Positions 1 to 64,000 of a stretch of 64,000 nt of DNA are shown in pieces. The notes under the pieces are model-generated. The model had not been told where the DNA came from. It searched no databases and worked only from the letters and a program-made list of their open reading frames with translations. Position 1 is the first letter of the stretch. The number at the start of each line of letters is the position of its first letter. Location of the stretch: positions 310,001 to 374,000 of the IMG/VR virus record IMGVR_UViG_3300032782_000001; one strand, written 5' to 3'. A program made the translations under genes and the position numbers.

Positions 1-778
1 CAGTTGCACCTCGAGGACCTGGAGTCCCCTGAATGCCCTGATCGCCTTGGGGACCTGTTGTACCCGTTGCGCCGGTAACGCCAGGACTCCCTTGAACCCC
101 TTGAATACCTTGAAGACCAGTCGCGCCCTGCGGACCCGTTGCGCCAGCAGGACCTGTGGGACCAGTCGCTCCAGTTGATCCTTGAAGACCAGTCGCGCCC
201 TGCGGACCCGTTGCGCCCTGCGGTCCAGTCGCACCAGTTATTCCCGGTGAACCTTGCGGTCCAGTTGGACCCGTTGCGCCTTGCGGACCCGTTGCGCCTT
301 GCGGACCCGTTGCGCCGGTAAAGCCAGGTGAACCTTGATCACCTTTCGGACCCGTGGGACCAGTTGCCCCCGTTGATCCTTGTGGACCTGTTGATCCTTG
401 TGGACCCGTTGGACCTGTTGAACCCTGGATTCCAGTCGCGCCTTGCGGACCGGTCGGTCCCGTCGCCCCATCTGGACCGGTGTTACCCTGGGGACCTATT
501 GGTCCCGTAGAACCCGGTACACCATCAGCTCCTGTTGTGCCTTGAGGCCCCGTAGGCCCTGTGGGACCAACAGGTCCGATCGAACCGGTAATGCCTTGAA
601 GACCCGTTGCACCTTGCGGACCCGTAACTCCAGCAGGACCCGTTGCTCCGGTAACACCGTCTATTCCGGTCGGACCTTGGACACCAGTTACCCCCGGCGA
701 CCCTTGCGGACCTTGGGGGCCCGTAGCTCCAGTCGCCCCAGGATGCCGCGGCGCTCCTCGGGGGTTGTCGATCGACAT
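1..778 (-). CDS. Collagen-like (Gly-X-Y) protein, probably a fibre; runs off the window edge
   Basis: Not in the ORF track. ATG at 778 reads [38 protein letters not shown]..., with Gly-X-Y continuing toward position 1. Confidence 0.9.
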
Positions 779-782
779 AGGT

Positions 783-2060
783 TCAGCTGGAGGCAGTCAA
801 GGTGATACCGATAGTTCCCGGCGCTCCAGGGACTCCTTTCTCAGCCGCAATTAACCGAACGGTTGTAGTACCTCCGGGGATAGTCACGTAAAGAATGAAA
901 TTGATCGGATTCCCGTCCAGAGGAGCAGGGCCATCCAAACTCTGAAGAAACATGTCTTGAGAAGAATTCGCCGAGTTGACGATAAGAATGTCATGGTCAA
1001 CTAGAGTTTCCTGGGTTTCTTCCACGCCGTTTCCCCAGAACAGTTTAAAAGTGGCGAACCCATTCGGAGCACCGCGAGTATATGTGATATAGAAAGTAAT
1101 GTGACGAACTCCCCGCGGAATTGCAAAAGGAGGTTGGCTCGTGGTATTCCCGGAAGGAGGAAGAGGCCCCGTTACAAGATGAATTACCCGTGGAATTTCA
1201 AATTGGCAACAAGTGGGATTACTCATCACGACAGGCACCACCGGGATAGTGACACCACAAGGTGCTGAAGGAGCTGAACAAGGCCTATCGCATGCACACG
1301 GGTCGCATGGTGTAGAGCAATCCATGAGTAGTCGAGGAGCAAGAATGACGGGACAATTGGAACAGGGGTCAAAAAAGAACCCGTCACAGAGAATAGGAAC
1401 AAGTGGAGTAAAGGGATTTATTGGATTGATGACAGAGAATCGCATGGACTTCGATTCTAACGGGGAATCTGCGAATGCCATCCATTCCCACGTAACGAGA
1501 TAGTCACCACTGCATACGCATACGTTCCATTGGACAAAATACTCACCCATAGCAGCACGCGTAGCTATGGTCCTTGGAGAAACAGATCTCCCGACCGCAT
1601 CGTAGATAGTCCAGAAAACTGCAAAAGCATCAGCAGGGAGGCCTTCAGGACTCTTCAAGAAAAGAGGCAAGTCCCCGCGACCAAGGAAAGTTCCAGAGAG
1701 GTAAGTAAAACCTCCCCTTTCCGGAATGTCGTTCGGGTTTAAAGGTTCACACGGACCATAACTAGATGGATCTACTACGAAGAATTGTTCAGTGAACTTC
1801 CTCGGTAATTGGCCCGATTCAGGAATTACAGACCACTCGATTCGATAATTCCCATTTTTGACATCGGAATACCAGGGAGCATAATACTCACCTGTCTTGG
1901 CTCGAATGGCAGGCAAATCTTTGCCACTCACTTTGGATCCATCAAAGCCAAACACCGTCCAACGGACGTCAAAGGCATCCTGAGCTTGACCGAGATCGTT
2001 ACTCAGATAAATCCTGAGATCGCCTCGTGAGAGTCGGCTTCGAACGAGGAATGAAGGCAT
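783..2060 (-). CDS. Putative virion structural protein with two tandem beta-rich repeats and a Cys/Pro-rich linker
   Basis: 425-aa ORF; the pattern RGDL..L....G...DAF.V.WT....GEY...W...G.Y...W occurs twice; directly upstream of the collagen gene. Confidence 0.6.
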
Positions 2061-2072
2061 TCCATTAGAGAG

Positions 2073-2870
2073 TCAGATTAGTGGCTTATTGCCATGAGTT
2101 TGTGCGTACCTGTCTTTAGCTTTCTTCGATTTACATTGTTTGCAAGTCAGTTGAATGATTCCACGGCGAACGCGTGCATAGCACTCGGAGATTGGAATCC
2201 GACCGTGTTGCTTGCAAGCGAAATACTGCTTGGGCTGCATAGCCTTGAAACGCCGACTGGCGATGCTATTGCTGATCGCTAGCCGGCTTGGCGCATTACC
2301 ATTCGCCTTGTAAGTATCACTAATTTTGCGAAGAACGTCGGGACTTCGATTCTAGTTAGAAGCTACAATCTTGGCTCGGCATTCAGAAGTCATTGAGGCC
2401 GTATTTCTGGCTGCGATCACCACGGGATCTTGAGCTAGTGCTTTGAGCCTTGATTCAATAAGAGCCCGATATTCCGGATTTTGGAACGCCAGGTTTAAAC
2501 TGGCCTGCCGCTTTTCACGGTAACCAGGGCGATTCCATGGATTTTTTACCAGGTGTGGGGTATGAGCTCCACCCTTCGCGAGGTTGAATCCCTTCTCTGG
2601 ATTGCGCGTGTCGTAGCGCCTGACGAAGAACTTTTCAAGTGCGTTGGCTAGCCTAACGTCGTTACACGTCATCAAAACGTCGTGCGTGAACGCTTCGGGT
2701 CCATACTTACGAATTGCGTTCCAAAAATACGCGCATCCTTTACCGTGTTTAGCCATCGCGTCATACATATGGCGGTTCCATCGCTTCATCATCGTGAGCT
2801 TCGTAAGCCCGATGTAGCGACGGCCAGTTGCAACGTGCGTATGGCAGTAAACCGTCCAGAGGAGCCCCAT
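2073..2870 (-). pseudogene. GIY-YIG homing endonuclease interrupted by an in-frame TAG at 2352-2354
   Basis: N-terminal VYCHTHVATGRRYIGLT and GFNLAKGG. The frame continues after the TAG (NRSPDVLRKIS...CKQHG...CKQCK) to TGA at 2073. Confidence 0.75.
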
Positions 2871-2903
2871 GAAGGACTCTACTGGATCAATAGCATTCGT
2901 AAA

Positions 2904-3311
2904 CTAAGAAGACTTCACAAAAGAAGCGTTGAGACCACCCACAGGACCAGTCGGAGCAAAAGACCCGGCGGGAACCACGTCGAATTCATGAATGAATTCC
3001 ACTCCGAAATCAACACTCCTCAAAATGAGACGCCAGAAACCAATCCTGTCTGGAAAAAATCGGAGAGAATAAAATGTGGAGTTCACGGCCGTCTCATTAA
3101 AGAAAATCTGACCAGCACAAACTGATGAATCCGGTACAAAGCTGCCATCCACCAGAGGCCAAGGTGATTCCACATTATTGACGAATAATTTTAAAGTTAT
3201 GCTCGATACGAGCACTCCAGGAACGCGATTGATGCTTCCAACAGGATTATAGAAATCCAGTTGATCGTAGATGATCGAGCCCGCAGCAACGAGGCGCTCC
3301 ATACGGAGCAT
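2904..3311 (-). CDS. Hypothetical beta-rich (structural?) protein
   Basis: 135-aa ORF, co-oriented with the structural genes. Confidence 0.5.
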   Translation of the reverse strand: MLRMERLVAAGSIIYDQLDFYNPVGSINRVPGVLVSSITLKLFVNNVESPWPLVDGSFVPDSSVCAGQIFFNETAVNSTFYSLRFFPDRIGFWRLILRSVDFGVEFIHEFDVVPAGSFAPTGPVGGLNASFVKSS

Positions 3312-3358
3312 GATGGATTAGCGTCCTATCGACATCTCGATGGTACTGGTCCGGAAAC

Positions 3359-4855
3359 ATGAATAGTGGATATTTCGGCTCGGGACGAGGAAATGGAACC
3401 AACTTCAAGGACGAAGAACTGGATGAAGCCCGTTCTATCATCAGACAATATGAAGAACAGCTGAACAGGATTCAAAAGATGCCTTCACCCCGAGCAATTG
3501 TGGTGAACGTATCCGAAGCCCAGAAGTCTGTTCTTCTAGCTGCAGGCTCAGGGTCTATCCTGGAAGTTCCGCTCCCCGCAGAGCACGCGTCACGGCTAAA
3601 GACGGGGACTGTCGTCAAATGCATTTCTGAGACGATGGGAATTATTGGAATCGTGGACGTTCCGGAACCCATTGGTGAAATTGCTACAGTCCGAACTGAT
3701 GGGAAAGACGGCCTGTGCGAGATCGATTATGGTGGCAAGGTTCGGATGATCCGTTATGGCTTCCAGAAAGCTCCGGAAGCCGGAGATAGAATCATCGTAG
3801 ATAGTACGTGTTCCGTAGCGGTCGTTTCGTTGGGGAAAGATGATACAAAATTCTCTTTCACGGGCGAAACGGGAGTGCTTTGGGATGATATTGGAGGCCT
3901 TGAAAAGGCAAAAGAAGATTTGAAAGAAGCCGTTGAAATGCCTTTCCGGCATGCAGATCTCTATAAAGCCTATGGTAAGAAGCCTGCACGAGGAGTATTG
4001 CTCTACGGACCGCCGGGGTGTGGAAAAACCATGCTCGGTAAGGCCGTAGCCACTTCCATGAGCCAAATTCATGGAAAGGAAGCTTCAGCCACAGGATTCG
4101 TATACGTCAAAGGCCCTGAGCTTTTGGATAAGTTTGTGGGTACTACTGAAGCCAATATTCGAGCACTCTTCGCCAGGACTCGCAGTCATTTTAAAAAGAA
4201 TGGGTATCTTGCAGTCCTCTTGATTGATGAAGCCGATGCGCTTCTCGGCAAACGCGGGGCTAGACTCAACATGGGAATGGAAACTACGGTAGTCCCACAG
4301 TTCCTTTCAGAGATGGATGGTCTCTATGAATCAGGATGCATCATCATCTTAGCCACCAATCGTCCTGATACGTTGGATCCAGCCATTACGAGAGAAGGTC
4401 GAGTGGACATCAAAGTTCAGGTGACTCGACCTGATCGGAGAGGAATTGAAGATATCCTCAGATTGAATCTCGCAAATAGACCCGTACATGACCTGGAACG
4501 AACGGTGAAAGCTGGAGCGGATTCATTGCTTTCACCAGCTAACGTTCTCTATGAAGTTGTTCTGAAAGATAAAAAGGTAGAAAAATTTACCCTAGAATCG
4601 CTCCTATCCGGGTCTATGGTAACCACTGTAGTGGAAAGAGCTGCCACACTAGCACTTCGTGAAGATGTCAAAAATGGAGGAAGAGCTGGTGGAATCCAAG
4701 TGAGGCACTTAGAGGCTGCGGCACAACTTGTATTCATGCAAAACCTTCACACAAATCACGACGAAGCTTTAGAGGATTTCTGTGAACGCTTTTCAGATCA
4801 AGTCAAAGAGATCAGGCGACCCAAAGAAGAGTCAAGCCTGATTAGACTCAGTTGA
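3359..4855 (+). CDS. ARC/Mpa-type (proteasome-associated family) AAA+ ATPase
   Basis: N-terminal coiled coil plus OB-like region; Walker A GPPGCGKT; Walker B LLIDEAD; VVPQFLSEMDG; ATNRPDTLDPAITREGRVD; SGSMVTTVVERA. Confidence 0.85.
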   Translation: MNSGYFGSGRGNGTNFKDEELDEARSIIRQYEEQLNRIQKMPSPRAIVVNVSEAQKSVLLAAGSGSILEVPLPAEHASRLKTGTVVKCISETMGIIGIVDVPEPIGEIATVRTDGKDGLCEIDYGGKVRMIRYGFQKAPEAGDRIIVDSTCSVAVVSLGKDDTKFSFTGETGVLWDDIGGLEKAKEDLKEAVEMPFRHADLYKAYGKKPARGVLLYGPPGCGKTMLGKAVATSMSQIHGKEASATGFVYVKGPELLDKFVGTTEANIRALFARTRSHFKKNGYLAVLLIDEADALLGKRGARLNMGMETTVVPQFLSEMDGLYESGCIIILATNRPDTLDPAITREGRVDIKVQVTRPDRRGIEDILRLNLANRPVHDLERTVKAGADSLLSPANVLYEVVLKDKKVEKFTLESLLSGSMVTTVVERAATLALREDVKNGGRAGGIQVRHLEAAAQLVFMQNLHTNHDEALEDFCERFSDQVKEIRRPKEESSLIRLS

Positions 4856-4856
4856 G

Positions 4857-5108
4857 TCAAAAACACATCTGTTTATAATCTTTGATCTTTTGAGCGTACT
4901 CCGAGAACCGCCCCTGGCCTGAGTGATAAGCGTCTCGGAGTTCCTTAATGGATCCAGCTTTGTTCGTGAAAACGAAATATACTCGTTTCCTGTCACTATT
5001 GTGAATTCGTTCTTCTCGTTTCCGAACGAAGTCACAACCTGCTATTGCAAAATAGGCCGCCAAGTAGATGTCGGTGGTCTCGTACTCTTCGTCTTCAGTT
5101 ACCGGCAT
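4857..5108 (-). CDS. Small hypothetical phage protein (DUF5659-like)
   Basis: 83 aa; TTDIYLAAYF...RVYFVF pattern. Confidence 0.55.
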   Translation of the reverse strand: MPVTEDEEYETTDIYLAAYFAIAGCDFVRKREERIHNSDRKRVYFVFTNKAGSIKELRDAYHSGQGRFSEYAQKIKDYKQMCF

Positions 5109-5204
5109 AGTATATATATCCGTATCTCAGCAATACCCTACCAATGGATACGGAATACGATTAGATCGCTTTCCTTCGGGCCCTGTATACTCTCATACCA
5201 AGCG

Positions 5205-5309
5205 CTATTGACGCGAGTGCACGTCCGACATACTCGGCTTCCCTTCCGTCAGTCCGATATAGCGGCGTCCAGATTCAATATGCGTATGACAGTATATCGT
5301 AAAAACGAT
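5205..5309 (-). pseudogene. Relic N-terminus of a second GIY-YIG endonuclease
   Basis: Translates IVFTIYCHTHIESGRRYIGLTEGKPSMSDVHSRQ*, matching TVYCHTHVATGRRYIGLT of the gene starting at 2870; no intact start. Confidence 0.75.
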
Positions 5310-5310
5310 T

Positions 5311-5342
5311 GGAGCCCCAAGAACTTTCGTTCGAGGGGCTCC
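5311..5342. terminator. GC-rich hairpin downstream of the 5402-6211 gene
   Basis: GGAGCCCC...GGGGCTCC; a second hairpin AAAGTTCC/GGAACTTT lies just to its right. Confidence 0.5.
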
Positions 5343-5401
5343 TTTCAGGTTCTTGAAAGTTCCCATTAAGGAACTTTACCAACCAATAGCATTAACCCGG
5401 A

Positions 5402-6211
5402 TCAAACTACGAAGGGTGTAGAACCATCATTGGCTACGATGGCAGCCGCTACTCCAGCCGGCAATCCAATACGAGTTCCACCAGGCTGGAAAGCCGAAGA
5501 AGCCCACTTCGAGAGGTTGCCGTAGACGAAACTCATCAATACCATTCCAGTTTCAACGAGGCTCGGAGCAACAGCATCTGCGATGGCATTGTCAAGAGCC
5601 GTCTGAGCAGTCGTGGAAAGGAGTGAAAAGGTCGAGAGAGCGTTGATGGTGGCCGCCGCAACGTTGATCGTCGTAGCAGACGGGTAGACTGCCGTCTTCA
5701 GTGCAGAAACGGCGAGAGGAGAAGTCGCCGCTGCCGTGATACCGACCACCGTGTGGAATGCGCCAGCCGAAGGCAGAGTCGCACTGACCTCAATGTACGC
5801 ATTGGCACCGGCGACCGTCGTGTCGATCGTGATCTGATTGGTACCACTGATGCGAGCAACCAGCGGCAGGCCCGCCGCCGAGAAGCCAGCATTCAGATCA
5901 GAAACCAGTTGGGTCTTGGCTGCAGTCGCACTGGACGTAACCACGATCTGAGTGAAAGAAGCTGACGCGCTGGCTCTGACGTTGAACTTGGTTCCGTTGG
6001 CAACAGTCGTGTCAACTGTTGCCGCCGTGTTGGAGCCACGAATGGTCAGGAACGCATAGGTATTGAGTACGGCCTGTAGCTCTGCGTCCGTCGGCTTGTG
6101 GAAGTAACGGGACTGACCAGCAGGCTGGCTCGAGAAATTCCGCTGAGAGCGGTTCTCGACATCCTGAAGGTACATGTGAGCGATGTCCGATCGAACGATT
6201 CCAACGCGCAT
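5402..6211 (-). CDS. Putative virion structural protein (Ala/Thr/Ser-rich)
   Basis: 269-aa ORF with a GAGGAG RBS; composition typical of virion proteins. Confidence 0.65.
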   Translation of the reverse strand: MRVGIVRSDIAHMYLQDVENRSQRNFSSQPAGQSRYFHKPTDAELQAVLNTYAFLTIRGSNTAATVDTTVANGTKFNVRASASASFTQIVVTSSATAAKTQLVSDLNAGFSAAGLPLVARISGTNQITIDTTVAGANAYIEVSATLPSAGAFHTVVGITAAATSPLAVSALKTAVYPSATTINVAAATINALSTFSLLSTTAQTALDNAIADAVAPSLVETGMVLMSFVYGNLSKWASSAFQPGGTRIGLPAGVAAAIVANDGSTPFVV

Positions 6212-6264
6212 TGTGGTCTCCTCAATTCCTTACGCCATCAAAGCGTGAAAAAAGTTCCCGAACA

Positions 6265-6819
6265 TCACGTGAGCGTGAACTGGTTGCTGAACTTGGAGTT
6301 TGCCTGGATGACAACCTTCCATCCAGTGGCGGGAGTTCCGATGGTAACAACCCCATCGAGAATCGTGATCGAAGTGGCACCAATCGTGTTGAAGGCCGAT
6401 TGGGGGATCTTCTGACTTGCACCCAGAAGATTCGTCAAAGTGGCATAGGTGATATCCGGTGCCACCGAAAGGAACGTCGTGCCCGTAATGGTCGTCGTAC
6501 CGGCAGAATTCGAAGCCGCAGTAACAACAGGAGTTGCCACAAGACTGGATGCGATGACTGAATAAGTCACTTGACCAGCTGCAGAAAGCCCCGCAATTAC
6601 GCCCTTCGGTGCCATCGCCAATAAAACTTCGTCAGACTCAACCATGTCAAGATAACCCTTGACGCTGGGATCCACCGGGTTGGCGTAGGGAACGTAGACC
6701 TTGCGTTTCGGATGCTGAGCGTAGCCTTCGAAATTGCCTTGGCTCGTATCGATCTTGTCCAAAAGGATCGAACGAACTTGCAACTGCTGATTTACGACCC
6801 TGACAAGATTGATGGACAT
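6265..6819 (-). CDS. Putative virion structural protein
   Basis: 184 aa; AGGAG RBS; Ig-like Thr-rich C-terminal half. Confidence 0.65.
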   Translation of the reverse strand: MSINLVRVVNQQLQVRSILLDKIDTSQGNFEGYAQHPKRKVYVPYANPVDPSVKGYLDMVESDEVLLAMAPKGVIAGLSAAGQVTYSVIASSLVATPVVTAASNSAGTTTITGTTFLSVAPDITYATLTNLLGASQKIPQSAFNTIGATSITILDGVVTIGTPATGWKVVIQANSKFSNQFTLT

Positions 6820-6857
6820 TTCGAGTCTCCTGGGATGGTCTCAGGATAAAAGATGCA

Positions 6858-7517
6858 TCAGAAATGTTCGCTGTTCCGGAGTGTGAACACAGCGTAGATC
6901 TCCGTGGGTGCACCATTACCCCGAATGAAGAGTTGAGATATAGAAGTAAACACATGCCGATAATTCGTGAACTCCGATGATAGTGGGTTCACGGCGAATT
7001 CTGGACCATTTGGTTCAAATGCTACGAAGCAAATAGCAGCTCCTTGATTTTGAAATTCCCAGTCATTGCATTGCATCGGCAATTGGATTTCCAATGCATG
7101 AGCAAGATCCGCTTCGGTTGGTGCATTCCCGTGCAACACACAAGACCTGTTGGGAGTGGAATCATACGGCAGAATGAGGTGCATAGCCTCAGCCGGACCT
7201 ACAGTCCCGTCCGTCCCAACTTGTTTGATCTGAACGTAGAAAGGCTTGGTGTCGTCTACCGCCGGAGTACCAGTAGTGTAATCCGAAGGGTCGAACAAAA
7301 ACCTCGTCAGCCCCTTGAATTCGCCATCAGAAGATGTGCCAAAAAAAGGCACTGATACTGATTTTAGTCCAGCTGCAGGCACAGTTTCGAACTGTGTAAA
7401 GGCTGAATCAAAATTGGCTGCGGCGAAAAATTGATATGCCGCCACGTTCGGACGCGCACGCAGGTTCAGGTCAACCAGGTGGTTCCGGCGCCGAGTGACG
7501 GATAGAGATCTCGCCAT
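6858..7517 (-). CDS. Putative structural protein
   Basis: 219-aa beta-rich ORF in the same cluster. Confidence 0.55.
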   Translation of the reverse strand: MARSLSVTRRRNHLVDLNLRARPNVAAYQFFAAANFDSAFTQFETVPAAGLKSVSVPFFGTSSDGEFKGLTRFLFDPSDYTTGTPAVDDTKPFYVQIKQVGTDGTVGPAEAMHLILPYDSTPNRSCVLHGNAPTEADLAHALEIQLPMQCNDWEFQNQGAAICFVAFEPNGPEFAVNPLSSEFTNYRHVFTSISQLFIRGNGAPTEIYAVFTLRNSEHF

Positions 7518-7550
7518 TTCGGCAGAAGTCAGGAATAAAAGGCTTGACCC

Positions 7551-8138
7551 TTAACGAGTATATCTGGAATCATACTGAACTTCTTGAGATTTACGTTCGT
7601 TTTTCGGGACCCACCATCCGATTGCATGGAAGCCACCCAATTCCCGAGCATGAATTTGAGGGTCTTTACCCATCGGGACAGCATGGATTGCAGCGTTCTT
7701 TGGAACTGGAGCATTCCAAAGAGGCATGTTTATGGAGTCCACTCCCGTCACTACGAAACTACGAACAGGTTTATCCCCATCCCAAGTCGTCAAGAAGGCT
7801 TTACCTGATTCGTCATACCAGCCCAAAAGATAGACGTGATCCCAAGACGGTGAAAGCGTCATAAAGGGAGCAATGGCATCCCAAAAAGTGTTCCCATCAA
7901 CGGTAAAAGTGAAGGGAGGCCCATCTTGGAATTTGGCGTGAATCAAAACAACGGAGTTGATAGTCGGCACCAAATTTGCCGTCTTCAGTCCAGTTCGTGG
8001 ATCAGGAGACTTCTTAGACTCGAATCCGCGAGTTTCGTCCCAACTCAAAACTTTCAAACTCATCATGTCCATGATGGACACCATACGCTCACTTAGACTT
8101 CGCTTTTTCTTTACTAATCTTTTCGTTGTAAGTAGCAC
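7551..8138 (-). CDS. Hypothetical protein
   Basis: 195-aa ORF that tiles with its neighbours; start uncertain. Confidence 0.55.
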   Translation of the reverse strand: MLLTTKRLVKKKRSLSERMVSIMDMMSLKVLSWDETRGFESKKSPDPRTGLKTANLVPTINSVVLIHAKFQDGPPFTFTVDGNTFWDAIAPFMTLSPSWDHVYLLGWYDESGKAFLTTWDGDKPVRSFVVTGVDSINMPLWNAPVPKNAAIHAVPMGKDPQIHARELGGFHAIGWWVPKNERKSQEVQYDSRYTR

Positions 8139-8529
8139 CTACAGAGATAGAATCAGCACCAATTGCAGCTTGCCGGTCTTTGTCTGCCATAGCAAGTGAT
8201 TGGGCTTCTCGCCAACTCTCAGTAATGTGGCCTTGGTAATTGGGAGTAGCATCCCGATTAATATGGCCGTACCTGTCTTTCTGACGGCGTTCCATTTCCT
8301 GGGATTTCTTATTCCGATAATCTTTGAAACGATTACCCTTGGAAGGCCATGATCCTGACGGCCCGTCCTTCAGGGCGAATTGGACTACACTAGGAGTGAA
8401 GCGGTACTCACATTCTGAACCACACGCTTCACATTTAGGTCGATACTCTTTGAAACCGTTCATCGAATGATCTTCTTCCTGAGAATGGAAGCAAGCATCA
8501 TTGGTGCAAAAATACTCATACGTAGGCAT
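8089..8529 (-). CDS. FmdB-family zinc-ribbon protein
   Basis: MPTYEYFCTNDAC...CEACG signature. Confidence 0.8.
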   Translation of the reverse strand: MPTYEYFCTNDACFHSQEEDHSMNGFKEYRPKCEACGSECEYRFTPSVVQFALKDGPSGSWPSKGNRFKDYRNKKSQEMERRQKDRYGHINRDATPNYQGHITESWREAQSLAMADKDRQAAIGADSISVGATYNEKISKEKAKSK

Positions 8530-8537
8530 CAGGAACT

Positions 8538-9773
8538 CTACTTCTTGGAATTCGTAGGAAGATCTTCCTCAACTTCTTCTTCGTCTTCGGATTCTTCCGA
8601 TTCTGGTTCTTCCTCTTCTTCGGGCGATACTTGTTCCTCTTCCTCCTCGGATTCTAGATCCAGAGTTTCATCCTTTGAAGCTTCGGAATCTTCCACCGGG
8701 GGTTCAATTTCAGTAATTTCGACCTCTTCGGGTTCAGTTTCCGTCTCTGGTGCCTCTTCCCAATCAATTTCAACATCCGCATCTTCAGATTCGACATCTT
8801 CAAGAGGAACTTCGGCGGCCCCTTCCAGACGATCCCACTCGGAATCTATAACATCAAGTAATTCTTTCTCATCAAGCCCCCAGTTTTCATCAGTGACTTC
8901 TTGGACGAATCCATCTAGGCGCTTGAGGACTGCATAAGCATGCTTGCAAAGCCAGTATTTCCTGTCAGGATCGCGTTCATTAGGCGGACCGGCAGTACCT
9001 TCAGGATTTCCCAGCAGAAAGTTATTCTCTTTAGCATGGAACTCAGGACCATTCCATCGCCAGAAAGGGCAAGTACAAGACATTGCGACTTGATTGACGT
9101 CAGATAAGGACGCCCGCACAGTTTTGGCGCCGTTCCCGCAATTAACGGAAAAAGTGAAAACTCTGCTACGTTTATCGTATGAAACGAGTTTAACGTCGCA
9201 AGATTTGGCATTGGATCGAATTTTCTCCGGAGCTCGCGGCTCTAGAGCCTCCGGTTTCAACGCGAGTCGAACCAAAAGTATGGACGAATGGCGTACAGGC
9301 TTTTCTTTGGATCTGTATGGATAATCCCAATACTGCGTCATGTCTACGTCTGACATATACGAAGTATCGGTCGGATCCTGGACATTTTCATCGAAATCAT
9401 ACTCTTGATGATGCGTCATGTCGTCCGCATCATCAATTTCGAAAATTGAACCGGGTTCCGAACTCGGAACAGTTGGTTCGTTGTCATCATAAACAAACGT
9501 TTTGGTGCCGAAATAATCGGCTTCTTCCGTTTCACCAGTAGGACTCGTACCATCCGCTGTCCTAATTGAAGCAATGCGGCTTGCAATTCTAGCAATCCTA
9601 CTAGCCGCCACTCGCTCTACTTTGATCGGAATCAAAAAGAGGGGTTTGAGATGATCAGGAATAGCTACTGCGAAACTCAAAATATCAGGAAATACCTCCT
9701 GACATTTGAAAGCGTAGATCGCGGCCTCACTGAGGACGAACCCATGGGGGAAGTCGTCATTGTTCATATTCAC
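8538..9773 (-). CDS. SWIM-type Zn-finger protein with acidic tail
   Basis: CTCPFW...CKH motif; Glu-rich C-terminus; RIASRIARIASRIASIRTA repeat. Confidence 0.7.
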   Translation of the reverse strand: MNMNNDDFPHGFVLSEAAIYAFKCQEVFPDILSFAVAIPDHLKPLFLIPIKVERVAASRIARIASRIASIRTADGTSPTGETEEADYFGTKTFVYDDNEPTVPSSEPGSIFEIDDADDMTHHQEYDFDENVQDPTDTSYMSDVDMTQYWDYPYRSKEKPVRHSSILLVRLALKPEALEPRAPEKIRSNAKSCDVKLVSYDKRSRVFTFSVNCGNGAKTVRASLSDVNQVAMSCTCPFWRWNGPEFHAKENNFLLGNPEGTAGPPNERDPDRKYWLCKHAYAVLKRLDGFVQEVTDENWGLDEKELLDVIDSEWDRLEGAAEVPLEDVESEDADVEIDWEEAPETETEPEEVEITEIEPPVEDSEASKDETLDLESEEEEEQVSPEEEEEPESEESEDEEEVEEDLPTNSKK

Positions 9774-10123
9774 TCATCGACTACAGGAAGGCCCGTCCTG
9801 CGCGGCATACGGATCCTGACTTCTTCAAGAACTCTCTCTAATTCATCAACCTTTTCCGGTCGAAGAGTTTGACGGAGTTCCTCGTAGTCGATCTTATTAA
9901 CGGCCATAGCCGCAGCTTCCAAAGCTCTCTCGAGCTTCAGAAGAGTCTGTGGGACAGCGTAAATAGTGTCGCCGGCTACAGCGTAGAAGTGATCCCGTTT
10001 GGTGCTTGCGTTAACGAGATCTAGAGCATGAGCAATGTGCCCCTTAAGCTCGTCGCAACGAAGTCGGGCATCAGAGATCTCTTCTTGGATGCAAACCATC
10101 GCGCCGGCAGTCCTGATCCTCAT
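9770..10123 (-). CDS. Hypothetical helical protein
   Basis: 117 aa; 4-bp overlap with the downstream gene. Confidence 0.6.
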   Translation of the reverse strand: MRIRTAGAMVCIQEEISDARLRCDELKGHIAHALDLVNASTKRDHFYAVAGDTIYAVPQTLLKLERALEAAAMAVNKIDYEELRQTLRPEKVDELERVLEEVRIRMPRRTGLPVVDE

Positions 10124-10160
10124 AGGGCTACCGGCGCCCGATCACAAAAGTCTTGAAGAC

Positions 10161-11408
10161 TCAGCCGCCAAATTGCTGCGGAAATTCCCTCTCGAGGGTG
10201 CGACGCATCTGGTCCCCTTCAGCCGCGTAGAGCGCCTCGAGGAAAGTAGGAGTAGCTCCGTGCTTCTTAACACGCTCCATGCGCTCCGCGAGCTTGCCTT
10301 CAAACGACCAATCCTTGGGGAACTTCGGATCAATCCGACGTGCCATCCGGATCTTGGGCGGAAGATTAGTATCTACTTCCACGGGTGTAGCTACGGCCGG
10401 TTTGGCTGCCGGTTTGGCTGCCGGTTTGGCTGCCATTTTAGTAGCCTTCGAGGTCACCTTGGGCTGCGCCACGGGTTTGGCGGCAACCTTCTTTGCCGGA
10501 GCATGCTTCTTTGCCGGAGGATCCTTGGTAGCCACACGAGCATGGCCGTTAACATGTCCATTCTGACGATTCCGGATATTGCTCGTATCTTGAACGTCAA
10601 TACCTTCTGCAGAATGATTGCGGCTACTGTGACGGACTTGTCCGATGTATTGACCGCCGTCCTCGTCCCCATCATAGACCTGTTCGCGATCCACGTTTCC
10701 GACATTCATTCGAATGTCGATGCCTTCCTGATGGACATTACGACCAGCTCGATGGACCCTGCCAGCACCGAAATCCACGTGTTGGGAACGCTCAATATCC
10801 TTGGCTTTTCCGGGTTCCTTTAGGATGTCCACCTTGCCAATGTTAGCAGGAGTCATGACACGGCCGATGGTCCGGCCATCCTGCTGGTCAATGTCGCTCA
10901 TGCTCGGGTTAAGAACCCGCTGACCGGCATTCGGATTGATGGGAGCACGGAAATTGACCTGACGGTCGTCATCCTGAACCACTCCCCGACGGTTATTGGT
11001 GTGATTGAGATGACCAGCAATTCGGCCACGGTCATCCCGGGGAAGTTTCTGTCGATCGGTCACAGTCAAAACCGTTTCCTCGTCCAGGCTTTCTGTGGCC
11101 ATGCTCTGAGGCTGAGTCCTCTGAACTCGACTCAGATCGGTAGTCTTGCTTTGAGACTTCGCAACAGCCCGAGAAGTATTGAAAGCGGGCGGTACATAGT
11201 CGTGATCCGGGTTGATTCGAGCCCAGTCGCTACGGATGGCCCCTCGAAGGGTCGGGGTTGGGAATTCAGTCCCAGAATAACGACAGACGCTTCCATCGTA
11301 TTCGAATTCATCACCCTTCTGAATAGTAATTTCATCTTTGCCACCAATACGAATCTTCATATTGGCAAAGAACTTCAGATACTCGCCACGCTTCCATTGG
11401 ACGTCCAT
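10161..11408 (-). CDS. Hypothetical protein with histone-H1-like Lys/Ala/Pro tract
   Basis: 415 aa; AAGGAG RBS; AAKP repeats. Confidence 0.7.
   Translation of the reverse strand: MDVQWKRGEYLKFFANMKIRIGGKDEITIQKGDEFEYDGSVCRYSGTEFPTPTLRGAIRSDWARINPDHDYVPPAFNTSRAVAKSQSKTTDLSRVQRTQPQSMATESLDEETVLTVTDRQKLPRDDRGRIAGHLNHTNNRRGVVQDDDRQVNFRAPINPNAGQRVLNPSMSDIDQQDGRTIGRVMTPANIGKVDILKEPGKAKDIERSQHVDFGAGRVHRAGRNVHQEGIDIRMNVGNVDREQVYDGDEDGGQYIGQVRHSSRNHSAEGIDVQDTSNIRNRQNGHVNGHARVATKDPPAKKHAPAKKVAAKPVAQPKVTSKATKMAAKPAAKPAAKPAVATPVEVDTNLPPKIRMARRIDPKFPKDWSFEGKLAERMERVKKHGATPTFLEALYAAEGDQMRRTLEREFPQQFGG
10396..10434. repeat. 12-bp coding tandem repeat (GCCGGTTTGGCT x3; encodes AAKP)
   Basis: Read directly from the sequence. 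Confidence 0.9.
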
Positions 11409-11517
11409 ATTTGACTCCTTGTGTCTCGGACCATTCTACGAAGCGGTTGAGTCGCTTGTTATTAAAATTTTAAAATGAGTCATATTAATCATTCAAGAAT
11501 GACATCACGAGTGTCCT

Positions 11518-13551
11518 TTGGAGAAAATGAAATTCAGTAAAAAGATCAAGGGTACGGCAATCGTTCTGACGTCTTTAGTGATTCTGACGTCTACGGCAGT
11601 AGCTCTGACTCCTCATTTCATTCGGCAGAAAGCAGAAACTTGGGGAGTCAACCATGGGATGAAGATCACTTTCAAAGAAGCTCATTTAAGACCCTGGGGA
11701 GTAATGCTCGAGGATGTCCGCGCTGAAATGTCTAATCCCCAAAAGTTCCAAGCATTCGCACTTGAAGTTCGACTGATTGGGTTTACTTCTTTGGATAGGA
11801 TCGAAGTCCATAACGGGACGGTGGACATGGAAGGACCCATGGAGTCTTTCCGGAAGCATTCAGAATACGGAGATCAGAAGGATAGTCATAAATCGCCAGA
11901 AATTGCAGCCGATGGTTTGACGATCAGATGGAAAAAATGGTCTGGAGACAACAGCTTGATTTATGCAGATTGGGTTGGGATTCGAATGGGCAAGAAAACG
12001 GAAGCAAATTCGAAAACTGTAAGAATTGAAAATCAGAATTTTGAAGTATTAGCAGAAGGAATGCAAGCTGAAAAAACGGATTGTGGAGGCCGATTCCGAT
12101 TCCACAGTCTAAACGTTACGGTGAAAGAAGGAGCCAGCGGTTCATTACTACAGTCTCCAATTCCAGGAGTACCCGGAGCCACGGGATCCCATGGGGCTGT
12201 GTGCGTAGCTTTGAACACGGATTCCATGACACTGGACCTCCCTTCCAGGAAAGTAGATATTGCGGAATTCGGATTTACAGGTGGACGAGGAGAAAATAAA
12301 AACATTGATCTAGGTTGGGGTGCAAAGAAAATTTCTACAAAAGGTATTGAAGTAGAAGATTCAGGCGGAAGCATCCATGGAATCATGTCAAATTCAGAAA
12401 TGAATTTATTTGCATCAAGTATGACGATTGAACACCCATCCATAGCTGAAGATCCAGTGCAATTCAAACATATCAGTACAAAATCCACAATCAAAAGGAA
12501 TGAAGGAATTCAAGCCAATGGATGGCTACAAGTAGAACATGTCATCATCCCATTTGATATTGATTGGAATGAAGACGAGTATAAAATCCGATCCGTACTT
12601 CAACCATCGATTCCTGATCGTGAAACTATCACGACCGAAATCATTCCCGTTAAGTGTGAAAACTTAGTGGAATCAGTGCCAAGTCTCTTGAAAGATGTAG
12701 GTCAAGTGGAGCTTGACGGAGACATTGCTCTAGCATTCGGAGTGGAGAAAATCCGAAACGCAGATCCAATCGTGACTTTCAAGATGGATGAGCACTGCAA
12801 GATTGTAAGAATCCCGGATGAATTCTCAGTAAAGAAATTTGGGAAGAAATTCCACCGGAAAATTTTGAATGCATACGGAGGGGAAGAAGAAGTTGAAACT
12901 GGACCCGGAACAGATGGGTGGACTTACTTGGGTTTCATATCCCCGTACATGCCTTTAGCAGTCATGATGACTGAAGACCCGGGATTCAAAAATCATCATG
13001 GTTTTGATGTCGGAGCTATTGCCAATGCTGTAAGGGATGATATTAAGACTCATAAATTCCTAAGGGGTGCTAGCACTATATCAATGCAATTGGCAAAGAA
13101 TTTATGGTTGGATAGAGGCAAAACGGCTCAGCGAAAAGTCATGGAAGCCATCCTGACAAAGTATTTGGAGCAAACTCTAGGTAAAGACGCGATCATGGAG
13201 CTCTATCTGAATGTGGTTGAATTCGCTCCTGGTCTATATGGAATCGGAAAGGCCTCCAGGCATTATTTCAAGACCACACCGGAAAATTTGAGTCTGAGTC
13301 AGTGCCTATTTTTGTCTCTCATGCTTCCAAGGCCGAAGGCCAATCCATTCGAAAAAGATGGAAGATTATCTAAAAAGAGGATGGAACTCATCTATGTATT
13401 AATGAGGGGTCTCAAGGATAAAAATTGGATCTCTGAAGATGAATACAAAGACGGACTCGGGGAATGGGTGATTCGTGGAGAACCGCGCCCAGACCGAGTA
13501 GCAGTTGGATCGTCCCCTTCTGGGGAAATCGATACATCCGATTGGGAATGA
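11518..13551 (+). CDS. Membrane-anchored GT51 peptidoglycan transglycosylase-domain protein
   Basis: N-terminal TM segment; GT51 motifs EDPGFKNHHGFD, GASTISMQLAKNL, RKVMEA, IMELYLN; no transpeptidase domain. Confidence 0.88.
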   Translation: MEKMKFSKKIKGTAIVLTSLVILTSTAVALTPHFIRQKAETWGVNHGMKITFKEAHLRPWGVMLEDVRAEMSNPQKFQAFALEVRLIGFTSLDRIEVHNGTVDMEGPMESFRKHSEYGDQKDSHKSPEIAADGLTIRWKKWSGDNSLIYADWVGIRMGKKTEANSKTVRIENQNFEVLAEGMQAEKTDCGGRFRFHSLNVTVKEGASGSLLQSPIPGVPGATGSHGAVCVALNTDSMTLDLPSRKVDIAEFGFTGGRGENKNIDLGWGAKKISTKGIEVEDSGGSIHGIMSNSEMNLFASSMTIEHPSIAEDPVQFKHISTKSTIKRNEGIQANGWLQVEHVIIPFDIDWNEDEYKIRSVLQPSIPDRETITTEIIPVKCENLVESVPSLLKDVGQVELDGDIALAFGVEKIRNADPIVTFKMDEHCKIVRIPDEFSVKKFGKKFHRKILNAYGGEEEVETGPGTDGWTYLGFISPYMPLAVMMTEDPGFKNHHGFDVGAIANAVRDDIKTHKFLRGASTISMQLAKNLWLDRGKTAQRKVMEAILTKYLEQTLGKDAIMELYLNVVEFAPGLYGIGKASRHYFKTTPENLSLSQCLFLSLMLPRPKANPFEKDGRLSKKRMELIYVLMRGLKDKNWISEDEYKDGLGEWVIRGEPRPDRVAVGSSPSGEIDTSDWE

Positions 13552-14007
13552 TCAATCTTCCACGAGTTTGAACCGTTTCTTTTTCTCTGGTTTGTTAGAT
13601 TCCATTTTCAAGAAATTAGAAATTCGTTTAGGATTACTCCACTTCCTGGGTGCGCGAGGACCGTGTAGTTGGGAATCTAAAGTCCGAGCTTCAGACAGAG
13701 TCATGGGTTTGAGATTGGATCTACTACAGTTCAAAGTATTTCCGTCTAAGTATTTGACGGCAAAGCCCTTCTCCATTCTCGTCATCAGAATAACTGTCTT
13801 CATTCTTACCGAAGAATAAGAACCATCCCCGTTGGGATAACGAGTGATGGGCTCTCCTTTGGTATCCAAGGACCACTGGAATGATCGAACGAGTCCGTAG
13901 TCAGATTCGTCTATCGTGGCAAATAAGCCATCACCCACTTCAATGAATATCTTTCCTGGAATAGGCGTAGGCGGAGAATGTCCGTAGGTAACCTTGGTCC
14001 TACTCAT
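13552..14007 (-). CDS. Degenerate HNH-like protein
   Basis: ATIDESDY...YLDGNTLNCSRSNL resembles the HxNGxxLDNRxxNL type of HNH but lacks the catalytic His. Confidence 0.55.
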   Translation of the reverse strand: MSRTKVTYGHSPPTPIPGKIFIEVGDGLFATIDESDYGLVRSFQWSLDTKGEPITRYPNGDGSYSSVRMKTVILMTRMEKGFAVKYLDGNTLNCSRSNLKPMTLSEARTLDSQLHGPRAPRKWSNPKRISNFLKMESNKPEKKKRFKLVED

Positions 14008-14332
14008 ACATGATTATACTGAAGTCTTCTACGATCGCATCAGATTCAAGAAAGGCCATAATTCTTTCGAATCTCTCGTCAGTCACTAGTATGGCCGGAA
14101 CACTACGAACTCGGACCGGAGATAAATACCGATTTTCTGAATAGGCACGAATAACTGGCTCAGCAGAGATTCGATCGGCTACACGGGTAGCTATGACTCC
14201 ACGATCGGAGCTTGCAATCTGTGCAGCAATGGAAGCCATTCCGCAACCGCAATTACATTGATATCCGCAACCACATTCATCACCGCAATTACTGCCGCAC
14301 CCGCATGCACATGCGCATGAATGAACCATCAC
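14000..14332 (-). CDS. Small protein with Cys-rich metallothionein-like N-terminus
   Basis: CACACGCGSNCGDECGCGYQCNCGCG. Confidence 0.55.
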   Translation of the reverse strand: MMVHSCACACGCGSNCGDECGCGYQCNCGCGMASIAAQIASSDRGVIATRVADRISAEPVIRAYSENRYLSPVRVRSVPAILVTDERFERIMAFLESDAIVEDFSIIMYE

Positions 14333-14352
14333 AACAAGAATCCACTGAAGGC

Positions 14353-15048
14353 TTAAGAATCCATGACGTCGCGAACGAGAAGTTCGTCGTATACGAACAT
14401 GAAATCCTCTCTGGAGAGGACATTAGCATTCACGTGACCTTGGGCCCAATTCCTGAATTTCTGGAGTTGGTCCTCATGATGTTCAGCGTGGAATTTGTCG
14501 ACAGCTTTCAATTCATCTTTATCAGCAAGGGCCCGTTGATGTTCTCGTTCCAACGTTGATTCTATTTCTTCTTTCAATTTATCGAGAACTTCACTCCCAA
14601 CAATGCCTTGAATAGTACGCCAAAAGGCTTTCTTATTGGAAATTGCCGATTTCCAAGCAGAATTAACATCGGCAGCAATAGTCATGTGAGCTGACTCCAT
14701 AATATCTTCAATGAATTGGTTCCACCCAATAATTTTGACAATAGTATGGGATTCCGGAACATCGGCTTCAATATGAAAATGATATTGAGTAACAGTCTGC
14801 ATGGAAGTACCAAACCGGACTTCGATCCTGCAATGAACACTCCGAATCCGAATCAGAACGAATCGGGCAGCGGCTCGGACTACAGAAACTCGCACAGAGT
14901 CCGGGACTACGATTCCCGGTGATAGGGAGTCAAATTTGGAATAGAGACCGCTTATGACTCGCCGATTAAGCAAATCGAGAAACTGAATTCGAGATTTTTG
15001 CGTCTCTTCTTCAATTATTTCAACACGGGATGCAGACCGCCATTCCAT
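14353..15048 (-). CDS. Hypothetical protein with C-terminal VRDVMDS tag
   Basis: 231-aa ORF; -10-like TATTTT 6 nt before the ATG. Confidence 0.65.
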   Translation of the reverse strand: MEWRSASRVEIIEEETQKSRIQFLDLLNRRVISGLYSKFDSLSPGIVVPDSVRVSVVRAAARFVLIRIRSVHCRIEVRFGTSMQTVTQYHFHIEADVPESHTIVKIIGWNQFIEDIMESAHMTIAADVNSAWKSAISNKKAFWRTIQGIVGSEVLDKLKEEIESTLEREHQRALADKDELKAVDKFHAEHHEDQLQKFRNWAQGHVNANVLSREDFMFVYDELLVRDVMDS

Positions 15049-15121
15049 TCAATCAAAATACAACAACATCGATGACAAACGAGCCCTAATCACGCCATCA
15101 ACTCAACAATCGGTTAGAAGG

Positions 15122-15400
15122 TCAGGTCATAATTTCAATCAATGTCAATCGAGCCAATGCTTCTTCTTCCGATCTAGCAATGAAACAAGCATGAACGAAA
15201 TCTGAAGAAGTCCGAAGTCGCATTACAAACACATTCATACCTGCTTCTTCAGCCAATCGGAGGACTTGACCCTCGCGACCTTTCTTTCTGAATTCAGGGT
15301 CCTTCTCCGACCAACTCATGTCGCAATATTCAGCAATGTTTTCTTGATCCCGAAAATCATTCATAAGTCCGGGGTAAGCAATGTGTATGATTTTTGCCAT
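15122..15400 (-). CDS. Hypothetical protein (ends LIEIMT)
   Basis: 92-aa ORF immediately downstream of pyrF. Confidence 0.55.
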   Translation of the reverse strand: MAKIIHIAYPGLMNDFRDQENIAEYCDMSWSEKDPEFRKKGREGQVLRLAEEAGMNVFVMRLRTSSDFVHACFIARSEEEALARLTLIEIMT

Positions 15401-15402
15401 GT

Positions 15403-16107
15403 TTAGACCATGGAAAGCAAGGCTGAACCAATCTCTGCGGCTACAGCTCGAGCTGCGGCTACAGGATTGGCCGCGTCACGAATAGGACGACCAACAACGA
15501 TGAGATCAGCGCCAGCTCGGATAGCAGCAGCAGGCGTAGAAATGCGTTTTTGGTCCCCCGAATCAGAACCCGATGGCCGAATGCCAGGGACCACGATAAA
15601 TGCTTCCGGGCCCAACAACTGGCGAAGAACTGATACTTCAAGAGGAGAACACACGAATCCACGAACCCCACAATCCCAAGCCATTTTGGCAAGACCTGAA
15701 ACCTGATCTTTTACAGGGCGACTAATCCCGGTAACACGGAGGTCTTCATCATTCATTGAAGTCAATACCGTGACCGCCAGAATTTTGGCATTCGCTCCAG
15801 TTGCAGACACAGCCCGTCGCAACATCTCGGGACCACCTGAAGCATGAACTGTCAAATACTTCACTCCATGCTTCATGGCTGATTTCACAGCCCTTTCTAC
15901 GGTCTCTGGTATATCGTGAAGCTTCAAATCCAAGAAAACATCCAAATTTAGATCTCGTCCGATTCGGAGAATGCCTGGCCCAGCAGCCACAAAGAGTTCG
16001 AGACCGATCTTCAAGACACCGATTTCATCTGCGAGCTTCTCTGCGAGAGAGCCCGCCTCGTCAATGGTGGAAACGTCGAGCGGGAGGACGATTCGGCTCT
16101 TAGCCAT
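15403..16107 (-). CDS. pyrF: Orotidine-5'-phosphate decarboxylase
   Basis: FLDLKLHDIPETV, LTVHASGG, VTVLTS, PGIRP, DQKR, VVGRPI. Start placed at ATG 16107 (MAKSRIVLPLD), 5 nt after TATCAT. Confidence 0.95.
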   Translation of the reverse strand: MAKSRIVLPLDVSTIDEAGSLAEKLADEIGVLKIGLELFVAAGPGILRIGRDLNLDVFLDLKLHDIPETVERAVKSAMKHGVKYLTVHASGGPEMLRRAVSATGANAKILAVTVLTSMNDEDLRVTGISRPVKDQVSGLAKMAWDCGVRGFVCSPLEVSVLRQLLGPEAFIVVPGIRPSGSDSGDQKRISTPAAAIRAGADLIVVGRPIRDAANPVAAARAVAAEIGSALLSMV

Positions 16108-16142
16108 TTCTGATGATACAACGAAGTTATCCAAGCGTATCT

Positions 16143-16547
16143 ATGATCATGAAAGTTAAAGTTCAGTCCCAAAAGAAAGAACCAGATTTCAGACCTCCTC
16201 GTAATCGAACTCCTTTTTGGAAGAAATCCATCGATAATGGATTTGAGCTAAGGGCATATCTAATTTCCAACATGAATTTAGATATTTTCAATAAAATGCC
16301 CGAATCTGAAATAGTAATTGAATGTTTTGAACTCGCTATTCTAGTAATTGGCGATAAGTGTAGAACGTGGAATGGGATAGTTATTAGCAGAAACAAAGAA
16401 TGGCTAGCTGGTGAAATGAATTCAGATGGAGAATGGACCAAAGATCCTCCCCAGGCATGCCAAAAATTCATGAAAATAGATAAAATCAAAATGGCCGCGC
16501 AAGAATTGCAACGGCTGCTTATCATTCGTCGTGTCATGGAGTCATAG
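16143..16547 (+). CDS. Hypothetical protein with C-terminal IRRVMES tag
   Basis: Track ORF 16113-16547; first ATG that does not overlap pyrF used as start. Confidence 0.6.
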   Translation: MIMKVKVQSQKKEPDFRPPRNRTPFWKKSIDNGFELRAYLISNMNLDIFNKMPESEIVIECFELAILVIGDKCRTWNGIVISRNKEWLAGEMNSDGEWTKDPPQACQKFMKIDKIKMAAQELQRLLIIRRVMES

Positions 16548-16548
16548 T

Positions 16549-17346
16549 TCAGGCATTCGGATTGATAGGCCAACCACGTTTCCTGAAAAACGTTTGAACT
16601 TCTTCTTTCGCCATTTGTGATGATTTCCCAGTCCGGTTGGATATAGCGGTTGCCAATGCATCCAATTCAGATTGACCTACATCACTTCTACCGGTTTGTA
16701 CGAGCCAGTGAAGAAGAGAAGCCGGACTGCCGGTAGGAGACTTATACTTCTTCTTCCGCTTTTCAGACTGAGCATAGTCTGGAGGATTGGAAGAGATTTC
16801 CTGAATGATTTGTTTGATTCCGGATCGGAATTTATCTGGATTTTGGATTTGAACTTCCAAGACTTTTTCTTGTTCGTCAAGGAGAAGAGTGACTTGACCA
16901 AGATCAGCAGTCACACCTTCGGGATCGCACCCACCTTGAAGAGTTTTGTTGTAATAACAAGCACTGAAAGATAGACTAATATCTCCTCCGCCTTTCGAAT
17001 GCTTAAATCCTGGTAGGACCGTGTCGGGAGCCTCGGATTGGAACTGATTGGGATCGTAAGTGCCACGAATCAGACATCCTCCAATAATTCCTTCAGCCTT
17101 CCAAGTAGCAGGTTGAAGAGCAAATGAAACATAACCTTTACGCCAACCCTTGCCAGATTCATGGGTGTCGTAAAACTCTCCGAATTCACCTGGAATAAGT
17201 CTCTCAATTTCAGCTTGAAGAGCATCTCGAATCGCCAATGCAAGAGATTTGTCCGTGGCGATTAGATGAAGGACCGCCACACGACGTCTCATAGCCTCCG
17301 AAAGGCTTCTGGCAATTACTCGGGAAGTAATGGCACTCATGTCCAA
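16549..17346 (-). CDS. Hypothetical protein (possible virion protein)
   Basis: 265-aa ORF; N-terminal SRVIAR...RRVA. Confidence 0.6.
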   Translation of the reverse strand: MDMSAITSRVIARSLSEAMRRRVAVLHLIATDKSLALAIRDALQAEIERLIPGEFGEFYDTHESGKGWRKGYVSFALQPATWKAEGIIGGCLIRGTYDPNQFQSEAPDTVLPGFKHSKGGGDISLSFSACYYNKTLQGGCDPEGVTADLGQVTLLLDEQEKVLEVQIQNPDKFRSGIKQIIQEISSNPPDYAQSEKRKKKYKSPTGSPASLLHWLVQTGRSDVGQSELDALATAISNRTGKSSQMAKEEVQTFFRKRGWPINPNA

Positions 17347-17362
17347 GCGAGGAACAAAAAGG

Positions 17363-17725
17363 TCAGTCGTCCTCTAAATTGGGACCGAGATCCCAAATGT
17401 CAGCTAAATGCTCTTCCGTTACCGAAAGATGCGGATAGATACCGTCATGAATTTCTCGATGGCAATTGGAACAGACAAGAATGCACTTATCTAGCTCACG
17501 ACGGAGAACTTCAGGCGAAGTTCCAAGTCGACTAGACACATCAAAATCTTTCTCACCAGGATCCAAATGATGGAATTCGAGGGCTCTTAAACATTTACCA
17601 TATTGGCAAAGAGAACATTTACCGCCCTTATATCTGACGGCCCAGTCTTTTAGACGCAGGCGTTTAAGCTGAGCGTCTTGCCTATCACCAATACGCTTCA
17701 ACCACTGCTCGGACCCAGAAGGCAC
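17363..17725 (-). CDS. HNH endonuclease
   Basis: CSLC...EFHHLDP...CSNCHREIH. Confidence 0.85.
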   Translation of the reverse strand: MPSGSEQWLKRIGDRQDAQLKRLRLKDWAVRYKGGKCSLCQYGKCLRALEFHHLDPGEKDFDVSSRLGTSPEVLRRELDKCILVCSNCHREIHDGIYPHLSVTEEHLADIWDLGPNLEDD

Positions 17726-17736
17726 CGAAACATTAC

Positions 17737-18045
17737 TCAGTAAGATGTCTGATGGCAGTGAGGGGAGTCCGGGTTCTTATTCTTGCAGTAAATAGACCAA
17801 GCAGTAGCCCAAGCTTGGGCATCCGTATAACCCGGATTCTTATCTTTGACTTCTTTGACGTACCGTTCAACGTCCTTGGGGACGTTGACAGCCACAGTCT
17901 CTTCTTGAGCGCATTCTTCAGAAGAAAGGATAGAAATCAATTGTGAGATATCTGCCGCAACGAGCCTACGGTCAGGACGAGTCGAGTTCTCGATTTTTGA
18001 CGCAATAACTCGAAGGTGTTCAGCAAACGCTCGCGGGCCATTCAT
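17737..18045 (-). CDS. Hypothetical protein
   Basis: Likely start MNGPRAF at 18045; C-terminal AWATAWSIYCK domain. Confidence 0.6.
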   Translation of the reverse strand: MNGPRAFAEHLRVIASKIENSTRPDRRLVAADISQLISILSSEECAQEETVAVNVPKDVERYVKEVKDKNPGYTDAQAWATAWSIYCKNKNPDSPHCHQTSY

Positions 18046-18088
18046 GCAAATTAGAAGACATGAAAGAATTAAGATTGGGAAGCATAAA

Positions 18089-18577
18089 ATGAATGGACCG
18101 AAATCATTTGTTGGAGTTACAGGACCTGTTGGTCCTGGCTTCATGGGATCAGTCGGGTCTAAGAATTTGCAAGGCGCAAATGGCCCTGTAGGCCCGATGG
18201 GACCTGTAGGACCATTTGGTGCGACCGGACCTACAGGTCCAATGGGTCCTTCTAAAGTCTATTGGTTCTTGGAGTCCGGTGAGATGAGAGAAGCCGTCGG
18301 CCCTAAACCCGATGGTATCACCTGGATACTAGAAGAGTATCAGACCAGAAATTTGGCTATTTTATTCCAATTGGATAGTTCTTCGTACGTCCAACGAATT
18401 TGGTTAAATCATCAGGACATGCTTCAAGATGATGATCCGAAGGGGATCTTATTCGAAAAATACACAGAAATGTATAAGCATGCCCCTATCGATGGAAAAA
18501 TGTCGGCGTTTCTCGTTATGGTAGCAAGGGATTTGAAGAATAATGGATGGACCATATGGCCCATTATGATTAGTTAG
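18089..18577 (+). CDS. Protein with short collagen-like tract (ends IWPIMIS)
   Basis: [22 protein letters not shown]. Confidence 0.65.
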   Translation: MNGPKSFVGVTGPVGPGFMGSVGSKNLQGANGPVGPMGPVGPFGATGPTGPMGPSKVYWFLESGEMREAVGPKPDGITWILEEYQTRNLAILFQLDSSSYVQRIWLNHQDMLQDDDPKGILFEKYTEMYKHAPIDGKMSAFLVMVARDLKNNGWTIWPIMIS

Positions 18578-19161
18578 GCTGGTCGGGCCAACATGACGTT
18601 GAATCCTCCGCGTTCTCGGAGAAAATCATTGACGTCCACCCATTCCTCATCAGGAGTGCTTGCTGCAGAACAAGAGACTAAAACTTGATGGTCGATCCTG
18701 AAAGCTCCAGGAACATCCAAAGAAACAGTCACATCTCTGGCGCCGCACAAGAGGACCCAGTGATTCGGCCCGGGTCCAAATGCACCTGATTTTGTAGAAT
18801 CAACATTTGCTATCCCGTAGTGACCAGCATCCAATCCGAGACGGATGTAGTGGAACCACTGAATAGAATGAAGATTACTGTGCGGTCCCCAAGCCGCAAG
18901 ACTGCTCATCCAGGGTTGAAGCCAAATCGGAGCATCCACCAACACACGATCCAGAAGCCCTCGTCCATGGGCTTCCCGAAGTGCTAAATGCATATTATGA
19001 TAATTGATGGACTGAATTTTACCTTCACAAAATTCACTGTAGACCCGAAAGGGATCCCATCCTAAAAGACCACCAAGGACGCACGGACCACAATCCCCTC
19101 CCGAATTCAAATGTGGCTGTGGCTGTGGCACCACTCGTCTGGGAAGAGTGATTTCCATCAT
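18574..19161 (-). CDS. Papain-like/C39-like cysteine peptidase (putative)
   Basis: Q...DCGPCVL nucleophile region and later HWVLL. Confidence 0.55.
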   Translation of the reverse strand: MMEITLPRRVVPQPQPHLNSGGDCGPCVLGGLLGWDPFRVYSEFCEGKIQSINYHNMHLALREAHGRGLLDRVLVDAPIWLQPWMSSLAAWGPHSNLHSIQWFHYIRLGLDAGHYGIANVDSTKSGAFGPGPNHWVLLCGARDVTVSLDVPGAFRIDHQVLVSCSAASTPDEEWVDVNDFLRERGGFNVMLARPA

Positions 19162-19472
19162 TTCCCTGGGCGACGCATGCCGCCACCGACAGATTCACTA
19201 TTCCCGTCGCGGTCCAAAGTCGAAAGTTGATAAATTTGAATCGCCTGGCGAGCAAGGCGCTCATGTTCAGGTTTCAAGACCCCGCTCTTGATGACTCGCA
19301 TCACGAACTGGGGGTTTTTCCTCAGAAAAGGATTCTGTGGGAGTTCTACCGAGTCCCCCGGGAGAGCTACACGGGCCTTCTCTTCGGCCGGAGTCCTACC
19401 CGGATCGATAGGAGGATTTGTGTGAATGAGATCACGAAGACCCTTGTGCTCCATTATCAATATGGAGCACAA
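19158..19472 (-). CDS. Hypothetical protein
   Basis: 104-aa ORF with a 4-bp overlap into the next gene. Confidence 0.5.
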   Translation of the reverse strand: MCSILIMEHKGLRDLIHTNPPIDPGRTPAEEKARVALPGDSVELPQNPFLRKNPQFVMRVIKSGVLKPEHERLARQAIQIYQLSTLDRDGNSESVGGGMRRPGK

Positions 19473-19487
19473 GAGGCCTCGGATGAA

Positions 19488-21803
19488 TCAGATTTCGATC
19501 TTCTTTTCCTTTTGCTCCACCTTGCCTTCAATGGACTGACCATCGTCCATGTCCACGAGCAAAGTGTTCTCGTCCAAACTCTTGAACTCGGTGAACCAGA
19601 CCTGACCGACGATGACGGAGAAGATCTGCTTAGCCTTCTCTGCAATCATTCCACGACGTTGCCTGTCTGCGGCCTTCTGGATGGGACGGAGCCAATCTTC
19701 GAACGCTTTGGTTTGATCTGATGCTTTTTTGTAAGCGTCAGACGCCATGAAATTGTCCACTTCAAGGATGGCGCGCCCCATGAGAACCGTCGGTCCATTC
19801 GGTTTGCCCTTCGCGAGCTTCTCTTTGGCTTCCTTGAGGCTCGGAAGACTTGAGAAGCCCTTGAGGCTCACAGTCATCTGCTTCGCCATATAGAAATCGC
19901 GTGCGTCTGCTTGAACGCTCTTCGGACCGAATCCGGAGTAGTCGGTGAACCCCTGTTCCTTCAGCCAATCAGCAGCCTCTTGTCCGTACTGCTCGATAAA
20001 GCCAGCACTCTTCTTCGTTCCAACCAGATCCTTAAGGACCGAGTTGTAAACCTTCTGCGAAGCTTGAACCTTCGTGAGCTCCCATTCGTTCTGGAATAGG
20101 ACTTTGGCAGAGACCGCTTTGACCATTTGCCGGTTGATGACAGGAAGGGACCTGAAGCTGATCAGGGTCACGTCCCCATCGGACTTGATAACGTCATCCC
20201 CAACCAGCCCTTGTTTGTGGATAGCAAAGAGCTTCTCCAACGTGGCTGCCGCCAATTTCACGGGCACAGTATCTACGTTTACCAGACCATCCTTGATGAC
20301 GGCGTAGTTGCGGTAAACGAAAGTCGGGAATTTCGCCGGGAGTTTGGCTTTGAGACCATCCGGGAGACGGCCGCTGATATCCACAGTTCCAGTCCTCTTG
20401 ACCTGAATACTGACGTTCGGGAACTCCTCGTTAAAGACGAGATTTGAAATAGAATATCCATCCGGTGCAGGTTCTGCTTCGAATTTCAAAGGAGCAGGCT
20501 TGTTTGAGATAGAAGCGATTCGCGCAGAGATATCTGCGACCTTCTTGGCATCCTTCGTCTTCTTCATCTCATCGGCGAGCTTATCTACTTCTGCTTGTTC
20601 TTCAGCAGTCAATACCGTCGAGGAATCTACTCGAGCCCGGGAGATCCGATCGTATTTGAAACTGGGATGATCCAGGAGAACTCGATTCTCTTCGTTCTCC
20701 GAGAGAAGGTTGAGCATGTCAAGAACCGTGAAGGCATCGTCACGCGGAATTTTCTTTGGATCGTATCCCTTAGTCAACCGTTGCTTCTCGTCAAAGACAG
20801 CGGCTTTAGCCAAGTCCATGAATTCTGAGTATTTCTGCTTGCCGAAGAGTCCACCAAATTTCTCGATGAACGCAACATCCCCCGTGAGTTTCAAGAAGGG
20901 GAGAACAACATCCGGCTTCATGCGAATGGAGAAGAGAGAAATGGCTGCATATGCTGCACCCACTTCATAAGCGTCCGTCTTCTTTCCAACGAGAGCAGGA
21001 GAGAGGTAGTAAACCACGTTAGCATTCTCAGGAACAGAAACCTTTCCGTCTGTGAGTCCGAAAGTAATGAGGTCTCCACCGTCTTCCATCCAAGCGAAAC
21101 CACCGATCGGATCACCCGTCACTGAGACTTCAATGCGCTTCCCTCCAAGTTGCTGCTTTTGCATCGCAGCTTCGAACAAGGGCGCATATTTATCAAAATT
21201 TTCAGAGAAGATGAGGGTGCCGCCTGCCTTCTCTGCCATGGAAGTGAGCAAGGGCCTGTCGGCATAGTAGCCGTATTCAACGAAGGTGGCCGAAGAAAGG
21301 CCACCAGCGGCCTTCTCGACTGCTTTGAGAATATCAGGACGTGGCCACTGATTGTCGCAACCATCGGACATGAAGAACAGGGCAAAACAGCTCCCAGGAC
21401 GCTTCTTCGATACTCGTTCTACGAGCTTGGAAGCCTCTTCTAAAGGCTCCTTGAATCCGGTAAGACAAACCGGTTTGAGCCACCTGTCGATTGCAGAATT
21501 GACTTCCTTGAGGTCTGCAAGCGTGGAAACGGGCTCCGCTTCGAGCAAAGTGCCGAATTGACCCTTGCCACTGAACCACACGATAGAGATCGTGTCCTTT
21601 TCCTTCAGGAGCTTAGGAAGCTTTTTCTTGAGCTGTTCCCTGATTTGGGGGAGCTCATACGACATGCTTCCAGAACAATCGATTACAGCAATGTGATTGA
21701 CCGGCACCTCGGCGGGCTTTGCTGGGGTAGCCTTATTGAGCTCCTGCCGAACGAGGTAAAGAGAATCCGAAACTTTGAAAGAAGTCTGCATGCCGGTCTC
21801 CAT
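19488..21803 (-). CDS. Large vWA-domain protein
   Basis: MIDAS DCSGS plus FFMSDG; 771 aa; divergent from the TROVE-like operon. Confidence 0.85.
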   Translation of the reverse strand: METGMQTSFKVSDSLYLVRQELNKATPAKPAEVPVNHIAVIDCSGSMSYELPQIREQLKKKLPKLLKEKDTISIVWFSGKGQFGTLLEAEPVSTLADLKEVNSAIDRWLKPVCLTGFKEPLEEASKLVERVSKKRPGSCFALFFMSDGCDNQWPRPDILKAVEKAAGGLSSATFVEYGYYADRPLLTSMAEKAGGTLIFSENFDKYAPLFEAAMQKQQLGGKRIEVSVTGDPIGGFAWMEDGGDLITFGLTDGKVSVPENANVVYYLSPALVGKKTDAYEVGAAYAAISLFSIRMKPDVVLPFLKLTGDVAFIEKFGGLFGKQKYSEFMDLAKAAVFDEKQRLTKGYDPKKIPRDDAFTVLDMLNLLSENEENRVLLDHPSFKYDRISRARVDSSTVLTAEEQAEVDKLADEMKKTKDAKKVADISARIASISNKPAPLKFEAEPAPDGYSISNLVFNEEFPNVSIQVKRTGTVDISGRLPDGLKAKLPAKFPTFVYRNYAVIKDGLVNVDTVPVKLAAATLEKLFAIHKQGLVGDDVIKSDGDVTLISFRSLPVINRQMVKAVSAKVLFQNEWELTKVQASQKVYNSVLKDLVGTKKSAGFIEQYGQEAADWLKEQGFTDYSGFGPKSVQADARDFYMAKQMTVSLKGFSSLPSLKEAKEKLAKGKPNGPTVLMGRAILEVDNFMASDAYKKASDQTKAFEDWLRPIQKAADRQRRGMIAEKAKQIFSVIVGQVWFTEFKSLDENTLLVDMDDGQSIEGKVEQKEKKIEI

Positions 21804-22083
21804 TGCGGGGGTTCGGCATGAAAATACACCCGTTGCTTACGGGTTGCACGTACAGAATTCAGCGTTGAATACAGTATTACAGGATTAGGTCATGGAAAAT
21901 CCATACGATGGTTAAATAGATATTTAAGGAAATAAGAATGAATTATCTCATAACGATGGAAACAAATCAAGAAGCACGGTGTTCTAAAAGTTGCCGGATT
22001 TCCGATTCCTGGAATATTCAAAATTTGCGCATCATTTCCAAGTGTAACGTTGGATCTCCAGAAGTCCAAATTCTGGATTCGTA

Positions 22084-22126
22084 GTCACCACTCGGCACGC
22101 GCCACTCACGCGTGCCATACGGAGAC
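22084..22126 (+). promoter_or_regulatory. Leader hairpin sequestering the RBS of the TROVE-like gene
   Basis: GTCACC-ACTC-GGCACGCG-loop-CGCGTGCC-ATAC-GGAGAC, ending 5 nt before ATG 22131. Confidence 0.5.
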
Positions 22127-22130
22127 CGAC

Positions 22131-23996
22131 ATGCAGAAGGAAAATCTCGGACCTGCTGAGAGGATCATCAACACCATCCTGGCCTATTCGGATCACATGG
22201 TCCATAACCGGCCTGGAGTCGTTTCCCCGGACCCGACGTCGGCGACTGGTGTGAAGTGGGTGTTCGTGACCCACAAGACGGAAGACGGAAAGAAGGTCGT
22301 CTACGCCTTGGACAAGGTTGGCAAGAAGACCATCCGTCGAAAGCTCGGCGTCATGGGCGAGGACCGAAAGGTTCGTGATGACGCCAATCGCGTCATCGGT
22401 GAATATCGAGATGCCGGCATCTTTCCCGAGGTCGCAACTTGGCTTTACGGCCAAGTTGCGGAGGTGTGGAAGATCGATCATGAGTTCGCGGCTCGATGGG
22501 CCAGCTACCAATACGCCCAGGAGCATCGCGACATGAAGGCCGTTCTGGCTGCGTTCATGCTCGTGCAGTCCCGAAAGGGCGATCCTGTGATCGACGATGG
22601 CAAGGTAGCCTTCTACGACGAAGACTTCCGTGACGTCGGCGAGGCTATGATGCTCAGGTACAAGAAGGGCGACAAGCATGGGCTGCGTCCGAAGGACTTG
22701 CTTCGTATTCGGGACGTTCTCATGGTCCCGGGCGTGGCGGACATCAATCGCAAGCTCGGGTTCGGAAAGTCGGCCCGCAAGCCGTTCCTCGGCCGCTGGG
22801 AGAAGGCGGTCGAGAAGTGGTTGAAATTCCGGGAAGTCAATCCGAAAATGTTGGAAGGGCTCATCAAGGAGGGCTACAAGTCCACCGTCATGCAGCTCGC
22901 CCAGCTCATCGGTTACAAGCCGGAGTCGGATAAATTCTTCCATGCGCTTGGGTGGAAGCAGGTTCAGGCTAAGGATGGCCGTCGGGGTCTCGCGATTGGT
23001 CAGGTCCAGAGCGGCACGGACTCATGGGAAGGTATGTCCGAAGCCGAGGTCTGTGAAAAGATCGTGAAGGAAAAGACCGGCTTCAAGCGTCTCATCGGCC
23101 TCGTTCCGAAGGAGGTCGGCATGACTCGCGCCGTGATTGCGGCGGCGATCGAAGCTGGATCCTTGTCCGACAAGGACTTGGTCATCATGTCCGCCACGCT
23201 CGAAGAGCTTGGATTGCTCCAGGACCCGGATGTCCGTAAGCGTTGGGAGAAGGCTCTCAAGGCTGCTGAAGACATGCGGGCCGCAAACATTGCTTCGAGG
23301 GTCAAGTCTAAGGACGTCCAAGAGAAGCTCCAGGAAGCGGCTGACACGGCTGTTCAAAAGGCTGTCGAAGAGGTCAGCAGGGACATGCGTGTCTACTTCA
23401 TGGTCGACATCTCGGGGTCCATGGAAGGTGCAATCGAGGCGGCCAAGGATCACGTGGCGAAATTCCTTCAGGCATTCCCCGAAGACAAGATCCACGTATC
23501 CGTCTTCAACACTATCGGTCGAGAAGTGAAGGTCAAGCACCGTTCGGCTGCGGGAGTGAAGAACGCCTTTGAGGGTATTAGGGCGGAAGGTGGAACTTCA
23601 TATGCAGCAGGCGTAAGGGCCCTCCAAGGCCATAAGCCGCTTGCAAACGAAGATGTTTTGTTCATTTTCATTGGAGATGAGCAAGATAACACCGAACTCG
23701 CGGGTACCATCAGGGCTTCGGGTCTGAACCCCATGGCTTTCGGACTCGTGCCGGTCTTCGCGAAGCATTACGGACGCGGAAACCGCGTGACGACGGCAGC
23801 GTCAGAGCTCAAGATCCCGTGCTTCGAGATCGATGAAAAGACCTTCGCTGACCCGTACGCTATCCCGCGTGCAATCCGGGCTCTCATCGCGGCCACCCCC
23901 GTGAACCGTAGTCCGGAAAAGATCGTTCAGCGTGTCTCGCTCGTAGAGAACATCCTTAAAACGGATCTGATTACGAAGCCGGAGTGGGCTGCCTGA
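22131..23996 (+). CDS. TROVE/Ro60-like helical-repeat protein with C-terminal vWA domain
   Basis: Helical Lys-rich N-terminal region (EFAARWASY..RDMKAVLAAFML; VMQLAQLIGYKP), then vWA MIDAS DISGS, GGTS and IGDEQ. This is the Ro60 architecture. GGAG RBS before ATG 22131. vWA call strong, TROVE call moderate. Confidence 0.65.
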   Translation: MQKENLGPAERIINTILAYSDHMVHNRPGVVSPDPTSATGVKWVFVTHKTEDGKKVVYALDKVGKKTIRRKLGVMGEDRKVRDDANRVIGEYRDAGIFPEVATWLYGQVAEVWKIDHEFAARWASYQYAQEHRDMKAVLAAFMLVQSRKGDPVIDDGKVAFYDEDFRDVGEAMMLRYKKGDKHGLRPKDLLRIRDVLMVPGVADINRKLGFGKSARKPFLGRWEKAVEKWLKFREVNPKMLEGLIKEGYKSTVMQLAQLIGYKPESDKFFHALGWKQVQAKDGRRGLAIGQVQSGTDSWEGMSEAEVCEKIVKEKTGFKRLIGLVPKEVGMTRAVIAAAIEAGSLSDKDLVIMSATLEELGLLQDPDVRKRWEKALKAAEDMRAANIASRVKSKDVQEKLQEAADTAVQKAVEEVSRDMRVYFMVDISGSMEGAIEAAKDHVAKFLQAFPEDKIHVSVFNTIGREVKVKHRSAAGVKNAFEGIRAEGGTSYAAGVRALQGHKPLANEDVLFIFIGDEQDNTELAGTIRASGLNPMAFGLVPVFAKHYGRGNRVTTAASELKIPCFEIDEKTFADPYAIPRAIRALIAATPVNRSPEKIVQRVSLVENILKTDLITKPEWAA

Positions 23997-24176
23997 GTGG
24001 CGTACAAGACGCTGTACGCCGAGGTCAATAAGATCGAATTTCCGGAAGCTTTGGAAGCAGCCATGGAGTTGGACTCCAGGCTCCGGAAATTCGATCCATT
24101 AGACCCGGAAACTCTAAGATCGGCGTTAGTGACGCTGGCCCGGAGAGTCAAAGAACTCGAACACGAGTGGAGTTGA
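23997..24176 (+). CDS. Small hypothetical protein (59 aa)
   Basis: Below the track cutoff. GTG immediately after the upstream stop; MAYKTLYAEVNKIEF...ELEHEWS*; fills the operon gap exactly. Confidence 0.6.
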   Translation: MAYKTLYAEVNKIEFPEALEAAMELDSRLRKFDPLDPETLRSALVTLARRVKELEHEWS

Positions 24177-24177
24177 G

Positions 24178-24471
24178 ATGGGGTGGGCCTCAGGCCACAT
24201 CCAAAAGCTGATTGCGGGTGAAACCGTGCATTTCCGACCCCACGGCAATTCCATGTTGCCGAGGATCAAGTCGGGTCAACTTTGCACGGTTTCACCCGTA
24301 AGTCTGGATGACGTTAAAGTAGGTGACGTCATCCTTTGCAAGGTGCACGGACGCGAATTTCTTCACCTTGTCTCGGCAATCCGTGGTGGTCAATTGCAAA
24401 TCTCGAACAATCACGGGCACATCAACGGGTGGATTGGGCCAAAGTCGGTCTACGGGAAACTGGTGGAATAA
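24178..24471 (+). CDS. S24/S26 peptidase-like small protein
   Basis: GNSMLPRIKSGQ...GDVILCKV..FLHLV. Confidence 0.7.
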   Translation: MGWASGHIQKLIAGETVHFRPHGNSMLPRIKSGQLCTVSPVSLDDVKVGDVILCKVHGREFLHLVSAIRGGQLQISNNHGHINGWIGPKSVYGKLVE

Positions 24472-25493
24472 TGGGCTGGCGGAACCTTCTGCAAGAAAAG
24501 GAAGAACTCATCGTTCTGCCGTGGCTTGGGGGTCGAACGCTCAGGTCCGGTCCACGTGCGTGGCATTTGGACGGGAAGCTCCCTGCTGAACATGGTTGGT
24601 ACACTTTCAAACTCATGGGACGGAAAGCTATCCTCGGTGATTCCTACGACGAGGAATTGGCGAAGGAGCCGTGCGTACAGCCTCCAGGTTCCTTAATGTG
24701 TGAAGTGACTGGCTATCTTGTCGGTGACCGGCTCATCCTAGATAATGCCAATGTGGATCCGGATCCTTCGAAAATTGCGGAACAGTCGGAGACTGTGCAT
24801 CTCATCGAAGATGGACTGGATAGATTCGCTCGTATCGAAGCTGGGCGAGCGTGTGAAGACGGCCCACTCATCTACAGCGGAATGGTGATGCCGTTAGGGC
24901 CTGAGGAGGAAGTCCTCCAAGCATTTCTCGAACAAAAGTCATCTGTAGCAAACATCAAGGGCGTAGTTCCTGCACTGGACGCTGCCTTCCGTATGGAAGT
25001 TTGGCAGCGAATTGAAGCTGCCAAACGACGTGCAGAACTTGAGAGGATTCGCAAAGAAGAGGAAGAGAAGAGGCGTATTGAGGAGAAACGCCGGGAAATT
25101 GTCGAGAAGCTCGGCGACGGAGCTGGTCGAAGGGCAATGGCTGCCATCGATTTCGATGAAGCTGCCAGGGCTGCATTTGTTGTTGGAAATGCTCAGTTCC
25201 TGGATAGTCGGAAGAGCGCTCAAAAAGGCGAGATGGTCGTCCGCTTCCGTCTCGATAATCGTAGATTCGAATGCACCTGTGACAAGTTGACACTTAGAGT
25301 TATTGATGCGGGCATCTGTCTAGTTGATCACCGGACGCACGAGAAGGGTGATGGTTATTTCACGCTCGAAAGTTTACCTGGGGTTATTAGGCAAGCCCAG
25401 CGTGAGGGTAAACTCGTAGTCTTCCGTCGCGTGGACGGAGAAAACTATCCAAGGGGAGGAAATGATGATGACGATGAAGATTACGACGATTGA
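24471..25493 (+). CDS. Coiled-coil protein with putative divergent E2-like C-terminal domain
   Basis: Start ATG overlaps the upstream TAA. DAGICL recalls the E2 active-site GxICL; lies next to the JAB, Ubl and E1 genes. Confidence 0.45.
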   Translation: MGWRNLLQEKEELIVLPWLGGRTLRSGPRAWHLDGKLPAEHGWYTFKLMGRKAILGDSYDEELAKEPCVQPPGSLMCEVTGYLVGDRLILDNANVDPDPSKIAEQSETVHLIEDGLDRFARIEAGRACEDGPLIYSGMVMPLGPEEEVLQAFLEQKSSVANIKGVVPALDAAFRMEVWQRIEAAKRRAELERIRKEEEEKRRIEEKRREIVEKLGDGAGRRAMAAIDFDEAARAAFVVGNAQFLDSRKSAQKGEMVVRFRLDNRRFECTCDKLTLRVIDAGICLVDHRTHEKGDGYFTLESLPGVIRQAQREGKLVVFRRVDGENYPRGGNDDDDEDYDD

Positions 25494-25502
25494 GGTAACA
25501 TC

Positions 25503-26057
25503 ATGAGCATGGAAGCAGGAGTCGTCGTAGGAAAAGACGGTAAGGCAATTCATTGGCATCTTCCGGAAGAGAGGACCGGCGGATCTCTGCCCGATTCTCA
25601 GGCTCTCTGGGATTTCATCTGGAAGAATCGAAATGAAATTATGGGGATCGCCCACAGTCATCCTGGACGGGGACTTCCGGGGCCATCACACACGGATGTA
25701 ACCACTTTTGCCGCCATTGAGGATGGTCTCGGGAAGAGGCTCCTTTGGTGGATTACAAGCGAAGACAAACTTGTAGTCATCAAATGGGTAGGTCCTGGAA
25801 AGCACACTTATTCATCCAGGGAGATCTCGAGTAATGACCCCGAATGGTTAAAGCCACTCCGAAACGCATCTCACGAACTTTCAGAAGCTCGACTCGAAGA
25901 AGTTTGCCAGTATGTAACGGAGACTCACCGGGAAGCTGCTCGACGGGTGTCTGCAGGAAAAGCGGCGCTCGAGGACATGGTAGTGTCAGTCCTCAACGGG
26001 CTCCCCCATGCCGATCCAGATGAGATTCGGAAGAAGATCCTGGATTCGGTGAAATAA
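25503..26057 (+). CDS. JAB/MPN+ metallopeptidase
   Basis: N-terminal Glu (MEAG) and HSHP...PSHTD JAMM motif. Confidence 0.85.
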   Translation: MSMEAGVVVGKDGKAIHWHLPEERTGGSLPDSQALWDFIWKNRNEIMGIAHSHPGRGLPGPSHTDVTTFAAIEDGLGKRLLWWITSEDKLVVIKWVGPGKHTYSSREISSNDPEWLKPLRNASHELSEARLEEVCQYVTETHREAARRVSAGKAALEDMVVSVLNGLPHADPDEIRKKILDSVK

Positions 26058-26102
26058 ATCCAAAACTTGGGAACGTAAGTTCCTCTTCTAAGGAGAATCG
26101 AA

Positions 26103-26372
26103 ATGAACGAAATGGTAATCGAGGCAGGACAGGCGAGGGTCAACATCACGTGGCAGGGTCAGAACGGGGACATGCCTGGCGCTGTCCATTACGACTCGAC
26201 GGACGGCGACGTCCGACAGTGGGTCACGGAGGCCGTTCGCACGGGTGGGGTGCCTGGTATTCGTGCTGACGCCGCCGCGAATTTCACGGACTTCGTCGTG
26301 GAGAGGTTCCCGTCGACGCAGGATAGGCCCTTCAACCTGATCCAGGTCAGGCCGAAGACGCCGTTCGGTTGA
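26103..26372 (+). CDS. Ubiquitin-like small protein (putative)
   Basis: 89 aa; strong AAGGAG RBS; ends LIQVRPKTPFG with a terminal Gly; between JAB and E1. Confidence 0.65.
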   Translation: MNEMVIEAGQARVNITWQGQNGDMPGAVHYDSTDGDVRQWVTEAVRTGGVPGIRADAAANFTDFVVERFPSTQDRPFNLIQVRPKTPFG

Positions 26373-26800
26373 TGGAGAAGAATTCGGAAGAAGAAGCCTG
26401 GAAACAGGCTGTCGACCTCTGGAAAAAACTCGCCCAGATCCGAGGCGTGGCGTACTCCGCCATGTTCGCAGTCAGGGGTGAGATGATAGAAGAAGAAAAA
26501 GCGGAACTCCTTGAGGACCTCGAAAAAGTCCTCAAGGAGACTGCTGTTGACTTCCCCAATGGGGTGGATTGGAACGCTCACGAAAACGGTGAGTTCAAGC
26601 TTCTTCCTAAGAAGATAGAGGATTACATGGAAGCCAAGATCAAGACAACTGGATTCAAAGTGGAAATTCAGTTGAACGAATATGAGGCAGATTCCATTCG
26701 TCGGGCCGTAATCGGCCGTGATGATCGGGAAGCTCAGAAGCTTATGCAACAACTTTCCGAGACCGTTTGGAAGGCTGTGGTTAACGCTGTAAACAAGTGA
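26372..26800 (+). CDS. Hypothetical helical protein
   Basis: TGATG coupling with the Ubl gene; overlaps the E1 start. Confidence 0.6.
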   Translation: MEKNSEEEAWKQAVDLWKKLAQIRGVAYSAMFAVRGEMIEEEKAELLEDLEKVLKETAVDFPNGVDWNAHENGEFKLLPKKIEDYMEAKIKTTGFKVEIQLNEYEADSIRRAVIGRDDREAQKLMQQLSETVWKAVVNAVNK

Positions 26801-27381
26801 TCTCCATGAAGAACATCACCATCGTGGGAGTAGGAGCACTCGGATCGCATTTCGTGCAATTCGCGCGCGGGTTCCCGGCTGCTCTCAAGATTATTGACTT
26901 TGATCGAGTGGAACAGAAGAACGTCGCGTCACAGTTCCACGCGAAGACCTCGGTCGGCAAAGGAAAGGTCCTCGGTCTCCAACAGACCGTCCAGCTCCTC
27001 TGGGGTATGAAGCTTACCACAGTGCCTCATAAGTTGACTTCCGAAAATGAAGCACAAATTCTCGGTGGGGCCGATCTCATCGTAGATTGCCTCGACAATG
27101 GGGCAGCACGACGCATCGTCCAGGGATTTGTTCGAAAGAATACTATCCCGTGCGTTCACGGGGCCTTGGCCGCAGACGCCGCCTTCGGGCGGGTCGTATG
27201 GGACGAGTCATTCGCAATTGACGATGAGCCGGGAGAAGGTGCGCCTACCTGCGAAGACGGCGTTCATCTCCCTTTCATCGCCCTCGCCTCGTCTTTACTC
27301 GCTCGCGCAGTACAGGTCTTCATCACGGACGGGAAGAAGATCGGATACCAAATCAGACCAAACGGCGTCGTCCAAACGTGA
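26797..27381 (+). CDS. ThiF/E1-like adenylating enzyme
   Basis: VGVGALGS, IDFDRVEQKN, GKV, DLIVDCLDN..ARR; candidate catalytic Cys in APTCEDG. Confidence 0.9.
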   Translation: MISMKNITIVGVGALGSHFVQFARGFPAALKIIDFDRVEQKNVASQFHAKTSVGKGKVLGLQQTVQLLWGMKLTTVPHKLTSENEAQILGGADLIVDCLDNGAARRIVQGFVRKNTIPCVHGALAADAAFGRVVWDESFAIDDEPGEGAPTCEDGVHLPFIALASSLLARAVQVFITDGKKIGYQIRPNGVVQT

Positions 27382-27384
27382 GTC

Positions 27385-27413
27385 TTGACAGAGACACTCG
27401 TCGAGTGTATTCT
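27385..27413 (+). promoter_or_regulatory. Sigma70-type promoter for the ncRNA array, with a palindromic spacer
   Basis: TTGACA-17 nt-TATTCT; ACACTCG-T-CGAGTGT spans the spacer and the -10 edge. Confidence 0.85.
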
Positions 27414-27430
27414 GGTGGAAAGCACAAATC

Positions 27431-27509
27431 CAGAGAGCACGTCCAACAAGCGGAACTCACAAGCTAGGATACAGCCAAAACCAGTTTCGCCACTCGGGCG
27501 CGCTCTCTG
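27431..27509 (+). ncRNA. Y-RNA-like unit 1 (minimal module)
   Basis: Closing stem CAGAGAGCACGTCC/GGGCGCGCTCTCTG; inner stem GCGGAACT/AGTTTCGC; ACAAGC and ACC motifs. Confidence 0.7.
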
Positions 27510-27515
27510 AATTCT

Positions 27516-27644
27516 GCCGGACATGAGGACTGGCGTCCTCGATTCCCCCATACGGAATTTTCCCGGTACCGCTCCTCGGTCCTGAAAGGGACCACCTAAC
27601 GGTTCCTACAAGCAAGGAAGGTTCGATTCCTTCGTCCGGCTCCA
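27516..27644 (+). tRNA. Atypical tRNA(CAT)-like RNA with a 57-nt variable-arm insert (unit 2)
   Basis: Acceptor GCCGGAC/GTCCGGC + T-CCA; D arm GAGGAC-TGGC-GTCCTC; anticodon arm GATTCC-CCCATAC-GGAATT; T arm GAAGG-TTCGATT-CCTTC. Confidence 0.75.
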
Positions 27645-27764
27645 GAGCGTCCAGTTAGCGGTGCTTACAAGCAAGATGCTCCTAGGTGGAGCGTCGGATT
27701 CTGCATCCGAAGGGGCGGCTTCGAAAACCGCTCTTGCACAACCAGCATCGGCCCTCGGACGCTC
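27645..27764 (+). ncRNA. YrlA-like RNA, module plus tRNA-mimic domain (unit 3)
   Basis: GAGCGTCC/GGACGCTC; CGGTGCT/AGCATCG; GCAAGA/TCTTGC closes D-like, anticodon-like and TTCGA-containing T-like hairpins. Confidence 0.75.
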
Positions 27765-27778
27765 GTAGTCTCGTAGTT

Positions 27779-27811
27779 TTTGACCCGACCAAGATTCTTG
27801 GTCGGGTCAAA
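27779..27811. terminator. Perfect 16-bp inverted repeat between convergent units (bidirectional terminator)
   Basis: TTTGACCCGACCAAGA-T-TCTTGGTCGGGTCAAA. Confidence 0.8.
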
Positions 27812-27817
27812 TCGTCT

Positions 27818-28261
27818 TTAGGATTCCATGACATCTCGGATTTCGGTCATGGATTCTTTGGACCAATATTCTTTGAGCTTCTTGGTTGCATAAGCCGCCC
27901 ACCTTCGAATTTTCGGGCGACCTTTTATGCATTGTGTATATTTATATTCAGAAAAACTGTTTTGGTAATTTTCATGATGATAACAGAAATCGAAAGAAAA
28001 AGAACAGCCATTTCCGTTGCCATAAATGGCAACGGAACCATTAATCTTGCCCACTTCCTTTACTCCGAGATGAATATCTGCGGACACAATCGTTCGGAAG
28101 TCGAAATTATCTCGATAAATCCGGCAATTGGAAACTTGGAAACCAGCTCGTTCTAAGGGACGAATGGCAGCTTTAAGGCAATCTTCACCATAAGCGATAG
28201 ATATATCCCTCTTAGGTGAGGGCCTAACGTCTTTCTTGTGCCTGAGTTTCCTGATGGTCAT
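27818..28261 (-). CDS. Hypothetical protein with C-terminal IRDVMES tag
   Basis: 147-aa ORF. Confidence 0.65.
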   Translation of the reverse strand: MTIRKLRHKKDVRPSPKRDISIAYGEDCLKAAIRPLERAGFQVSNCRIYRDNFDFRTIVSADIHLGVKEVGKINGSVAIYGNGNGCSFSFDFCYHHENYQNSFSEYKYTQCIKGRPKIRRWAAYATKKLKEYWSKESMTEIRDVMES

Positions 28262-28367
28262 CAGTGCCGCAATTCCGTACTTTATTTGTGACCACGTTTG
28301 AGCGTCGCCGTCGCGGCTTCACGTTTGCTGCCCGTAGCTGATAAATAGTACGCTGGAGTGATGGAAT

Positions 28368-29342
28368 TTACAGATCTTCGAAATCTGACTCAAACAAAGA
28401 TCGCCAGCGACGCCGGTTTTCTAACCATATCACATATTCATTTGTGATTTCAGCACGATTAGCGATTCTTAGGAATTCCGGTGCGTTAGTTTCAAGCAGG
28501 AGCTTCTGTGCCAACATTTGATCTGGCACAGGGATTTCAATTTTGGACACGATGCAAAATTCATATCCATCACAACGAATGTTGTGGGAACCGAAACTAC
28601 TTATAGTATAGGTTTTACCGTCACTGCCAATGGTTTGGAAACTTTTGGTTGCCAGGTACTGGTCACGCTGAACGGTAGAAAGGTGACTAGTAAGTAAGAT
28701 TTCAGCCCTACGAAGGCATTCTAATTTGGCCTTTCGGAGTGCGGCAGATTCACAAGCCCTGCGCATATCAGGAGACATGGAGACTAGCGCTTCTTGAGTA
28801 ATTCCCTCTTCCACGAGCAATCGCGCTTGTGTCCGCAAAATACGATCCGCCGCCATCTTCCGTTGCATCGCGGCGCGTTTTGCGACCCGAGACAACATCA
28901 TGGCAGTAATAGCAGGATGAATACGGGTGAAGTCTTCCCCATGAGGAGGGAAAGCGGCTTTCCAAGCCACCGGAAGCACCTCATCTAAAGATCCTGAAAA
29001 ATGAAATTCACCAGGACCCGGAATAAACATGAGCCCGATGTTCGCAAAACTGAATTCCCGACTAACAGTCCGGAAGACTAGTGTGAAGACACCATCGCCT
29101 CGAGTCTCATTGAGACGATTTTTCAACCAACGGAGGAATTTCCGACGGTGGAAAGGCTGGAATTCGAAGAGCGGGACTACGGGTCGAGAAGACGCGTACC
29201 CGACAGGGTCGACATTCAAGAAATCGAAGTTGGCAGGATGGACATACCATCCGTCTTCGTTCCATGTCCCGTGGGCCGGGACACGATCATATACTGGAAT
29301 GGAACCTTCTTCTAACCAATCGAAGAAGATGTTGATCGCCAT
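28368..29342 (-). CDS. Hypothetical protein
   Basis: 324-aa ORF. Confidence 0.65.
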   Translation of the reverse strand: MAINIFFDWLEEGSIPVYDRVPAHGTWNEDGWYVHPANFDFLNVDPVGYASSRPVVPLFEFQPFHRRKFLRWLKNRLNETRGDGVFTLVFRTVSREFSFANIGLMFIPGPGEFHFSGSLDEVLPVAWKAAFPPHGEDFTRIHPAITAMMLSRVAKRAAMQRKMAADRILRTQARLLVEEGITQEALVSMSPDMRRACESAALRKAKLECLRRAEILLTSHLSTVQRDQYLATKSFQTIGSDGKTYTISSFGSHNIRCDGYEFCIVSKIEIPVPDQMLAQKLLLETNAPEFLRIANRAEITNEYVIWLENRRRWRSLFESDFEDL

Positions 29343-29347
29343 AAATG

Positions 29348-29561
29348 TGGAGGACGGGAGGGTTTGAGAAGCGAGTCAGGTTAACTCACAGCTGAACTTT
29401 CAGTTCTGAATCCTCACGGCTGAGAGCTGATTGGCCCAAAGGCTTGACAGCTAACCGCTAGGATATCGGTGACGTTCGCTTATGATGCCCTGTTAAGGGG
29501 CGCCATTCCCGTGAGGGAATAGGTATCCCGACTACGCAGCTCTCGCCCTTCCCGTCCCCCA
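29348..29561 (-). ncRNA. Structured RNA downstream of the coiled-coil gene, with a 7-nt periodic tract
   Basis: Minus-strand closing stem TGGGGGACGGGAAGGG/CCCTCCCGTCCTCCA (its G-U pair exists only on the minus strand); internal hairpins; heptamer run at 29384-29432. Confidence 0.65.
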
Positions 29562-29570
29562 GTCCTCACG

Positions 29571-30083
29571 TCACCAGGCAGGTGCCAAAATGGTGGCGTG
29601 GTTTGCCTTCTCGACCGCGTCGTTGCACCGATCGAAATCTGCTTGGAGCTTCTCCACCTGAGAAGCACGCTCAGCTTCCGGCAGATCGCACTTCCAGGGA
29701 ACTTGGACACGACGACGCTTGCCATCGTCATCGTAGTCCCAGTCCTCTTCTTTCGTGTCCTTCTGCGCGCGAACAGGGAGCTCCTTGAGCCAACTGATCC
29801 GGGACTTCAGCTCTTCGAGATGACGAACGGCCCAGGCCAAGACGACCACTTGCCCATCGATCTCGACCTTCGTGAGCGCATTCGTGACGGCCACGCGAGT
29901 CTGAAGGGTGACGAGCTTTTGGCGTAGCGTTTCCGCCTGCTCCGTGCATTGGCCGAAGGCAAACGCAGGCGGATTTTCCGCCTTGTACGTGACGGCAGCC
30001 TTGGAACGATCGAGACGCTCCTTCAGGTCACCCTTGATCTTCTTGACCTGACGAAGCGCTTGGGAAAGAGTCATGTCAGCCAT
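29571..30083 (-). CDS. Coiled-coil protein resembling the DIP1984/'septicolysin'-like family
   Basis: MTLSQAL...LQTRVAVTNALT...DAVEKANHAT; family resemblance from memory. Confidence 0.6.
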   Translation of the reverse strand: MADMTLSQALRQVKKIKGDLKERLDRSKAAVTYKAENPPAFAFGQCTEQAETLRQKLVTLQTRVAVTNALTKVEIDGQVVVLAWAVRHLEELKSRISWLKELPVRAQKDTKEEDWDYDDDGKRRRVQVPWKCDLPEAERASQVEKLQADFDRCNDAVEKANHATILAPAW

Positions 30084-30106
30084 GGAAGCATCCTACAGTT
30101 GAAAAC

Positions 30107-30379
30107 TTAGCTGTTCATCACTTCCTCGACAATGAGTTCATCGAGGGAGATACTATGAATACTATGAAGATATCTGTCGGTCCCGTAGGTATAGCTCTTG
30201 ATGATCTTTTGAAGACCATTAATGGCGTCTTCCGGAGAAATTCCATCGGCCTGAAACTCCCGTACGTACGGGATGGTGAAAGCCGTGTATGGGCGGACAG
30301 TATACGGGACCTTCTTGGAAAGAGCCAACATATCACGACTGACAGTCACGACAACCGTGATAGAAGGTCGATCAGACAT
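30107..30379 (-). CDS. Hypothetical protein with C-terminal VEEVMNS tag
   Basis: 90-aa ORF coupled to the upstream gene. Confidence 0.6.
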   Translation of the reverse strand: MSDRPSITVVVTVSRDMLALSKKVPYTVRPYTAFTIPYVREFQADGISPEDAINGLQKIIKSYTYGTDRYLHSIHSISLDELIVEEVMNS

Positions 30380-30756
30380 TAGTTTGGAAGTCCGCCGACT
30401 TTGGCAACCCCGATAATTTCAGCCGCTTTGATGACACCACGAGCCGTCACAGGGACGATGATGGATTTCCCTTCGTTCTGAAGGGCGGCGCTTACGACGT
30501 TACACACCCACTCGATTTCGGCGTAGTAGCAGCGCTTCCTCCAATAGTCATCAATAGAGGTCCCGTCCACTAGAGCTAAGGCCATATTCCGACGTGCCTC
30601 TTGGAGTAGAATGGCGAGTTCCATGGGTTGCTTCCCACGACAAGCTTCGAAACCGGCAATAGACCCTTCCAGCTTGTTGGGTCGATCTGCGTAACTCTTC
30701 CGACAAGCAACAAGACCGTCTTCGATAATCCTGGTGAGAAAGGCGCCGTATTCCAC
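30379..30756 (-). CDS. Hypothetical protein
   Basis: 125-aa ORF; GTG start 5 nt after TACACT. Confidence 0.65.
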   Translation of the reverse strand: MEYGAFLTRIIEDGLVACRKSYADRPNKLEGSIAGFEACRGKQPMELAILLQEARRNMALALVDGTSIDDYWRKRCYYAEIEWVCNVVSAALQNEGKSIIVPVTARGVIKAAEIIGVAKVGGLPN

Positions 30757-30776
30757 GAAGCAGTGTACAATATAGG
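30757..30776. promoter_or_regulatory. Overlapping divergent -10 elements (leaderless promoters)
   Basis: Plus: TACAAT-5 nt-ATG. Minus: TACACT-5 nt-GTG. Both share the TGTACA core. Confidence 0.6.
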
Positions 30777-31400
30777 ATGCACGATTTGCGAGACGTCTTC
30801 ATCCATGATCCGATTCGACATGCTGGGATTTATGATGCAAATCCCGGAGACAACTGGTGGATCATGATGGATAAAGGAGAACCAAAAAGGGTAACCATCG
30901 GTTCTCAACCAAAGCCCGCGACCACAGAAGACGGTGAAATGACACTCGCGTTCCACGCTAACATTCGGATTCCATATTTCGAAATCGTGGACGAGGTTGA
31001 AATTCAAAAGAAGTTAGCAGAACTTCTGGTGCACGCGGCAGAAAAGCGTGGATGTTCAAAAGCCGTCAGTATCTTCCAAGTCCTGGAGAAACTTAGGGAA
31101 GGACTTGGAAACAAGCCTCTTCGGCATGTCTTGGCATCCAGGAAAACCTTCTTGGCAAAAATCCGAGATCCTTACGAGGAGGCACTTGGACCCAACATTA
31201 GAGCGCCTAAGAAATGGGCACAATTCTTCTACGAACTGAAAGGAACCAAGCCAGTTTGGAATGAATCACTGCCCGAAGGGATGTTTATTGGCACCACCAA
31301 TCAAGAAGAAGTGGGATGGGTGACGTGCTCGGGCGGCTGGTTTACCCCTGTAGGAGCTGCTGTGAATGAATCAGGAGTCTTTGGAGTCCACCTGAGTTAG
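30777..31400 (+). CDS. Hypothetical protein, possible truncated capsid-protein paralog
   Basis: C-terminal half aligns by eye with the C-terminal half of the capsid protein. Confidence 0.5.
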   Translation: MHDLRDVFIHDPIRHAGIYDANPGDNWWIMMDKGEPKRVTIGSQPKPATTEDGEMTLAFHANIRIPYFEIVDEVEIQKKLAELLVHAAEKRGCSKAVSIFQVLEKLREGLGNKPLRHVLASRKTFLAKIRDPYEEALGPNIRAPKKWAQFFYELKGTKPVWNESLPEGMFIGTTNQEEVGWVTCSGGWFTPVGAAVNESGVFGVHLS

Positions 31401-32086
31401 ACTCGGCCCATTTTGGCAGCGTAGGCCTGAATCAAGGTCAGGTAATCTCGATTCGGAGCCCCTGCGGGAGTCTGGCTGCTGGTGAACGAAATTGCTTCGT
31501 TCACATTCATGCCGTGGGCTCGTATCATGTAGCAAGCCACGACTGCTCCAGTCCTGTCTGCCCCAAGAGAACAATGGACATAAATAGCTCGAGCAGGGTC
31601 ATGAAGAAGTTCCGTAATCCGGTCCACCAAACCACACAGGTCCCAACCGGGAGACGTGAGAAAGACATGAGGATCTTGACCTTGACCTACCCCTTCAATA
31701 GGCCACCACATGAAATTGGCAGTCCTAGAAGAAGAAGAGGTACGGATTACACAAGGATGTAATTCCTCGGCATCGTAATCTGGTTGTAGGTATGGAGGCC
31801 AATACGATGGTCCCCATAAATCTGGAAGTCCAAGAGAAGACAATTCCGCCTTTAGCATAGGATGTTCACCCGTGCTGTCAATAAGGGACACTATAGTCAT
31901 AGTTGTCCCTGCGAGCTTAGAATCAATCCTATCCGCGATACCGGAATAGGCGAAAGTCCCATCTCCGAGCATCGGGAATGGTCCGCGAATGAACAAACTA
32001 CTGTTAAAACTATCCACTAGTGCTACACGAGATGGATCAAAAACTCTCACATTCAAATTGTTGGAAAAAACTTTTACGAATGACAC
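31397..32086 (-). CDS. Dual-specificity/tyrosine phosphatase
   Basis: HCSLGADRTG (CX5R motif). Confidence 0.85.
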   Translation of the reverse strand: MSFVKVFSNNLNVRVFDPSRVALVDSFNSSLFIRGPFPMLGDGTFAYSGIADRIDSKLAGTTMTIVSLIDSTGEHPMLKAELSSLGLPDLWGPSYWPPYLQPDYDAEELHPCVIRTSSSSRTANFMWWPIEGVGQGQDPHVFLTSPGWDLCGLVDRITELLHDPARAIYVHCSLGADRTGAVVACYMIRAHGMNVNEAISFTSSQTPAGAPNRDYLTLIQAYAAKMGRV

Positions 32087-32114
32087 CCGGGGAGATTATC
32101 GGTATTGTTAATGA

Positions 32115-32309
32115 ATGCCGACGTATGATTATGCCTGCGAAGCCTGTTCTCATGAATGGGAACAAGATCAGGGAATCAACGAAGAACCCATCAAAAAGTG
32201 TCCGAAATGCGGTGAAGAAAAAGCGAAGAGACTTATTGGAGCCCCTCACTTCATTCTGAAAGGTAATGGTTGGTCATCTGATGGATATGGTGGTAATTCA
32301 TCCGTATAA
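32115..32309 (+). CDS. FmdB-family zinc-ribbon protein
   Basis: MPTYDYACEAC...CPKCG...FILKGNGW. Confidence 0.9.
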   Translation: MPTYDYACEACSHEWEQDQGINEEPIKKCPKCGEEKAKRLIGAPHFILKGNGWSSDGYGGNSSV

Positions 32310-32313
32310 TAAA

Positions 32314-32553
32314 ATGAGTAGATTCCAAGATTATCTCCTTGAATTCAAGCAACGATTTGCGTCTCGACCAGGGACCTTGTTAGTATTTGAAGTGAAGTTA
32401 GAATCGCTAGTAAAACAATCGACAGCTAAAGTCCCCACTGTTCACGGGGAATGGACTGCTGTACTGATAATGCCAGATGAATCCGAAGTGGAATGTGAAG
32501 GCATGACAGGGGAAGATGCATTAGAAGGTCTTCTCATGAAGATTCGCGGGTAG
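32314..32553 (+). CDS. Hypothetical protein
   Basis: ATG 32314 is in frame with track ORF 32266-32553. Confidence 0.55.
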   Translation: MSRFQDYLLEFKQRFASRPGTLLVFEVKLESLVKQSTAKVPTVHGEWTAVLIMPDESEVECEGMTGEDALEGLLMKIRG

Positions 32554-33357
32554 TCATATTAAAATGTGTTCTTCTGACGTCGGACTGCCATAGTATTTAG
32601 CTTTATTAACTCGACATTCAATGTTTCTGGACACGCGAATCCAGCATCGAGTGTGAGTGTGGCCGGCAAGAACGACGACGTGTCGTTTATTCCTACCGTT
32701 CATGACTCGTTCGATCATGCGACCCATTGTCACATTCGTGTTGTATGGAAGCCAGAATTTCTCCATTAAAGTCCCCACTGCCCTAGTAGCCTCTACCCAA
32801 GGTGGGAAATGGGTAAGAACGTATATTGTTTTGAAATTCTCTAGTGCGGAAGTAAGTGAGGCTTCGAGAAGGTCCGCGGACGCCTGAGCGAGGGATCGGA
32901 AAGCATCAACTCTGGCTTCCATACCGGATAAAGTTAGAAAATCATAGGTTTGGAACCAGTCAGTCGTATATCGGAGCCAAGATGGATCTCCCCGCCGGGC
33001 GTCGTACCAACCCTCAGTACCTATGAGAGCTACTTCTTCGTTCAGAGAAACAACGCCAGACTCCGTCATCCAATGCAAATTAGGATATGTAGCCGAAAGC
33101 CTTCGTATATCTCCGTGGACGCTCGCGAGCGTCCTTCCGTGATAATCATGATTCCCCAAAACGAAATAAATCGGGCACGACAAGGAAGCCGCGAACTTAC
33201 CAAGACAATTCTCTAAATGAGAACCGTTACTTATATCCCCCGTCAAGAAAATTCCAGAGGGGCTTTCCACTCGTAAGTGACGCACGAGATTTCGAGTCGC
33301 CCACGGAAGAGCGAAATTTAAATGCGTATCCGTGAGCCACACGTACTTCTGGCGCAC
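32554..33357 (-). CDS. Calcineurin-like metallophosphoesterase
   Basis: DTH, GDIS, GNHD, THFPP, GHTH. Confidence 0.9.
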   Translation of the reverse strand: MRQKYVWLTDTHLNFALPWATRNLVRHLRVESPSGIFLTGDISNGSHLENCLGKFAASLSCPIYFVLGNHDYHGRTLASVHGDIRRLSATYPNLHWMTESGVVSLNEEVALIGTEGWYDARRGDPSWLRYTTDWFQTYDFLTLSGMEARVDAFRSLAQASADLLEASLTSALENFKTIYVLTHFPPWVEATRAVGTLMEKFWLPYNTNVTMGRMIERVMNGRNKRHVVVLAGHTHTRCWIRVSRNIECRVNKAKYYGSPTSEEHILI

Positions 33358-33381
33358 AGGCGTTCTGTCTTAGACGAAGTA

Positions 33382-33615
33382 TCAAGATTTCATAGGTCGC
33401 CGCTTAGGTAAAGGAGGGCGAATAAGATGCTCCGCCTCAAGCGTCAACGACCGGATCTTCATAAGTCTATCGGTAATCTCTTGGACATCTTTCGGTCCAG
33501 AAATTTTAGAATCGTCCTGAATGAATGATTCAGCTTCTTCAGCGACTTTCACAATGTTGTCCAGCAAGAGCATAAGCTCTGATTCGAGCGGCCTCTTGGT
33601 GGCATCGTCCTTCAT
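33382..33615 (-). CDS. Hypothetical protein
   Basis: 77-aa helical ORF. Confidence 0.5.
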   Translation of the reverse strand: MKDDATKRPLESELMLLLDNIVKVAEEAESFIQDDSKISGPKDVQEITDRLMKIRSLTLEAEHLIRPPLPKRRPMKS

Positions 33616-33644
33616 GACAGGACGACATACAAAGATGATAAAAT

Positions 33645-34037
33645 TTAAGCTACAATTCTATACTTCCTAGGGTGCCGGGAACGACAAGCACGACAAATCC
33701 ACACGTTTTTGAAATTGGCTTCAGCGTACGGATTGGGATCCTTACATTCAAAACAATAATACCCGCCGTCGGGCATGGCTGAAGCCACTCTCAAGAGTTC
33801 ATGCTCGAAAAGCTCCACCGCTTTCTTCATTCGGTGGATAAGGTCTACATCGTAAGACCTAATAAAATCATCGGTGACCCACCTGAATCCAGGGATGTCG
33901 CTAAGAACTAGACGATTCCGATATCCGGGCTCGACGACGACTGCGCCGATGAGTAGACCAATATACTCTCGGTTGTCGTGTCGAAGTGATTTGAAGACGA
34001 CTTCGTCACCAACGTCGAATCTGGAGGAAGGGTCCAC
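33645..34037 (-). CDS. Hypothetical protein with C-terminal CxxC...CxxC
   Basis: CFEC...CRAC. Confidence 0.55.
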   Translation of the reverse strand: MDPSSRFDVGDEVVFKSLRHDNREYIGLLIGAVVVEPGYRNRLVLSDIPGFRWVTDDFIRSYDVDLIHRMKKAVELFEHELLRVASAMPDGGYYCFECKDPNPYAEANFKNVWICRACRSRHPRKYRIVA

Positions 34038-34043
34038 ATTGGA

Positions 34044-34709
34044 TCATACGTTCGGAATAGCCCAGTCAATAGGCTTAGACCCCATACGAATAAGTGCTTC
34101 GTTTGCTTTCGAAAAAGGTTTGGATCCAAAAAAGCCGGCTGCCGCCGACATAGGACTCGGATGAGCCGCCGACACGATTGCATGCCTCCCAACATCAATG
34201 AGGAAACATTTGGATTTAGCAGGCTTCCCCCAAAGGAGGAATACAATAGGCTCTTCCCGCGCGGAAAGCTTTCGAATAACCTCGTCCGTAAATTCTTCCC
34301 AACCTTGTCCCTGATGAGATCCCGGATTCCCAGCCCGAACCGTGAGGGTCGTGTTGAGTAAAAAAACTCCTTGCTTCACCCAAGAATCAAGACAGCCATG
34401 ATTCGGCGGCTTGATACCGAGGTCTGATTCAAGCTCCTTGTAAATGTTCCTGAGGCTCGGAGGAATGGGGACACCCGAACGCACTGAAAAACATAGTCCA
34501 TGAGCTTGGCCGGGCCCATGGTAAGGATCCTGACCCAGGATGACCACCTTCACGTCGTCAAAGGGAGTTCCAAACGCATTGAAGACGTCCTCGTGAGGTG
34601 GATAAACCGTCTCCTTCTCTCGTTCCTTCTGGGTGAAAGCTTCTAGTCTCTTGAAATAATGCTTGGAGAACTCCGAGCGAAGGAACGGCTTCCAGGACTC
34701 ATGGATCAT
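34044..34709 (-). CDS. ung: Uracil-DNA glycosylase, family 1
   Basis: GQDPYH, GLCFS, PPSLRNI, LLNTTLTV, HPSPMS. Confidence 0.96.
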   Translation of the reverse strand: MIHESWKPFLRSEFSKHYFKRLEAFTQKEREKETVYPPHEDVFNAFGTPFDDVKVVILGQDPYHGPGQAHGLCFSVRSGVPIPPSLRNIYKELESDLGIKPPNHGCLDSWVKQGVFLLNTTLTVRAGNPGSHQGQGWEEFTDEVIRKLSAREEPIVFLLWGKPAKSKCFLIDVGRHAIVSAAHPSPMSAAAGFFGSKPFSKANEALIRMGSKPIDWAIPNV

Positions 34710-34733
34710 AGGCCAGAATACAATTCACGCAGA

Positions 34734-34952
34734 TTACCAGTCCCCATATTTCCTCAGGCCGTAAACGTCTTGAATCCAATAACGGCCAGGGAAAAGCTTT
34801 ATTATTGCCGTAATGAATTTGTCTGAACCGGAAGCCACGACACGGCCCATGTCGTGGGAGAAATTGACGATTTGGCCGGAGGGTTCCGTGCGGCCGTCTT
34901 CCTTCTCGATGAGATCTGCACGGCCGCGATGAATCCGGAAGATGTATTCCAT
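34734..34952 (-). CDS. Hypothetical protein
   Basis: 72-aa ORF that tiles the gap. Confidence 0.5.
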   Translation of the reverse strand: MEYIFRIHRGRADLIEKEDGRTEPSGQIVNFSHDMGRVVASGSDKFITAIIKLFPGRYWIQDVYGLRKYGDW

Positions 34953-34957
34953 GGGGT

Positions 34958-36175
34958 CTAAGAATTCACGAAGGTTGATTCATCAAGATCGATCTCGTCG
35001 AAATCTTCAAAGTCAAGGTCGTTGAATTCGTCGACGGACTCGATTTCAGACTCGGGCTCGGACTCGTTTTCACTACCAAGAATTGCTCCGATTTCGTCCG
35101 GCTTGAGTTTTGACAAGAGGTGATTGTAAGTACCTCGAGTACAATGAGCTTTCCATGCCGCTCCAGAGCTCTTCGGCACGTTGAGGAACATGCAGGCCGT
35201 ATCCGTCCCGAATTGACGTTGCATTTTCAGGTAATCTAAAATCAACTGATCTTCATCCACCTTGACGATGCCCATCAAGGGAGCTGGCATTTCCCGGATA
35301 AATTCATGGAGACGTCGATTCAGTTTGGATGACTGGCCAGGATTCCGAAAGACATGGCCCATGTAAATCACCATAGGAACACCTTTACTCCAGGAAGTGG
35401 AGCTGACGTAGTAAAGGTATTTAATAGCCAGAGGGACACAGTTAATGGACTGGCCACGACTGACAAATTGACCGCCAAGAACGTTAGCCCGGGTCCGAAG
35501 TACAAGAGTGTCTTCGAGGTAGTCAACGGCATCGGAGACAAACTGGGAAGGATCCGTGAGATATTTGTCGGGAACTTGGACTTCCGAAGAGATGAGCACG
35601 TGCGATTCAGCGAGAACCGAATTCTGTTTAATGAATTCCTTCACCGAATCTGGAGACTGGTCGGTCAGTTTATTGATGGAAGTTTCAGTAACTTTATCAA
35701 TCTCTGAACGCCAGTATTTGACATCTTCACAATAAGTCCCCTGCTCCCTTCCGGCCAGGAAACCGCATCCAAGGATAGCCCCGTCTTTAAGACCATGGGC
35801 CATAACCCCAATTACTTTCTGAATGAGAGCATCGCTTGCGGGTGAACAGAAATCCAAGAACGCAGAAACAAGTTCGCGATGAAATTTCTTCGCGATAACA
35901 AAGACGTCGTTACAGTGAATCTTGACGTCCGGGAACTTGGTCTGAGCTTGCGCCGCAGCTTCAACATTCATCTCAACGGCTACAATATTTTTGGGGTTTA
36001 CTTTCATCCCAAGAAGGACTGAAATATCACCACCCTCGCGACTGGAAAGTACGAGATGCTTTCCAGAGTAGAATTTGTCCCTACCAAGGTACTGAAGAAC
36101 GGTGATCCAATAACGGAACCTGGCGAGTTTTTTGGATGGAGACTCGCCTTTATAGGTATCAACAGAGCTGCTCAT
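34958..36175 (-). CDS. Hypothetical protein with possible SAM-methyltransferase-like N-terminal fold
   Basis: LVLSSREGGD...VAVEMN...AFLDFC Rossmann-like pattern; acidic tail. Confidence 0.5.
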   Translation of the reverse strand: MSSSVDTYKGESPSKKLARFRYWITVLQYLGRDKFYSGKHLVLSSREGGDISVLLGMKVNPKNIVAVEMNVEAAAQAQTKFPDVKIHCNDVFVIAKKFHRELVSAFLDFCSPASDALIQKVIGVMAHGLKDGAILGCGFLAGREQGTYCEDVKYWRSEIDKVTETSINKLTDQSPDSVKEFIKQNSVLAESHVLISSEVQVPDKYLTDPSQFVSDAVDYLEDTLVLRTRANVLGGQFVSRGQSINCVPLAIKYLYYVSSTSWSKGVPMVIYMGHVFRNPGQSSKLNRRLHEFIREMPAPLMGIVKVDEDQLILDYLKMQRQFGTDTACMFLNVPKSSGAAWKAHCTRGTYNHLLSKLKPDEIGAILGSENESEPESEIESVDEFNDLDFEDFDEIDLDESTFVNS

Positions 36176-36194
36176 GGGTTAGATGCAACAAATA

Positions 36195-36234
36195 CAGCGG
36201 AGCCCCGTCAACTTCCGTCGGCAGGGCTCCGCTG
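36195..36234 (-). terminator. Hairpin terminator
   Basis: CAGCGGAGCCC/GGGCTCCGCTG, followed on the minus strand by TATTTGTT. Confidence 0.6.
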
Positions 36235-36261
36235 GAGACCTTTCGGTCTAGCTTCGGCGCG

Positions 36262-36672
36262 TCACGTCTTGCAAATAACGTTTCCCCATTTCGTGGTTTG
36301 GGGGAGCCTTTCCGAGTCCACCGGGATTCCCGTGAGGATGGCGCCGGCCGCAGCACTCGGGTGTTTTGCCCTCCGCCCAACAGCTTCCTTGAAAATTGGG
36401 AAGTGGAAAGTCCTGGTCCCTGAGACCACGGGAGTCATGTGAACATGGTGAGTGATGTTCTGGTGGCATTCGAACACCCCGGCGATGAGGTCCCAAAGAG
36501 ACCTGTTCGTTCCAACGCCGCGTCGCTTCCAGGATTCCCAAAGCCTTTCCCACTCCTCAAACGCGAACATGGCCATACTACGGGCATTCGGGTCCGGAGA
36601 GTGTGAATGGACGACAAGAAGCCACCAGCGAGCAGTCGTGTGTCCGCTCCTGAAGCGAACCACCCTCCTCAC
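36262..36672 (-). CDS. Hypothetical protein
   Basis: 136 aa; GTGA overlap with the upstream gene. Confidence 0.5.
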   Translation of the reverse strand: MRRVVRFRSGHTTARWWLLVVHSHSPDPNARSMAMFAFEEWERLWESWKRRGVGTNRSLWDLIAGVFECHQNITHHVHMTPVVSGTRTFHFPIFKEAVGRRAKHPSAAAGAILTGIPVDSERLPQTTKWGNVICKT

Positions 36673-36965
36673 GGGATCACCTCCTCGACAGCCGTTCCGC
36701 TGACGCGGCGAATGGCTTCATCGATACGGGGGAAGGCCCTCTTGCGACATGAGTCGACCTGTTCCTCGAGCAGCTTCTTGATGGCCGCGCAAGATTTCGG
36801 ACCGGCTTCAATTCCGACTGCCAAAAGCTTCTTCTTGATGACGGACTCCGGATCCGGAGAACCGCCAAAATCCGTTCGGATCAGAGTCTTGGCCTTCTTG
36901 AGAACCTCAGCCGTCGACTCGCCCGAGAGGTCCGTCTTTCGCTGCCCAATCTTGCGCTCAGTCAT
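36669..36965 (-). CDS. Hypothetical protein
   Basis: 98 aa; AAGGAGG RBS. Confidence 0.65.
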   Translation of the reverse strand: MTERKIGQRKTDLSGESTAEVLKKAKTLIRTDFGGSPDPESVIKKKLLAVGIEAGPKSCAAIKKLLEEQVDSCRKRAFPRIDEAIRRVSGTAVEEVIP

Positions 36966-37037
36966 CGTTACCGCCTCCTTTAGGGGTAACGATACCGTAC
37001 AATGAGACTGTCTCGCGTTTATGCGTCGCTCTCGAAT

Positions 37038-37511
37038 TTAGCTCTCCAAGACGTCAGCGCAAACCAAGAAATGATCGAGGTTCAAATTCTCGAGTGTTTC
37101 ACATAGGTTTTCAACATCACGAGTTCCAACGATCACGAACTGCTCTCGGTCGTCAGTGACGCCAGCGAAGTAGAACTGATACTCGTCATCTTCAGAGGCA
37201 AGCGCGTCGAGAGCCTCATCAACGTCCTCTTCGGTGTCGACATAATCGGCAATCCAACGAGCGGAGGAGTCAGTGTATGTGCGCAACCAAGTCACAGCCA
37301 AGTCCACTGACTGACTAGGACAAGGAGAAAACGCGAAAAAATCCACCATCTGCGGACGATCGAAGCACCCGTCCCAAAGCCGAGCGAACGCCTTTTCCAG
37401 ACGTTCCAACCGGAGGACCTCGTAATTTCCGAATGCGTATTGGAGAAGCGAGTCGCAAAATGGCTTGGGGCTTTCGATCTGTGACATGCAGACGGGTACG
37501 GAGTGGATCAT
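37038..37511 (-). CDS. Hypothetical protein with C-terminal CADVLES tag variant
   Basis: 157 aa; GAGGAG RBS. Confidence 0.65.
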   Translation of the reverse strand: MIHSVPVCMSQIESPKPFCDSLLQYAFGNYEVLRLERLEKAFARLWDGCFDRPQMVDFFAFSPCPSQSVDLAVTWLRTYTDSSARWIADYVDTEEDVDEALDALASEDDEYQFYFAGVTDDREQFVIVGTRDVENLCETLENLNLDHFLVCADVLES

Positions 37512-37602
37512 TAGAACTCCTCGGAAAACTCAATAGTTTACAGCTAAGAATCCATATAGCCGTTGGAGTAAAATTAGTGATGACCCGCTTGGCGGACAAA
37601 TA

Positions 37603-37645
37603 CTTTTCGACCCCGGCCACCACGAGGGCAACCGGGGTCGAAAAG
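37603..37645 (-). terminator. Terminator after the major capsid gene
   Basis: 14-bp inverted repeat CTTTTCGACCCCGG/CCGGGGTCGAAAAG just past the stop. Confidence 0.75.
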
Positions 37646-37662
37646 AAAGCCGTATTCGGGCT

Positions 37663-38556
37663 TCAGCGAGTGACGATCAGGCGCACCAACCCGCGCGGGT
37701 TGTAGGCTCCAATGCCGAGGTTCTCGAACATGCTAAAACCAATGGTCCTCTCTTCCGGGTTGTCTGCGCTGAGGACCGTGAGCTCCGTGCGCACCGGAAT
37801 GCGACCGAAGTGCTCAGGCTCGCAGCAGCAGTAGACCACGCCCTTGGGGACGAGACGCGAGACGATGAACTGGGCATTCCAGCCCGTGCTCATCATGCCG
37901 GTCTTCCAGAGCGTCGCCTGCGACTCGATGTCGAGGACGTCGCGACCGAACTTGCGGATATCCGCGTAGTCGGTTGCGTTCATGTAGACGCGAGCAACCC
38001 GGAGGTCGTGCGTCTCGATCTCGGCGAACGCGTCCGCGAGGACGGCCGGTGAAATCGGGGCCACCACCGGGATGTCCGGGTTCGTCCCGCCCGGGAGCGA
38101 GTCGAATCCGTTGACCGCGATGGCGTCCAGGATGCTGAAGACGCGATCGTCCTCGGCCGCCTGAATCTGGGCCTTGCCCAAGTCCTGCATACGCTTGAGG
38201 AGGTCGTATCGACGCTCCTTGATCTGCGTGAGAGGCGCCTTGGGGAGCGCCGCGATCTCGAAGAGCGGGAAGATCACGCGACGCGGCTTCATCACCGCCG
38301 TGATCGACTCACCTTCCTCACCAATGACGTACGCGACGACATCGGGATCCTTGTCGTAGATCGGGAGAGCACCATCCGGCAGCTGCTCCACGAGGAACGT
38401 CTTGCGGCCGACTGAAGAATAGTCGCGCCTTTCACGGAGGGGCTGAATCATCGAGGCCGCGAGGCGCTTACGCCCAGCCGACGTCCCGATGAAGCGGTCG
38501 ACGACCTGCTCCTTGACCGTGTTGTCTACTACCTGTACGCCAAATTGACCGTTCAT
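37663..38556 (-). CDS. Major capsid protein (HK97 fold)
   Basis: 297 aa with strongly GC3-biased codons; last gene of the head cluster, followed by a terminator. RLAASM..PL...LFEIA.LP...IQAAED pattern recalls Bxz1-like large-phage capsids (from memory). Confidence 0.85.
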   Translation of the reverse strand: MNGQFGVQVVDNTVKEQVVDRFIGTSAGRKRLAASMIQPLRERRDYSSVGRKTFLVEQLPDGALPIYDKDPDVVAYVIGEEGESITAVMKPRRVIFPLFEIAALPKAPLTQIKERRYDLLKRMQDLGKAQIQAAEDDRVFSILDAIAVNGFDSLPGGTNPDIPVVAPISPAVLADAFAEIETHDLRVARVYMNATDYADIRKFGRDVLDIESQATLWKTGMMSTGWNAQFIVSRLVPKGVVYCCCEPEHFGRIPVRTELTVLSADNPEERTIGFSMFENLGIGAYNPRGLVRLIVTR

Positions 38557-38583
38557 GGTCTTACCCTTTCATGTTCCGGGGGC

Positions 38584-39249
38584 TCAGATGAAGAGCTCGA
38601 GGAACATCTCCGTGGAGGTGGCGTCAGGGGGTGAAAGGACGAGACCCATGCGGGTCAGGTCCGGCTCGATGGCCGCGCCGGCAGTGCCGGAGCCAGTCGC
38701 CGCGACAGTGATCCACTGCGTCTCGTACGAGTCCTGCCACCGGTTGGTGAGCAGCCCGTTGACCGAAGCGTAGAGAAGGTCGCCCTCGCTGTAGACGAGC
38801 GCCGTTCCAACGACACCGCCACCGGTGGTCGTCTGAACCTGCGTCTCGTAGATCTTCACTCCGCATGCACCGCCACGCAGGAAGGGACCTTTGCTCGAAG
38901 CCACCGCAGGGGTGTTTTCGTACGCATTCCCGAGCGCGTCGTTGATGAAGAGCCCGAGAGGACGAGTCTTCGCGACGTAAGCAGCAGATACGAGGACCGC
39001 TCCGCCGCAAGTGTTCGGACCAATGTCCGGCCGGCAGAAAGCCACCGAACCACCAAGAACGCCCTTCTTGACGTTCGAAGGCAGAGTCGTAGACTTGGCC
39101 GAGCCAGTCGTAACCACGTTTGGGTTACTTTGCGTGAACCCGTCCGCAGCCAAGGACGGGATGGTGTCCTTGATCAGCGAGTACAGGATACGCAGAGCAC
39201 CCTGGCTGAGGCGAAAATCGCCTGAAGCCTGACCGCCGATGCTTCCCAT
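38584..39249 (-). CDS. Head decoration/cement protein (putative)
   Basis: Gly-rich; PLGLFINDA...YSEGDLLYAS.NGLLT; directly upstream of the capsid gene. Confidence 0.7.
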   Translation of the reverse strand: MGSIGGQASGDFRLSQGALRILYSLIKDTIPSLAADGFTQSNPNVVTTGSAKSTTLPSNVKKGVLGGSVAFCRPDIGPNTCGGAVLVSAAYVAKTRPLGLFINDALGNAYENTPAVASSKGPFLRGGACGVKIYETQVQTTTGGGVVGTALVYSEGDLLYASVNGLLTNRWQDSYETQWITVAATGSGTAGAAIEPDLTRMGLVLSPPDATSTEMFLELFI

Positions 39250-39475
39250 GAGTGTCTCCAGTTCCCGTCAGCCCAAGGCTGCTACACGTCTTCGAGCGTC
39301 TGCGTCAAAAGGACTTCAGTTCGGTTTCCCGCGAAGCCGTCTTTTGCCGTTTCTTCCTTCAGACTGTCCTGACCTCAAACCTCAGAAGTGCCTGTGCCTG
39401 TCTGCGTATCTCGTATGCGTCTTTAAAAGAGTCCGTTGATTCCGTTGAGGGTAACCGCTAGACTCTTTCCAATCC

Positions 39476-40789
39476 TCACTGAGGACGATCCCAAAGGCTC
39501 TCAAGCGATGCCTCTACCGAGGCAGGCCTTCCACCTTGGACCGCTCCCAATTTCTTGACACCACGGTTCGAAGCCGTCCTGGTGCCGGGAATCGTGTAGC
39601 CCATCTCACGGGCAGTCTGCTCACGCTGTGCAGCCACGATGTCACGCTGCGCGACCACCTCAGGGTGATCAGAGAACAAGTCGTCCAGACCTGCGGCTGC
39701 AACTGCAGCCGCCGTTGCCGGCTCCGCCATCGCCTCGTCCTCATCAAACGAGATGTCCGGGAGAGGACTTCCTTGAGCCGCCATCATCGGGACAGCACCA
39801 GGCATTGGTGCAGCAGGTGCCGGCGCGAAGAGAGCCTGAAGCTCATCACCTGCACCGGGGGCGGGCGCCATCTCTTGATGAAGGAGCTCGTCGAGCATGG
39901 CAGCATCAGCCGGACAAAGAGGTCCATGGCCTTGCTCCTGCTGCTGGCCTTGCTCCTGCTGCTGGGACATGTGTCCAGCTTCTTGCTCTTCCTCCTGCTC
40001 CTGCTCCTGCTGCGAGGTGTGACCGCCCTCCTGCTCCTCGTCCTGCTCCTGCTGCTGCTGACCAGTGACTTGCACCTGCGAGGTGTGGCCGCCCTCCTGC
40101 TCCTCGTCTTGCTCCTGTTGAGCAACACGAGCAGAGGCAACAACCTTGAGAATAGACTTCAAGGTGGGGTCATCCAACCCCGCGAAAATCTGTCCAAGCG
40201 CCGTGACATGCTTCTCCGTGGCGGAATCCCCCAGCGTACGAGCCGCAAGCTTGGCGCACGCGAGAGAACGCTTGAAACGCGCCTGCTCCGGGAGAGCCTC
40301 CGGAAGGGTCGCATCCAAGCTCTTCAGTGTAGTCGCCAAAGAAGGCGTCGGAAGCGCCATCAATGCGAGAGTCGTCTCTTCGACGAGATTTTCGTTGGAG
40401 GTACGAAGAAGATGACGAGCCACTCGTTCCGCAGCTTGCGCCTTGCGCTCTGCTGAAACCTTGGAATTGTCATACTTGCCCGGACCATGCCACTTGTCCG
40501 AGTCCTTGTGCTTCCACGTGTCATCGCGGAACTCGCCGAGACCGATCTCGTTCCGCTTGACGTGATCACCTTCGTACTCGTCCTTGACAGTCATCTTTTC
40601 GCCAGGAACCGGCGTCTCTGCCCACGAATCCGGATCACCGTTCTCGTAGTCAATAGCAGAAGGCTGCGGGTGCTCCTGGTTCATGGTGTAGATGTCCGCG
40701 GTCCGAGAGGTCGCTGCCGAACGGGCCTGCGCGGCCTGTCGCGGGTTCTCGCCGGGCTCCGACCAAGTGGAACGCTTGCGCATCGTCAT
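39476..40789 (-). CDS. Capsid scaffolding protein (putative)
   Basis: Low-complexity Q/E/A/P protein between protease and capsid genes; ends LESLWDRPQ. Confidence 0.6.
   Translation of the reverse strand: MTMRKRSTWSEPGENPRQAAQARSAATSRTADIYTMNQEHPQPSAIDYENGDPDSWAETPVPGEKMTVKDEYEGDHVKRNEIGLGEFRDDTWKHKDSDKWHGPGKYDNSKVSAERKAQAAERVARHLLRTSNENLVEETTLALMALPTPSLATTLKSLDATLPEALPEQARFKRSLACAKLAARTLGDSATEKHVTALGQIFAGLDDPTLKSILKVVASARVAQQEQDEEQEGGHTSQVQVTGQQQQEQDEEQEGGHTSQQEQEQEEEQEAGHMSQQQEQGQQQEQGHGPLCPADAAMLDELLHQEMAPAPGAGDELQALFAPAPAAPMPGAVPMMAAQGSPLPDISFDEDEAMAEPATAAAVAAAGLDDLFSDHPEVVAQRDIVAAQREQTAREMGYTIPGTRTASNRGVKKLGAVQGGRPASVEASLESLWDRPQ
40007..40120. repeat. Two copies of a QQEQDEEQEGGHTSQ-coding unit; the first is identical over 48 bp to 46204-46251
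   Basis: Direct sequence comparison. Confidence 0.9.
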
Positions 40790-40838
40790 GATTCAGGCTC
40801 TCCTACGGGTTCGAATTTTATCAATGTCCTAAAATCCT

Positions 40839-42392
40839 TCAGGCAACCGAAGCAACCCTGCCCTTCATTGAAAGGAAGGTTTTCTCGGCAGCTGAGAGAT
40901 GACGGCCGAGCTTGAGGCTACAAGCCGCGAGAAAGGAGATCTCACTAGGGAAATTCTTCATGGGACCGACGGACATTGCAAGCTTATATAGCATCGGAGG
41001 ATGGCTCCGGGATGCCACTCGATCTTCGATCCATGAAAGGATTATCAAATCTTTTGCGGTCAAACCAGAAGCCCGGATTGCAATTGGACCGCGCCTCACA
41101 ATTTTGCTTACTGCAGTTGCCCAGTTGATAAGATGAGTATTACCAGGGAAACGTGCAGCAACACGCTGATTGAAGGCTTGAGAAGCCCTCATCATATTAT
41201 TGTTGCCGGCATCAACACTAGGTGCCGGAGCTGCAGTCCCAACGTCTTCAGGCTTCGGTGCAAGCTTATCAGAAAGACCCTTTACAATCATCTCCATAAG
41301 CTGCTGCTGAGCTTTATCAACCATTTCATCCAAGCTATTAGGCTTAGATTCTGCAGCATCCGAATTACTTGAGTCTGTATCGCCAGAATCAGATGGACTT
41401 GTACCTGCGTTATCAGGAGGAGCACCGCCGAGATCCACATCATCTTCTGCGGGGGCCTGTTGTCCCCCTTCTTGTTGATCTCCTTGCTGTGCAGTCTTCA
41501 CAGAGGCAGCTTTCATGATGCCGTCAAAGTCAATAATGTCACGACGGAGCTCATAAATTTGATTGGATTCCTGCAATTTTGTAGCAATCGCGGAAGATTC
41601 CGGGTTGAGAATCTGGCGTCGAACAGCCCCCCGGAACGCGGGATTGCGGACCCAAGATGCTTCAATGAATTGATTAGAGTTAGGAACTTGAACGTGTCCG
41701 ATCAATTCAGCAATAGGGAAAGTAACCCCATCAGCATCGGATGCGAGTTGACCCTTTCCAACAAATTGAACACAAGGACACAACTGACTGTCATCAGCAG
41801 CAACATTGCCGCAAGCCGTGCAGATGGTAAATAGGGAGATGCATCCCATTGACATGGCTGAAATTTGACCGCCAAGAATATCCTGAATGAGGATCTTGTG
41901 TTTACGATCGGTTGCAACCAGAATATCGATATAACAAGTTTTCCCAAGATCCCTGGCAATGGCGTCTACAATAAATCCTTTGGAAAGTTCAGGGATTTGA
42001 ATATGCTCGAGATAATTGTGAGCACCAATAAAAGTCCGGTATGTTGAAAGAAGGAGAGACCGCTCCCAGGCATCACCGTTGTTGTTGATGATTTCTTGGC
42101 ATTCCGGCTTGATGCGGAAATCCGGCCATCGAACATCGATTTGACAACCGCGAAGCATTTGTCGGCCGGTCTTGGATCCCTTCGGAGCATAAGCATCGAC
42201 GCTTGCTACGATAGTGGCGTGCGAAAGCAAATACTGTTTCGGGTCACATTTACGAAGAATAGTTTTGGCAATTCTGCCAACATAATCTTTAGGAACCGCA
42301 CCCTCATGTTGGCTGCGCAATTCCTCCATCCACTCGTCAAACGCCACGTTTGAACGAGAAACAATCGCGTTGGCGAAGCGCTTGAATGCCAT
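40839..42392 (-). CDS. Prohead protease-like protein with Zn-ribbon insert (putative)
   Basis: EH...GFIVDA...SMGC...CTACGN...CPC...IEASWVRNPAF; positioned upstream of the scaffold. Confidence 0.65.
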   Translation of the reverse strand: MAFKRFANAIVSRSNVAFDEWMEELRSQHEGAVPKDYVGRIAKTILRKCDPKQYLLSHATIVASVDAYAPKGSKTGRQMLRGCQIDVRWPDFRIKPECQEIINNNGDAWERSLLLSTYRTFIGAHNYLEHIQIPELSKGFIVDAIARDLGKTCYIDILVATDRKHKILIQDILGGQISAMSMGCISLFTICTACGNVAADDSQLCPCVQFVGKGQLASDADGVTFPIAELIGHVQVPNSNQFIEASWVRNPAFRGAVRRQILNPESSAIATKLQESNQIYELRRDIIDFDGIMKAASVKTAQQGDQQEGGQQAPAEDDVDLGGAPPDNAGTSPSDSGDTDSSNSDAAESKPNSLDEMVDKAQQQLMEMIVKGLSDKLAPKPEDVGTAAPAPSVDAGNNNMMRASQAFNQRVAARFPGNTHLINWATAVSKIVRRGPIAIRASGLTAKDLIILSWIEDRVASRSHPPMLYKLAMSVGPMKNFPSEISFLAACSLKLGRHLSAAEKTFLSMKGRVASVA

Positions 42393-42444
42393 GGGTTCCC
42401 ATCAAGGAGACGCGCATAGAAATCCGACGATCCTTGACGTACCT

Positions 42445-43035
42445 ATGAGTATGAAAGCCGCAGAAATGAAAGCGAGGTTCGCTCAGGTATCACTCGTTTC
42501 CGTCAAGGTTGTCTTCACGACCAAGCATTACGGCTCAGTAAAAGGTCTGTCCCCTTCTGATGTCCAGAAGTGGCAACGAATTGGCGCCAAAGAAGTTCGT
42601 CAATTCGTATGGCCTAAAGTGGTTGTTAGAGGCCCGGACGGGGATAAAAGTTATTCCCTCACGTGGATGAACCCTCACGCTCCACCGTTCCAGACCAAAC
42701 TCAGCGCAGGTGCAATGTCAGAACCTGAAAAGTTTTTCGTGAAATGTGCGCTCGGGAAAGCGCAAAAACTCCCCGAAGGGATTCGGGGATATGCTCGACA
42801 ATTCGGTCAAGCACTTCAAAACAACATCGAATCTCGAGTCATGAATGCGTGTCGAGCGAGAGGTTTAACCGAAAAAGTCACATCCATCTGGCGGAAAGCC
42901 CGACGTGGACATGCATCCAAGGAACTCCAAGCAACCTTGGAGAAACATTTCAAAGATCTGACGGATTATGACGTCAAAGAGACGTGGAAAACCGTCAAAA
43001 GGCTGCACGCCGTGCGGGACGTGATGGAATCTTAG
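42445..43035 (+). CDS. Hypothetical protein with C-terminal VRDVMES tag, inverted inside the head operon
   Basis: Track ORF 42370-43035; first non-overlapping ATG used as start. Confidence 0.65.
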   Translation: MSMKAAEMKARFAQVSLVSVKVVFTTKHYGSVKGLSPSDVQKWQRIGAKEVRQFVWPKVVVRGPDGDKSYSLTWMNPHAPPFQTKLSAGAMSEPEKFFVKCALGKAQKLPEGIRGYARQFGQALQNNIESRVMNACRARGLTEKVTSIWRKARRGHASKELQATLEKHFKDLTDYDVKETWKTVKRLHAVRDVMES

Positions 43036-44270
43036 CTGGCGTGAGCGACAATGTCGCCAACGGCTTCAATTGAAACCGGGACTCCTGCAACCGAAGAAGG
43101 AATTGTCTTTCGAATTTCTGGCGTGATAGTTGATACATTCACTTTCACGCAGTATTGGCCAGACTGACATGCCACTCCTACACCACGGAGCCAAGATGGC
43201 CGCCCGATCATAGTTCGAAGAACTTTCTTCGCATCCATGGCAGCTTGCATTGTATTCATTCGAGTGGCCTTCCGAATAAGTGGCATTAGTCCCGGACGAA
43301 GACCCGGATTAGCGTAAGCCACTCGGATCAACACTGAGGCCATTCGGCTGGATGCAAATGAGGCTTGCTCACTTTCGAGCGCCGGACCTACGGCTTTGAA
43401 GAGTTCTTTGAGAAGAGAAACAATTTTCTTCTCATCTCCAGCACTCTCTTTGAGCATGTCGGCATAGTGCTCGACAGTACCTTCAAGATTGAAAACCTTC
43501 TTTTTCCCGGGCTTCGGAGGCGCCTTCTTAGGCTCATCGCCGAGATCCACCTTCGGAGCCGGCTCTTCAAGATGTTTGTAAATCCCCTTCAGGATATTAC
43601 CGCCAGCACGGATGAGTTGATCTACTTTCCCAAGTAATTTCTGGACAGTAGACTTATCGGGCTTCTTCTTGACGGTCCGGATCTGTTTGATGAGATCCTT
43701 AGCATCATCGAAGAATGCCTTGTTCTCTTTGAACTCTTGCTCGATGTAATGGCCGGGATCAGCCCACTCTCGCTTGCCTTCGACAAATTCATCCATCATG
43801 GAGTCTTCCATTCGATAAGATGGAGACATTCCATGTTCTTCCGGATCCCGTTCTGGTGTAGATGGGGATTCCGGTGCCTTCTTGGTCTTCTTCTTACCGC
43901 GAAGCTTATCGAGCCAGTCCATCGGGCCAGCCACAGCCGCAGCGCGCCCTGGAATAGGTGGCATCTTCGAGGCACGTTCAAGAAGCTTTTGAAGCTGATT
44001 TAGTTCTTCCTCGAAAGCACCCTCTTGGAAGAATTTAGCGAATTCTTCCGCTGTCTCAAAATCGTTGAGCGCTTTCTTGAGATCACTCTTCACGCTCTTG
44101 AGCATCCCAAGCATGCTCTCAACGTGTTCTTCAAATTTCTTGACCCCAGGATTGATGACGGCCGATCGAATCCCGACTAAAGCTCTGACACTACTCTCGA
44201 GATCATAGGCGAGAAGAGGGTCCTTGGACTGAATCGCGGAAGCAATTCGCAAAAGATTGGAGGCACTCAT
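43032..44270 (-). CDS. Probable internal head protein
   Basis: Charged helical ORF; shares the LLRIAS and LIRVAYANP motifs with 45631-48000. Confidence 0.6.
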   Translation of the reverse strand: MSASNLLRIASAIQSKDPLLAYDLESSVRALVGIRSAVINPGVKKFEEHVESMLGMLKSVKSDLKKALNDFETAEEFAKFFQEGAFEEELNQLQKLLERASKMPPIPGRAAAVAGPMDWLDKLRGKKKTKKAPESPSTPERDPEEHGMSPSYRMEDSMMDEFVEGKREWADPGHYIEQEFKENKAFFDDAKDLIKQIRTVKKKPDKSTVQKLLGKVDQLIRAGGNILKGIYKHLEEPAPKVDLGDEPKKAPPKPGKKKVFNLEGTVEHYADMLKESAGDEKKIVSLLKELFKAVGPALESEQASFASSRMASVLIRVAYANPGLRPGLMPLIRKATRMNTMQAAMDAKKVLRTMIGRPSWLRGVGVACQSGQYCVKVNVSTITPEIRKTIPSSVAGVPVSIEAVGDIVAHAS

Positions 44271-45007
44271 ACAATTAAGTCCTCCGGGTGAATAGTGAAT
44301 CCGCAAGTCCTGCAAGCAAGAACCCTTTGCCCCTGTCGGTAAACACGGGGCTTAAGAGGATTCTTGCACCTCGGACAAGCCACTTTCCCACTGGTCTTCT
44401 CTTTTTGAGTAACTTTGTACCGGCGTTTTGTATCTTTCCAATAGAGCGCCAGTCGACGACCTAGTTCGTATAGATTCGCCACAGTCAAGCTAACTGCGTC
44501 GAATCCAAACTCATCGGAATGAGTACGAGCTACATGGCGGAAAGCCTGAAATTCATTCAGTCCATCATGCCACGCTTTACACGCCGTTCGCCAAATGGGC
44601 TTCGTGCGTTCTTCGTATTCTGCAGCAACCCGTTGAGCCAGAGTCTTCTGAAGCCATCGTTGCGCGACCCTAGAGGATAGGGATTTGCGCCATTTGGCAT
44701 CAGACTTCTCTACTTCTTTTCCAGCGGTCCAACGCGACTTCTCCCAAGTCGCATAACCCTGGTCCACGTGTTCCGGGGGAACTAAGTCCTCAGAAATATC
44801 CTTAACGAGTTCAACAGGAGATTCTTGTTGTTCACCCCAGGGCCACTGAACTGAAACTTTGCCAGTAGCAAGATCGGAATAAAGAACCCGACCTACATAC
44901 GGCGAAAGAAGGAGGTCACGCAAACCAGTCTTGCGCACAACATCGCCCGTGGTGAAACCACGAGCCATTGCTACCTCATCTACGAACGCCGTAGCTCTCC
45001 GCATCAT
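44267..45007 (-). CDS. Hypothetical head-cluster protein with C-terminal Zn ribbon
   Basis: CPRC...CRTCG; RVAQR and RVAAE motifs. Confidence 0.65.
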   Translation of the reverse strand: MMRRATAFVDEVAMARGFTTGDVVRKTGLRDLLLSPYVGRVLYSDLATGKVSVQWPWGEQQESPVELVKDISEDLVPPEHVDQGYATWEKSRWTAGKEVEKSDAKWRKSLSSRVAQRWLQKTLAQRVAAEYEERTKPIWRTACKAWHDGLNEFQAFRHVARTHSDEFGFDAVSLTVANLYELGRRLALYWKDTKRRYKVTQKEKTSGKVACPRCKNPLKPRVYRQGQRVLACRTCGFTIHPEDLIV

Positions 45008-45051
45008 CCCACTCCGTCAGCCATGGCCGGGGAAGCCCGCCCGGAGCGATT

Positions 45052-45585
45052 TCAGTCGGCCCAGTTCTTGATGGGAGCGGGCGTAGGAGCCGCCTGGCGA
45101 GCCTGAACTGCGCCTTGCTTGGTGCTCTTGCCAGCCGGACCCTTGGACCACGAAGGCTGCTTTTTCGTGCCGCCAGCGTACTCATTCAGGTCACGAACCT
45201 GGTATTCATCACGATCGGTTACCGTTACAGTCCGATCTTGATCGTAATTGTCGATCCCCTTCGCGTTGAAGGATTGATCGGTCTTGTGCATGTACGGCTC
45301 GTCCGGATCGGACTGGACGACCTTATTCGGGTTGTCGAAAGTATCCATGTAACCCTCATCAGGGTCCTTTTGGATCACCTTCGCCACCTTCGCTTGGAAG
45401 GCCCTGAAAGCTTCCTCGCCGTATGCAGCAATCTGCATTTTATCGGCAAAGGAATCGATGCTGTGGAGAAGATCCGCCGCGACCTTCGGGCTGATCTTCC
45501 CATCAGCCTTCAGCTTCTCGACGCGAGTGGCGATACCGTCGAGGCGGGCGAGGGTCTTGTTGGCAATTTGCTTCTCGATGGACAT
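45052..45585 (-). CDS. Probable virion protein
   Basis: GGAG RBS before MSIEKQ; duplicated KV(I/V)Q.DPDE.YM. Confidence 0.65.
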   Translation of the reverse strand: MSIEKQIANKTLARLDGIATRVEKLKADGKISPKVAADLLHSIDSFADKMQIAAYGEEAFRAFQAKVAKVIQKDPDEGYMDTFDNPNKVVQSDPDEPYMHKTDQSFNAKGIDNYDQDRTVTVTDRDEYQVRDLNEYAGGTKKQPSWSKGPAGKSTKQGAVQARQAAPTPAPIKNWAD

Positions 45586-45630
45586 GTAGTTCTCCGGGCT
45601 TCCAAGGGGTGACACGACAAAAAAGGTGCA

Positions 45631-48000
45631 TCACCAGTTGATGTCGGACGAATCGATTTCCACCGAGGCCTTGCGACCCTTGGCGGGGCCTTTCTTGCCG
45701 AAAGGAGGGGCCTTCTTACCACCAAAAGGTGGCTTCTTGCCCTTTCCCTTGGCAGCCTTTTCCTGCGCAGCCTTTTCCTGCGCAGCCTTTTCCTGCGCAG
45801 CCTTTTCCTGCTGCGAAGTCTTCTTACCCTTCTTCTTGTCGTCCTTCTTCTTCGCAGCGGCAAGGATAGGAGTGAGAATCTTGCGAGTGGAAGGAATCGC
45901 ATACGCGATTCGCACGAGTAGGGACAGAGGAACGCGAGCACTCGCGGTCTTGTGTCCCAATTCATCAGTGATGGAATCGAAGCCTTTCATGAACTCTTCG
46001 ATATCCTTCGCATCGAAAAGCTTCTTGGCTTCATCTTTGAGCTTCTTGAAGTCCTCATCACTCATGGACTTCATTGAGATTTCTTCGCCGGGCGCAACAG
46101 CCTGTTGTTCTTGTTGGCCTTGCTGTTGTTGCTGCTGGCCCTGCTGGCCCTGCTGCTGTTGCTGCTGGCCCTGTTGTTCTTGCTGTTGGCCTTGCTGCTG
46201 TTGCTGCTGCGAGGTGTGACCGCCCTCCTGCTCCTCGTCCTGCTCCTGCTGGCCAACGTGCATCCGGATGTTTTGCGCAGGCTCCGCCTCCGAAGAGACC
46301 AGCGCGCGCAGGTTCTTGACGATCTCAAGCGAAGCCTGCGGATCCGATTGACGGAGGTCGGAGGCAACGCGAAGGATCCTCTGGACGTGCGGGTTCTTGG
46401 AATTCTGGTTCATGTTTGAGGCGCTCCTGCTTGCTTTGCTCCGGGTGGGAAGAACGGTCTCCGAAAACGTATCCCAGTCCCATCCGGCGAGCCGGTTGAG
46501 GAGCATGTCATACGTCTCGGTATCGATTTTGGATTGGTAGAGATTATCGTCAGCAAGATGGATAGAGAGGTCCAGTGCGGCTCGGAAGCGTGCATCGGGT
46601 GCACCACCTTCCCAATCGTACTTGAGCCAATCCTCCTCCATGAGCTGCTTAGCAAACTTCAGAATGGAGTCGAAATTCTCCTTACTGAAGTATCGCTTAT
46701 CATATGAACGGTATCCAGTGACAGTCGGGCCAGACGGATGCCCCTGTTCTTTCACACCGTGATAAGCAGCTTCCCTGACAGCCATAGTCCTATGGGGTGA
46801 ATTTTCATTAGAAGCTGCTGCACGGAAGAGAGTTTGGACCTCCTCCGGGACTTCCCCATATTTCTTCTTCAGGTCAGATTCCAGTTCCTTCATGTAAACC
46901 CGGGGGTCCACAACGGGTTTCTTTGTCCGAAAGAAACTGTCTAGACTATTGAGGACTCGGTCGAAATCCTTACCGGGAGTATGCCCGCTGTCAGAACCCG
47001 GGCCCAAAGTTTCCATGGCATGATGCCACTCTTCCATTATAGTCCCGAGTTCCAAGAGCTTGGAAGCCTGGGCTTGGACTACTTTGGAAAGTCTGTCCAT
47101 ACCCGCCGATAGACGTCCGGCGTCAATAGAATCAGGATTATCAAGTAATATATTTAAAGCTGCGGCAAGTTGTGCAAATCGTAGGATTACCCCCGATTTA
47201 ATATCTTTAGAAGAAGGACCACCAGCGGTACTTTCAATTATTCGTTTAATGAGCTTCCGATCGCTAATTACATCCCCCGGCTTCCCACGTTCGAAGGGGG
47301 CCTTAAAAGCATCAGGTATGGGAATGGCATCGACAGATCGTCGAATAGCTCCAATAACTGAAGCTCTGCCAACCCAATCATCTTTAACCCCATTAGGCCA
47401 GGCTTCAGCAATCCTTTGAGCCAAAGCTTTGGGTTCAGATGAAGAGAAGAGTTTACTCAAAGATTTCTCTTTAATAGAGATATCTTTCTCTTGTTTAGCT
47501 AAAGCCTCTGCTGACTTGGCGGGGTCATCCGTACTAAGCTTCCCCGGACCAACACCAGAGGCAGCAAATTCTGAAAACGCTTTACCCAATGCAGGAGAAG
47601 CGCTTTCAAGTTTGCTTTTGAAGCTCTCCAAAGCTTTCTGGAGCTTATTAGCACCTTTAGATTCAGGCAAAGCAGGTTTAGACGGCTTGGGAACTTTTTC
47701 CGGCTTGGGCTTCGGAGTCTTGGGTTCCGTTTTTGGCTTCGGAGGTTTTTTTCCTGGGAATTCGGGCGAACGAAGGGTGTCCGCACCAGTGCGGAACATG
47801 ATATTCAGGGCAACATCAGCCAATGACGAAATCTTGCGTTCATCATCAGGCTTCGTATCATCATCTTTTACACGATGGCGCCTATTATCATATTTAGGGC
47901 CACGACGCTCCGTATATTTCCGACTCGGAGGAGGCTTCTTATTGATGAGGCGCTCCGCCTCTTTATCCTCATGCTCCGCAGGTGTCAGGTCGGTAGCCAT
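45631..48000 (-). CDS. Large probable internal head protein with poly-Q and QEKAA repeats
   Basis: 789-aa ORF directly downstream of the portal. Confidence 0.7.
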   Translation of the reverse strand: MATDLTPAEHEDKEAERLINKKPPPSRKYTERRGPKYDNRRHRVKDDDTKPDDERKISSLADVALNIMFRTGADTLRSPEFPGKKPPKPKTEPKTPKPKPEKVPKPSKPALPESKGANKLQKALESFKSKLESASPALGKAFSEFAASGVGPGKLSTDDPAKSAEALAKQEKDISIKEKSLSKLFSSSEPKALAQRIAEAWPNGVKDDWVGRASVIGAIRRSVDAIPIPDAFKAPFERGKPGDVISDRKLIKRIIESTAGGPSSKDIKSGVILRFAQLAAALNILLDNPDSIDAGRLSAGMDRLSKVVQAQASKLLELGTIMEEWHHAMETLGPGSDSGHTPGKDFDRVLNSLDSFFRTKKPVVDPRVYMKELESDLKKKYGEVPEEVQTLFRAAASNENSPHRTMAVREAAYHGVKEQGHPSGPTVTGYRSYDKRYFSKENFDSILKFAKQLMEEDWLKYDWEGGAPDARFRAALDLSIHLADDNLYQSKIDTETYDMLLNRLAGWDWDTFSETVLPTRSKASRSASNMNQNSKNPHVQRILRVASDLRQSDPQASLEIVKNLRALVSSEAEPAQNIRMHVGQQEQDEEQEGGHTSQQQQQQGQQQEQQGQQQQQQGQQGQQQQQQGQQEQQAVAPGEEISMKSMSDEDFKKLKDEAKKLFDAKDIEEFMKGFDSITDELGHKTASARVPLSLLVRIAYAIPSTRKILTPILAAAKKKDDKKKGKKTSQQEKAAQEKAAQEKAAQEKAAKGKGKKPPFGGKKAPPFGKKGPAKGRKASVEIDSSDINW
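45752..45811. repeat. 15-bp coding tandem repeat (GCAGCCTTTTCCTGC x4; encodes QEKAA)
   Basis: Read directly from the sequence. Confidence 0.9.
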
Positions 48001-48031
48001 GGACGTGCATCTTCACGATCGCACTTAAGGG

Positions 48032-49834
48032 CTAGGACTCTTCCTTACCAAATCGATCGCCCTCCTTCTTGACGGATTTCAGACCGAGATTTTTGGTAAT
48101 CTTCTCTTTCACGTCCGTCTCACCGAGCAAATCTTCACCGGCCTTAGTGAGGAGAGCCCGGAGGAGCTCATTCATATTGGCATCTTTCTGAGTCCAAAGA
48201 TCCTTTGCCAATTGCGAATGTGCGTCTTCCACATCAATATTCAGGAGTTCGTAAATATACGCAATGGGAAGAGAACCCTTCTGATACAAGTTATACATGA
48301 AATCTTGGAGTTCTGTGTTATCACGCAGAGCCAAACGCGTAAACTGAAGCTTCGGGTATAAGAGGACTCGATTCCCGTATTCGTCTTCTTCCCAAAAACC
48401 TTTCTTCTCTGCTACAGGCGCAAATAGCTCTTGCTCGACGAATTCTGCGATTTGCTCACGATAGAGCAAATACATAGTATTCATAACATCGAGATGGATT
48501 CGTTCGCCTGAATACGTACTTTCACCTGTCAACATTGGCTCCGTGATCCGGAGACCGATGAACAGAAGTTTGTTAGTAATGTCATATTCGGTACTAAGAT
48601 CCAGGAGACGATCTCTAGAACCAATTTCATCCCAATGAACTTCAAAGTTAGCGACAACAGTGAAATCCGGATCGATGAGGGCTTGATCGATCTGATCACG
48701 AAGATCTTGAACGTCAGGTTCCGACATCTTCTCGGCCCAAACAATGCGCTTCGGCGTCATAGCACGCGAAGCAATTTGAGTTTGAGCTTGGCGAAGCTTG
48801 TCTTGATAGAGGAGTGTTCTCAAACAGCGTTCAAGAATTGAAATTCCGCGGTCATCATAAGGACTCTTCTTGTGCGACAGATGATGACAGAAAGAAGAAC
48901 ATAGATAGTCATCGTAAGGGCTAGTGTTGAGCGGAATAGGCTGGCCACTGAGAAGATTTTCCCGGATTTGTTCCGGGATATCTTCAGCAATTCGGGTGGA
49001 CTCTTCATCATGTTGTTCTTGAGATTTGAGAACAACTAGACGGTCCTTCTCACTAGGAATCAGCTCCATCTTCACGCGATTAGTGTATTGGAATACTTCC
49101 AATTTCACCTGTTCTGGCGGAAGAATTTGGAGTCGTTGCCACCCTTTGTAATTCTTCTCAACGAACCCATGAATGGCCTGGGCCCGTTCACTCTCAGGCT
49201 TAAGCTTCTTACGACGTTCTATCTTCTTGACAGCACGCCCTTCATAATCAACATCCCCGACTTCTTCTTCTTCAACATCAAGAGTTATGGACTCGGGAAT
49301 TTCCGGTCCAATATCGTGATCTTCACAGAAGATGAAAACATTTCCGTGAAGCCAATACTCATGAGTAGCATCGTAAAGTGTCTGGAAAAGACGGACACGT
49401 CTGCACATGACTTCATAAAAATGAAGAATTTGTTTGCACCTGTCCATGTCTTTCCCTTTGGGAAGACTTAGACGAATCTTGGACATAGGAACGTCGGTAT
49501 GGAAGTCTATGGCCGCTCCGACAATAGGATGCGTCGTGTACCAGAATCGGAAAAGTTCCCGTTTCTCACGTTCTGACTGCGGTAACTCGAGGAAATCTGT
49601 GGATAGCTGAGGACTATAGAATGCCGAATCGGCATTCATGATGGAACCGCCTCCAGCGTTCCCGAAATTCCCTCCAAAAGCAGCTACTCGAATAGACTGA
49701 GAGGACTCCCGGCGCGCCTGGCGTTCTAACTTCGTCAGTCGATTTTTCGGGGTGGGAATATTATCCGCGCGAACCACAGGCATGGCTCCGCCCGAGTTCG
49801 ACGGCGGCTTAACCCCTGTCCTTTTGTTCGACAT
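48032..49834 (-). CDS. Portal protein
   Basis: 600 aa downstream of the terminase; HPIVGAAIDFH, YWLHGNVF, RGISILERC portal-like pattern. Confidence 0.8.
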   Translation of the reverse strand: MSNKRTGVKPPSNSGGAMPVVRADNIPTPKNRLTKLERQARRESSQSIRVAAFGGNFGNAGGGSIMNADSAFYSPQLSTDFLELPQSEREKRELFRFWYTTHPIVGAAIDFHTDVPMSKIRLSLPKGKDMDRCKQILHFYEVMCRRVRLFQTLYDATHEYWLHGNVFIFCEDHDIGPEIPESITLDVEEEEVGDVDYEGRAVKKIERRKKLKPESERAQAIHGFVEKNYKGWQRLQILPPEQVKLEVFQYTNRVKMELIPSEKDRLVVLKSQEQHDEESTRIAEDIPEQIRENLLSGQPIPLNTSPYDDYLCSSFCHHLSHKKSPYDDRGISILERCLRTLLYQDKLRQAQTQIASRAMTPKRIVWAEKMSEPDVQDLRDQIDQALIDPDFTVVANFEVHWDEIGSRDRLLDLSTEYDITNKLLFIGLRITEPMLTGESTYSGERIHLDVMNTMYLLYREQIAEFVEQELFAPVAEKKGFWEEDEYGNRVLLYPKLQFTRLALRDNTELQDFMYNLYQKGSLPIAYIYELLNIDVEDAHSQLAKDLWTQKDANMNELLRALLTKAGEDLLGETDVKEKITKNLGLKSVKKEGDRFGKEES

Positions 49835-49862
49835 CAGACCCCTTCAAGACTCCACGAAAACA

Positions 49863-50318
49863 TTATCGACGTCCAGGCGGAGGTAAACCAATTTCTTGAT
49901 CTATCTCCCTCCGAACAATTCCGGCGACTGTCCGGAGAGTCTGTGATAAAGCCCCCATTCTGCGAAATGCAGTTCCGACGTCTTGAAGAGCCCGGTGTAT
50001 TAGCAAACGGCGCGAAAGACGCAAATCTCGAGATGCCCAGAAGGAATGAAGTTTCCGGTCCAACGAAACGAATGAAGCCAAGGCCTTATTAAGGTCCTCA
50101 GCAGCGGAATCAATTTTATGGAAACAGGATTCCAGCATGTCAAAGGATTTCCCGAGCTCTATTCGGGCTTCCTCATATTCAGATTCTCTCAGTGTACCCA
50201 AACCGTCGCCACGCAACATGCGTAAACGAGCTTTTTCCTCTGTGGCAGATTTTTCTGCACGAGAATCTTTCTCTTCCGCAGGTGGATTCTCTGCTGATTC
50301 CGCCATTACCACAGTCAA
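49863..50318 (-). CDS. Hypothetical protein
   Basis: 151-aa ORF in the operon. Confidence 0.55.
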   Translation of the reverse strand: MTVVMAESAENPPAEEKDSRAEKSATEEKARLRMLRGDGLGTLRESEYEEARIELGKSFDMLESCFHKIDSAAEDLNKALASFVSLDRKLHSFWASRDLRLSRRLLIHRALQDVGTAFRRMGALSQTLRTVAGIVRREIDQEIGLPPPGRR

Positions 50319-50320
50319 CC

Positions 50321-50590
50321 CTACTGGTTCGCACCAGTCCCAGCAATAACAGCGGCAACTTTCATTAAGTCCCTGACCTTCATGAAGTTGTCAATGGAGT
50401 CTTCCAGATATTTTACGCAACCCATGTCGCCACCCATGAGACGCTCCCATGAACCTCCACGACGTTGGAAACCCGTCAAAATTTGAAGAAATTCTTTATC
50501 ATCCAACTTGGCGTCTGGTCCCCAGGTGTGATCGACGATTTGTCGAACAATCCGGTACGCAGCAGTATCCTTCACTCCGACGTCCATCAT
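50321..50590 (-). CDS. Hypothetical protein
   Basis: 89-aa ORF in the operon. Confidence 0.55.
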   Translation of the reverse strand: MMDVGVKDTAAYRIVRQIVDHTWGPDAKLDDKEFLQILTGFQRRGGSWERLMGGDMGCVKYLEDSIDNFMKVRDLMKVAAVIAGTGANQ

Positions 50591-50647
50591 GACGGATTGA
50601 AGATAACAATTCTAGCTCTCGAAGAGAAACTGCGAATAATTCGATAT

Positions 50648-52606
50648 TTATCGACGACGCATAATCGATGGCACGGTCCGATTCTTGTCCAGCCCCCCAT
50701 GCAAACGGGCTCGAGTCCGGTAAAAGTGCCGATAACCGTAATTTTGGGTTACCGGAGGAGCCGAAGTATGAATGACACTGGATTCAAGGACACCAGGATG
50801 TTCTCTAACATATTCTGAGGCCAGATAGATACTCCGAACAACAGCATCAGACATGTCATCGTGTTTGCCAGCGACTTTAGGAGCTTCCACGACAGTAATA
50901 TTTTTGCCACCTGAAGTGGCCTGGAGTTCTAACATTTCAGAAATTAGTGGAGAATGCAGCTTAGTAGCTGTATCCGAAGTAATGGAGTCCGGTACCGGAT
51001 GATCATATAACGCAAATTTATTACTAAACATCAGCATCTTCGCGGTCTGGTAAACCTGTGAAGATTCTGAAGCAGAAAAATTACGCATTTCAAATTGAGT
51101 AAGGCCACGCTTATGGAGCTCTTGCTCGAAAACATGGCCAGCCCATTGATCAAAGATGCCGCCAATGATAAAGAATCGACTAGAAAGAACTTTGAACCAT
51201 TCAGCGAGTTCCGAGAGATCCAACCTCGGAACGTCTTGAAGTTTCATAGCATACTCCGTCATCGGAGCTTCTAATTGTGGATTGGAATCTTTCCACTTCT
51301 TCTTTGCATACCAAACTTCATGATAGGCAAGTTCTATTTTCCCACCACGAATATGGGTTAATGCGATAGCAGTGCCGTCGTTCACGAGAGCAAAGTCAAC
51401 ACCGGCCCAAAAAGGTTCCCGAGGGTTTCCGCGAGTTAGAGGTCGGAGATCCGGAATTACGCAGTCAAGCAAATCGCGATGATCTTCAATCCAGCCACGA
51501 ACACGATCCGAGAATTCGGCACCATGTTCAGTTGCAAAAGATTTTGGGTCCTTATGGAATTCTACCTCATAATAAGACCGGTCCAAAGTGGGATTGACTT
51601 CCCACGTCGGAGCCTGAATCATGAGCATATTTGCTGATTCTGTGCCTTTCGTGAGTGATAATTGATAGAGACGATAGAAAAAGCCTTCTCGAGCGTCCGG
51701 AGATGAAATAGATATGACGCGACCATCAGAAGGACCTAAGGGCCTCCTACGATTCTTCGGATCTTTGGGAGAAAATTGAGAAATAGATGGAACAATAGCT
51801 TTGTAGACGCGCTCCGCAGAAGACTTCCCATCGTCCACAAAGAATGCAAGCTCGTCCAGGATCACTGCCATAATTCCGCGGCCACGGAGACCCTTGGCGA
51901 TGGAACTCTTGAAAGTAGCGACGATTGAAGCTTTTTTATTTTTCTTTTTGTCTTGATCCGTTTGAAATTTTAGGAACGTCTGCGTCTTCCCAGAAATAGC
52001 AGACTTGAAATAGTCGACTTCATCAACGTATCCACTCATGTCGCCGTAAACGATGGAGGCCTGTTCCTTATCGTTGGCAACGCAGAGAATACGAATTTCA
52101 CTACCAGAGGGAATGCCGTAATGGGCCTGGGGATGGCCTCTGGCTAAGAGCTTGTAAATCTCATACGCAGCAATGAGTGCAGAAATCGTACTCTTACCAG
52201 CACGACGTCCTAGAACTAGGACTAATTCCTTCCGAGATTTGGTTAGATCTTGCTCACGAATGTTACAACGGCCTTGATCGAACAAATAACGGAGGTATTG
52301 GACTTCCGTCAATGTATGCAGGATTCTTTCTCCGAATCTATCTGTGACCCGAATTTGATCTTTTTCGTTTTCAGGAAGCTCATCGGAAAGGGGGATACTA
52401 TAGTATAGCTTCAGAATGAATTTTTGAACGGGAAAGAGACCTTCCGGAAGAAGTTTAAACCTCTCAATGAAATCAATAATGTTTAGAAATTCTGTATCGC
52501 CTTCAGCTTTACCATCAATATTGACTCGAGTAGAACGCTTCTTATCAAGGAACGCATCGATCGTCCCAGTCAAGCTACTCTTTTGAGTCTTCTCAGTGCT
52601 AGGCAT
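50648..52606 (-). CDS. Terminase large subunit
   Basis: Walker A GRRAGKST; Walker B VILDE; motif III ISSP; nuclease GVDFA...HDDMSDA. Confidence 0.92.
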   Translation of the reverse strand: MPSTEKTQKSSLTGTIDAFLDKKRSTRVNIDGKAEGDTEFLNIIDFIERFKLLPEGLFPVQKFILKLYYSIPLSDELPENEKDQIRVTDRFGERILHTLTEVQYLRYLFDQGRCNIREQDLTKSRKELVLVLGRRAGKSTISALIAAYEIYKLLARGHPQAHYGIPSGSEIRILCVANDKEQASIVYGDMSGYVDEVDYFKSAISGKTQTFLKFQTDQDKKKNKKASIVATFKSSIAKGLRGRGIMAVILDELAFFVDDGKSSAERVYKAIVPSISQFSPKDPKNRRRPLGPSDGRVISISSPDAREGFFYRLYQLSLTKGTESANMLMIQAPTWEVNPTLDRSYYEVEFHKDPKSFATEHGAEFSDRVRGWIEDHRDLLDCVIPDLRPLTRGNPREPFWAGVDFALVNDGTAIALTHIRGGKIELAYHEVWYAKKKWKDSNPQLEAPMTEYAMKLQDVPRLDLSELAEWFKVLSSRFFIIGGIFDQWAGHVFEQELHKRGLTQFEMRNFSASESSQVYQTAKMLMFSNKFALYDHPVPDSITSDTATKLHSPLISEMLELQATSGGKNITVVEAPKVAGKHDDMSDAVVRSIYLASEYVREHPGVLESSVIHTSAPPVTQNYGYRHFYRTRARLHGGLDKNRTVPSIMRRR

Positions 52607-52607
52607 G

Positions 52608-53189
52608 CTAGTCTACCGAGTCTACTAATTTTTCCCAGTCCAACATATCAGCTTTCATCTGCTGGAATACTAGGTCAATAACTTCAGGAGTAACACCAGA
52701 TTTTTCCATGGATTCATGGAAAAATTCCATCATCAAGTTGAAAATCTTTTGGAAACGAGGAGATTTAAGATCAAGTCGTTCTGCAATGGCAGCTTCTTTA
52801 CGTTTAATGAGTAGTTCAGCAATACTCCGAAGAGAATTGACTCGAGCAACATTGTAGTTCGCCGCGGGCTTTCCAGATTTCGAAATCTGACGCCTTTCCC
52901 ATTTCAGATGGGCAGTCTCCTCGGCCATATCAAGGAGAACGGCGTCTATCAACTCTGAAGTAGAACTGCCATTTTCGAGAGCGAGTATGAGAGCTTGCTT
53001 CCGAACGAAAGCTTCCCGTTCTTTAAACTCTTCTGCAACCAAAGAAGAGTCGATCGGTTCCGGAGTTGGAACCTGACCAGATTGGGTTACAACGTATGGA
53101 GCACCGACATCGTCGGGCGACATCTTTTTGCCGCCCGGGAAGACTAATACCTTGCCGTTCGGAGTGTCATCGCCTTTGTTGTCGTCCAT
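52608..53189 (-). CDS. Hypothetical protein, candidate terminase small subunit
   Basis: Helical 193-aa ORF immediately upstream of the terminase large subunit; positional call only. Confidence 0.4.
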   Translation of the reverse strand: MDDNKGDDTPNGKVLVFPGGKKMSPDDVGAPYVVTQSGQVPTPEPIDSSLVAEEFKEREAFVRKQALILALENGSSTSELIDAVLLDMAEETAHLKWERRQISKSGKPAANYNVARVNSLRSIAELLIKRKEAAIAERLDLKSPRFQKIFNLMMEFFHESMEKSGVTPEVIDLVFQQMKADMLDWEKLVDSVD

Positions 53190-53213
53190 GATCCCTAAAC
53201 AACGCTACCCGTT

Positions 53214-55178
53214 TCAGTCAGTGATGTCGGGCGTGGGAATGGAGACTTCAACGGGACGTGATTTGGACCCCTTGAGGTCAACTTCGAGCTCAGAAGAAGC
53301 GAGTTGATACTTTTCCACAGGGTCTTCCACTTGTGGAACAGGATCGTGAAGAACCCTAAGAGCCTTCCGCTGGTCAGCAGCCGTTCGGACCTCCGTCGGG
53401 ACCTGACGGATAAGCGATTTGGCATACTTAGAACACCATCCCGGTGCCGTTTGAAGAACGCATCCGGTGCACCCAGAAGCGGCTAGAACATACGGAGCAC
53501 CCCGTTTCCGGAACTGTTGGGCTCCTACAACGCAGCCTTTACCGTAATCTAAATATGCAGTGGGATCGATGAAATATTCACCTTGAATCCCATCATCAGC
53601 TGCCAGTCTCCGCCCTACCTCCGGAACTTGACACAAATCAGAACGAGTATAACGGCTAAGAACAGCAGCTTGGAGCTTCTTACCCGATAGACCAGTATTC
53701 ATCATATGGGAAATGGAGCGTCGAACTTCTTCAGCATCCATCTCCCTGGTTTCGAGTTCCGCGATCGGGTCTCCGTAATGAGCAGTTACGAGAACCGGCC
53801 CAGAGAAATCGTTGACTTCTTCCGGAACATCTGGCTGGAACAAATTTGCCTGAGCAACTAATGTAGACCAATTGGCTTCAGTTCCATGAACGCGAGAAAT
53901 AGCCGTATGAACTTGATCAGTAGAAATCCTACCATGAGTAGCCGCCCTATCTAGGGCAGCTTTGAACATATCAAAGGAGGGTTCGGGACGGGACGACACA
54001 ATAGGAGCCTGTTGACAGAGTTCTGCACATGCTCCATCGGAAGTTCCTTTGCACATAGTGCAAAATGATGTCCGACGAAGGAAAAAATCTGGAGTCAGAT
54101 TACGAGACCGAACAAGATCGAGAGTGGGGCGGCAACCACCCATCGCATCCATATCGAGATAAGTATGTCCGATAATGCCATATTCTCGGGCGAGTTTCCG
54201 AACTTCCGAGTTGGACGAAGCTGAAAGAGTAGGAAGATCTGCCGCCCCAAGCATGAGTTGGCGAGCAGCTTTGAGATAGAGAGGCCCGGGCATCTCTTCC
54301 GCATCGGATTTTGCCATCCGGCGTTCCCAGAATGAACGAATGTCCGCTTCCGTCACCGGAACAGGAAGGGGACGAGGATGGTGCTGGATAGTTTGAACAG
54401 CCTCCCCGCGATGAGAAATGGGAGTCCTGAGAAATGCAGTCTGAATGGCCGTTTTTCGGTCACCATCCGTCATGGATGCAGAAATGCGGACATCTCCCAG
54501 TCTCTTCTCATCAGCAAGCTGGACAGCATAATGAGCAAAAGTCCGAGAATCATACGGGACTTCGTCTACAATGCGCTTCTTGAAAGCACCGCAGACGCCG
54601 CCTTGATTGTGCACACAATTCGTGCATTCGTCCTTCGCAAGAACGAACAAAGCTCGTTTGGCTTTGGAAGCTACGAATTTCTTATCGGCCCCCTCTTGGG
54701 CACACTTCGGGAAGTGACTTGCGTCAATGTAAACATTGCCAAGCAGCCCACGGGCTTCCAAAACAGGTTGGACTTCGGCAGAAGCCGCTCGAAGGTCCTC
54801 AGGGCCAAATTCTTTTTGAAGTCTATCTGCTACATCTTTGGAACTAAGGCCGGCCATCATGTAATGAGCAACACGATTGCGGACGATGTGAGAAGCTGCA
54901 CGTAGTGTTGTCCCCGGTTTATCCAGGGGGTTCTCATTAACAATCGTATGAGGACGAAGAGGAATCAAATGGGGAATCCGTTCGTCCCCTTCCTGCATTA
55001 GAGCAGTTTGAAGCTCCGGGATGGTATCGAGATTCTGCTTGGGCAGCGTCTCTGATGCCCGATACATTTCCTCATCTACAGCCAACCAAGATAGGTCGGA
55101 CACACCTTGGTTATGCATCAGCTCAGTTAGGTCTCCGAGCCCGTCATAACTAAGATCCGGAAGTTTCTTGTCAGCCAT
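53214..55178 (-). CDS. Hypothetical protein with three Cys-rich repeats
   Basis: G..G..Y.D....C...CxxC.....C occurs three times; start MADKK overlaps the upstream stop. Confidence 0.7.
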   Translation of the reverse strand: MADKKLPDLSYDGLGDLTELMHNQGVSDLSWLAVDEEMYRASETLPKQNLDTIPELQTALMQEGDERIPHLIPLRPHTIVNENPLDKPGTTLRAASHIVRNRVAHYMMAGLSSKDVADRLQKEFGPEDLRAASAEVQPVLEARGLLGNVYIDASHFPKCAQEGADKKFVASKAKRALFVLAKDECTNCVHNQGGVCGAFKKRIVDEVPYDSRTFAHYAVQLADEKRLGDVRISASMTDGDRKTAIQTAFLRTPISHRGEAVQTIQHHPRPLPVPVTEADIRSFWERRMAKSDAEEMPGPLYLKAARQLMLGAADLPTLSASSNSEVRKLAREYGIIGHTYLDMDAMGGCRPTLDLVRSRNLTPDFFLRRTSFCTMCKGTSDGACAELCQQAPIVSSRPEPSFDMFKAALDRAATHGRISTDQVHTAISRVHGTEANWSTLVAQANLFQPDVPEEVNDFSGPVLVTAHYGDPIAELETREMDAEEVRRSISHMMNTGLSGKKLQAAVLSRYTRSDLCQVPEVGRRLAADDGIQGEYFIDPTAYLDYGKGCVVGAQQFRKRGAPYVLAASGCTGCVLQTAPGWCSKYAKSLIRQVPTEVRTAADQRKALRVLHDPVPQVEDPVEKYQLASSELEVDLKGSKSRPVEVSIPTPDITD

Positions 55179-56358
55179 TTCGATCCTCGGACTTCTCCAG
55201 ATCTGCCACCACATGTGCGAGGTCTGCCGCACTGCGCCTGAAAACTGACGCTACCTCAGGAATGAGGATGTTATCAACTTCCAGTTGGATCAACTTATCC
55301 CGAAGCATCGAAGCCGCCGTTTTGAAACTGACAGATGCCTCTTTAGCTACTGGGAATTGATCCAAAACATCGGCTACCACTACCTTGTGTCGGTGTTTGA
55401 GGCATCGAATGATATCCGATGCCAAAAATTGAGGATGACCCCCATCCTGGAGGAAAGCCATAACATGACGACGGGTAAGACCTTTCTTGCCGTTCTTTTT
55501 CAAGAACTCAGAAGTCAGATCGCCCACAAGGTTGAGGTCCGTAGCCTGCCTATTCATGTCATTCCTCATGCCCGACAACCGAGAGGCCATCAACCTTCCA
55601 CCATCCTGGTTGTCTGACCTATCATAGTCCACATTTTCAGCGAAATCCGTAGCGGGAAATCCTTGAGGACCGGATACGTCTTCGACTTCAAAACCGGACC
55701 AAAAATTTCCGAGAGCACCCAAGAAATCATCCATTGAATTCTCATTCTTGGTAACACCCGGCAGCTCAGTGTCTCCCGTTTTTTCGGTAGCCCAAGCTCC
55801 AGAATCTTCATCAGGCCAAATATCACTCAAAGCTCGACCGTCAATCTGACCCGTCTGCATCCGGTCATAATAGTCAGATCTAGCTGCAGGATTATCTTCA
55901 TCAGTCGGAAGTTTGGAAGTGGCAGTCGGAAGGACGTCGTTCTTGGTGTCGTCCGCAGGCCTGCGACTACGAGGAGGCCTGTCTAAATCTCCCGGTAAAT
56001 CACCAGAGGATTGATGCCAGGTGCAATATTTGTGTTGGAACCAGTCATTATAATCTGCAGCAGTATGACCAGGATGGGCTAGAAACCAGTCTGAACGAGC
56101 CCGATTAGCCCGCTCACGAAGTTCACCTTCAGTTATATAAGATGCATGCTTCCCTTGAGAATCCGCATCTTGTGGATAACTCAAAAGTCTATCCGGACCG
56201 AACGGGTCTAAGGGCCCTCCATCGTCAGGCAAAGCCTTCGGAGTGGACTCCTCATCATCTTCTCCGTGTTCACCATTCAGAGACGAATCGTACGTGCCGA
56301 TCCCGAAATCCTGGACAGCCTTAGAAGTCGTGTCTGTAGTAGGAAGACCAGTCGGCAC
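55171..56358 (-). CDS. Acidic hypothetical protein (probable virion)
   Basis: 395-aa ORF. Confidence 0.65.
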   Translation of the reverse strand: MPTGLPTTDTTSKAVQDFGIGTYDSSLNGEHGEDDEESTPKALPDDGGPLDPFGPDRLLSYPQDADSQGKHASYITEGELRERANRARSDWFLAHPGHTAADYNDWFQHKYCTWHQSSGDLPGDLDRPPRSRRPADDTKNDVLPTATSKLPTDEDNPAARSDYYDRMQTGQIDGRALSDIWPDEDSGAWATEKTGDTELPGVTKNENSMDDFLGALGNFWSGFEVEDVSGPQGFPATDFAENVDYDRSDNQDGGRLMASRLSGMRNDMNRQATDLNLVGDLTSEFLKKNGKKGLTRRHVMAFLQDGGHPQFLASDIIRCLKHRHKVVVADVLDQFPVAKEASVSFKTAASMLRDKLIQLEVDNILIPEVASVFRRSAADLAHVVADLEKSEDRNG

Positions 56359-56359
56359 G

Positions 56360-57655
56360 TCACCTCAGAGTTGTGTCCCAGAGCCAATCGGTGTCGGGTT
56401 CAGACTTTTCCGGACCCATTCCTTTAGGGGGATCTGGATCACTGTGAGCTCGCATCCATTCTATATCCTCAGCAGACAGGCCGAGGGCATAATAGTCTAA
56501 ATTCTTAGAGTTGGAAGATCCAGGAAGCCAAGAGTAATTAGCAACCTTGGTAATCTTCTGAGCTGAAACTTTCAGGACGGTTTCATCACCATCGGTGGCG
56601 TTGTCATCACCTGTGACACCATCGTTATTCCCGTCTTCATAAATAGGATTGAGATGAGAAAAACCTTCACCGAGGAGATCGTCGGAAGGCCAAATTTCAT
56701 CATCATTAAAATGTCCGGCCTCGTTGCCTGCCGCAGGGCCAATATGATCAACACGGGGTCCGGATAAGGTATCTACCGGTAGCGAAGAATCAGCGCGACG
56801 ATTGGAAGCCAGGCGCTTTTCTTGAGATTTGAGAATTTTCCGAACGGCAGAAGCATAATTCCCATGATCCGGAGTAGTTGTATTCATGACCATTTCCGGA
56901 ATGGTCTTAGCCTCACCTTGAAGACTGCCGTCACCGGGCAATCCTGAACGTGGGTCTTTGGTCTTATCTTCCTTCGTGAGTTTCTTGAGAGCTTTAGGAA
57001 GAGCGGAGGAAGTATGCTGAGAAGTCGCAGGCTCTTCTGCCTCTTTCTCTTCCTCATCTTCTCCAAAGAAACTACCAGAACTAGCCCCCTCCACCTTAGG
57101 ATTCATATCATCGGCTGATGGATTTACAACGGGTTGTTCTGCTCCTTCGAAAGAATTCTCTACGAATCCTTCAGGGTTGGATTTGACTTGTTCAGCATCT
57201 TGAACAAGTTCCTGAGTGGCCGGCGCCTTGGGCGCACTACCCCAATGATCGGCATTGATTTCGTCATGAAGCGTATCAGTGAAAGAAGACAGCATTTCAA
57301 CGGCTTGGCCCAAACCGCCGCGCATTTCCTTCACTGGTTGAATATATCCACGACCACCAAGAAGTCCGTCAGGACTAAATTCCGAAGATGGCATCTTAGA
57401 AAAAAGACGAAGTGCCGCCATAGCATAACTATGGGAACGTTCAGCAGCCCAAAGGATTTTGGCCAAGTTCCGAAGAGTATCTGGAGACCAGTTGAAGCCC
57501 TGAACACGGATATCACGCCTTACAGGACCGGTATCCTTAACGAATTCGATCTTGCCGGCAGTCCGGACGCGACTCGAAACGATGCTGGAAATAGGCCTCC
57601 AAGCACGCCCCGGTTGCGAAATGATGCGAGCAACTTTGTTCAGGTCTACGGTCAT
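56360..57655 (-). CDS. Hypothetical protein (probable virion)
   Basis: 431-aa ORF with RTAG and KVAN motifs. Confidence 0.65.
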   Translation of the reverse strand: MTVDLNKVARIISQPGRAWRPISSIVSSRVRTAGKIEFVKDTGPVRRDIRVQGFNWSPDTLRNLAKILWAAERSHSYAMAALRLFSKMPSSEFSPDGLLGGRGYIQPVKEMRGGLGQAVEMLSSFTDTLHDEINADHWGSAPKAPATQELVQDAEQVKSNPEGFVENSFEGAEQPVVNPSADDMNPKVEGASSGSFFGEDEEEKEAEEPATSQHTSSALPKALKKLTKEDKTKDPRSGLPGDGSLQGEAKTIPEMVMNTTTPDHGNYASAVRKILKSQEKRLASNRRADSSLPVDTLSGPRVDHIGPAAGNEAGHFNDDEIWPSDDLLGEGFSHLNPIYEDGNNDGVTGDDNATDGDETVLKVSAQKITKVANYSWLPGSSNSKNLDYYALGLSAEDIEWMRAHSDPDPPKGMGPEKSEPDTDWLWDTTLR

Positions 57656-57660
57656 GGCTT

Positions 57661-57930
57661 TCAGCCCTTCACCGGTCCATTCGCATCATCAACAAGACGC
57701 TCAATATAATGACCCTGATCGTCCTTACCGAGTTGCCAAAAATCCTGTTGGCTCAATCTAACAAGTTTGTCTTCAGCAACGATGGAAAAACCATGATTGA
57801 TGAGATCGCGAAGATTGGCGACACGAATCTTCCCGGTTGAAGCTACACGCGGCGTGGTCTGCACGGGCGAAAAGAAATCGTCCACGGCACTGGACGAAAA
57901 CCGAACATCTTCGATCTCTCGGCTGCGCAT
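57661..57930 (-). CDS. Small hypothetical protein
   Basis: 89-aa ORF in the operon. Confidence 0.6.
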   Translation of the reverse strand: MRSREIEDVRFSSSAVDDFFSPVQTTPRVASTGKIRVANLRDLINHGFSIVAEDKLVRLSQQDFWQLGKDDQGHYIERLVDDANGPVKG

Positions 57931-57980
57931 ATGATTCGGCCCTCTGCACAGCCAGCCAACAACAAGCCTATTGACACCCT

Positions 57981-58895
57981 TCAGGAGACAATGAGGGTGA
58001 CCGGAATATCCACGAAGGAATTGGAAGCGTTCGGAGAAGAAACTCTCAAAACCTCAGAAAACGTTCCAGATTGATATGGAACAGCTGAAGACACCACAGA
58101 AGCTACAAAAGAACTACTTTCACCGGAGGCCAATGGACCACCGCTAACGGGGGAGAATGACAGCCAAGACGAATTATTCTGGACCTTAGACACAGAAAAA
58201 TTGAGAATTGAATCAGAAGGACCGGAATTAGTTACTGAGATCGATTGGCCTCCAGAAGGAGTTCCAGTCAAAAGTGCAAAGGTAAGGGTGATTGCATCCG
58301 GGGTAGTCTCAATTTCAGGCCGAGGGAGAACCCGAACATTGACAGTTACAGGAATAGTCACAGGGGAGTTTCTATTGTCCTGAAAATTCACATGTGCTTG
58401 ATAATTTTGCCCACCAGTCAAGACAGCAGGGTTCAACTGAATCGTAAACTGAGTCGTCTGACCGAATGCGATAGCAGAGGCCGTAGGAGGAGTGCAAGAA
58501 ATAAATGGAGAATCGGGAGTAGCAACTACAGACATGAAGGAGCCGAACGCTCCATTATTTTGGACCGTGACGGTCCCAACCAGGGAACTCGGATCGCCTT
58601 CCGTAATAATAATATTGAATACGGCAGGAACAGGAGCAACAAGCTGAATAAGGGGTGCAAGTTGTTGCTGCACCTTTAGTAATGAAGCTGCCATCTGTGT
58701 CACGACATCCCCCGGAATGGGTATAGCTGCCGTGTAAATGCTTCCGTATGGAGTATTGAAATTAACGAATTGATACGTTTGGCCAGCGCCTTGGATATTA
58801 TTTGCCATGACGGTCCATGACCAAATTCCGCCTACGGATGGAATACTGAAATCGAATCCACCGCCAGAGACGGTCAGAGGCGCAGTGGTAGTCAT
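57981..58895 (-). CDS. Ig-like/BACON-type repeat protein
   Basis: Two repeats of V.N.G...S......W/F.S..P....L..G....F. Confidence 0.65.
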   Translation of the reverse strand: MTTTAPLTVSGGGFDFSIPSVGGIWSWTVMANNIQGAGQTYQFVNFNTPYGSIYTAAIPIPGDVVTQMAASLLKVQQQLAPLIQLVAPVPAVFNIIITEGDPSSLVGTVTVQNNGAFGSFMSVVATPDSPFISCTPPTASAIAFGQTTQFTIQLNPAVLTGGQNYQAHVNFQDNRNSPVTIPVTVNVRVLPRPEIETTPDAITLTFALLTGTPSGGQSISVTNSGPSDSILNFSVSKVQNNSSWLSFSPVSGGPLASGESSSFVASVVSSAVPYQSGTFSEVLRVSSPNASNSFVDIPVTLIVS

Positions 58896-59113
58896 AGCTG
58901 ATCGAGAAAAGGAAAAGAAGTCGATGAAATCACGACCATAAAATTCTTTAATCCGGAACAGCGAATGACGTCCGGGAAATAATGGTCATTTTTGACTATT
59001 GTACTGCTTAGTGATTTTCCGAGCCGATCGGGCAGCTCGCCTACGCAAACGGCGCTTCTGATCTCGTCGTTTCTGAGAATTGGTGGAAGGAGCGGGAGGC
59101 GTCATAAGTGACA

Positions 59114-59332
59114 TTACCGCTCCATAGCCATTACACGGGCCCGAACGAAAGCATCCGAAGCTGCTTCCAGACGAGTCCGATACTCACGAAGACGAGCTGT
59201 TGCTGTAAAAGCAGCTTCAGTCGAATCCATGCTAGCAAAACATAGTTCAATCTCTTGCTCGACTGAGTTTAAGTCGTGGTTGAGATCGGCAAGAGTAGGA
59301 TCGAAATCGTCCAAACCAGAATCTCGAGCCAT
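59114..59332 (-). CDS. Small hypothetical protein
   Basis: 72-aa helical ORF. Confidence 0.5.
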   Translation of the reverse strand: MARDSGLDDFDPTLADLNHDLNSVEQEIELCFASMDSTEAAFTATARLREYRTRLEAASDAFVRARVMAMER

Positions 59333-59396
59333 ATTACCCCTACCATTTTCGCCTTCAATAAAGTGTCATTTACGGGAGTCTCTTATGAACGTTCGT

Positions 59397-60233
59397 TCAT
59401 TCAAGAGTCAAAATTTGCGCATCCCCACGGTCTCGGAATTGTGGTAAGGACACTTCATGGAGAATATTGAAGTGTTTGTCCGATATAGCAAAAAATACGG
59501 TCCAATATTTAGCATACTTGGAATTGTTGATGCACTCGTCGATTTCGTTTCTAACGGATTGTGAATCCATGAATTCAGCAACAAGCATGTCTGATGTTTG
59601 AGAGCTTCCTGACTTCTGGTCTTTGAGGCCTTTGGTCTTGGACTCCGCCATTCGCCGTGCGCGCATTTGAAGCTCTGCGCGCTTTTCCCGGGCCTCATTA
59701 GCGATCAATTCTTTGATTTTCGCCAACGCTCGGAAGAATCGATGACGTACTCGACCTTGAGTTAATTTCATTTGTTTGGCGATTTCCGATTGGCATGTTG
59801 TTTCATACATGCGCCATAGAATTTCACGATCTTGATCTAGGAATTTAGGACCTAATTCCAATTCAAATTGTTCACGATCAAGTTCAGGGATTGTTCGCAA
59901 AAATTGAATGCGACGAATTCCTCGATGGAGACGATAGGAAACGGCAGCTTGTGTAATGCCAAAAAGCTTGGCAATTTGTTCTTGCTTCAGTTTATCCTTA
60001 TGATATAAGGTAATTAGATCAGCCTCCCGAGATGGAATGCGGCGAAGAAAGTGTTCAATCGCCATGAACTCAAGGGGAGTATTCTCACCGATTTCCTCTT
60101 CCGCATCCGGAGCGAGGTTACGATCAATGAGTTCGCTGAGTTCATCTTCCGACCCGTCATACCCGAGTCGGTCCTGATTACTAAATCTTGATGAAAGACT
60201 ATTCGGATCTTGAATTAGGATGTGAGTGGACAT
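59397..60233 (-). CDS. Sigma-70 region-4-like tandem HTH protein (phage transcription factor)
   Basis: QEQIAKLFGITQAAVSYRLHRG and QSEIAKQMKLTQGRVRHRFFRA; start MSTH after GGAG. Confidence 0.7.
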   Translation of the reverse strand: MSTHILIQDPNSLSSRFSNQDRLGYDGSEDELSELIDRNLAPDAEEEIGENTPLEFMAIEHFLRRIPSREADLITLYHKDKLKQEQIAKLFGITQAAVSYRLHRGIRRIQFLRTIPELDREQFELELGPKFLDQDREILWRMYETTCQSEIAKQMKLTQGRVRHRFFRALAKIKELIANEAREKRAELQMRARRMAESKTKGLKDQKSGSSQTSDMLVAEFMDSQSVRNEIDECINNSKYAKYWTVFFAISDKHFNILHEVSLPQFRDRGDAQILTLE

Positions 60234-60425
60234 AGTTTCTCCGGTCGAAGGGGGACTCCGAGAGTCCATAGCAGTGTGGGATATGCGTATAGGTATACTG
60301 GTGCAACGCACGTCTCCGTATGTGTCTGCTTTTCGACCGGAGCGGGTAAACCCGCTTGTCAATTCACATTACCAAGGAACATGCTCAGAAGTTTCTGAGC
60401 ATTTCAAACACCCGCAAGAATATCA

Positions 60426-61427
60426 TTAGATGTCGGCAAGCCAATCCGGAACAGCAGGAGCATGAATCATCCGACCGGTTTCACGGAGTTGGAAAGCATG
60501 AATATCAATGCCTCTGACTTGCAAGTCTTCTCGGAGAATACGTAAGCCCAAGTCAAAATCGTCTAGGGATGGTTTTAAAGATGTACTTAATTCCAAGTGG
60601 GAATTCATTCCGACCAATTGGAAGTTAAGTTCAACTCGATGCCTAAGGGATTCAGCCTTTTCCCGTTCAGCCTTAGAAAATCCAGGGAGCCCAGCAGCAT
60701 AGATAGAAGCCAAATCAGGATGATGGCAAACAGATGCTGCTACTTTCTTCCGGAGGCGCGGAATCCCAGGAATATTATCGGAAGGATCACCTACCAAACT
60801 TTTGAACATTCGCATGTGAGATGGAGGTAGAGGAAACTTTATCATTCTCTCCATATCTTCTGTAGCTCGTTCTACATCAAAGAACCTTTTTCCTTCCACT
60901 CCTGGCCTATACAAAATGACGTTGTCGGCCAAGATTTGATAGAAATCTCTATCAGAAGAAATAATTACGTGCATGTCATCTGGTCGAGAATGTATAAAGC
61001 TCGCAATTAGATCATCAGCTTCTTCTTCTGCATCATGATAGACGTCTACACCCATGAGTCTCATGATGTGAGCCAAAACATCCAGGTCATGAGGGGATTC
61101 ATGACCATCCAGAAGAGTTAACGGCAGGTCCGGCCCTCGCAATTTGGATGGGGAACCATCATCCCGGAGCTTATACTCCGGATCCATCGCAAGTCGCCGT
61201 TTAGGAATCCCATCAAGAAATAGAACGACTTTAGTGGGCCGTGAAATTGCCCCAATCCAGTCTGAGAGCATGGACAAGGACCCGTAAATCAATCCAGTCG
61301 GGTATCCTTTGTCGGAAGTTAAAGGCGGTTCACCGTTCTTCTCTCGAAGAGAGACAAAAACGTAATAAGCTCTGTACAACAGATTGTTCCCATCAACGAG
61401 AACATATCGTGACGGAGTCTTAGACAT
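60426..61427 (-). CDS. 5'-3' exonuclease (Pol I N-terminal/FEN-like)
   Basis: LVDGNNLLYRAY, EADDLIA, SSDRDFYQ, GDPSDNIPGI. Confidence 0.92.
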   Translation of the reverse strand: MSKTPSRYVLVDGNNLLYRAYYVFVSLREKNGEPPLTSDKGYPTGLIYGSLSMLSDWIGAISRPTKVVLFLDGIPKRRLAMDPEYKLRDDGSPSKLRGPDLPLTLLDGHESPHDLDVLAHIMRLMGVDVYHDAEEEADDLIASFIHSRPDDMHVIISSDRDFYQILADNVILYRPGVEGKRFFDVERATEDMERMIKFPLPPSHMRMFKSLVGDPSDNIPGIPRLRKKVAASVCHHPDLASIYAAGLPGFSKAEREKAESLRHRVELNFQLVGMNSHLELSTSLKPSLDDFDLGLRILREDLQVRGIDIHAFQLRETGRMIHAPAVPDWLADI

Positions 61428-62047
61428 TATAATATCCTAGACAGGAAAGAAACTGGGAAGTCAATCAAAACCAGTTTGGAACGAAGTTGTATGGAAACTT
61501 GAACCGTTTCCCCGTCGTACACTTCGGAAATCTCACCAGGGAGGTTTTTGTAATCGCCTTTAATCACCTTCACTCGATGACCAACAGAGTATTCTTCTTG
61601 TCCGAGCCGGAGACTCTTTACACCATCTCGCATCGGATCAAGATCTTTGTCTTCAAGAAGAGAGTATTTGTACTTCCTCTGCCCGTTAACAACAATAGTT
61701 GTGCATAGGACAGATTTAAAGAAAGTCGTGTCTTGCAACTTCATGTAAGGAATGCCATCATCAAATTTGACAAAGACATATCCATCCATGTATACCATGG
61801 TCTGGGATTCTCCACGAACCCGCTCAGAAACGGCAGGTACGAATACCTCGATCCCAGGCTTACCAAGTAGCTGACGAACTGACCGAATAATTACAGGAAT
61901 ATTTTTCTCTTTCTCTCCATTTGAAGAGAGTTCGACGCAAACCCATTTGGAAACAGGTTTAGAAGCTAGCGAAGAGGCCTTAGCTAGGTCCTTTGATCCT
62001 CCCGATGAGACCACGGGCCCACTCCTTGTCGGTAATCGGAACATCAT
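61427..62047 (-). CDS. NusG-family (NGN + KOW) transcription factor
   Basis: EVFVP...GYVFV; KOW motif VGHRVKVIKGDYKNLPGEI. Confidence 0.8.
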   Translation of the reverse strand: MMFRLPTRSGPVVSSGGSKDLAKASSLASKPVSKWVCVELSSNGEKEKNIPVIIRSVRQLLGKPGIEVFVPAVSERVRGESQTMVYMDGYVFVKFDDGIPYMKLQDTTFFKSVLCTTIVVNGQRKYKYSLLEDKDLDPMRDGVKSLRLGQEEYSVGHRVKVIKGDYKNLPGEISEVYDGETVQVSIQLRSKLVLIDFPVSFLSRIL

Positions 62048-63359
62048 CCGTACCGGACTTTACGGAGGGGAGATTTCCAGTGGCAACAGCGGGAACAGGT
62101 GGAGTAGAAGATCCGAAATTAATCTTTTTATCCAAGGACGTAAGATTCTCGTCAGAACTGAATTTGACTCCGTCAATTTCAAGAACTTTGGACTTGATTT
62201 GAGGAATAGGTTTAGTCGCATCTTTCTGTTTAGCAGGAGGGGTAACAGGAAGAGGAAGAGCAGGAAGAGCAGGAGCAGGAGCAGGAGGAGCAGCTGTTAA
62301 AGGTTCTGCAACAATAGAACTCGGTTCACGATTCTGAGTAGGCCGAAATGTCGGTCCGGTAGTTAACAGGGCTGCTTCGATATCAAATGCAGTTGGTTTA
62401 TCAAGCTGGATCAGGACACGGACCAATTCAGACCAACCATGTAGTCGGTATTGGAAAAATCGAGTGGCTACAGGATACGTAGGTTTTGCTCCAATGTCAA
62501 ATCGCATAGCACTAGAAATAGCGGAAACCATCTGATCCCGAATCCAAGATGGACTCTGCACTGCCACCAAAGAATCCAAAGATTCGAAGGCCTTCCTCGG
62601 ATTTTGATCGATAAGAGATAAAATCCTGTCTATAGCCGAATAGTCATCGAATCGAAAAAACTCATTGGCGGAAGCTATGGTAATTGGGCCGCGCACGGAC
62701 ATAGTGCTGAGAGCCCTAATGCAAGTCCGTGGGCATGAGTCCAACATGCGAACAACAATTTTCAAAGCTTCCGGATCAGCTTCCAGAGATTCTTGAGTAC
62801 AAACTTGATGCAAACGTGCGAGAATTTCTTCGGGAAGAGGTGGGTGTACTGGATATTCCTCTACTCGAGATCGAATAGGAGCTTTGATTTTATGAGGCTC
62901 TGTAGTACAGAGAATGACAGTAAGAAGCCTGTCTTCCATTGCTTTCAATAAAGCGTCTTGAGCTTGCGAAGTGAGCCGCTGCGCCTCATCAATTAAATAA
63001 ATGCGCCGACTTCCTTCATATTCAGTATCTCGGATCATCTCACGGATTTTATCTACTGTTCCTTGAGAAGCCGCATCAAGTTCCTCAACATCTTGAGATG
63101 TCTCTTGTAAGACGGATATACACGCATCACACTCCCCGCATGGTTCCCCGTCTGAAAGATCAGTACAAAGAATGGCTCTCGCAACAACGCGAGCCAATGA
63201 TGTTTTTCCGCAGCCTTTTGGGCCGCCAAACATCATAGATTGATCCGTTAGGGTCCCGTCTCGACTTCGAGTAAGAAGAAGTTGTACGATTCCCTGATTT
63301 CCGAGGACCTGGCTGAATTTCCTTGGCCTATATTTGAGGTCCAGAGGTGTTCCGCTCAC
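61980..63359 (-). CDS. dnaX: DNA polymerase III gamma/tau-like clamp-loader subunit
   Basis: KYRP..F..VLG, GPKGCGKTS, PCGECDAC, ELDAAS, IDEAQRL, TTEPHKI..IRSR. Confidence 0.88.
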   Translation of the reverse strand: MSGTPLDLKYRPRKFSQVLGNQGIVQLLLTRSRDGTLTDQSMMFGGPKGCGKTSLARVVARAILCTDLSDGEPCGECDACISVLQETSQDVEELDAASQGTVDKIREMIRDTEYEGSRRIYLIDEAQRLTSQAQDALLKAMEDRLLTVILCTTEPHKIKAPIRSRVEEYPVHPPLPEEILARLHQVCTQESLEADPEALKIVVRMLDSCPRTCIRALSTMSVRGPITIASANEFFRFDDYSAIDRILSLIDQNPRKAFESLDSLVAVQSPSWIRDQMVSAISSAMRFDIGAKPTYPVATRFFQYRLHGWSELVRVLIQLDKPTAFDIEAALLTTGPTFRPTQNREPSSIVAEPLTAAPPAPAPALPALPLPVTPPAKQKDATKPIPQIKSKVLEIDGVKFSSDENLTSLDKKINFGSSTPPVPAVATGNLPSVKSGTDDVPITDKEWARGLIGRIKGPS

Positions 63360-63379
63360 GAAGAATATTACACTAGGAA

Positions 63380-64000
63380 TCAGAGAAGTCGGAATTTGTC
63401 TTTAATATCAGATACGAGAGTTGTGAACTTAGACGTTGCTGTAATACCAGGATGCCATGCTAAGTCCATTGCTGCAAGGTCATACTGAAAACGGATCTTG
63501 GATCCCGGGATAGGGGTTCCTGACCCATCTCGATCACGACCAATCAACCATAACGTATCTGCGATCGCAGATACAGCAGTGATGTCATGAGCCACGACAA
63601 AAATCGTGTTGCGTTCGTCCATTAACGCAACTTGAGAAATGAGATCGCAAGTCTTGTCCTTCATGAGAGGATCGAGACCCGTGAATGGCTCATCCATCAC
63701 AATGAAATGTTCACTACACAATAATTGTTGGATAATAGCGACGCGCTGCCGTTGACCACCTGAGAGTTGAGAAGGATACTCCGAAGCCTTCTCTGTGAGT
63801 CCAAACCGTTCCAGCATTTCCAAAGACCGATCTCGGGCCTTCCCATCCTGATCATGTTGTGAAGCTGCAACCAAAAGATTCCCTAGAACAGTTCGATGAC
63901 GGAGAAGCGGATAATTTTGAGCTACTACCCCAACCAACCCAGCTTCGACAAGAATACTTTTTCCATCACCATTATTGATGGTTACGCTTCCCGATGTGGG
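63380..64000 (-). CDS. ABC transporter ATP-binding protein (5' end outside the window)
   Basis: Q-loop VAQN, signature LSGGQRQR, MDEPF, AHD. Confidence 0.9.
   Translation of the reverse strand, partial: PTSGSVTINNGDGKSILVEAGLVGVVAQNYPLLRHRTVLGNLLVAASQHDQDGKARDRSLEMLERFGLTEKASEYPSQLSGGQRQRVAIIQQLLCSEHFIVMDEPFTGLDPLMKDKTCDLISQVALMDERNTIFVVAHDITAVSAIADTLWLIGRDRDGSGTPIPGSKIRFQYDLAAMDLAWHPGITATSKFTTLVSDIKDKFRLL

What the first reader, a model, noticed from the sequence alone, without database searches (positions are those of the whole stretch)
27516..27644. CCA-ending tRNA(CAT) with a protein-binding module grafted into its variable arm
It has a 7-bp acceptor stem, encoded CCA and a canonical T arm, but also a 6-bp D stem with a 4-nt loop (tRNA-Sec-like), C at position 33, and a 57-nt variable region (27560-27616) that is the permuted module. 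Unlike YrlA-type RNAs, its acceptor end is free. Inference: it could be aminoacylated while tethered to the Ro-like protein, acting as a decoy for anticodon nucleases, delivering the complex to ribosomes or synthetases, or donating an amino acid.
Basis: partly seen in the sequence, partly recalled or inferred. Interest (0 to 1): 0.85.

Follow-up and report, generated by a model that had tools for sequence, protein, structure and literature searches.

The report
Phage tRNA-like RNA with handle arm
This is a real, conserved RNA of huge phages: a tRNA-shaped molecule whose variable arm has been replaced by a 42-nt structured "handle", one of about a hundred relatives encoded next to a Ro60-like protein gene, and probably a tRNA mimic or adaptor rather than a working tRNA.

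Summary
Window 27516-27644 (+) folds as a cloverleaf. It has a 7-bp acceptor stem, U73 plus an encoded CCA, a 6-bp/4-nt D arm, the anticodon loop CCCAUAC (C33, CAU), a canonical T arm and a 57-nt variable region.

It is not an oddity. A covariance model finds 94 distinct relatives in 45 of 63 loci from related huge phages. All six helices covary, including both helices of the insert. The unpaired motifs CUC and ACAAG are near-invariant.

The same module occurs in three topologies:
- capped, inside the variable arm (this RNA);
- open, with a capped acceptor stem;
- open, joined through the acceptor stem.

The family usually starts 50-470 nt after a conserved operon: TROVE/VWA Ro60-like protein, p340, JAB, small protein p89, E1.

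End features match those of ordinary phage tRNAs (G1, U-1, and the 3' tails CCA/CUA/CUG/CCG). Position 33 is non-U in 37% of callable members, against 7% in ordinary tRNAs. ARAGORN and Rfam do not call the window copy.

Best reading: a tRNA-derived, Y-RNA-like scaffold with a protein handle. It is not YrlA, and probably not a decoder. Protein binding, end processing and charging remain untested.

The parts
27385..27413 (+). Sigma-70-like promoter (TTGACA, 17 nt spacer, TATTCT) directly after the E1 stop codon. It is the likely start of the three-RNA transcription unit.
   Evidence: 10 of 12 consensus matches. A consensus match only; transcription has not been shown.
27431..27509 (+). RNA 1: the open module without a tRNA body. 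It has an outer 8-bp stem and helix I (27440-27444 with 27497-27501). The internal loop is AACAA on one side and CACUC on the other. Helix II is 27450-27457 with 27484-27491. CACAAGC and ACC flank a short apical loop.
27516..27644 (+). The finding: a long-arm tRNA-like RNA of the CAU type, with a 7-bp acceptor stem, 6-bp D stem, C33, canonical T arm and U73-CCA.
   Evidence: (131 bits; it is a seed sequence)
27565..27606 (+). The capped module inside the variable region. Its parts are:
- outer helix: 27565-27571 with 27600-27606;
- internal loop: 27572-27577 (CUCCUC, with invariant CUC at 27575-27577) and 27594-27599;
- hairpin: 27578-27583 with 27588-27593, with a GAAA loop.
   Evidence: (outer helix 84% paired, hairpin 96.7% paired; all 13 pairs covary)
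27607..27616 (+). Single-stranded linker UACAAGCAAG. Its ACA-G positions are invariant in 94 of 94 members. It precedes the T arm.
27645..27770 (+). RNA 3: the open module (helix I 27645-27652 with 27763-27770) enclosing a natural-order tRNA-like domain. It begins immediately after the CCA of the finding.
   Evidence: (RF00005, 30.8 bits at 27671-27738)
27779..27811 (+). A 15-bp hairpin that is the likely terminator of the RNA cluster. It may also serve the convergent minus-strand gene at 27818-28261.
22131..23996 (+). Gene for a 621-aa protein made of a TROVE-like helical domain and a VWA domain (Ro60-like architecture). It is the first gene of the conserved operon.
24471..27381 (+). Rest of the operon:
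- p340 (24471-25493), conserved, fold unknown;
- JAB (25503-26057), conserved;
- p89 (26103-26372), conserved, ends in Gly;
- p142 (26369-26800), specific to this window;
- ThiF/E1 (26797-27381), conserved.

Best explanation
Window 27516-27644 is one member of a previously undescribed family of tRNA-derived non-coding RNAs of huge phages.

**What it is.** The RNA keeps a tRNA body: a 7-bp acceptor stem, a D/T elbow with G18 G19 and UUCGANU, and an anticodon arm. A 42-nt two-helix module sits in the variable region. The module's unpaired CC, CUC and ACAAG nucleotides are near-invariant.

**Most likely mechanism.**
1. The three-RNA cluster is transcribed from its own promoter downstream of the E1 gene (inferred).
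2. RNase P cuts 5' of G27516, and the 3' end is matured as for the phage's ordinary tRNAs (inferred from shared end signatures).
3. The module serves as a sequence-specific protein handle. The most probable partner is the co-encoded TROVE/VWA Ro60-like protein, or another product of the conserved operon TROVE/VWA - p340 - JAB - p89 - E1 (inferred from synteny and from the Y RNA precedent).
4. The tRNA body acts as a mimic that brings that protein to, or competes for, tRNA-recognising factors. It does not decode on the ribosome (inferred from relaxed position 33, degenerate anticodon loops in part of the family, and paralogy to ordinary tRNAs of the same phage).

**Shown:** the structure, family conservation and covariation, the three topologies, the synteny, and the tRNA-like end signatures.

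**Not shown:** expression, processing, protein binding, and charging.
For: **The structure is real and conserved**
- Cloverleaf with module in the minimum-free-energy fold, z = -3.7.
- 94 distinct long-arm members lie in 45 of 63 loci of related huge phages, all on the protein's strand.
- Covariation: 91.8% of cells paired against 54.7% shuffled; 35 of 36 pairs have double changes; both module helices are supported.
- The same helices come from a plain MAFFT/RNAalifold alignment.

**The module looks like a recognition site**
- Invariant unpaired positions: CUC in 93 of 94, A-C-A-G of ACAAG in 94 of 94, and C49 in 90 of 94.
- The same module occurs open in other RNAs: 62 on the plus strand against 6 on the minus-strand control. 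It occurs in three topologies.

**Link to the operon**
- In about 30 loci the first member starts 50-470 nt after the E1 stop. In 5 loci the array abuts the VWA gene on its upstream side.
- The operon is conserved in nearly all 66 loci.
- The protein is Ro60/TROVE-like by fold: 9kop at E = 7e-8, 1yvr, 9l5y, 2i91, with full-length alignments. BFVD returns DUF2828 and DUF7788 relatives. The Atlas returns TROVE clusters.

**tRNA-type ends**
- G1 in 92 of 94 members.
- U at position -1 in 54% of the family and 53% of ordinary tRNAs, against a 22% background.
- The 3' tails rank identically in both sets: CCA > CUA > CUG > CCG.
- Members sit inside tRNA arrays, including five more in this phage's main array.

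**Not a standard decoder**
- Position 33 is non-U in 22 of 59 callable members, against 44 of 664 ordinary tRNAs.
- Some members have 8-9-nt anticodon loops or no anticodon arm.
- The window copy is not called by ARAGORN even with the insert removed.

**Precedent**
- Ro60-associated tRNA-like Y RNAs are encoded next to Ro60 genes in bacteria and phages. M. smegmatis YrlA is cut by RNase P and receives CCA in vivo (PMC4201824).
Against: - No expression or processing data exist. No RNA run could be listed.
- Protein binding rests on gene neighbourhood only.
- The TROVE likeness is weak. TM scores are 0.2-0.3. There is no Pfam TROVE hit and no sequence-profile hit to Ro60.
- The YrlA/Ro60 recognition motif GNCGAA(N)G is absent.
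- In this phage five members lie about 214 kb from the operon in the main tRNA array. In relatives the operon itself lies in or beside tRNA arrays, so part of the proximity could be shared location rather than function.
- The major subfamilies keep the discriminator expected for their anticodon: UCC with U in 9 of 9, GUA with A in 6 of 6, GUU with G in 5 of 5. Position 37 is a purine in 53 of 59. This is what one expects if synthetases still recognise them, so a role as chargeable tRNAs is not excluded.
- The next RNA begins directly at 27645. The 3' end may never be free.
Confidence: 0.55

Rival explanations
1. It is a genuine decoding tRNA (Met or Ile2, anticodon CAU) that carries an extra arm. 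The arm marks phage tRNAs for a phage protein (for protection, modification or sorting), and the RNA is still charged and used by ribosomes.
For: - The cloverleaf is complete, with a canonical T loop and G18 G19.
- Orthologues L004 12756-12883 and L002 14177-14304 have U33 and are called tRNA-Met(CAT) once the insert is removed. 66 of 94 members become callable after trimming.
- Discriminators match the anticodon in the Gly-, Tyr- and Asn-like subfamilies.
- Position 37 is a purine in 90% of callable members.
- End signatures are the same as in ordinary tRNAs.
Against: - The window copy has C33, U73 (ordinary CAU tRNAs of these phages mostly have A73) and a 6-bp D stem. It is not callable in any form.
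- Position 33 is non-U in 37% of the family, against 7% of ordinary tRNAs.
- Only 29 of 55 discriminators agree with those of ordinary tRNAs.
- Some members lack a proper anticodon arm.
- The phage already has ordinary tRNAs with the same anticodons, including four tRNA-Met(CAT).
- The same module is attached to bodies that cannot be charged, because the acceptor is capped or no tRNA body is present.
Confidence: 0.15
2. The acceptor end is never released. RNAs 1-3 (27431-27770), or at least the dimer 27516-27770, act as one multi-module RNA that binds two or three copies of the partner protein. The 'tRNA' is only an internal structural domain.
For: - The CCA at 27642-27644 is followed with no spacer by helix I of the next RNA.
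- This tandem arrangement is conserved: in 25 of 40 cases an open-module RNA starts within 10 nt of the tail of a long-arm member.
- A phage Ro60 forms dimers on its Y-like RNA (PMC12135203).
- One promoter and one terminator flank the three RNAs.
Against: - U at -1 and G1 are as frequent as in ordinary tRNAs, and the 3' tail spectrum is identical to theirs. Both are hard to explain without tRNA-type end maturation.
- Ordinary tRNAs in these arrays are also packed 1-7 nt apart, so abutment does not argue against cleavage.
Confidence: 0.2
3. The 57-nt insert is an intron that is spliced out to give a normal tRNA.
For: The insert interrupts an otherwise tRNA-like gene. Removing it makes many relatives callable as tRNAs.
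Against: - It lies in the variable region, not in the anticodon loop.
- It is far too small for a group I intron, and Rfam finds no intron family.
- It has a 6/6-nt internal loop, not a bulge-helix-bulge motif.
- Its helices and unpaired motifs are conserved and covary as a functional structure.
- The same module forms the ends of neighbouring RNAs, where it cannot be an intron.
Confidence: 0.02
4. The module has nothing to do with the operon. It is bound by a host factor or an unlinked phage factor, or it makes an RNA-RNA contact. The neighbourhood arises only because both the operon and these RNAs sit in tRNA arrays.
For: - Five members of this same phage lie in the main tRNA array, with no operon gene within 15 kb.
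- In relatives the operon is embedded in tRNA arrays.
- The one deposited GenBank phage with the protein (Rctr197k) has no member within 9 kb.
Against: - In this window the operon is far from the tRNA array (ARAGORN finds 0 tRNAs in 64 kb), yet it keeps its own RNA cluster right after E1.
- The position 50-470 nt after the E1 stop recurs in about 30 loci, even though insertions inside the operon vary.
- RNA-first searches recovered members only from phages that also carry the operon or an E1 homologue: 4 of the 5 that could be checked. None appeared in 100 bacterial loci.
Confidence: 0.08

Closest known systems
YrlA-type bacterial and phage Y RNAs (Ro60/Rsr-associated tRNA mimics; Chen et al. 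2014, PMC4201824; structure preprint 10.1101/312249)
   Same: - A non-coding RNA with a tRNA-like D/T elbow joined to a separate helical protein-binding module.
- Encoded within a few kb of a TROVE+VWA protein gene, on the same strand.
- Several copies per locus.
- Circular permutation of tRNA parts occurs.
- M. smegmatis YrlA can be cut by RNase P and receive CCA.
   Different: - Here the acceptor ends are the RNA's own ends, and a full anticodon arm is present.
- The module sits in the variable region, not at the anticodon-stem position.
- The Ro60 motif GNCGAA(N)G is absent.
- No Rfam Y RNA or YrlA hit is found.
- The partner protein is only a distant structural relative of Ro60.
- The operon carries JAB, E1 and a small Gly-ending protein, which are not known partners of Rsr.
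Class II tRNAs and tRNA-Sec (long variable arm; 6-bp D stem with 4-nt loop in tRNA-Sec)
   Same: An extra arm emerges between the anticodon and T arms. The D arm of the window copy is 6 bp with a 4-nt loop, as in tRNA-Sec.
   Different: - The variable region is 57 nt with an internal loop and invariant motifs, against at most about 21 nt in class II tRNAs.
- The acceptor/T arrangement is 7+5, not 8+5.
- The anticodon is CAU, not UCA.
- Position 33 is C.
- There is no Rfam tRNA-Sec hit.
tmRNA and viral tRNA-like structures (chargeable tRNA mimics with extra domains)
   Same: A tRNA-shaped acceptor/T domain with a CCA end is combined with a large non-tRNA domain. These are precedents for chargeable mimics that work with a dedicated protein (SmpB).
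   Different: - ARAGORN finds no tmRNA.
- There is no mRNA-like reading frame or pseudoknot ring.
- An anticodon arm is present.
- The extra domain is a single 42-nt arm.
Thermus phage phiLo Ro60 with Yrl1/Yrl2 (PMC12135203; PDB 9KOP, 9L5Y)
   Same: A phage-encoded Ro60-type protein with adjacent small RNAs that it binds. It is the top structural match of the window's protein.
   Different: - Yrl1 and Yrl2 are stem-bulge-stem Y RNAs with a CGAA motif and are not tRNA-like.
- The protein is a recognisable Ro60 homologue, whereas the window's protein is not recognisable by sequence.

Membership tests
Canonical tRNA (RF00005 / ARAGORN) | Detected by the standard tRNA models | tested here: not met
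   ARAGORN finds 0 genes in the window. Rfam gathering and local E<=10 scans give no hit on 27516-27644. The window copy is not called even after the insert is deleted.
Canonical tRNA (RF00005 / ARAGORN) | 7-bp acceptor stem, 5-bp T stem with a UUCRANY loop, and G18 G19 | tested here: met
   Across the family the acceptor is 98.5% paired and the T stem 99% paired. G18 occurs in 83 of 94 members.
Canonical tRNA (RF00005 / ARAGORN) | U33 and a purine at position 37 in a 7-nt anticodon loop | tested here: not met
   The window has C33 (27548) with A37. In the family, U33 occurs in 37 of 59 callable members, against 620 of 664 ordinary tRNAs.
Canonical tRNA (RF00005 / ARAGORN) | Variable region of 4-5 nt, or up to about 21 nt in class II tRNAs | tested here: not met
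   The variable region is 57 nt, 27560-27616.
Canonical tRNA (RF00005 / ARAGORN) | Aminoacylation and use in decoding | not testable with these tools
   No RNA data could be listed. Indirect evidence is mixed: the discriminator matches the anticodon in 29 of 55 members.
YrlA / bacterial Y RNA | GNCGAA(N0-1)G or GGUCCGA Ro60-recognition motif near the 5' end (PMC4201824) | tested here: not met
   The motif is absent from 27418-27822. It occurs in 4 of 94 family members.
YrlA / bacterial Y RNA | Permuted order T arm - closed acceptor stem-loop - D arm, with no anticodon loop and no free CCA (10.1101/312249) | tested here: not met
   The element has natural tRNA order, free ends and a full anticodon arm. 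Neighbouring RNAs in relatives do show the order T - capped acceptor - D, but they also have an anticodon arm.
YrlA / bacterial Y RNA | Encoded within about 4 kb of a Ro60 orthologue, on the same strand | tested here: inconclusive
   The element is on the same strand, 3.5 kb downstream of the TROVE/VWA-like gene, and the synteny recurs in about 30 loci. The protein is Ro60-like by fold search only, with TM 0.2-0.3. There is no Pfam TROVE hit.
YrlA / bacterial Y RNA | Bound by Ro60/Rsr | not testable with these tools
   Needs a pull-down or EMSA.
tRNA-Sec | 8+5 (or 9+4) acceptor/T helix, UCA anticodon, 6-bp D stem | tested here: not met
   The acceptor/T arrangement is 7+5 and the anticodon is CAU. 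Only the 6-bp/4-nt D arm matches. There is no RF01852 hit.
Intron-containing tRNA gene | A group I intron in the anticodon loop, or a bulge-helix-bulge motif at the exon-intron junctions | tested here: not met
   The insert lies in the variable region. It is 42-57 nt with a 6/6 internal loop, and Rfam finds no intron family. The module is conserved as a structure and is also used outside tRNA bodies.
Long-arm tRNA-like family of huge phages (defined here, model R1) | tRNA body, plus CC - helix - NNNCUC - hairpin - loop - helix - YACAAG before the T arm | tested here: met
   The window copy scores 131 bits, but it is a seed sequence. 88 further distinct members outside the six seed sequences score 35-106 bits. 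Covariation is and the invariant motifs.

The most novel reading that the evidence does not exclude
These RNAs may be chargeable, identity-bearing tRNA baits (Gly-, Tyr-, Asn-, Met-like and others). A Ro60-like ring would hold them by the variable-arm handle.

The phage would use them to intercept or sense host tRNA-directed weapons, such as anticodon nucleases, acceptor-end modifying toxins and aminoacyl-tRNA acetyltransferases. Alternatively they would couple an aminoacyl-tRNA-like substrate to the adjacent E1/JAB/small-protein machinery.

Changes at position 33 would keep the baits off the ribosome or make them uncleavable. This would be a new class of RNP: a tRNA with a built-in protein handle, existing in three circularly permuted forms.
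Probability: 0.15. Interest if true: 0.92.

Novelty: new variant of a known kind. Interest (0 to 1): 0.8.

Why it matters
The function of tRNA-like Y RNAs and of bacterial and phage Ro60 proteins is still largely open.

This family offers about a hundred natural variants in which a complete tRNA body, with recognisable identities (Gly, Tyr, Asn, Met and others), is fused to one conserved handle in three permuted topologies. It lies next to a conserved five-gene operon that also encodes an E1-like enzyme, a JAB peptidase and a small Gly-ending protein.

That makes several questions directly testable:
- which protein reads the CUC/ACAAG module;
- whether a tRNA mimic with a free CCA end is charged;
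- what huge phages gain from keeping such mimics beside 30-60 ordinary tRNAs.

It also matters for annotation. These genes are invisible to ARAGORN and Rfam, so tRNA arrays of huge phages contain unannotated RNA genes.

Tried and rejected
**Searches on the RNA**
- Rfam with gathering and permissive thresholds: the only hit is RF00005 at 27671-27738, in the neighbouring RNA. There is no Y RNA, YrlA, tRNA-Sec, tmRNA or intron hit.
- ARAGORN on the window: nothing.
- Megablast of the locus against deposited phages: nothing.
- RNA-seq runs: none could be listed. Only the source wetland DNA metagenome and one related DNA run were found. Read laying was therefore not used, since contigs of the source sample would add nothing.
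- The second assembly that holds the locus (L074) is identical to the window, so it is not independent.

**RNA-first pattern scans**
- Patterns built on ACAAGC...GGTTCGA are too loose.
- Only after filtering with the model did they help. They do not give a census.

**Searches on the proteins**
- Sequence and profile searches of the 621-aa protein against PDB sequences find only VWA domains.
- PHROGs and PADLOC give nothing useful for the VWA protein, p340, p89 or p142.
- p340 has a confident AlphaFold2 model but no PDB match better than E = 0.2. Weak dsRBD-like rows are not significant. The Atlas gives nothing for p340.

**Ideas dropped**
- That p142 is the E2 of a Bil-like or Cap2-like system: dropped because p142 is not conserved in any relative.
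- Apparent in-frame stops in seven p340 homologues: these are just their natural C-termini.
- That 'GUCC' in the module equals the metazoan GGUCCGA Ro site: dropped because only C78 and A79 are conserved across the family.
Full report
**1. What is at the coordinates**

The window is part of a 436-kb IMG/VR huge-phage contig from a wetland metagenome.

The stretch 27382-27817 holds no credible ORF. It lies between the stop codon of a ThiF/E1-like gene and a convergent minus-strand gene. A sigma-70-like promoter lies at 27385-27413 and a 15-bp hairpin at 27779-27811.

- acceptor stem 27516-27522 with 27634-27640;
- the dinucleotide AU, then a 6-bp D stem with the loop UGGC;
- anticodon stem AUUCC/GGAAU with the loop CCCAUAC (C33, CAU, A37);
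- a 57-nt variable region;
- T arm GAAGG-UUCGAUU-CCUUC;
- U73 and an encoded CCA.

The variable region is built as follows: CC; a 7-position outer helix; an internal loop (CUCCUC on one side, ACCUAA on the other); a 6-bp hairpin capped by GAAA; and the linker UACAAGCAAG.

ARAGORN calls no tRNA anywhere in the 64 kb. The Rfam gathering scan finds nothing. A permissive local scan finds only RF00005 at 27671-27738, which is the tRNA-like domain of the next RNA.

**2. The 'permuted module' claim**

Three copies of the same two-helix/internal-loop element lie in the cluster.

In RNA 1 (27431-27509) and RNA 3 (27645-27770) the order of parts is:
- helix I 5' strand;
- A-rich loop;
- helix II 5' strand;
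- YACAAGC;
- the apical part;
- (A)CC;
- helix II 3' strand;
- NNNCUC;
- helix I 3' strand.

In the finding, the second half comes first and helix I is closed by a tetraloop.

RNA 1 has no tRNA body. RNA 3 encloses a natural-order tRNA-like domain joined through its acceptor stem.

**3. It is a family, and the structure covaries**

The 621-aa protein encoded 3.5 kb upstream has more than 1,700 relatives, nearly all unnamed. I fetched 66 loci of huge phages that carry it.

In the first four relatives, many T loops that ARAGORN did not call turned out to belong to 108-142-nt RNAs with the same architecture.

A covariance model built from six of them finds 94 distinct long-arm members in 45 of 63 loci, all on the protein's strand.

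On the model-derived alignment:
- 91.8% of cells pair, against 54.7% in shuffles and 41-52% when partners are slid.
- 35 of 36 pairs show double changes.
- Pairing per helix: acceptor 98.5%, D 85%, anticodon 85%, module outer helix 84%, module hairpin 96.7%, T 99%.

A plain MAFFT/RNAalifold run on eight CAU-type members, not fitted to the model, gives the same six helices. 23 of its 28 pairs carry compensatory changes.

The following unpaired positions are near-invariant:
- C48-C49 before the module;
- C60-U61-C62 (93 of 94) on the 5' side of the internal loop;
- A93-C94-A95-G97 (94 of 94) after the module.

Conservation of unpaired nucleotides around covarying helices is the usual signature of a specific binding site. 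That is inference, not a test.

**4. Three topologies and a conserved tandem**

Relatives carry the same module in other arrangements.
- Open, with the tRNA parts in the order T arm, capped acceptor, D arm, anticodon arm. This is an exact circular permutation of the long-arm form (L002 13818-13962, L004 12608-12745 and others).
- Open, around a natural-order tRNA-like domain with a short acceptor stem, as in window RNA 3 (L005 4977-5075, L282 3727-3850).

A rule-based search finds 62 open modules on the plus strand against 6 on the minus-strand control in 58 loci.

In 25 of 40 cases the open RNA starts within 10 nt of the tail of a long-arm member. The window shows the same arrangement: A27644 is followed directly by G27645.

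**5. Is it handled like a tRNA?**

No RNA data could be found, so only sequence signatures are available.
- G1 occurs in 92 of 94 members.
- U at position -1 occurs in 54% of members and 53% of ordinary tRNAs of the same loci. The background frequency of T is 22%.
- The four commonest 3' tails have the same order in the family and in ordinary tRNAs: CCA, CUA, CUG, CCG.
- Encoded CCA occurs in 26 of 94 members and 252 of 635 ordinary tRNAs, so it is not a family trait.
- Members sit inside tRNA arrays with short spacers. The window's own phage has five more in its main array of 35 tRNAs, about 214 kb away (L282).

These shared signatures argue that RNase P and the normal 3' pathway act on these RNAs. 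Because the next RNA abuts the CCA, release of the 3' end is still unproven.

**6. Is it a working tRNA?**

With the module cut out, ARAGORN of 94 members. With the variable region trimmed to 5 nt, it of 94. The intact sequences give 2 of 94.

The window copy is never called. Its closest relatives, L004 12756-12883 and L002 14177-14304, become tRNA-Met(CAT).

Among callable members, position 33 is U 37, A 10, C 6 and G 6. In 664 ordinary tRNAs of the same loci it is U 620, C 42 and G 2. Position 37 is a purine in 53 of 59.

Some members have 8-9-nt anticodon loops or no anticodon arm.

Discriminators agree with ordinary tRNAs of the same anticodon in 29 of 55 cases. Agreement is perfect for UCC/U (9 of 9), GUA/A (6 of 6) and GUU/G (5 of 5). 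The window copy has U73, whereas ordinary CAU tRNAs here mostly have A73.

The phage already encodes ordinary tRNAs for the same anticodons.

Together this points to tRNA-derived mimics under relaxed decoding constraint. Some subfamilies still keep synthetase-type identity marks. Charging is neither shown nor excluded.

**7. The neighbouring genes**

tblastn shows a conserved operon in nearly all loci: 621-aa VWA protein, p340, JAB, p89, E1. p97 and p142 are specific to this window, so there is no conserved E2.

*The 621-aa protein.*
- Its only Pfam hit is VWA_2.
- Sequence and profile searches do not reach Ro60.
- Its AlphaFold2 model (pLDDT 82) has as best PDB matches the TROVE domain and Ro60 of Thermus phage phiLo (9kop, 9l5y) and Xenopus Ro60 (1yvr, 2i91). 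The alignments run over 510-545 columns with E = 7e-8 to 2e-5, but TM is only 0.2-0.3.
- BFVD gives full-length matches to viral DUF2828, DUF7788 and VWFA proteins.
- The Atlas feature search returns TROVE and DUF2828 clusters at a score of 0.78, which is a lead only.
- I call it Ro60-like in architecture, not an established Ro60 orthologue.

*The other operon proteins.*
- The E1 matches the E1 part of Cap2-type models.
- p340 has a confident model (pLDDT 86) with no significant PDB match.

*Synteny.*
- In about 30 loci the first long-arm RNA starts 50-470 nt after the E1 stop, although the operon length varies.
- In five loci the array abuts the VWA gene on its upstream side.

*RNA-first searches.*
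- These recovered members only from phages that also have the operon or an E1 homologue, in 4 of the 5 cases that could be checked.
- No member appeared in 100 bacterial loci.

*A caveat.* In relatives the operon lies within tRNA arrays, and this phage keeps five members away from the operon. Proximity is therefore not proof of partnership.

**8. Comparison with what is known**

The closest known systems are YrlA-type Y RNAs. These are tRNA mimics encoded near Ro60 in more than 250 bacteria and phages. They have a Ro60-binding stem formed by the RNA's two ends, a capped acceptor stem-loop, no anticodon loop and a GNCGAA(N)G motif. M. smegmatis YrlA is exceptional in being cut by RNase P and receiving CCA (PMC4201824; 10.1101/312249).

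The present RNA plausibly works like these, as a tRNA-shaped domain plus a protein handle. It fails the membership tests:
- the motif is absent;
- the topology differs;
- Rfam gives no hit;
- the partner protein is only distantly Ro60-like.

It is also not a tRNA-Sec (7+5 arrangement, CAU anticodon), not a tmRNA, and not an intron-bearing tRNA.

I found no paper in the searchable library that describes tRNA-like RNAs with such an arm in huge phages. That library is incomplete.

**9. Verdict**

The functional part (Ro tethering, charging, decoy) remains inference.

I rate it as a new variant of a known kind, the Ro60-associated tRNA mimic, with high interest. The most likely mechanism is a tRNA-processed mimic carrying a conserved protein handle for a product of the adjacent operon. 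Overall confidence is about 0.55.

Noticed in passing
L282 3108-4011 (same phage contig as the window, contig positions 96103-111006): This phage's main tRNA array holds 35 ordinary tRNAs. It also contains five more long-arm tRNA-likes (GUU-, UCC- and GAA-like, among others) and open-module RNAs. No operon gene lies within 15 kb.
   Followed up: partly
window 27644|27645, and 25 of 40 cases in relatives (e.g. L002 13818/13823, L003 6169/6175): A conserved tandem arrangement. An open-module RNA begins within 10 nt of the tail of a long-arm tRNA-like, so maturation of one 3' end would create the next 5' end. This recalls the proposal that YrlA arose from dimeric tRNA transcripts.
   Followed up: partly
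L004 16026-16390: A related huge phage encodes a complete bacterial type-A RNase P RNA (299.5 bits) a few kb from the operon and the tRNA array.
   Followed up: no
window 24471-25493 (p340): A protein conserved in essentially every operon. Its AlphaFold2 model is confident (pLDDT 86): an N-terminal beta domain, a roughly 70-residue helix, and a C-terminal alpha/beta domain with conserved cysteines. It has no significant PDB or Pfam match.
   Followed up: partly
window 27431-27509: A module-only RNA with no tRNA body that still keeps the flanking CACAAGC and ACC. This suggests that these single-stranded flanks belong to the recognition element.
   Followed up: partly
window 26103-26372 (p89) with 25503-26057 (JAB) and 26797-27381 (E1): A conserved triad of an E1-like enzyme, a JAB peptidase and a small protein ending in Gly. 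It looks like a ubiquitin-like or sulfur-carrier system, but no E2 is conserved. A link to the RNAs is unexplained.
   Followed up: no
window 19488-21803 (-): A second, 771-aa VWA protein (phrog_2426, E = 5e-177) is divergently placed upstream of the operon. It is present near the operon in only a few relatives.
   Followed up: no
L007-L072, ordinary tRNAs: About 6% (42 of 664) of ARAGORN-called ordinary tRNAs in these phages have C33. 60% lack an encoded CCA, and their tails are biased to CUA, CUG and CCG.
   Followed up: no
L311 (GenBank KX853510, Virus Rctr197k) 8989-10938: This is the only deposited phage record with a full-length relative of the protein; a second record, LR756511, matches only its VWA part. 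The gene is annotated merely as a misc_feature 'similar to conserved hypothetical protein'. It lies directly after a 33-tRNA array, and no long-arm RNA was found within 9 kb.
   Followed up: partly

Follow-up and report, generated by a model that had tools for sequence, protein, structure and literature searches.

In the hut operon of Bacillus subtilis, the regulator HutP is encoded immediately upstream of the terminator that it controls and binds two clusters of three XAG motifs with 4-nt spacers, which lie in the terminator between the hutP stop codon and hutH, and binding opens the terminator (PMC2425495). HutP is a hexamer (PF09021), and its two sites, 12-17 nt apart, flank the stem. In the trp leader, the ring protein TRAP (TrpBP, PF02081) reads eleven (G/U)AG repeats with 2-3-nt spacers, i.e., a period of 5-6, one per subunit, on single-stranded RNA to choose between terminator and antiterminator. 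In type III toxin-antitoxin systems (ToxI and relatives), tandem repeats of about 36 nt are placed upstream of an endoribonuclease toxin gene and are cut by the toxin. Here, we describe a conserved, structured phage RNA of about 220 nt with AG dinucleotides at a period of seven, which lies directly after a gene related to the DUF6847/DIP1984 proteins, a family with a crystal structure (PDB 3KDQ, released in 2009) but without known function.

The analyzed window comprises 64,000 nt, bases 310001-374000 of a 436,316-bp virus record with direct terminal repeats from a wetland metagenome. Our study concerns a 170-aa gene on its minus strand and the 228-nt spacer between the stop codon of this gene and the AUG of the next co-directional gene (Table 1). 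Further loci and contigs found by our searches are denoted by L and a number. A preliminary description of the sequence had pointed to a coiled-coil gene, followed by about 214 nt enclosed by a roughly 15-bp stem on the minus strand and by seven consecutive heptamers with a U(C/G)AG-like core, and had suggested one heptamer per subunit of an oligomeric ring or filament of the upstream protein, as a two-component ribonucleoprotein, an assembly ruler or an RNA antitoxin. What it observed is confirmed by our analysis, with the correction that the protein is not a plain coiled coil. What it inferred is supported in part: the non-coding, strand-specific closed domain with a genuine 7-nt period and its genetic tie to the upstream gene are borne out, one heptamer per subunit is a reasonable inference with a real precedent in HutP, the antitoxin is unsupported, and the assembly ruler is pure speculation.

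Table 1. Features of the locus and its surroundings, in window coordinates; RNA features are read on the minus strand.
Feature	Position (strand)	Description
170-aa gene	29571..30083 (-)	DUF6847/DIP1984-fold family (predicted fold); stop codon 9 nt before the closing stem
Whole RNA element	29342..29564 (-)	Match to covariance model R1, 189.9 bits, E 6e-67; the only match in the window and in the 436-kb genome
Short motif (GU)GAGGACU	29562-29570	Between stop codon and 5' arm of P1; recurs in many loci, at the same place in L002, L003, L046, L059, L062, and L045; role unknown
P1, 5' arm	29547..29561 (-)	UGGGGGACGGGAAGG; inverted repeat I1 with the 3' arm
P1, 3' arm	29348..29362 (-)	CCCUCCCGUCCUCCA; followed by ACAUUUA, which overlaps the AUG of the next gene
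P1b/P2, 5' strand	29524..29546 (-)	Extension of the closing stem, approximate limits; from MFE and duplex folds
P1b/P2, 3' strand	29363..29381 (-)	Extension of the closing stem, approximate limits; begins at the last base of heptad B7
P3 hairpin	29505..29520 (-)	AUUCCC UCAC GGGAAU; from the MFE fold; a hairpin of different sequence sits at the same place in close relatives; not part of the covariance model
P4 hairpin	29487..29501 (-)	GCCCC UUAACA GGGC; from RNAalifold; all 4 pairs show changes on both sides
Conserved segment	29460..29476 (-)	AACGUCACCGAUAUCCU; apparently single-stranded, just 5' of site A
Possible pseudoknot (inverted repeat I6)	29568-29575 with 29468-29475	GGUGACGU, overlapping the stop codon, is complementary to ACGUCACC in the conserved segment
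Site A	29439..29459 (-)	Three heptads, AGCGGUU AGCUGUC AAGCCUU; family consensus AGCNNUY AGCNNUY AGA; a possible 4-bp hairpin presenting the middle heptad is weakly supported
Site B	29380..29428 (-)	Seven heptads, AGCUCUC AGCCGUG AGGAUUC AGAACUG AAAGUUC AGCUGUG AGUUAAC; family consensus AGCNNUS
Downstream gene	28368..29342 (-)	324 aa, co-directional, starts 6 nt after P1; no Pfam, PHROG, NCBIfam or PADLOC match; not a conserved partner
JAB-domain protein	25503-26057 (+)	In a row with two small ORFs (89 and 143 aa, no family) and the ThiF/E1-like protein (25503-27381 in total)
ThiF/E1-like protein	26797-27381 (+)	The row looks like a ubiquitin-like conjugation module in a very large phage
Dual-specificity phosphatase-like gene	31397-32086 (-)	Just upstream of the gene-plus-RNA module
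Zn-ribbon protein	32115-32309 (+)	Just upstream of the module
Metallophosphoesterase	32554-33357 (-)	Just upstream of the module

The two arms of the closing stem P1 are 15 nt long and 87% complementary, with 184 nt between them. On the gene's strand, the region folds at -112 kcal/mol with z = -5.8, and none of 200 shuffles was as good, while the plus strand gives z = -3.5. Six of the seven heptads of site B start with AG, and in the 436-kb genome this is the only place, on either strand, with at least six of seven. On its own this count is weak evidence, since about 0.3 such sites are expected by chance, and it is the conservation among relatives that settles the matter. The further heptamers GCTAACC and GCTAGGA of the preliminary description belong to a second, conserved site of three heptads (site A), and the U(C/G)AG core proposed there agrees with the measured consensus U6 S7 A1 G2. 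A coding function was rejected, because the period is not a multiple of three, the helices covary, and there is no conserved ORF. No Rfam 15 family matches the window at gathering thresholds; at E up to 10, the only match is a chance CRISPR-DR37 hit of 21 bits against a threshold of 40. A scan for tRNA and tmRNA returned none, and Tandem Repeats Finder saw no array.

Homologous loci were collected in several ways. Three close protein homologs (46-71% identity) sit on short metagenomic contigs, and all carry an alignable element after the stop codon. A profile search of 1.8 billion representatives revealed 358 clusters of the protein. A locus search of viral contigs with the single protein returned nothing, whereas searches with a 20-sequence alignment, look-ups of individual representatives, and a genome search yielded further loci. 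No homolog was found in cultured phages or plasmids by tblastn. A first DNA pattern, itself heptad-periodic, mostly retrieved unrelated (AGCGGTC)n arrays, and a more specific pattern found only L009 and the window's own record. Four gene-plus-RNA modules (L057, L058, L068, and L069) lie in metagenome-assembled "bacterial" genomes of about 1 Mb, two of them found in a sample of 301 genomes of one class; they may be binned phage contigs or prophages of small-genome bacteria, which could hint at the host.

Absence of the stem and of the periodicity from the flanks of homologs had been named in advance as an observation that would speak against the proposal, and it was not what we found: every homologous locus with enough 3' flank, down to about 37% protein identity, has a gap of 230-340 nt holding the same architecture. 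A covariance model built from seven sequences found 20 distinct elements with E from 6e-67 to 2e-4 (non-seed members 1.6e-18 to 1.9e-4), all directly 3' of the gene; the element is present in 20 of 20 loci of this subfamily. There is exactly one copy in the window's genome and in each of four other phage records of 74, 183, 187, and 274 kb. One more distant homolog (L076:1201-1930, 183 aa) has no closing stem and no heptad run, and its stop codon overlaps a 62-aa, very basic ORF instead. The RNA is therefore a trait of a subfamily, not of every relative. Downstream ORFs are co-directional and start shortly after the U-run, but are unrelated between loci, and the small gene upstream is conserved only in the closest relatives; thus, the RNA travels with the upstream gene.

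In most loci, a G-rich strand begins 3-10 nt after the stop codon and pairs with a C/U-rich strand about 200 nt downstream, closing a domain of about 215-290 nt. This duplex (P1, extended by P1b/P2 across internal loops) is worth -33 to -70 kcal/mol in all 18 loci examined. Native arm pairs average -52.8 kcal/mol, against -37.9 for arms swapped between loci, and the native partner is the best one in 11 of 18 cases. A MAFFT-only alignment of diverse members gave a nearly empty RNAalifold consensus, and an Infernal alignment was needed. On the latter, with 21 aligned matches, all 11 modelled P1 pairs change on both sides and 94% of cells are paired. Over the whole modelled structure, 87.6% of cells pair, compared to 72% when 3' partners are shuffled and 40-49% when they are slid by 1-3 columns, and 21 of 25 pairs show compensatory change; as the alignment is fitted to the model, these counts lean towards it. 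G-U pairs are common in P1 and, together with the covariation, fix the RNA to the gene's strand. The inner helices other than P1 and P4 are poorly defined. The conserved, apparently unpaired segment (AACGYCACCGAYAYCCU) follows two or more variable hairpins and precedes the heptads. Its possible pseudoknot with the stop-codon region, or a translation-sensitive alternative pairing, is supported in the window and in L003, which has GGUGGCGU with ACGCCACC, i.e., one compensatory change, but is not evident by eye in L044 or L046.

With respect to termination, the stem is present in all loci, and in most homologs a run of 3-7 U follows the 3' arm within 1-3 nt, e.g., AUUUUUUUG, GGGUUUUUCC, CUUUUUC, and AAAUUUUUAC. 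The window has only UUU at this place, and a consensus terminator scan does not call the element, because the loop is about 185 nt; the criterion of a G/C-rich stem directly followed by a U-run thus gave no clear answer. P1 looks like the stem of an intrinsic terminator with an ornate "loop" of 200 nt.

Over 16 sequences with seven units each, position 1 of the site B heptad is A in 111 of 112 cases (99%) and position 2 is G in 106 of 112 (95%), position 3 is C in 69%, positions 4-5 are near random, position 6 is U in 63%, position 7 is C or G in 71%, and any base may precede the AG. An autocorrelation at lag 7 had likewise been suggested beforehand as a check: summed over 18 elements, AG-AG pairs at this lag number 126, against 18 +/- 4 in composition shuffles and 11-26 at other lags, with harmonics at 14 and 21. 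Site A usually starts 22-24 nt before site B, such that the two are out of register by 1-3 nt; the window and L003 have a small extra hairpin in this linker. Some family members carry a hairpin inserted in site B, and the heptads on both sides still add up to seven in L059 (2150-2240; 4+3) and L062 (1535-1610; 5+2), while L045 (2150-2235) and L061 (850-940) appear to split similarly with less certain counts. A search of the gap-free heptad blocks for column pairs that stay complementary while varying found no stacked pairs within or between the sites, but only trivial G2-U6 coincidences. Thermodynamic pairing probabilities of the heptads (0.45-0.72 against 0.63 overall) were uninformative. The simplest reading is that the AGs are recognized as single-stranded bases, and that their number and spacing are under selection.

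The gene in the window is intact. AlphaFold2 with 75 homologs predicts, at pLDDT 97.6, four long helices and two beta-hairpins. The only structural match is 3KDQ, the DIP1984 protein of Corynebacterium diphtheriae, at about 16% identity (Foldseek E 4.5e-4, probability 1.00, TM 0.77/0.85); no other PDB fold scores at E<0.01, and Swiss-Prot models give nothing. By sequence, the window protein stays below the curated cut-offs, with 18.2 bits against 27 for Pfam DUF6847 and 22.3 against 70 for NCBIfam DIP1984_fam (E 1e-4), yet 63 of 75 subfamily members match DUF6847 at E<0.01, with the best at 6e-12, so that the profile scores do not settle its membership either way. The proteins are about neutral (median pI 6.8) and share conserved polar residues, including Q8, R11, K17, N68, N154, E158, and N161. 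A literature search for the family's names returned only papers that use the label "septicolysin", and no mention of a function; in the Acinetobacter plasmid literature, members carry this label with an admittedly unknown role (PMC3358182). A word-based search with P0090 returned only P0090 itself, and canonical bacterial members, such as the "septicolysin" gene of plasmid GQ377752, were not examined for a similar 3' RNA. HutP (PF09021) has no match in the six-frame translation of the genome at E up to 10, and TRAP (PF02081) is absent as well.

We consider the element an undescribed phage RNA family that forms the 3' end of the mRNA of a DUF6847/DIP1984-fold gene. The covarying, terminator-like closing stem, the 3 + 7 heptads with nearly invariant AG, and the one-to-one co-occurrence with the gene among variable neighbors rest on the comparative data, whereas the following is inferred and held only tentatively. 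The heptads would be a single-stranded, periodic landing pad with one protomer of a homo-oligomer per 7 nt, most likely of the protein encoded immediately upstream. Binding on the nascent RNA, just before the 3' arms of P2 and P1 emerge, and in particular occupancy of site B, whose last unit abuts the 3' strand of P2, would decide whether the closing stem forms, and would thereby set termination against read-through into the variable downstream genes, or the stability of the protein's own mRNA; a stable ribonucleoprotein particle is the alternative outcome, and the sequence does not discriminate between these. Neither binding, whose absence had been named beforehand as refuting the proposal, nor relief of termination, oligomeric state or transcript ends were measured, and no RNA-seq data were examined. 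Moreover, the protein family has no known nucleic-acid function, a 3 + 7 layout fits no known ring symmetry, and it is not obvious how binding inside the loop would change P1. A further-reaching reading, to which we give a fair though less than even chance, is that the DUF6847/DIP1984 family are sequence-specific single-stranded-RNA binders that polymerize with a 7-nt register, about ten protomers assembling in these phages on a dedicated 3 + 7 AG-heptad rail inside a closed RNA domain; this would be a new kind of defined phage ribonucleoprotein or riboregulator, with neither protein nor RNA related to HutP or TRAP.

Among the alternatives, binding of the heptads by a different factor, a host RNA-binding protein or another phage protein, is the least improbable, though still unlikely; the RNA would then act as a sponge, decoy or regulator that merely rides on the 3' end of this mRNA. 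The periodic array argues for a protein ligand without saying which one, and the protein has no known RNA-binding relative. Moreover, many other viral contigs (within L005-L041, e.g., L008, L012, L013, L021, L025, and L027) carry tandem heptamer arrays of the same AGCNNTC consensus (AGCGGTC AGCGGTC AGCTTTC ...), in which TCAGC is kept while two positions vary; they are often followed by an inverted GCTGANN array, lie in intergenic regions, occur several times per contig, and five such records lack the DUF6847-like gene. However, the strict linkage with this gene across phages of 74-436 kb with otherwise unrelated neighbors is hard to explain if the gene is irrelevant, and HutP or TRAP homologs are not present in the genome. 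An RNA-only function, with periodic tertiary contacts, RNA-RNA multimerization or a ribozyme, and the gene as mere neighbor or client, appears more doubtful still. The domain is large, closed, highly structured, and conserved, and other large phage-associated RNAs such as ROOL and GOLLD form RNA-only assemblies, but positions 4-5 are free, no covarying partner of the AGs was found, and a 7-nt repeat of single-stranded dinucleotides is not a known RNA tertiary motif.

It is improbable that we are dealing only with an elaborate terminator, mRNA stabilizer or RNase III processing stem, whose heptads are remnants of slipped-strand repeat expansion. The G/C-rich stem formed by distant flanks, the U-run, and the simple (AGCGGTC)n arrays in other phages speak for it, yet the stem encloses a conserved 200-nt domain with specific motifs, and Tandem Repeats Finder sees no repeat because only AG, C3, and U6 are kept while the rest has diverged. 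Site number and order are conserved at 37-70% protein identity, and the count is kept across insertions, which is purifying selection on the AGs, not decay. Very unlikely are two further readings. DNA iterons for a replication, partition or packaging protein would be compatible with direct repeats in an intergenic region and with the folding of the plus strand, but this folding is weaker than on the gene's strand, the frequent G-U pairs of P1 would be A-C mismatches on the other strand, compensatory changes preserve RNA helices, and a 7-bp period is off the DNA helical repeat. A type III-like toxin-antitoxin pair shares with our locus a repeat-bearing RNA strictly linked to one small protein on mobile genomes; however, the units measure 7 nt, without tandem repeats of about 36 nt, the RNA is 3' of the gene, with no terminator between the RNA and a downstream toxin, and no endoribonuclease family, ToxN/AbiQ-type or PADLOC hit of weight was detected.

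The element would add a structured RNA family widespread in uncultivated phages, and would provide the first testable functional hypothesis for the DUF6847/DIP1984 fold, where the fixed 3 + 7 count makes stoichiometry and geometry directly accessible to binding assays and cryo-EM. If the protein reads AG every 7 nt, this is an independent invention of the HutP/TRAP principle, in which a periodic RNA is read by an oligomer, using a different fold and a larger, fixed number of sites. Compared to TRAP, the period is 7 instead of 5-6, there are 10 instead of 11 repeats, and the protein fold is different. The closest precedent is the hut operon, with which the locus shares the NAG motifs at a period of 7, the clustering into two sites, the position right after the stop codon of the putative regulator, the terminator-like stem, and the co-directional downstream genes. 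It differs from hut in having 3 + 7 instead of 3 + 3 sites, a linker of 2-10 nt instead of 12-17 nt, sites inside a closed domain of 200 nt rather than astride the stem, the size and conservation of this domain, and an adjacent protein of a different fold.
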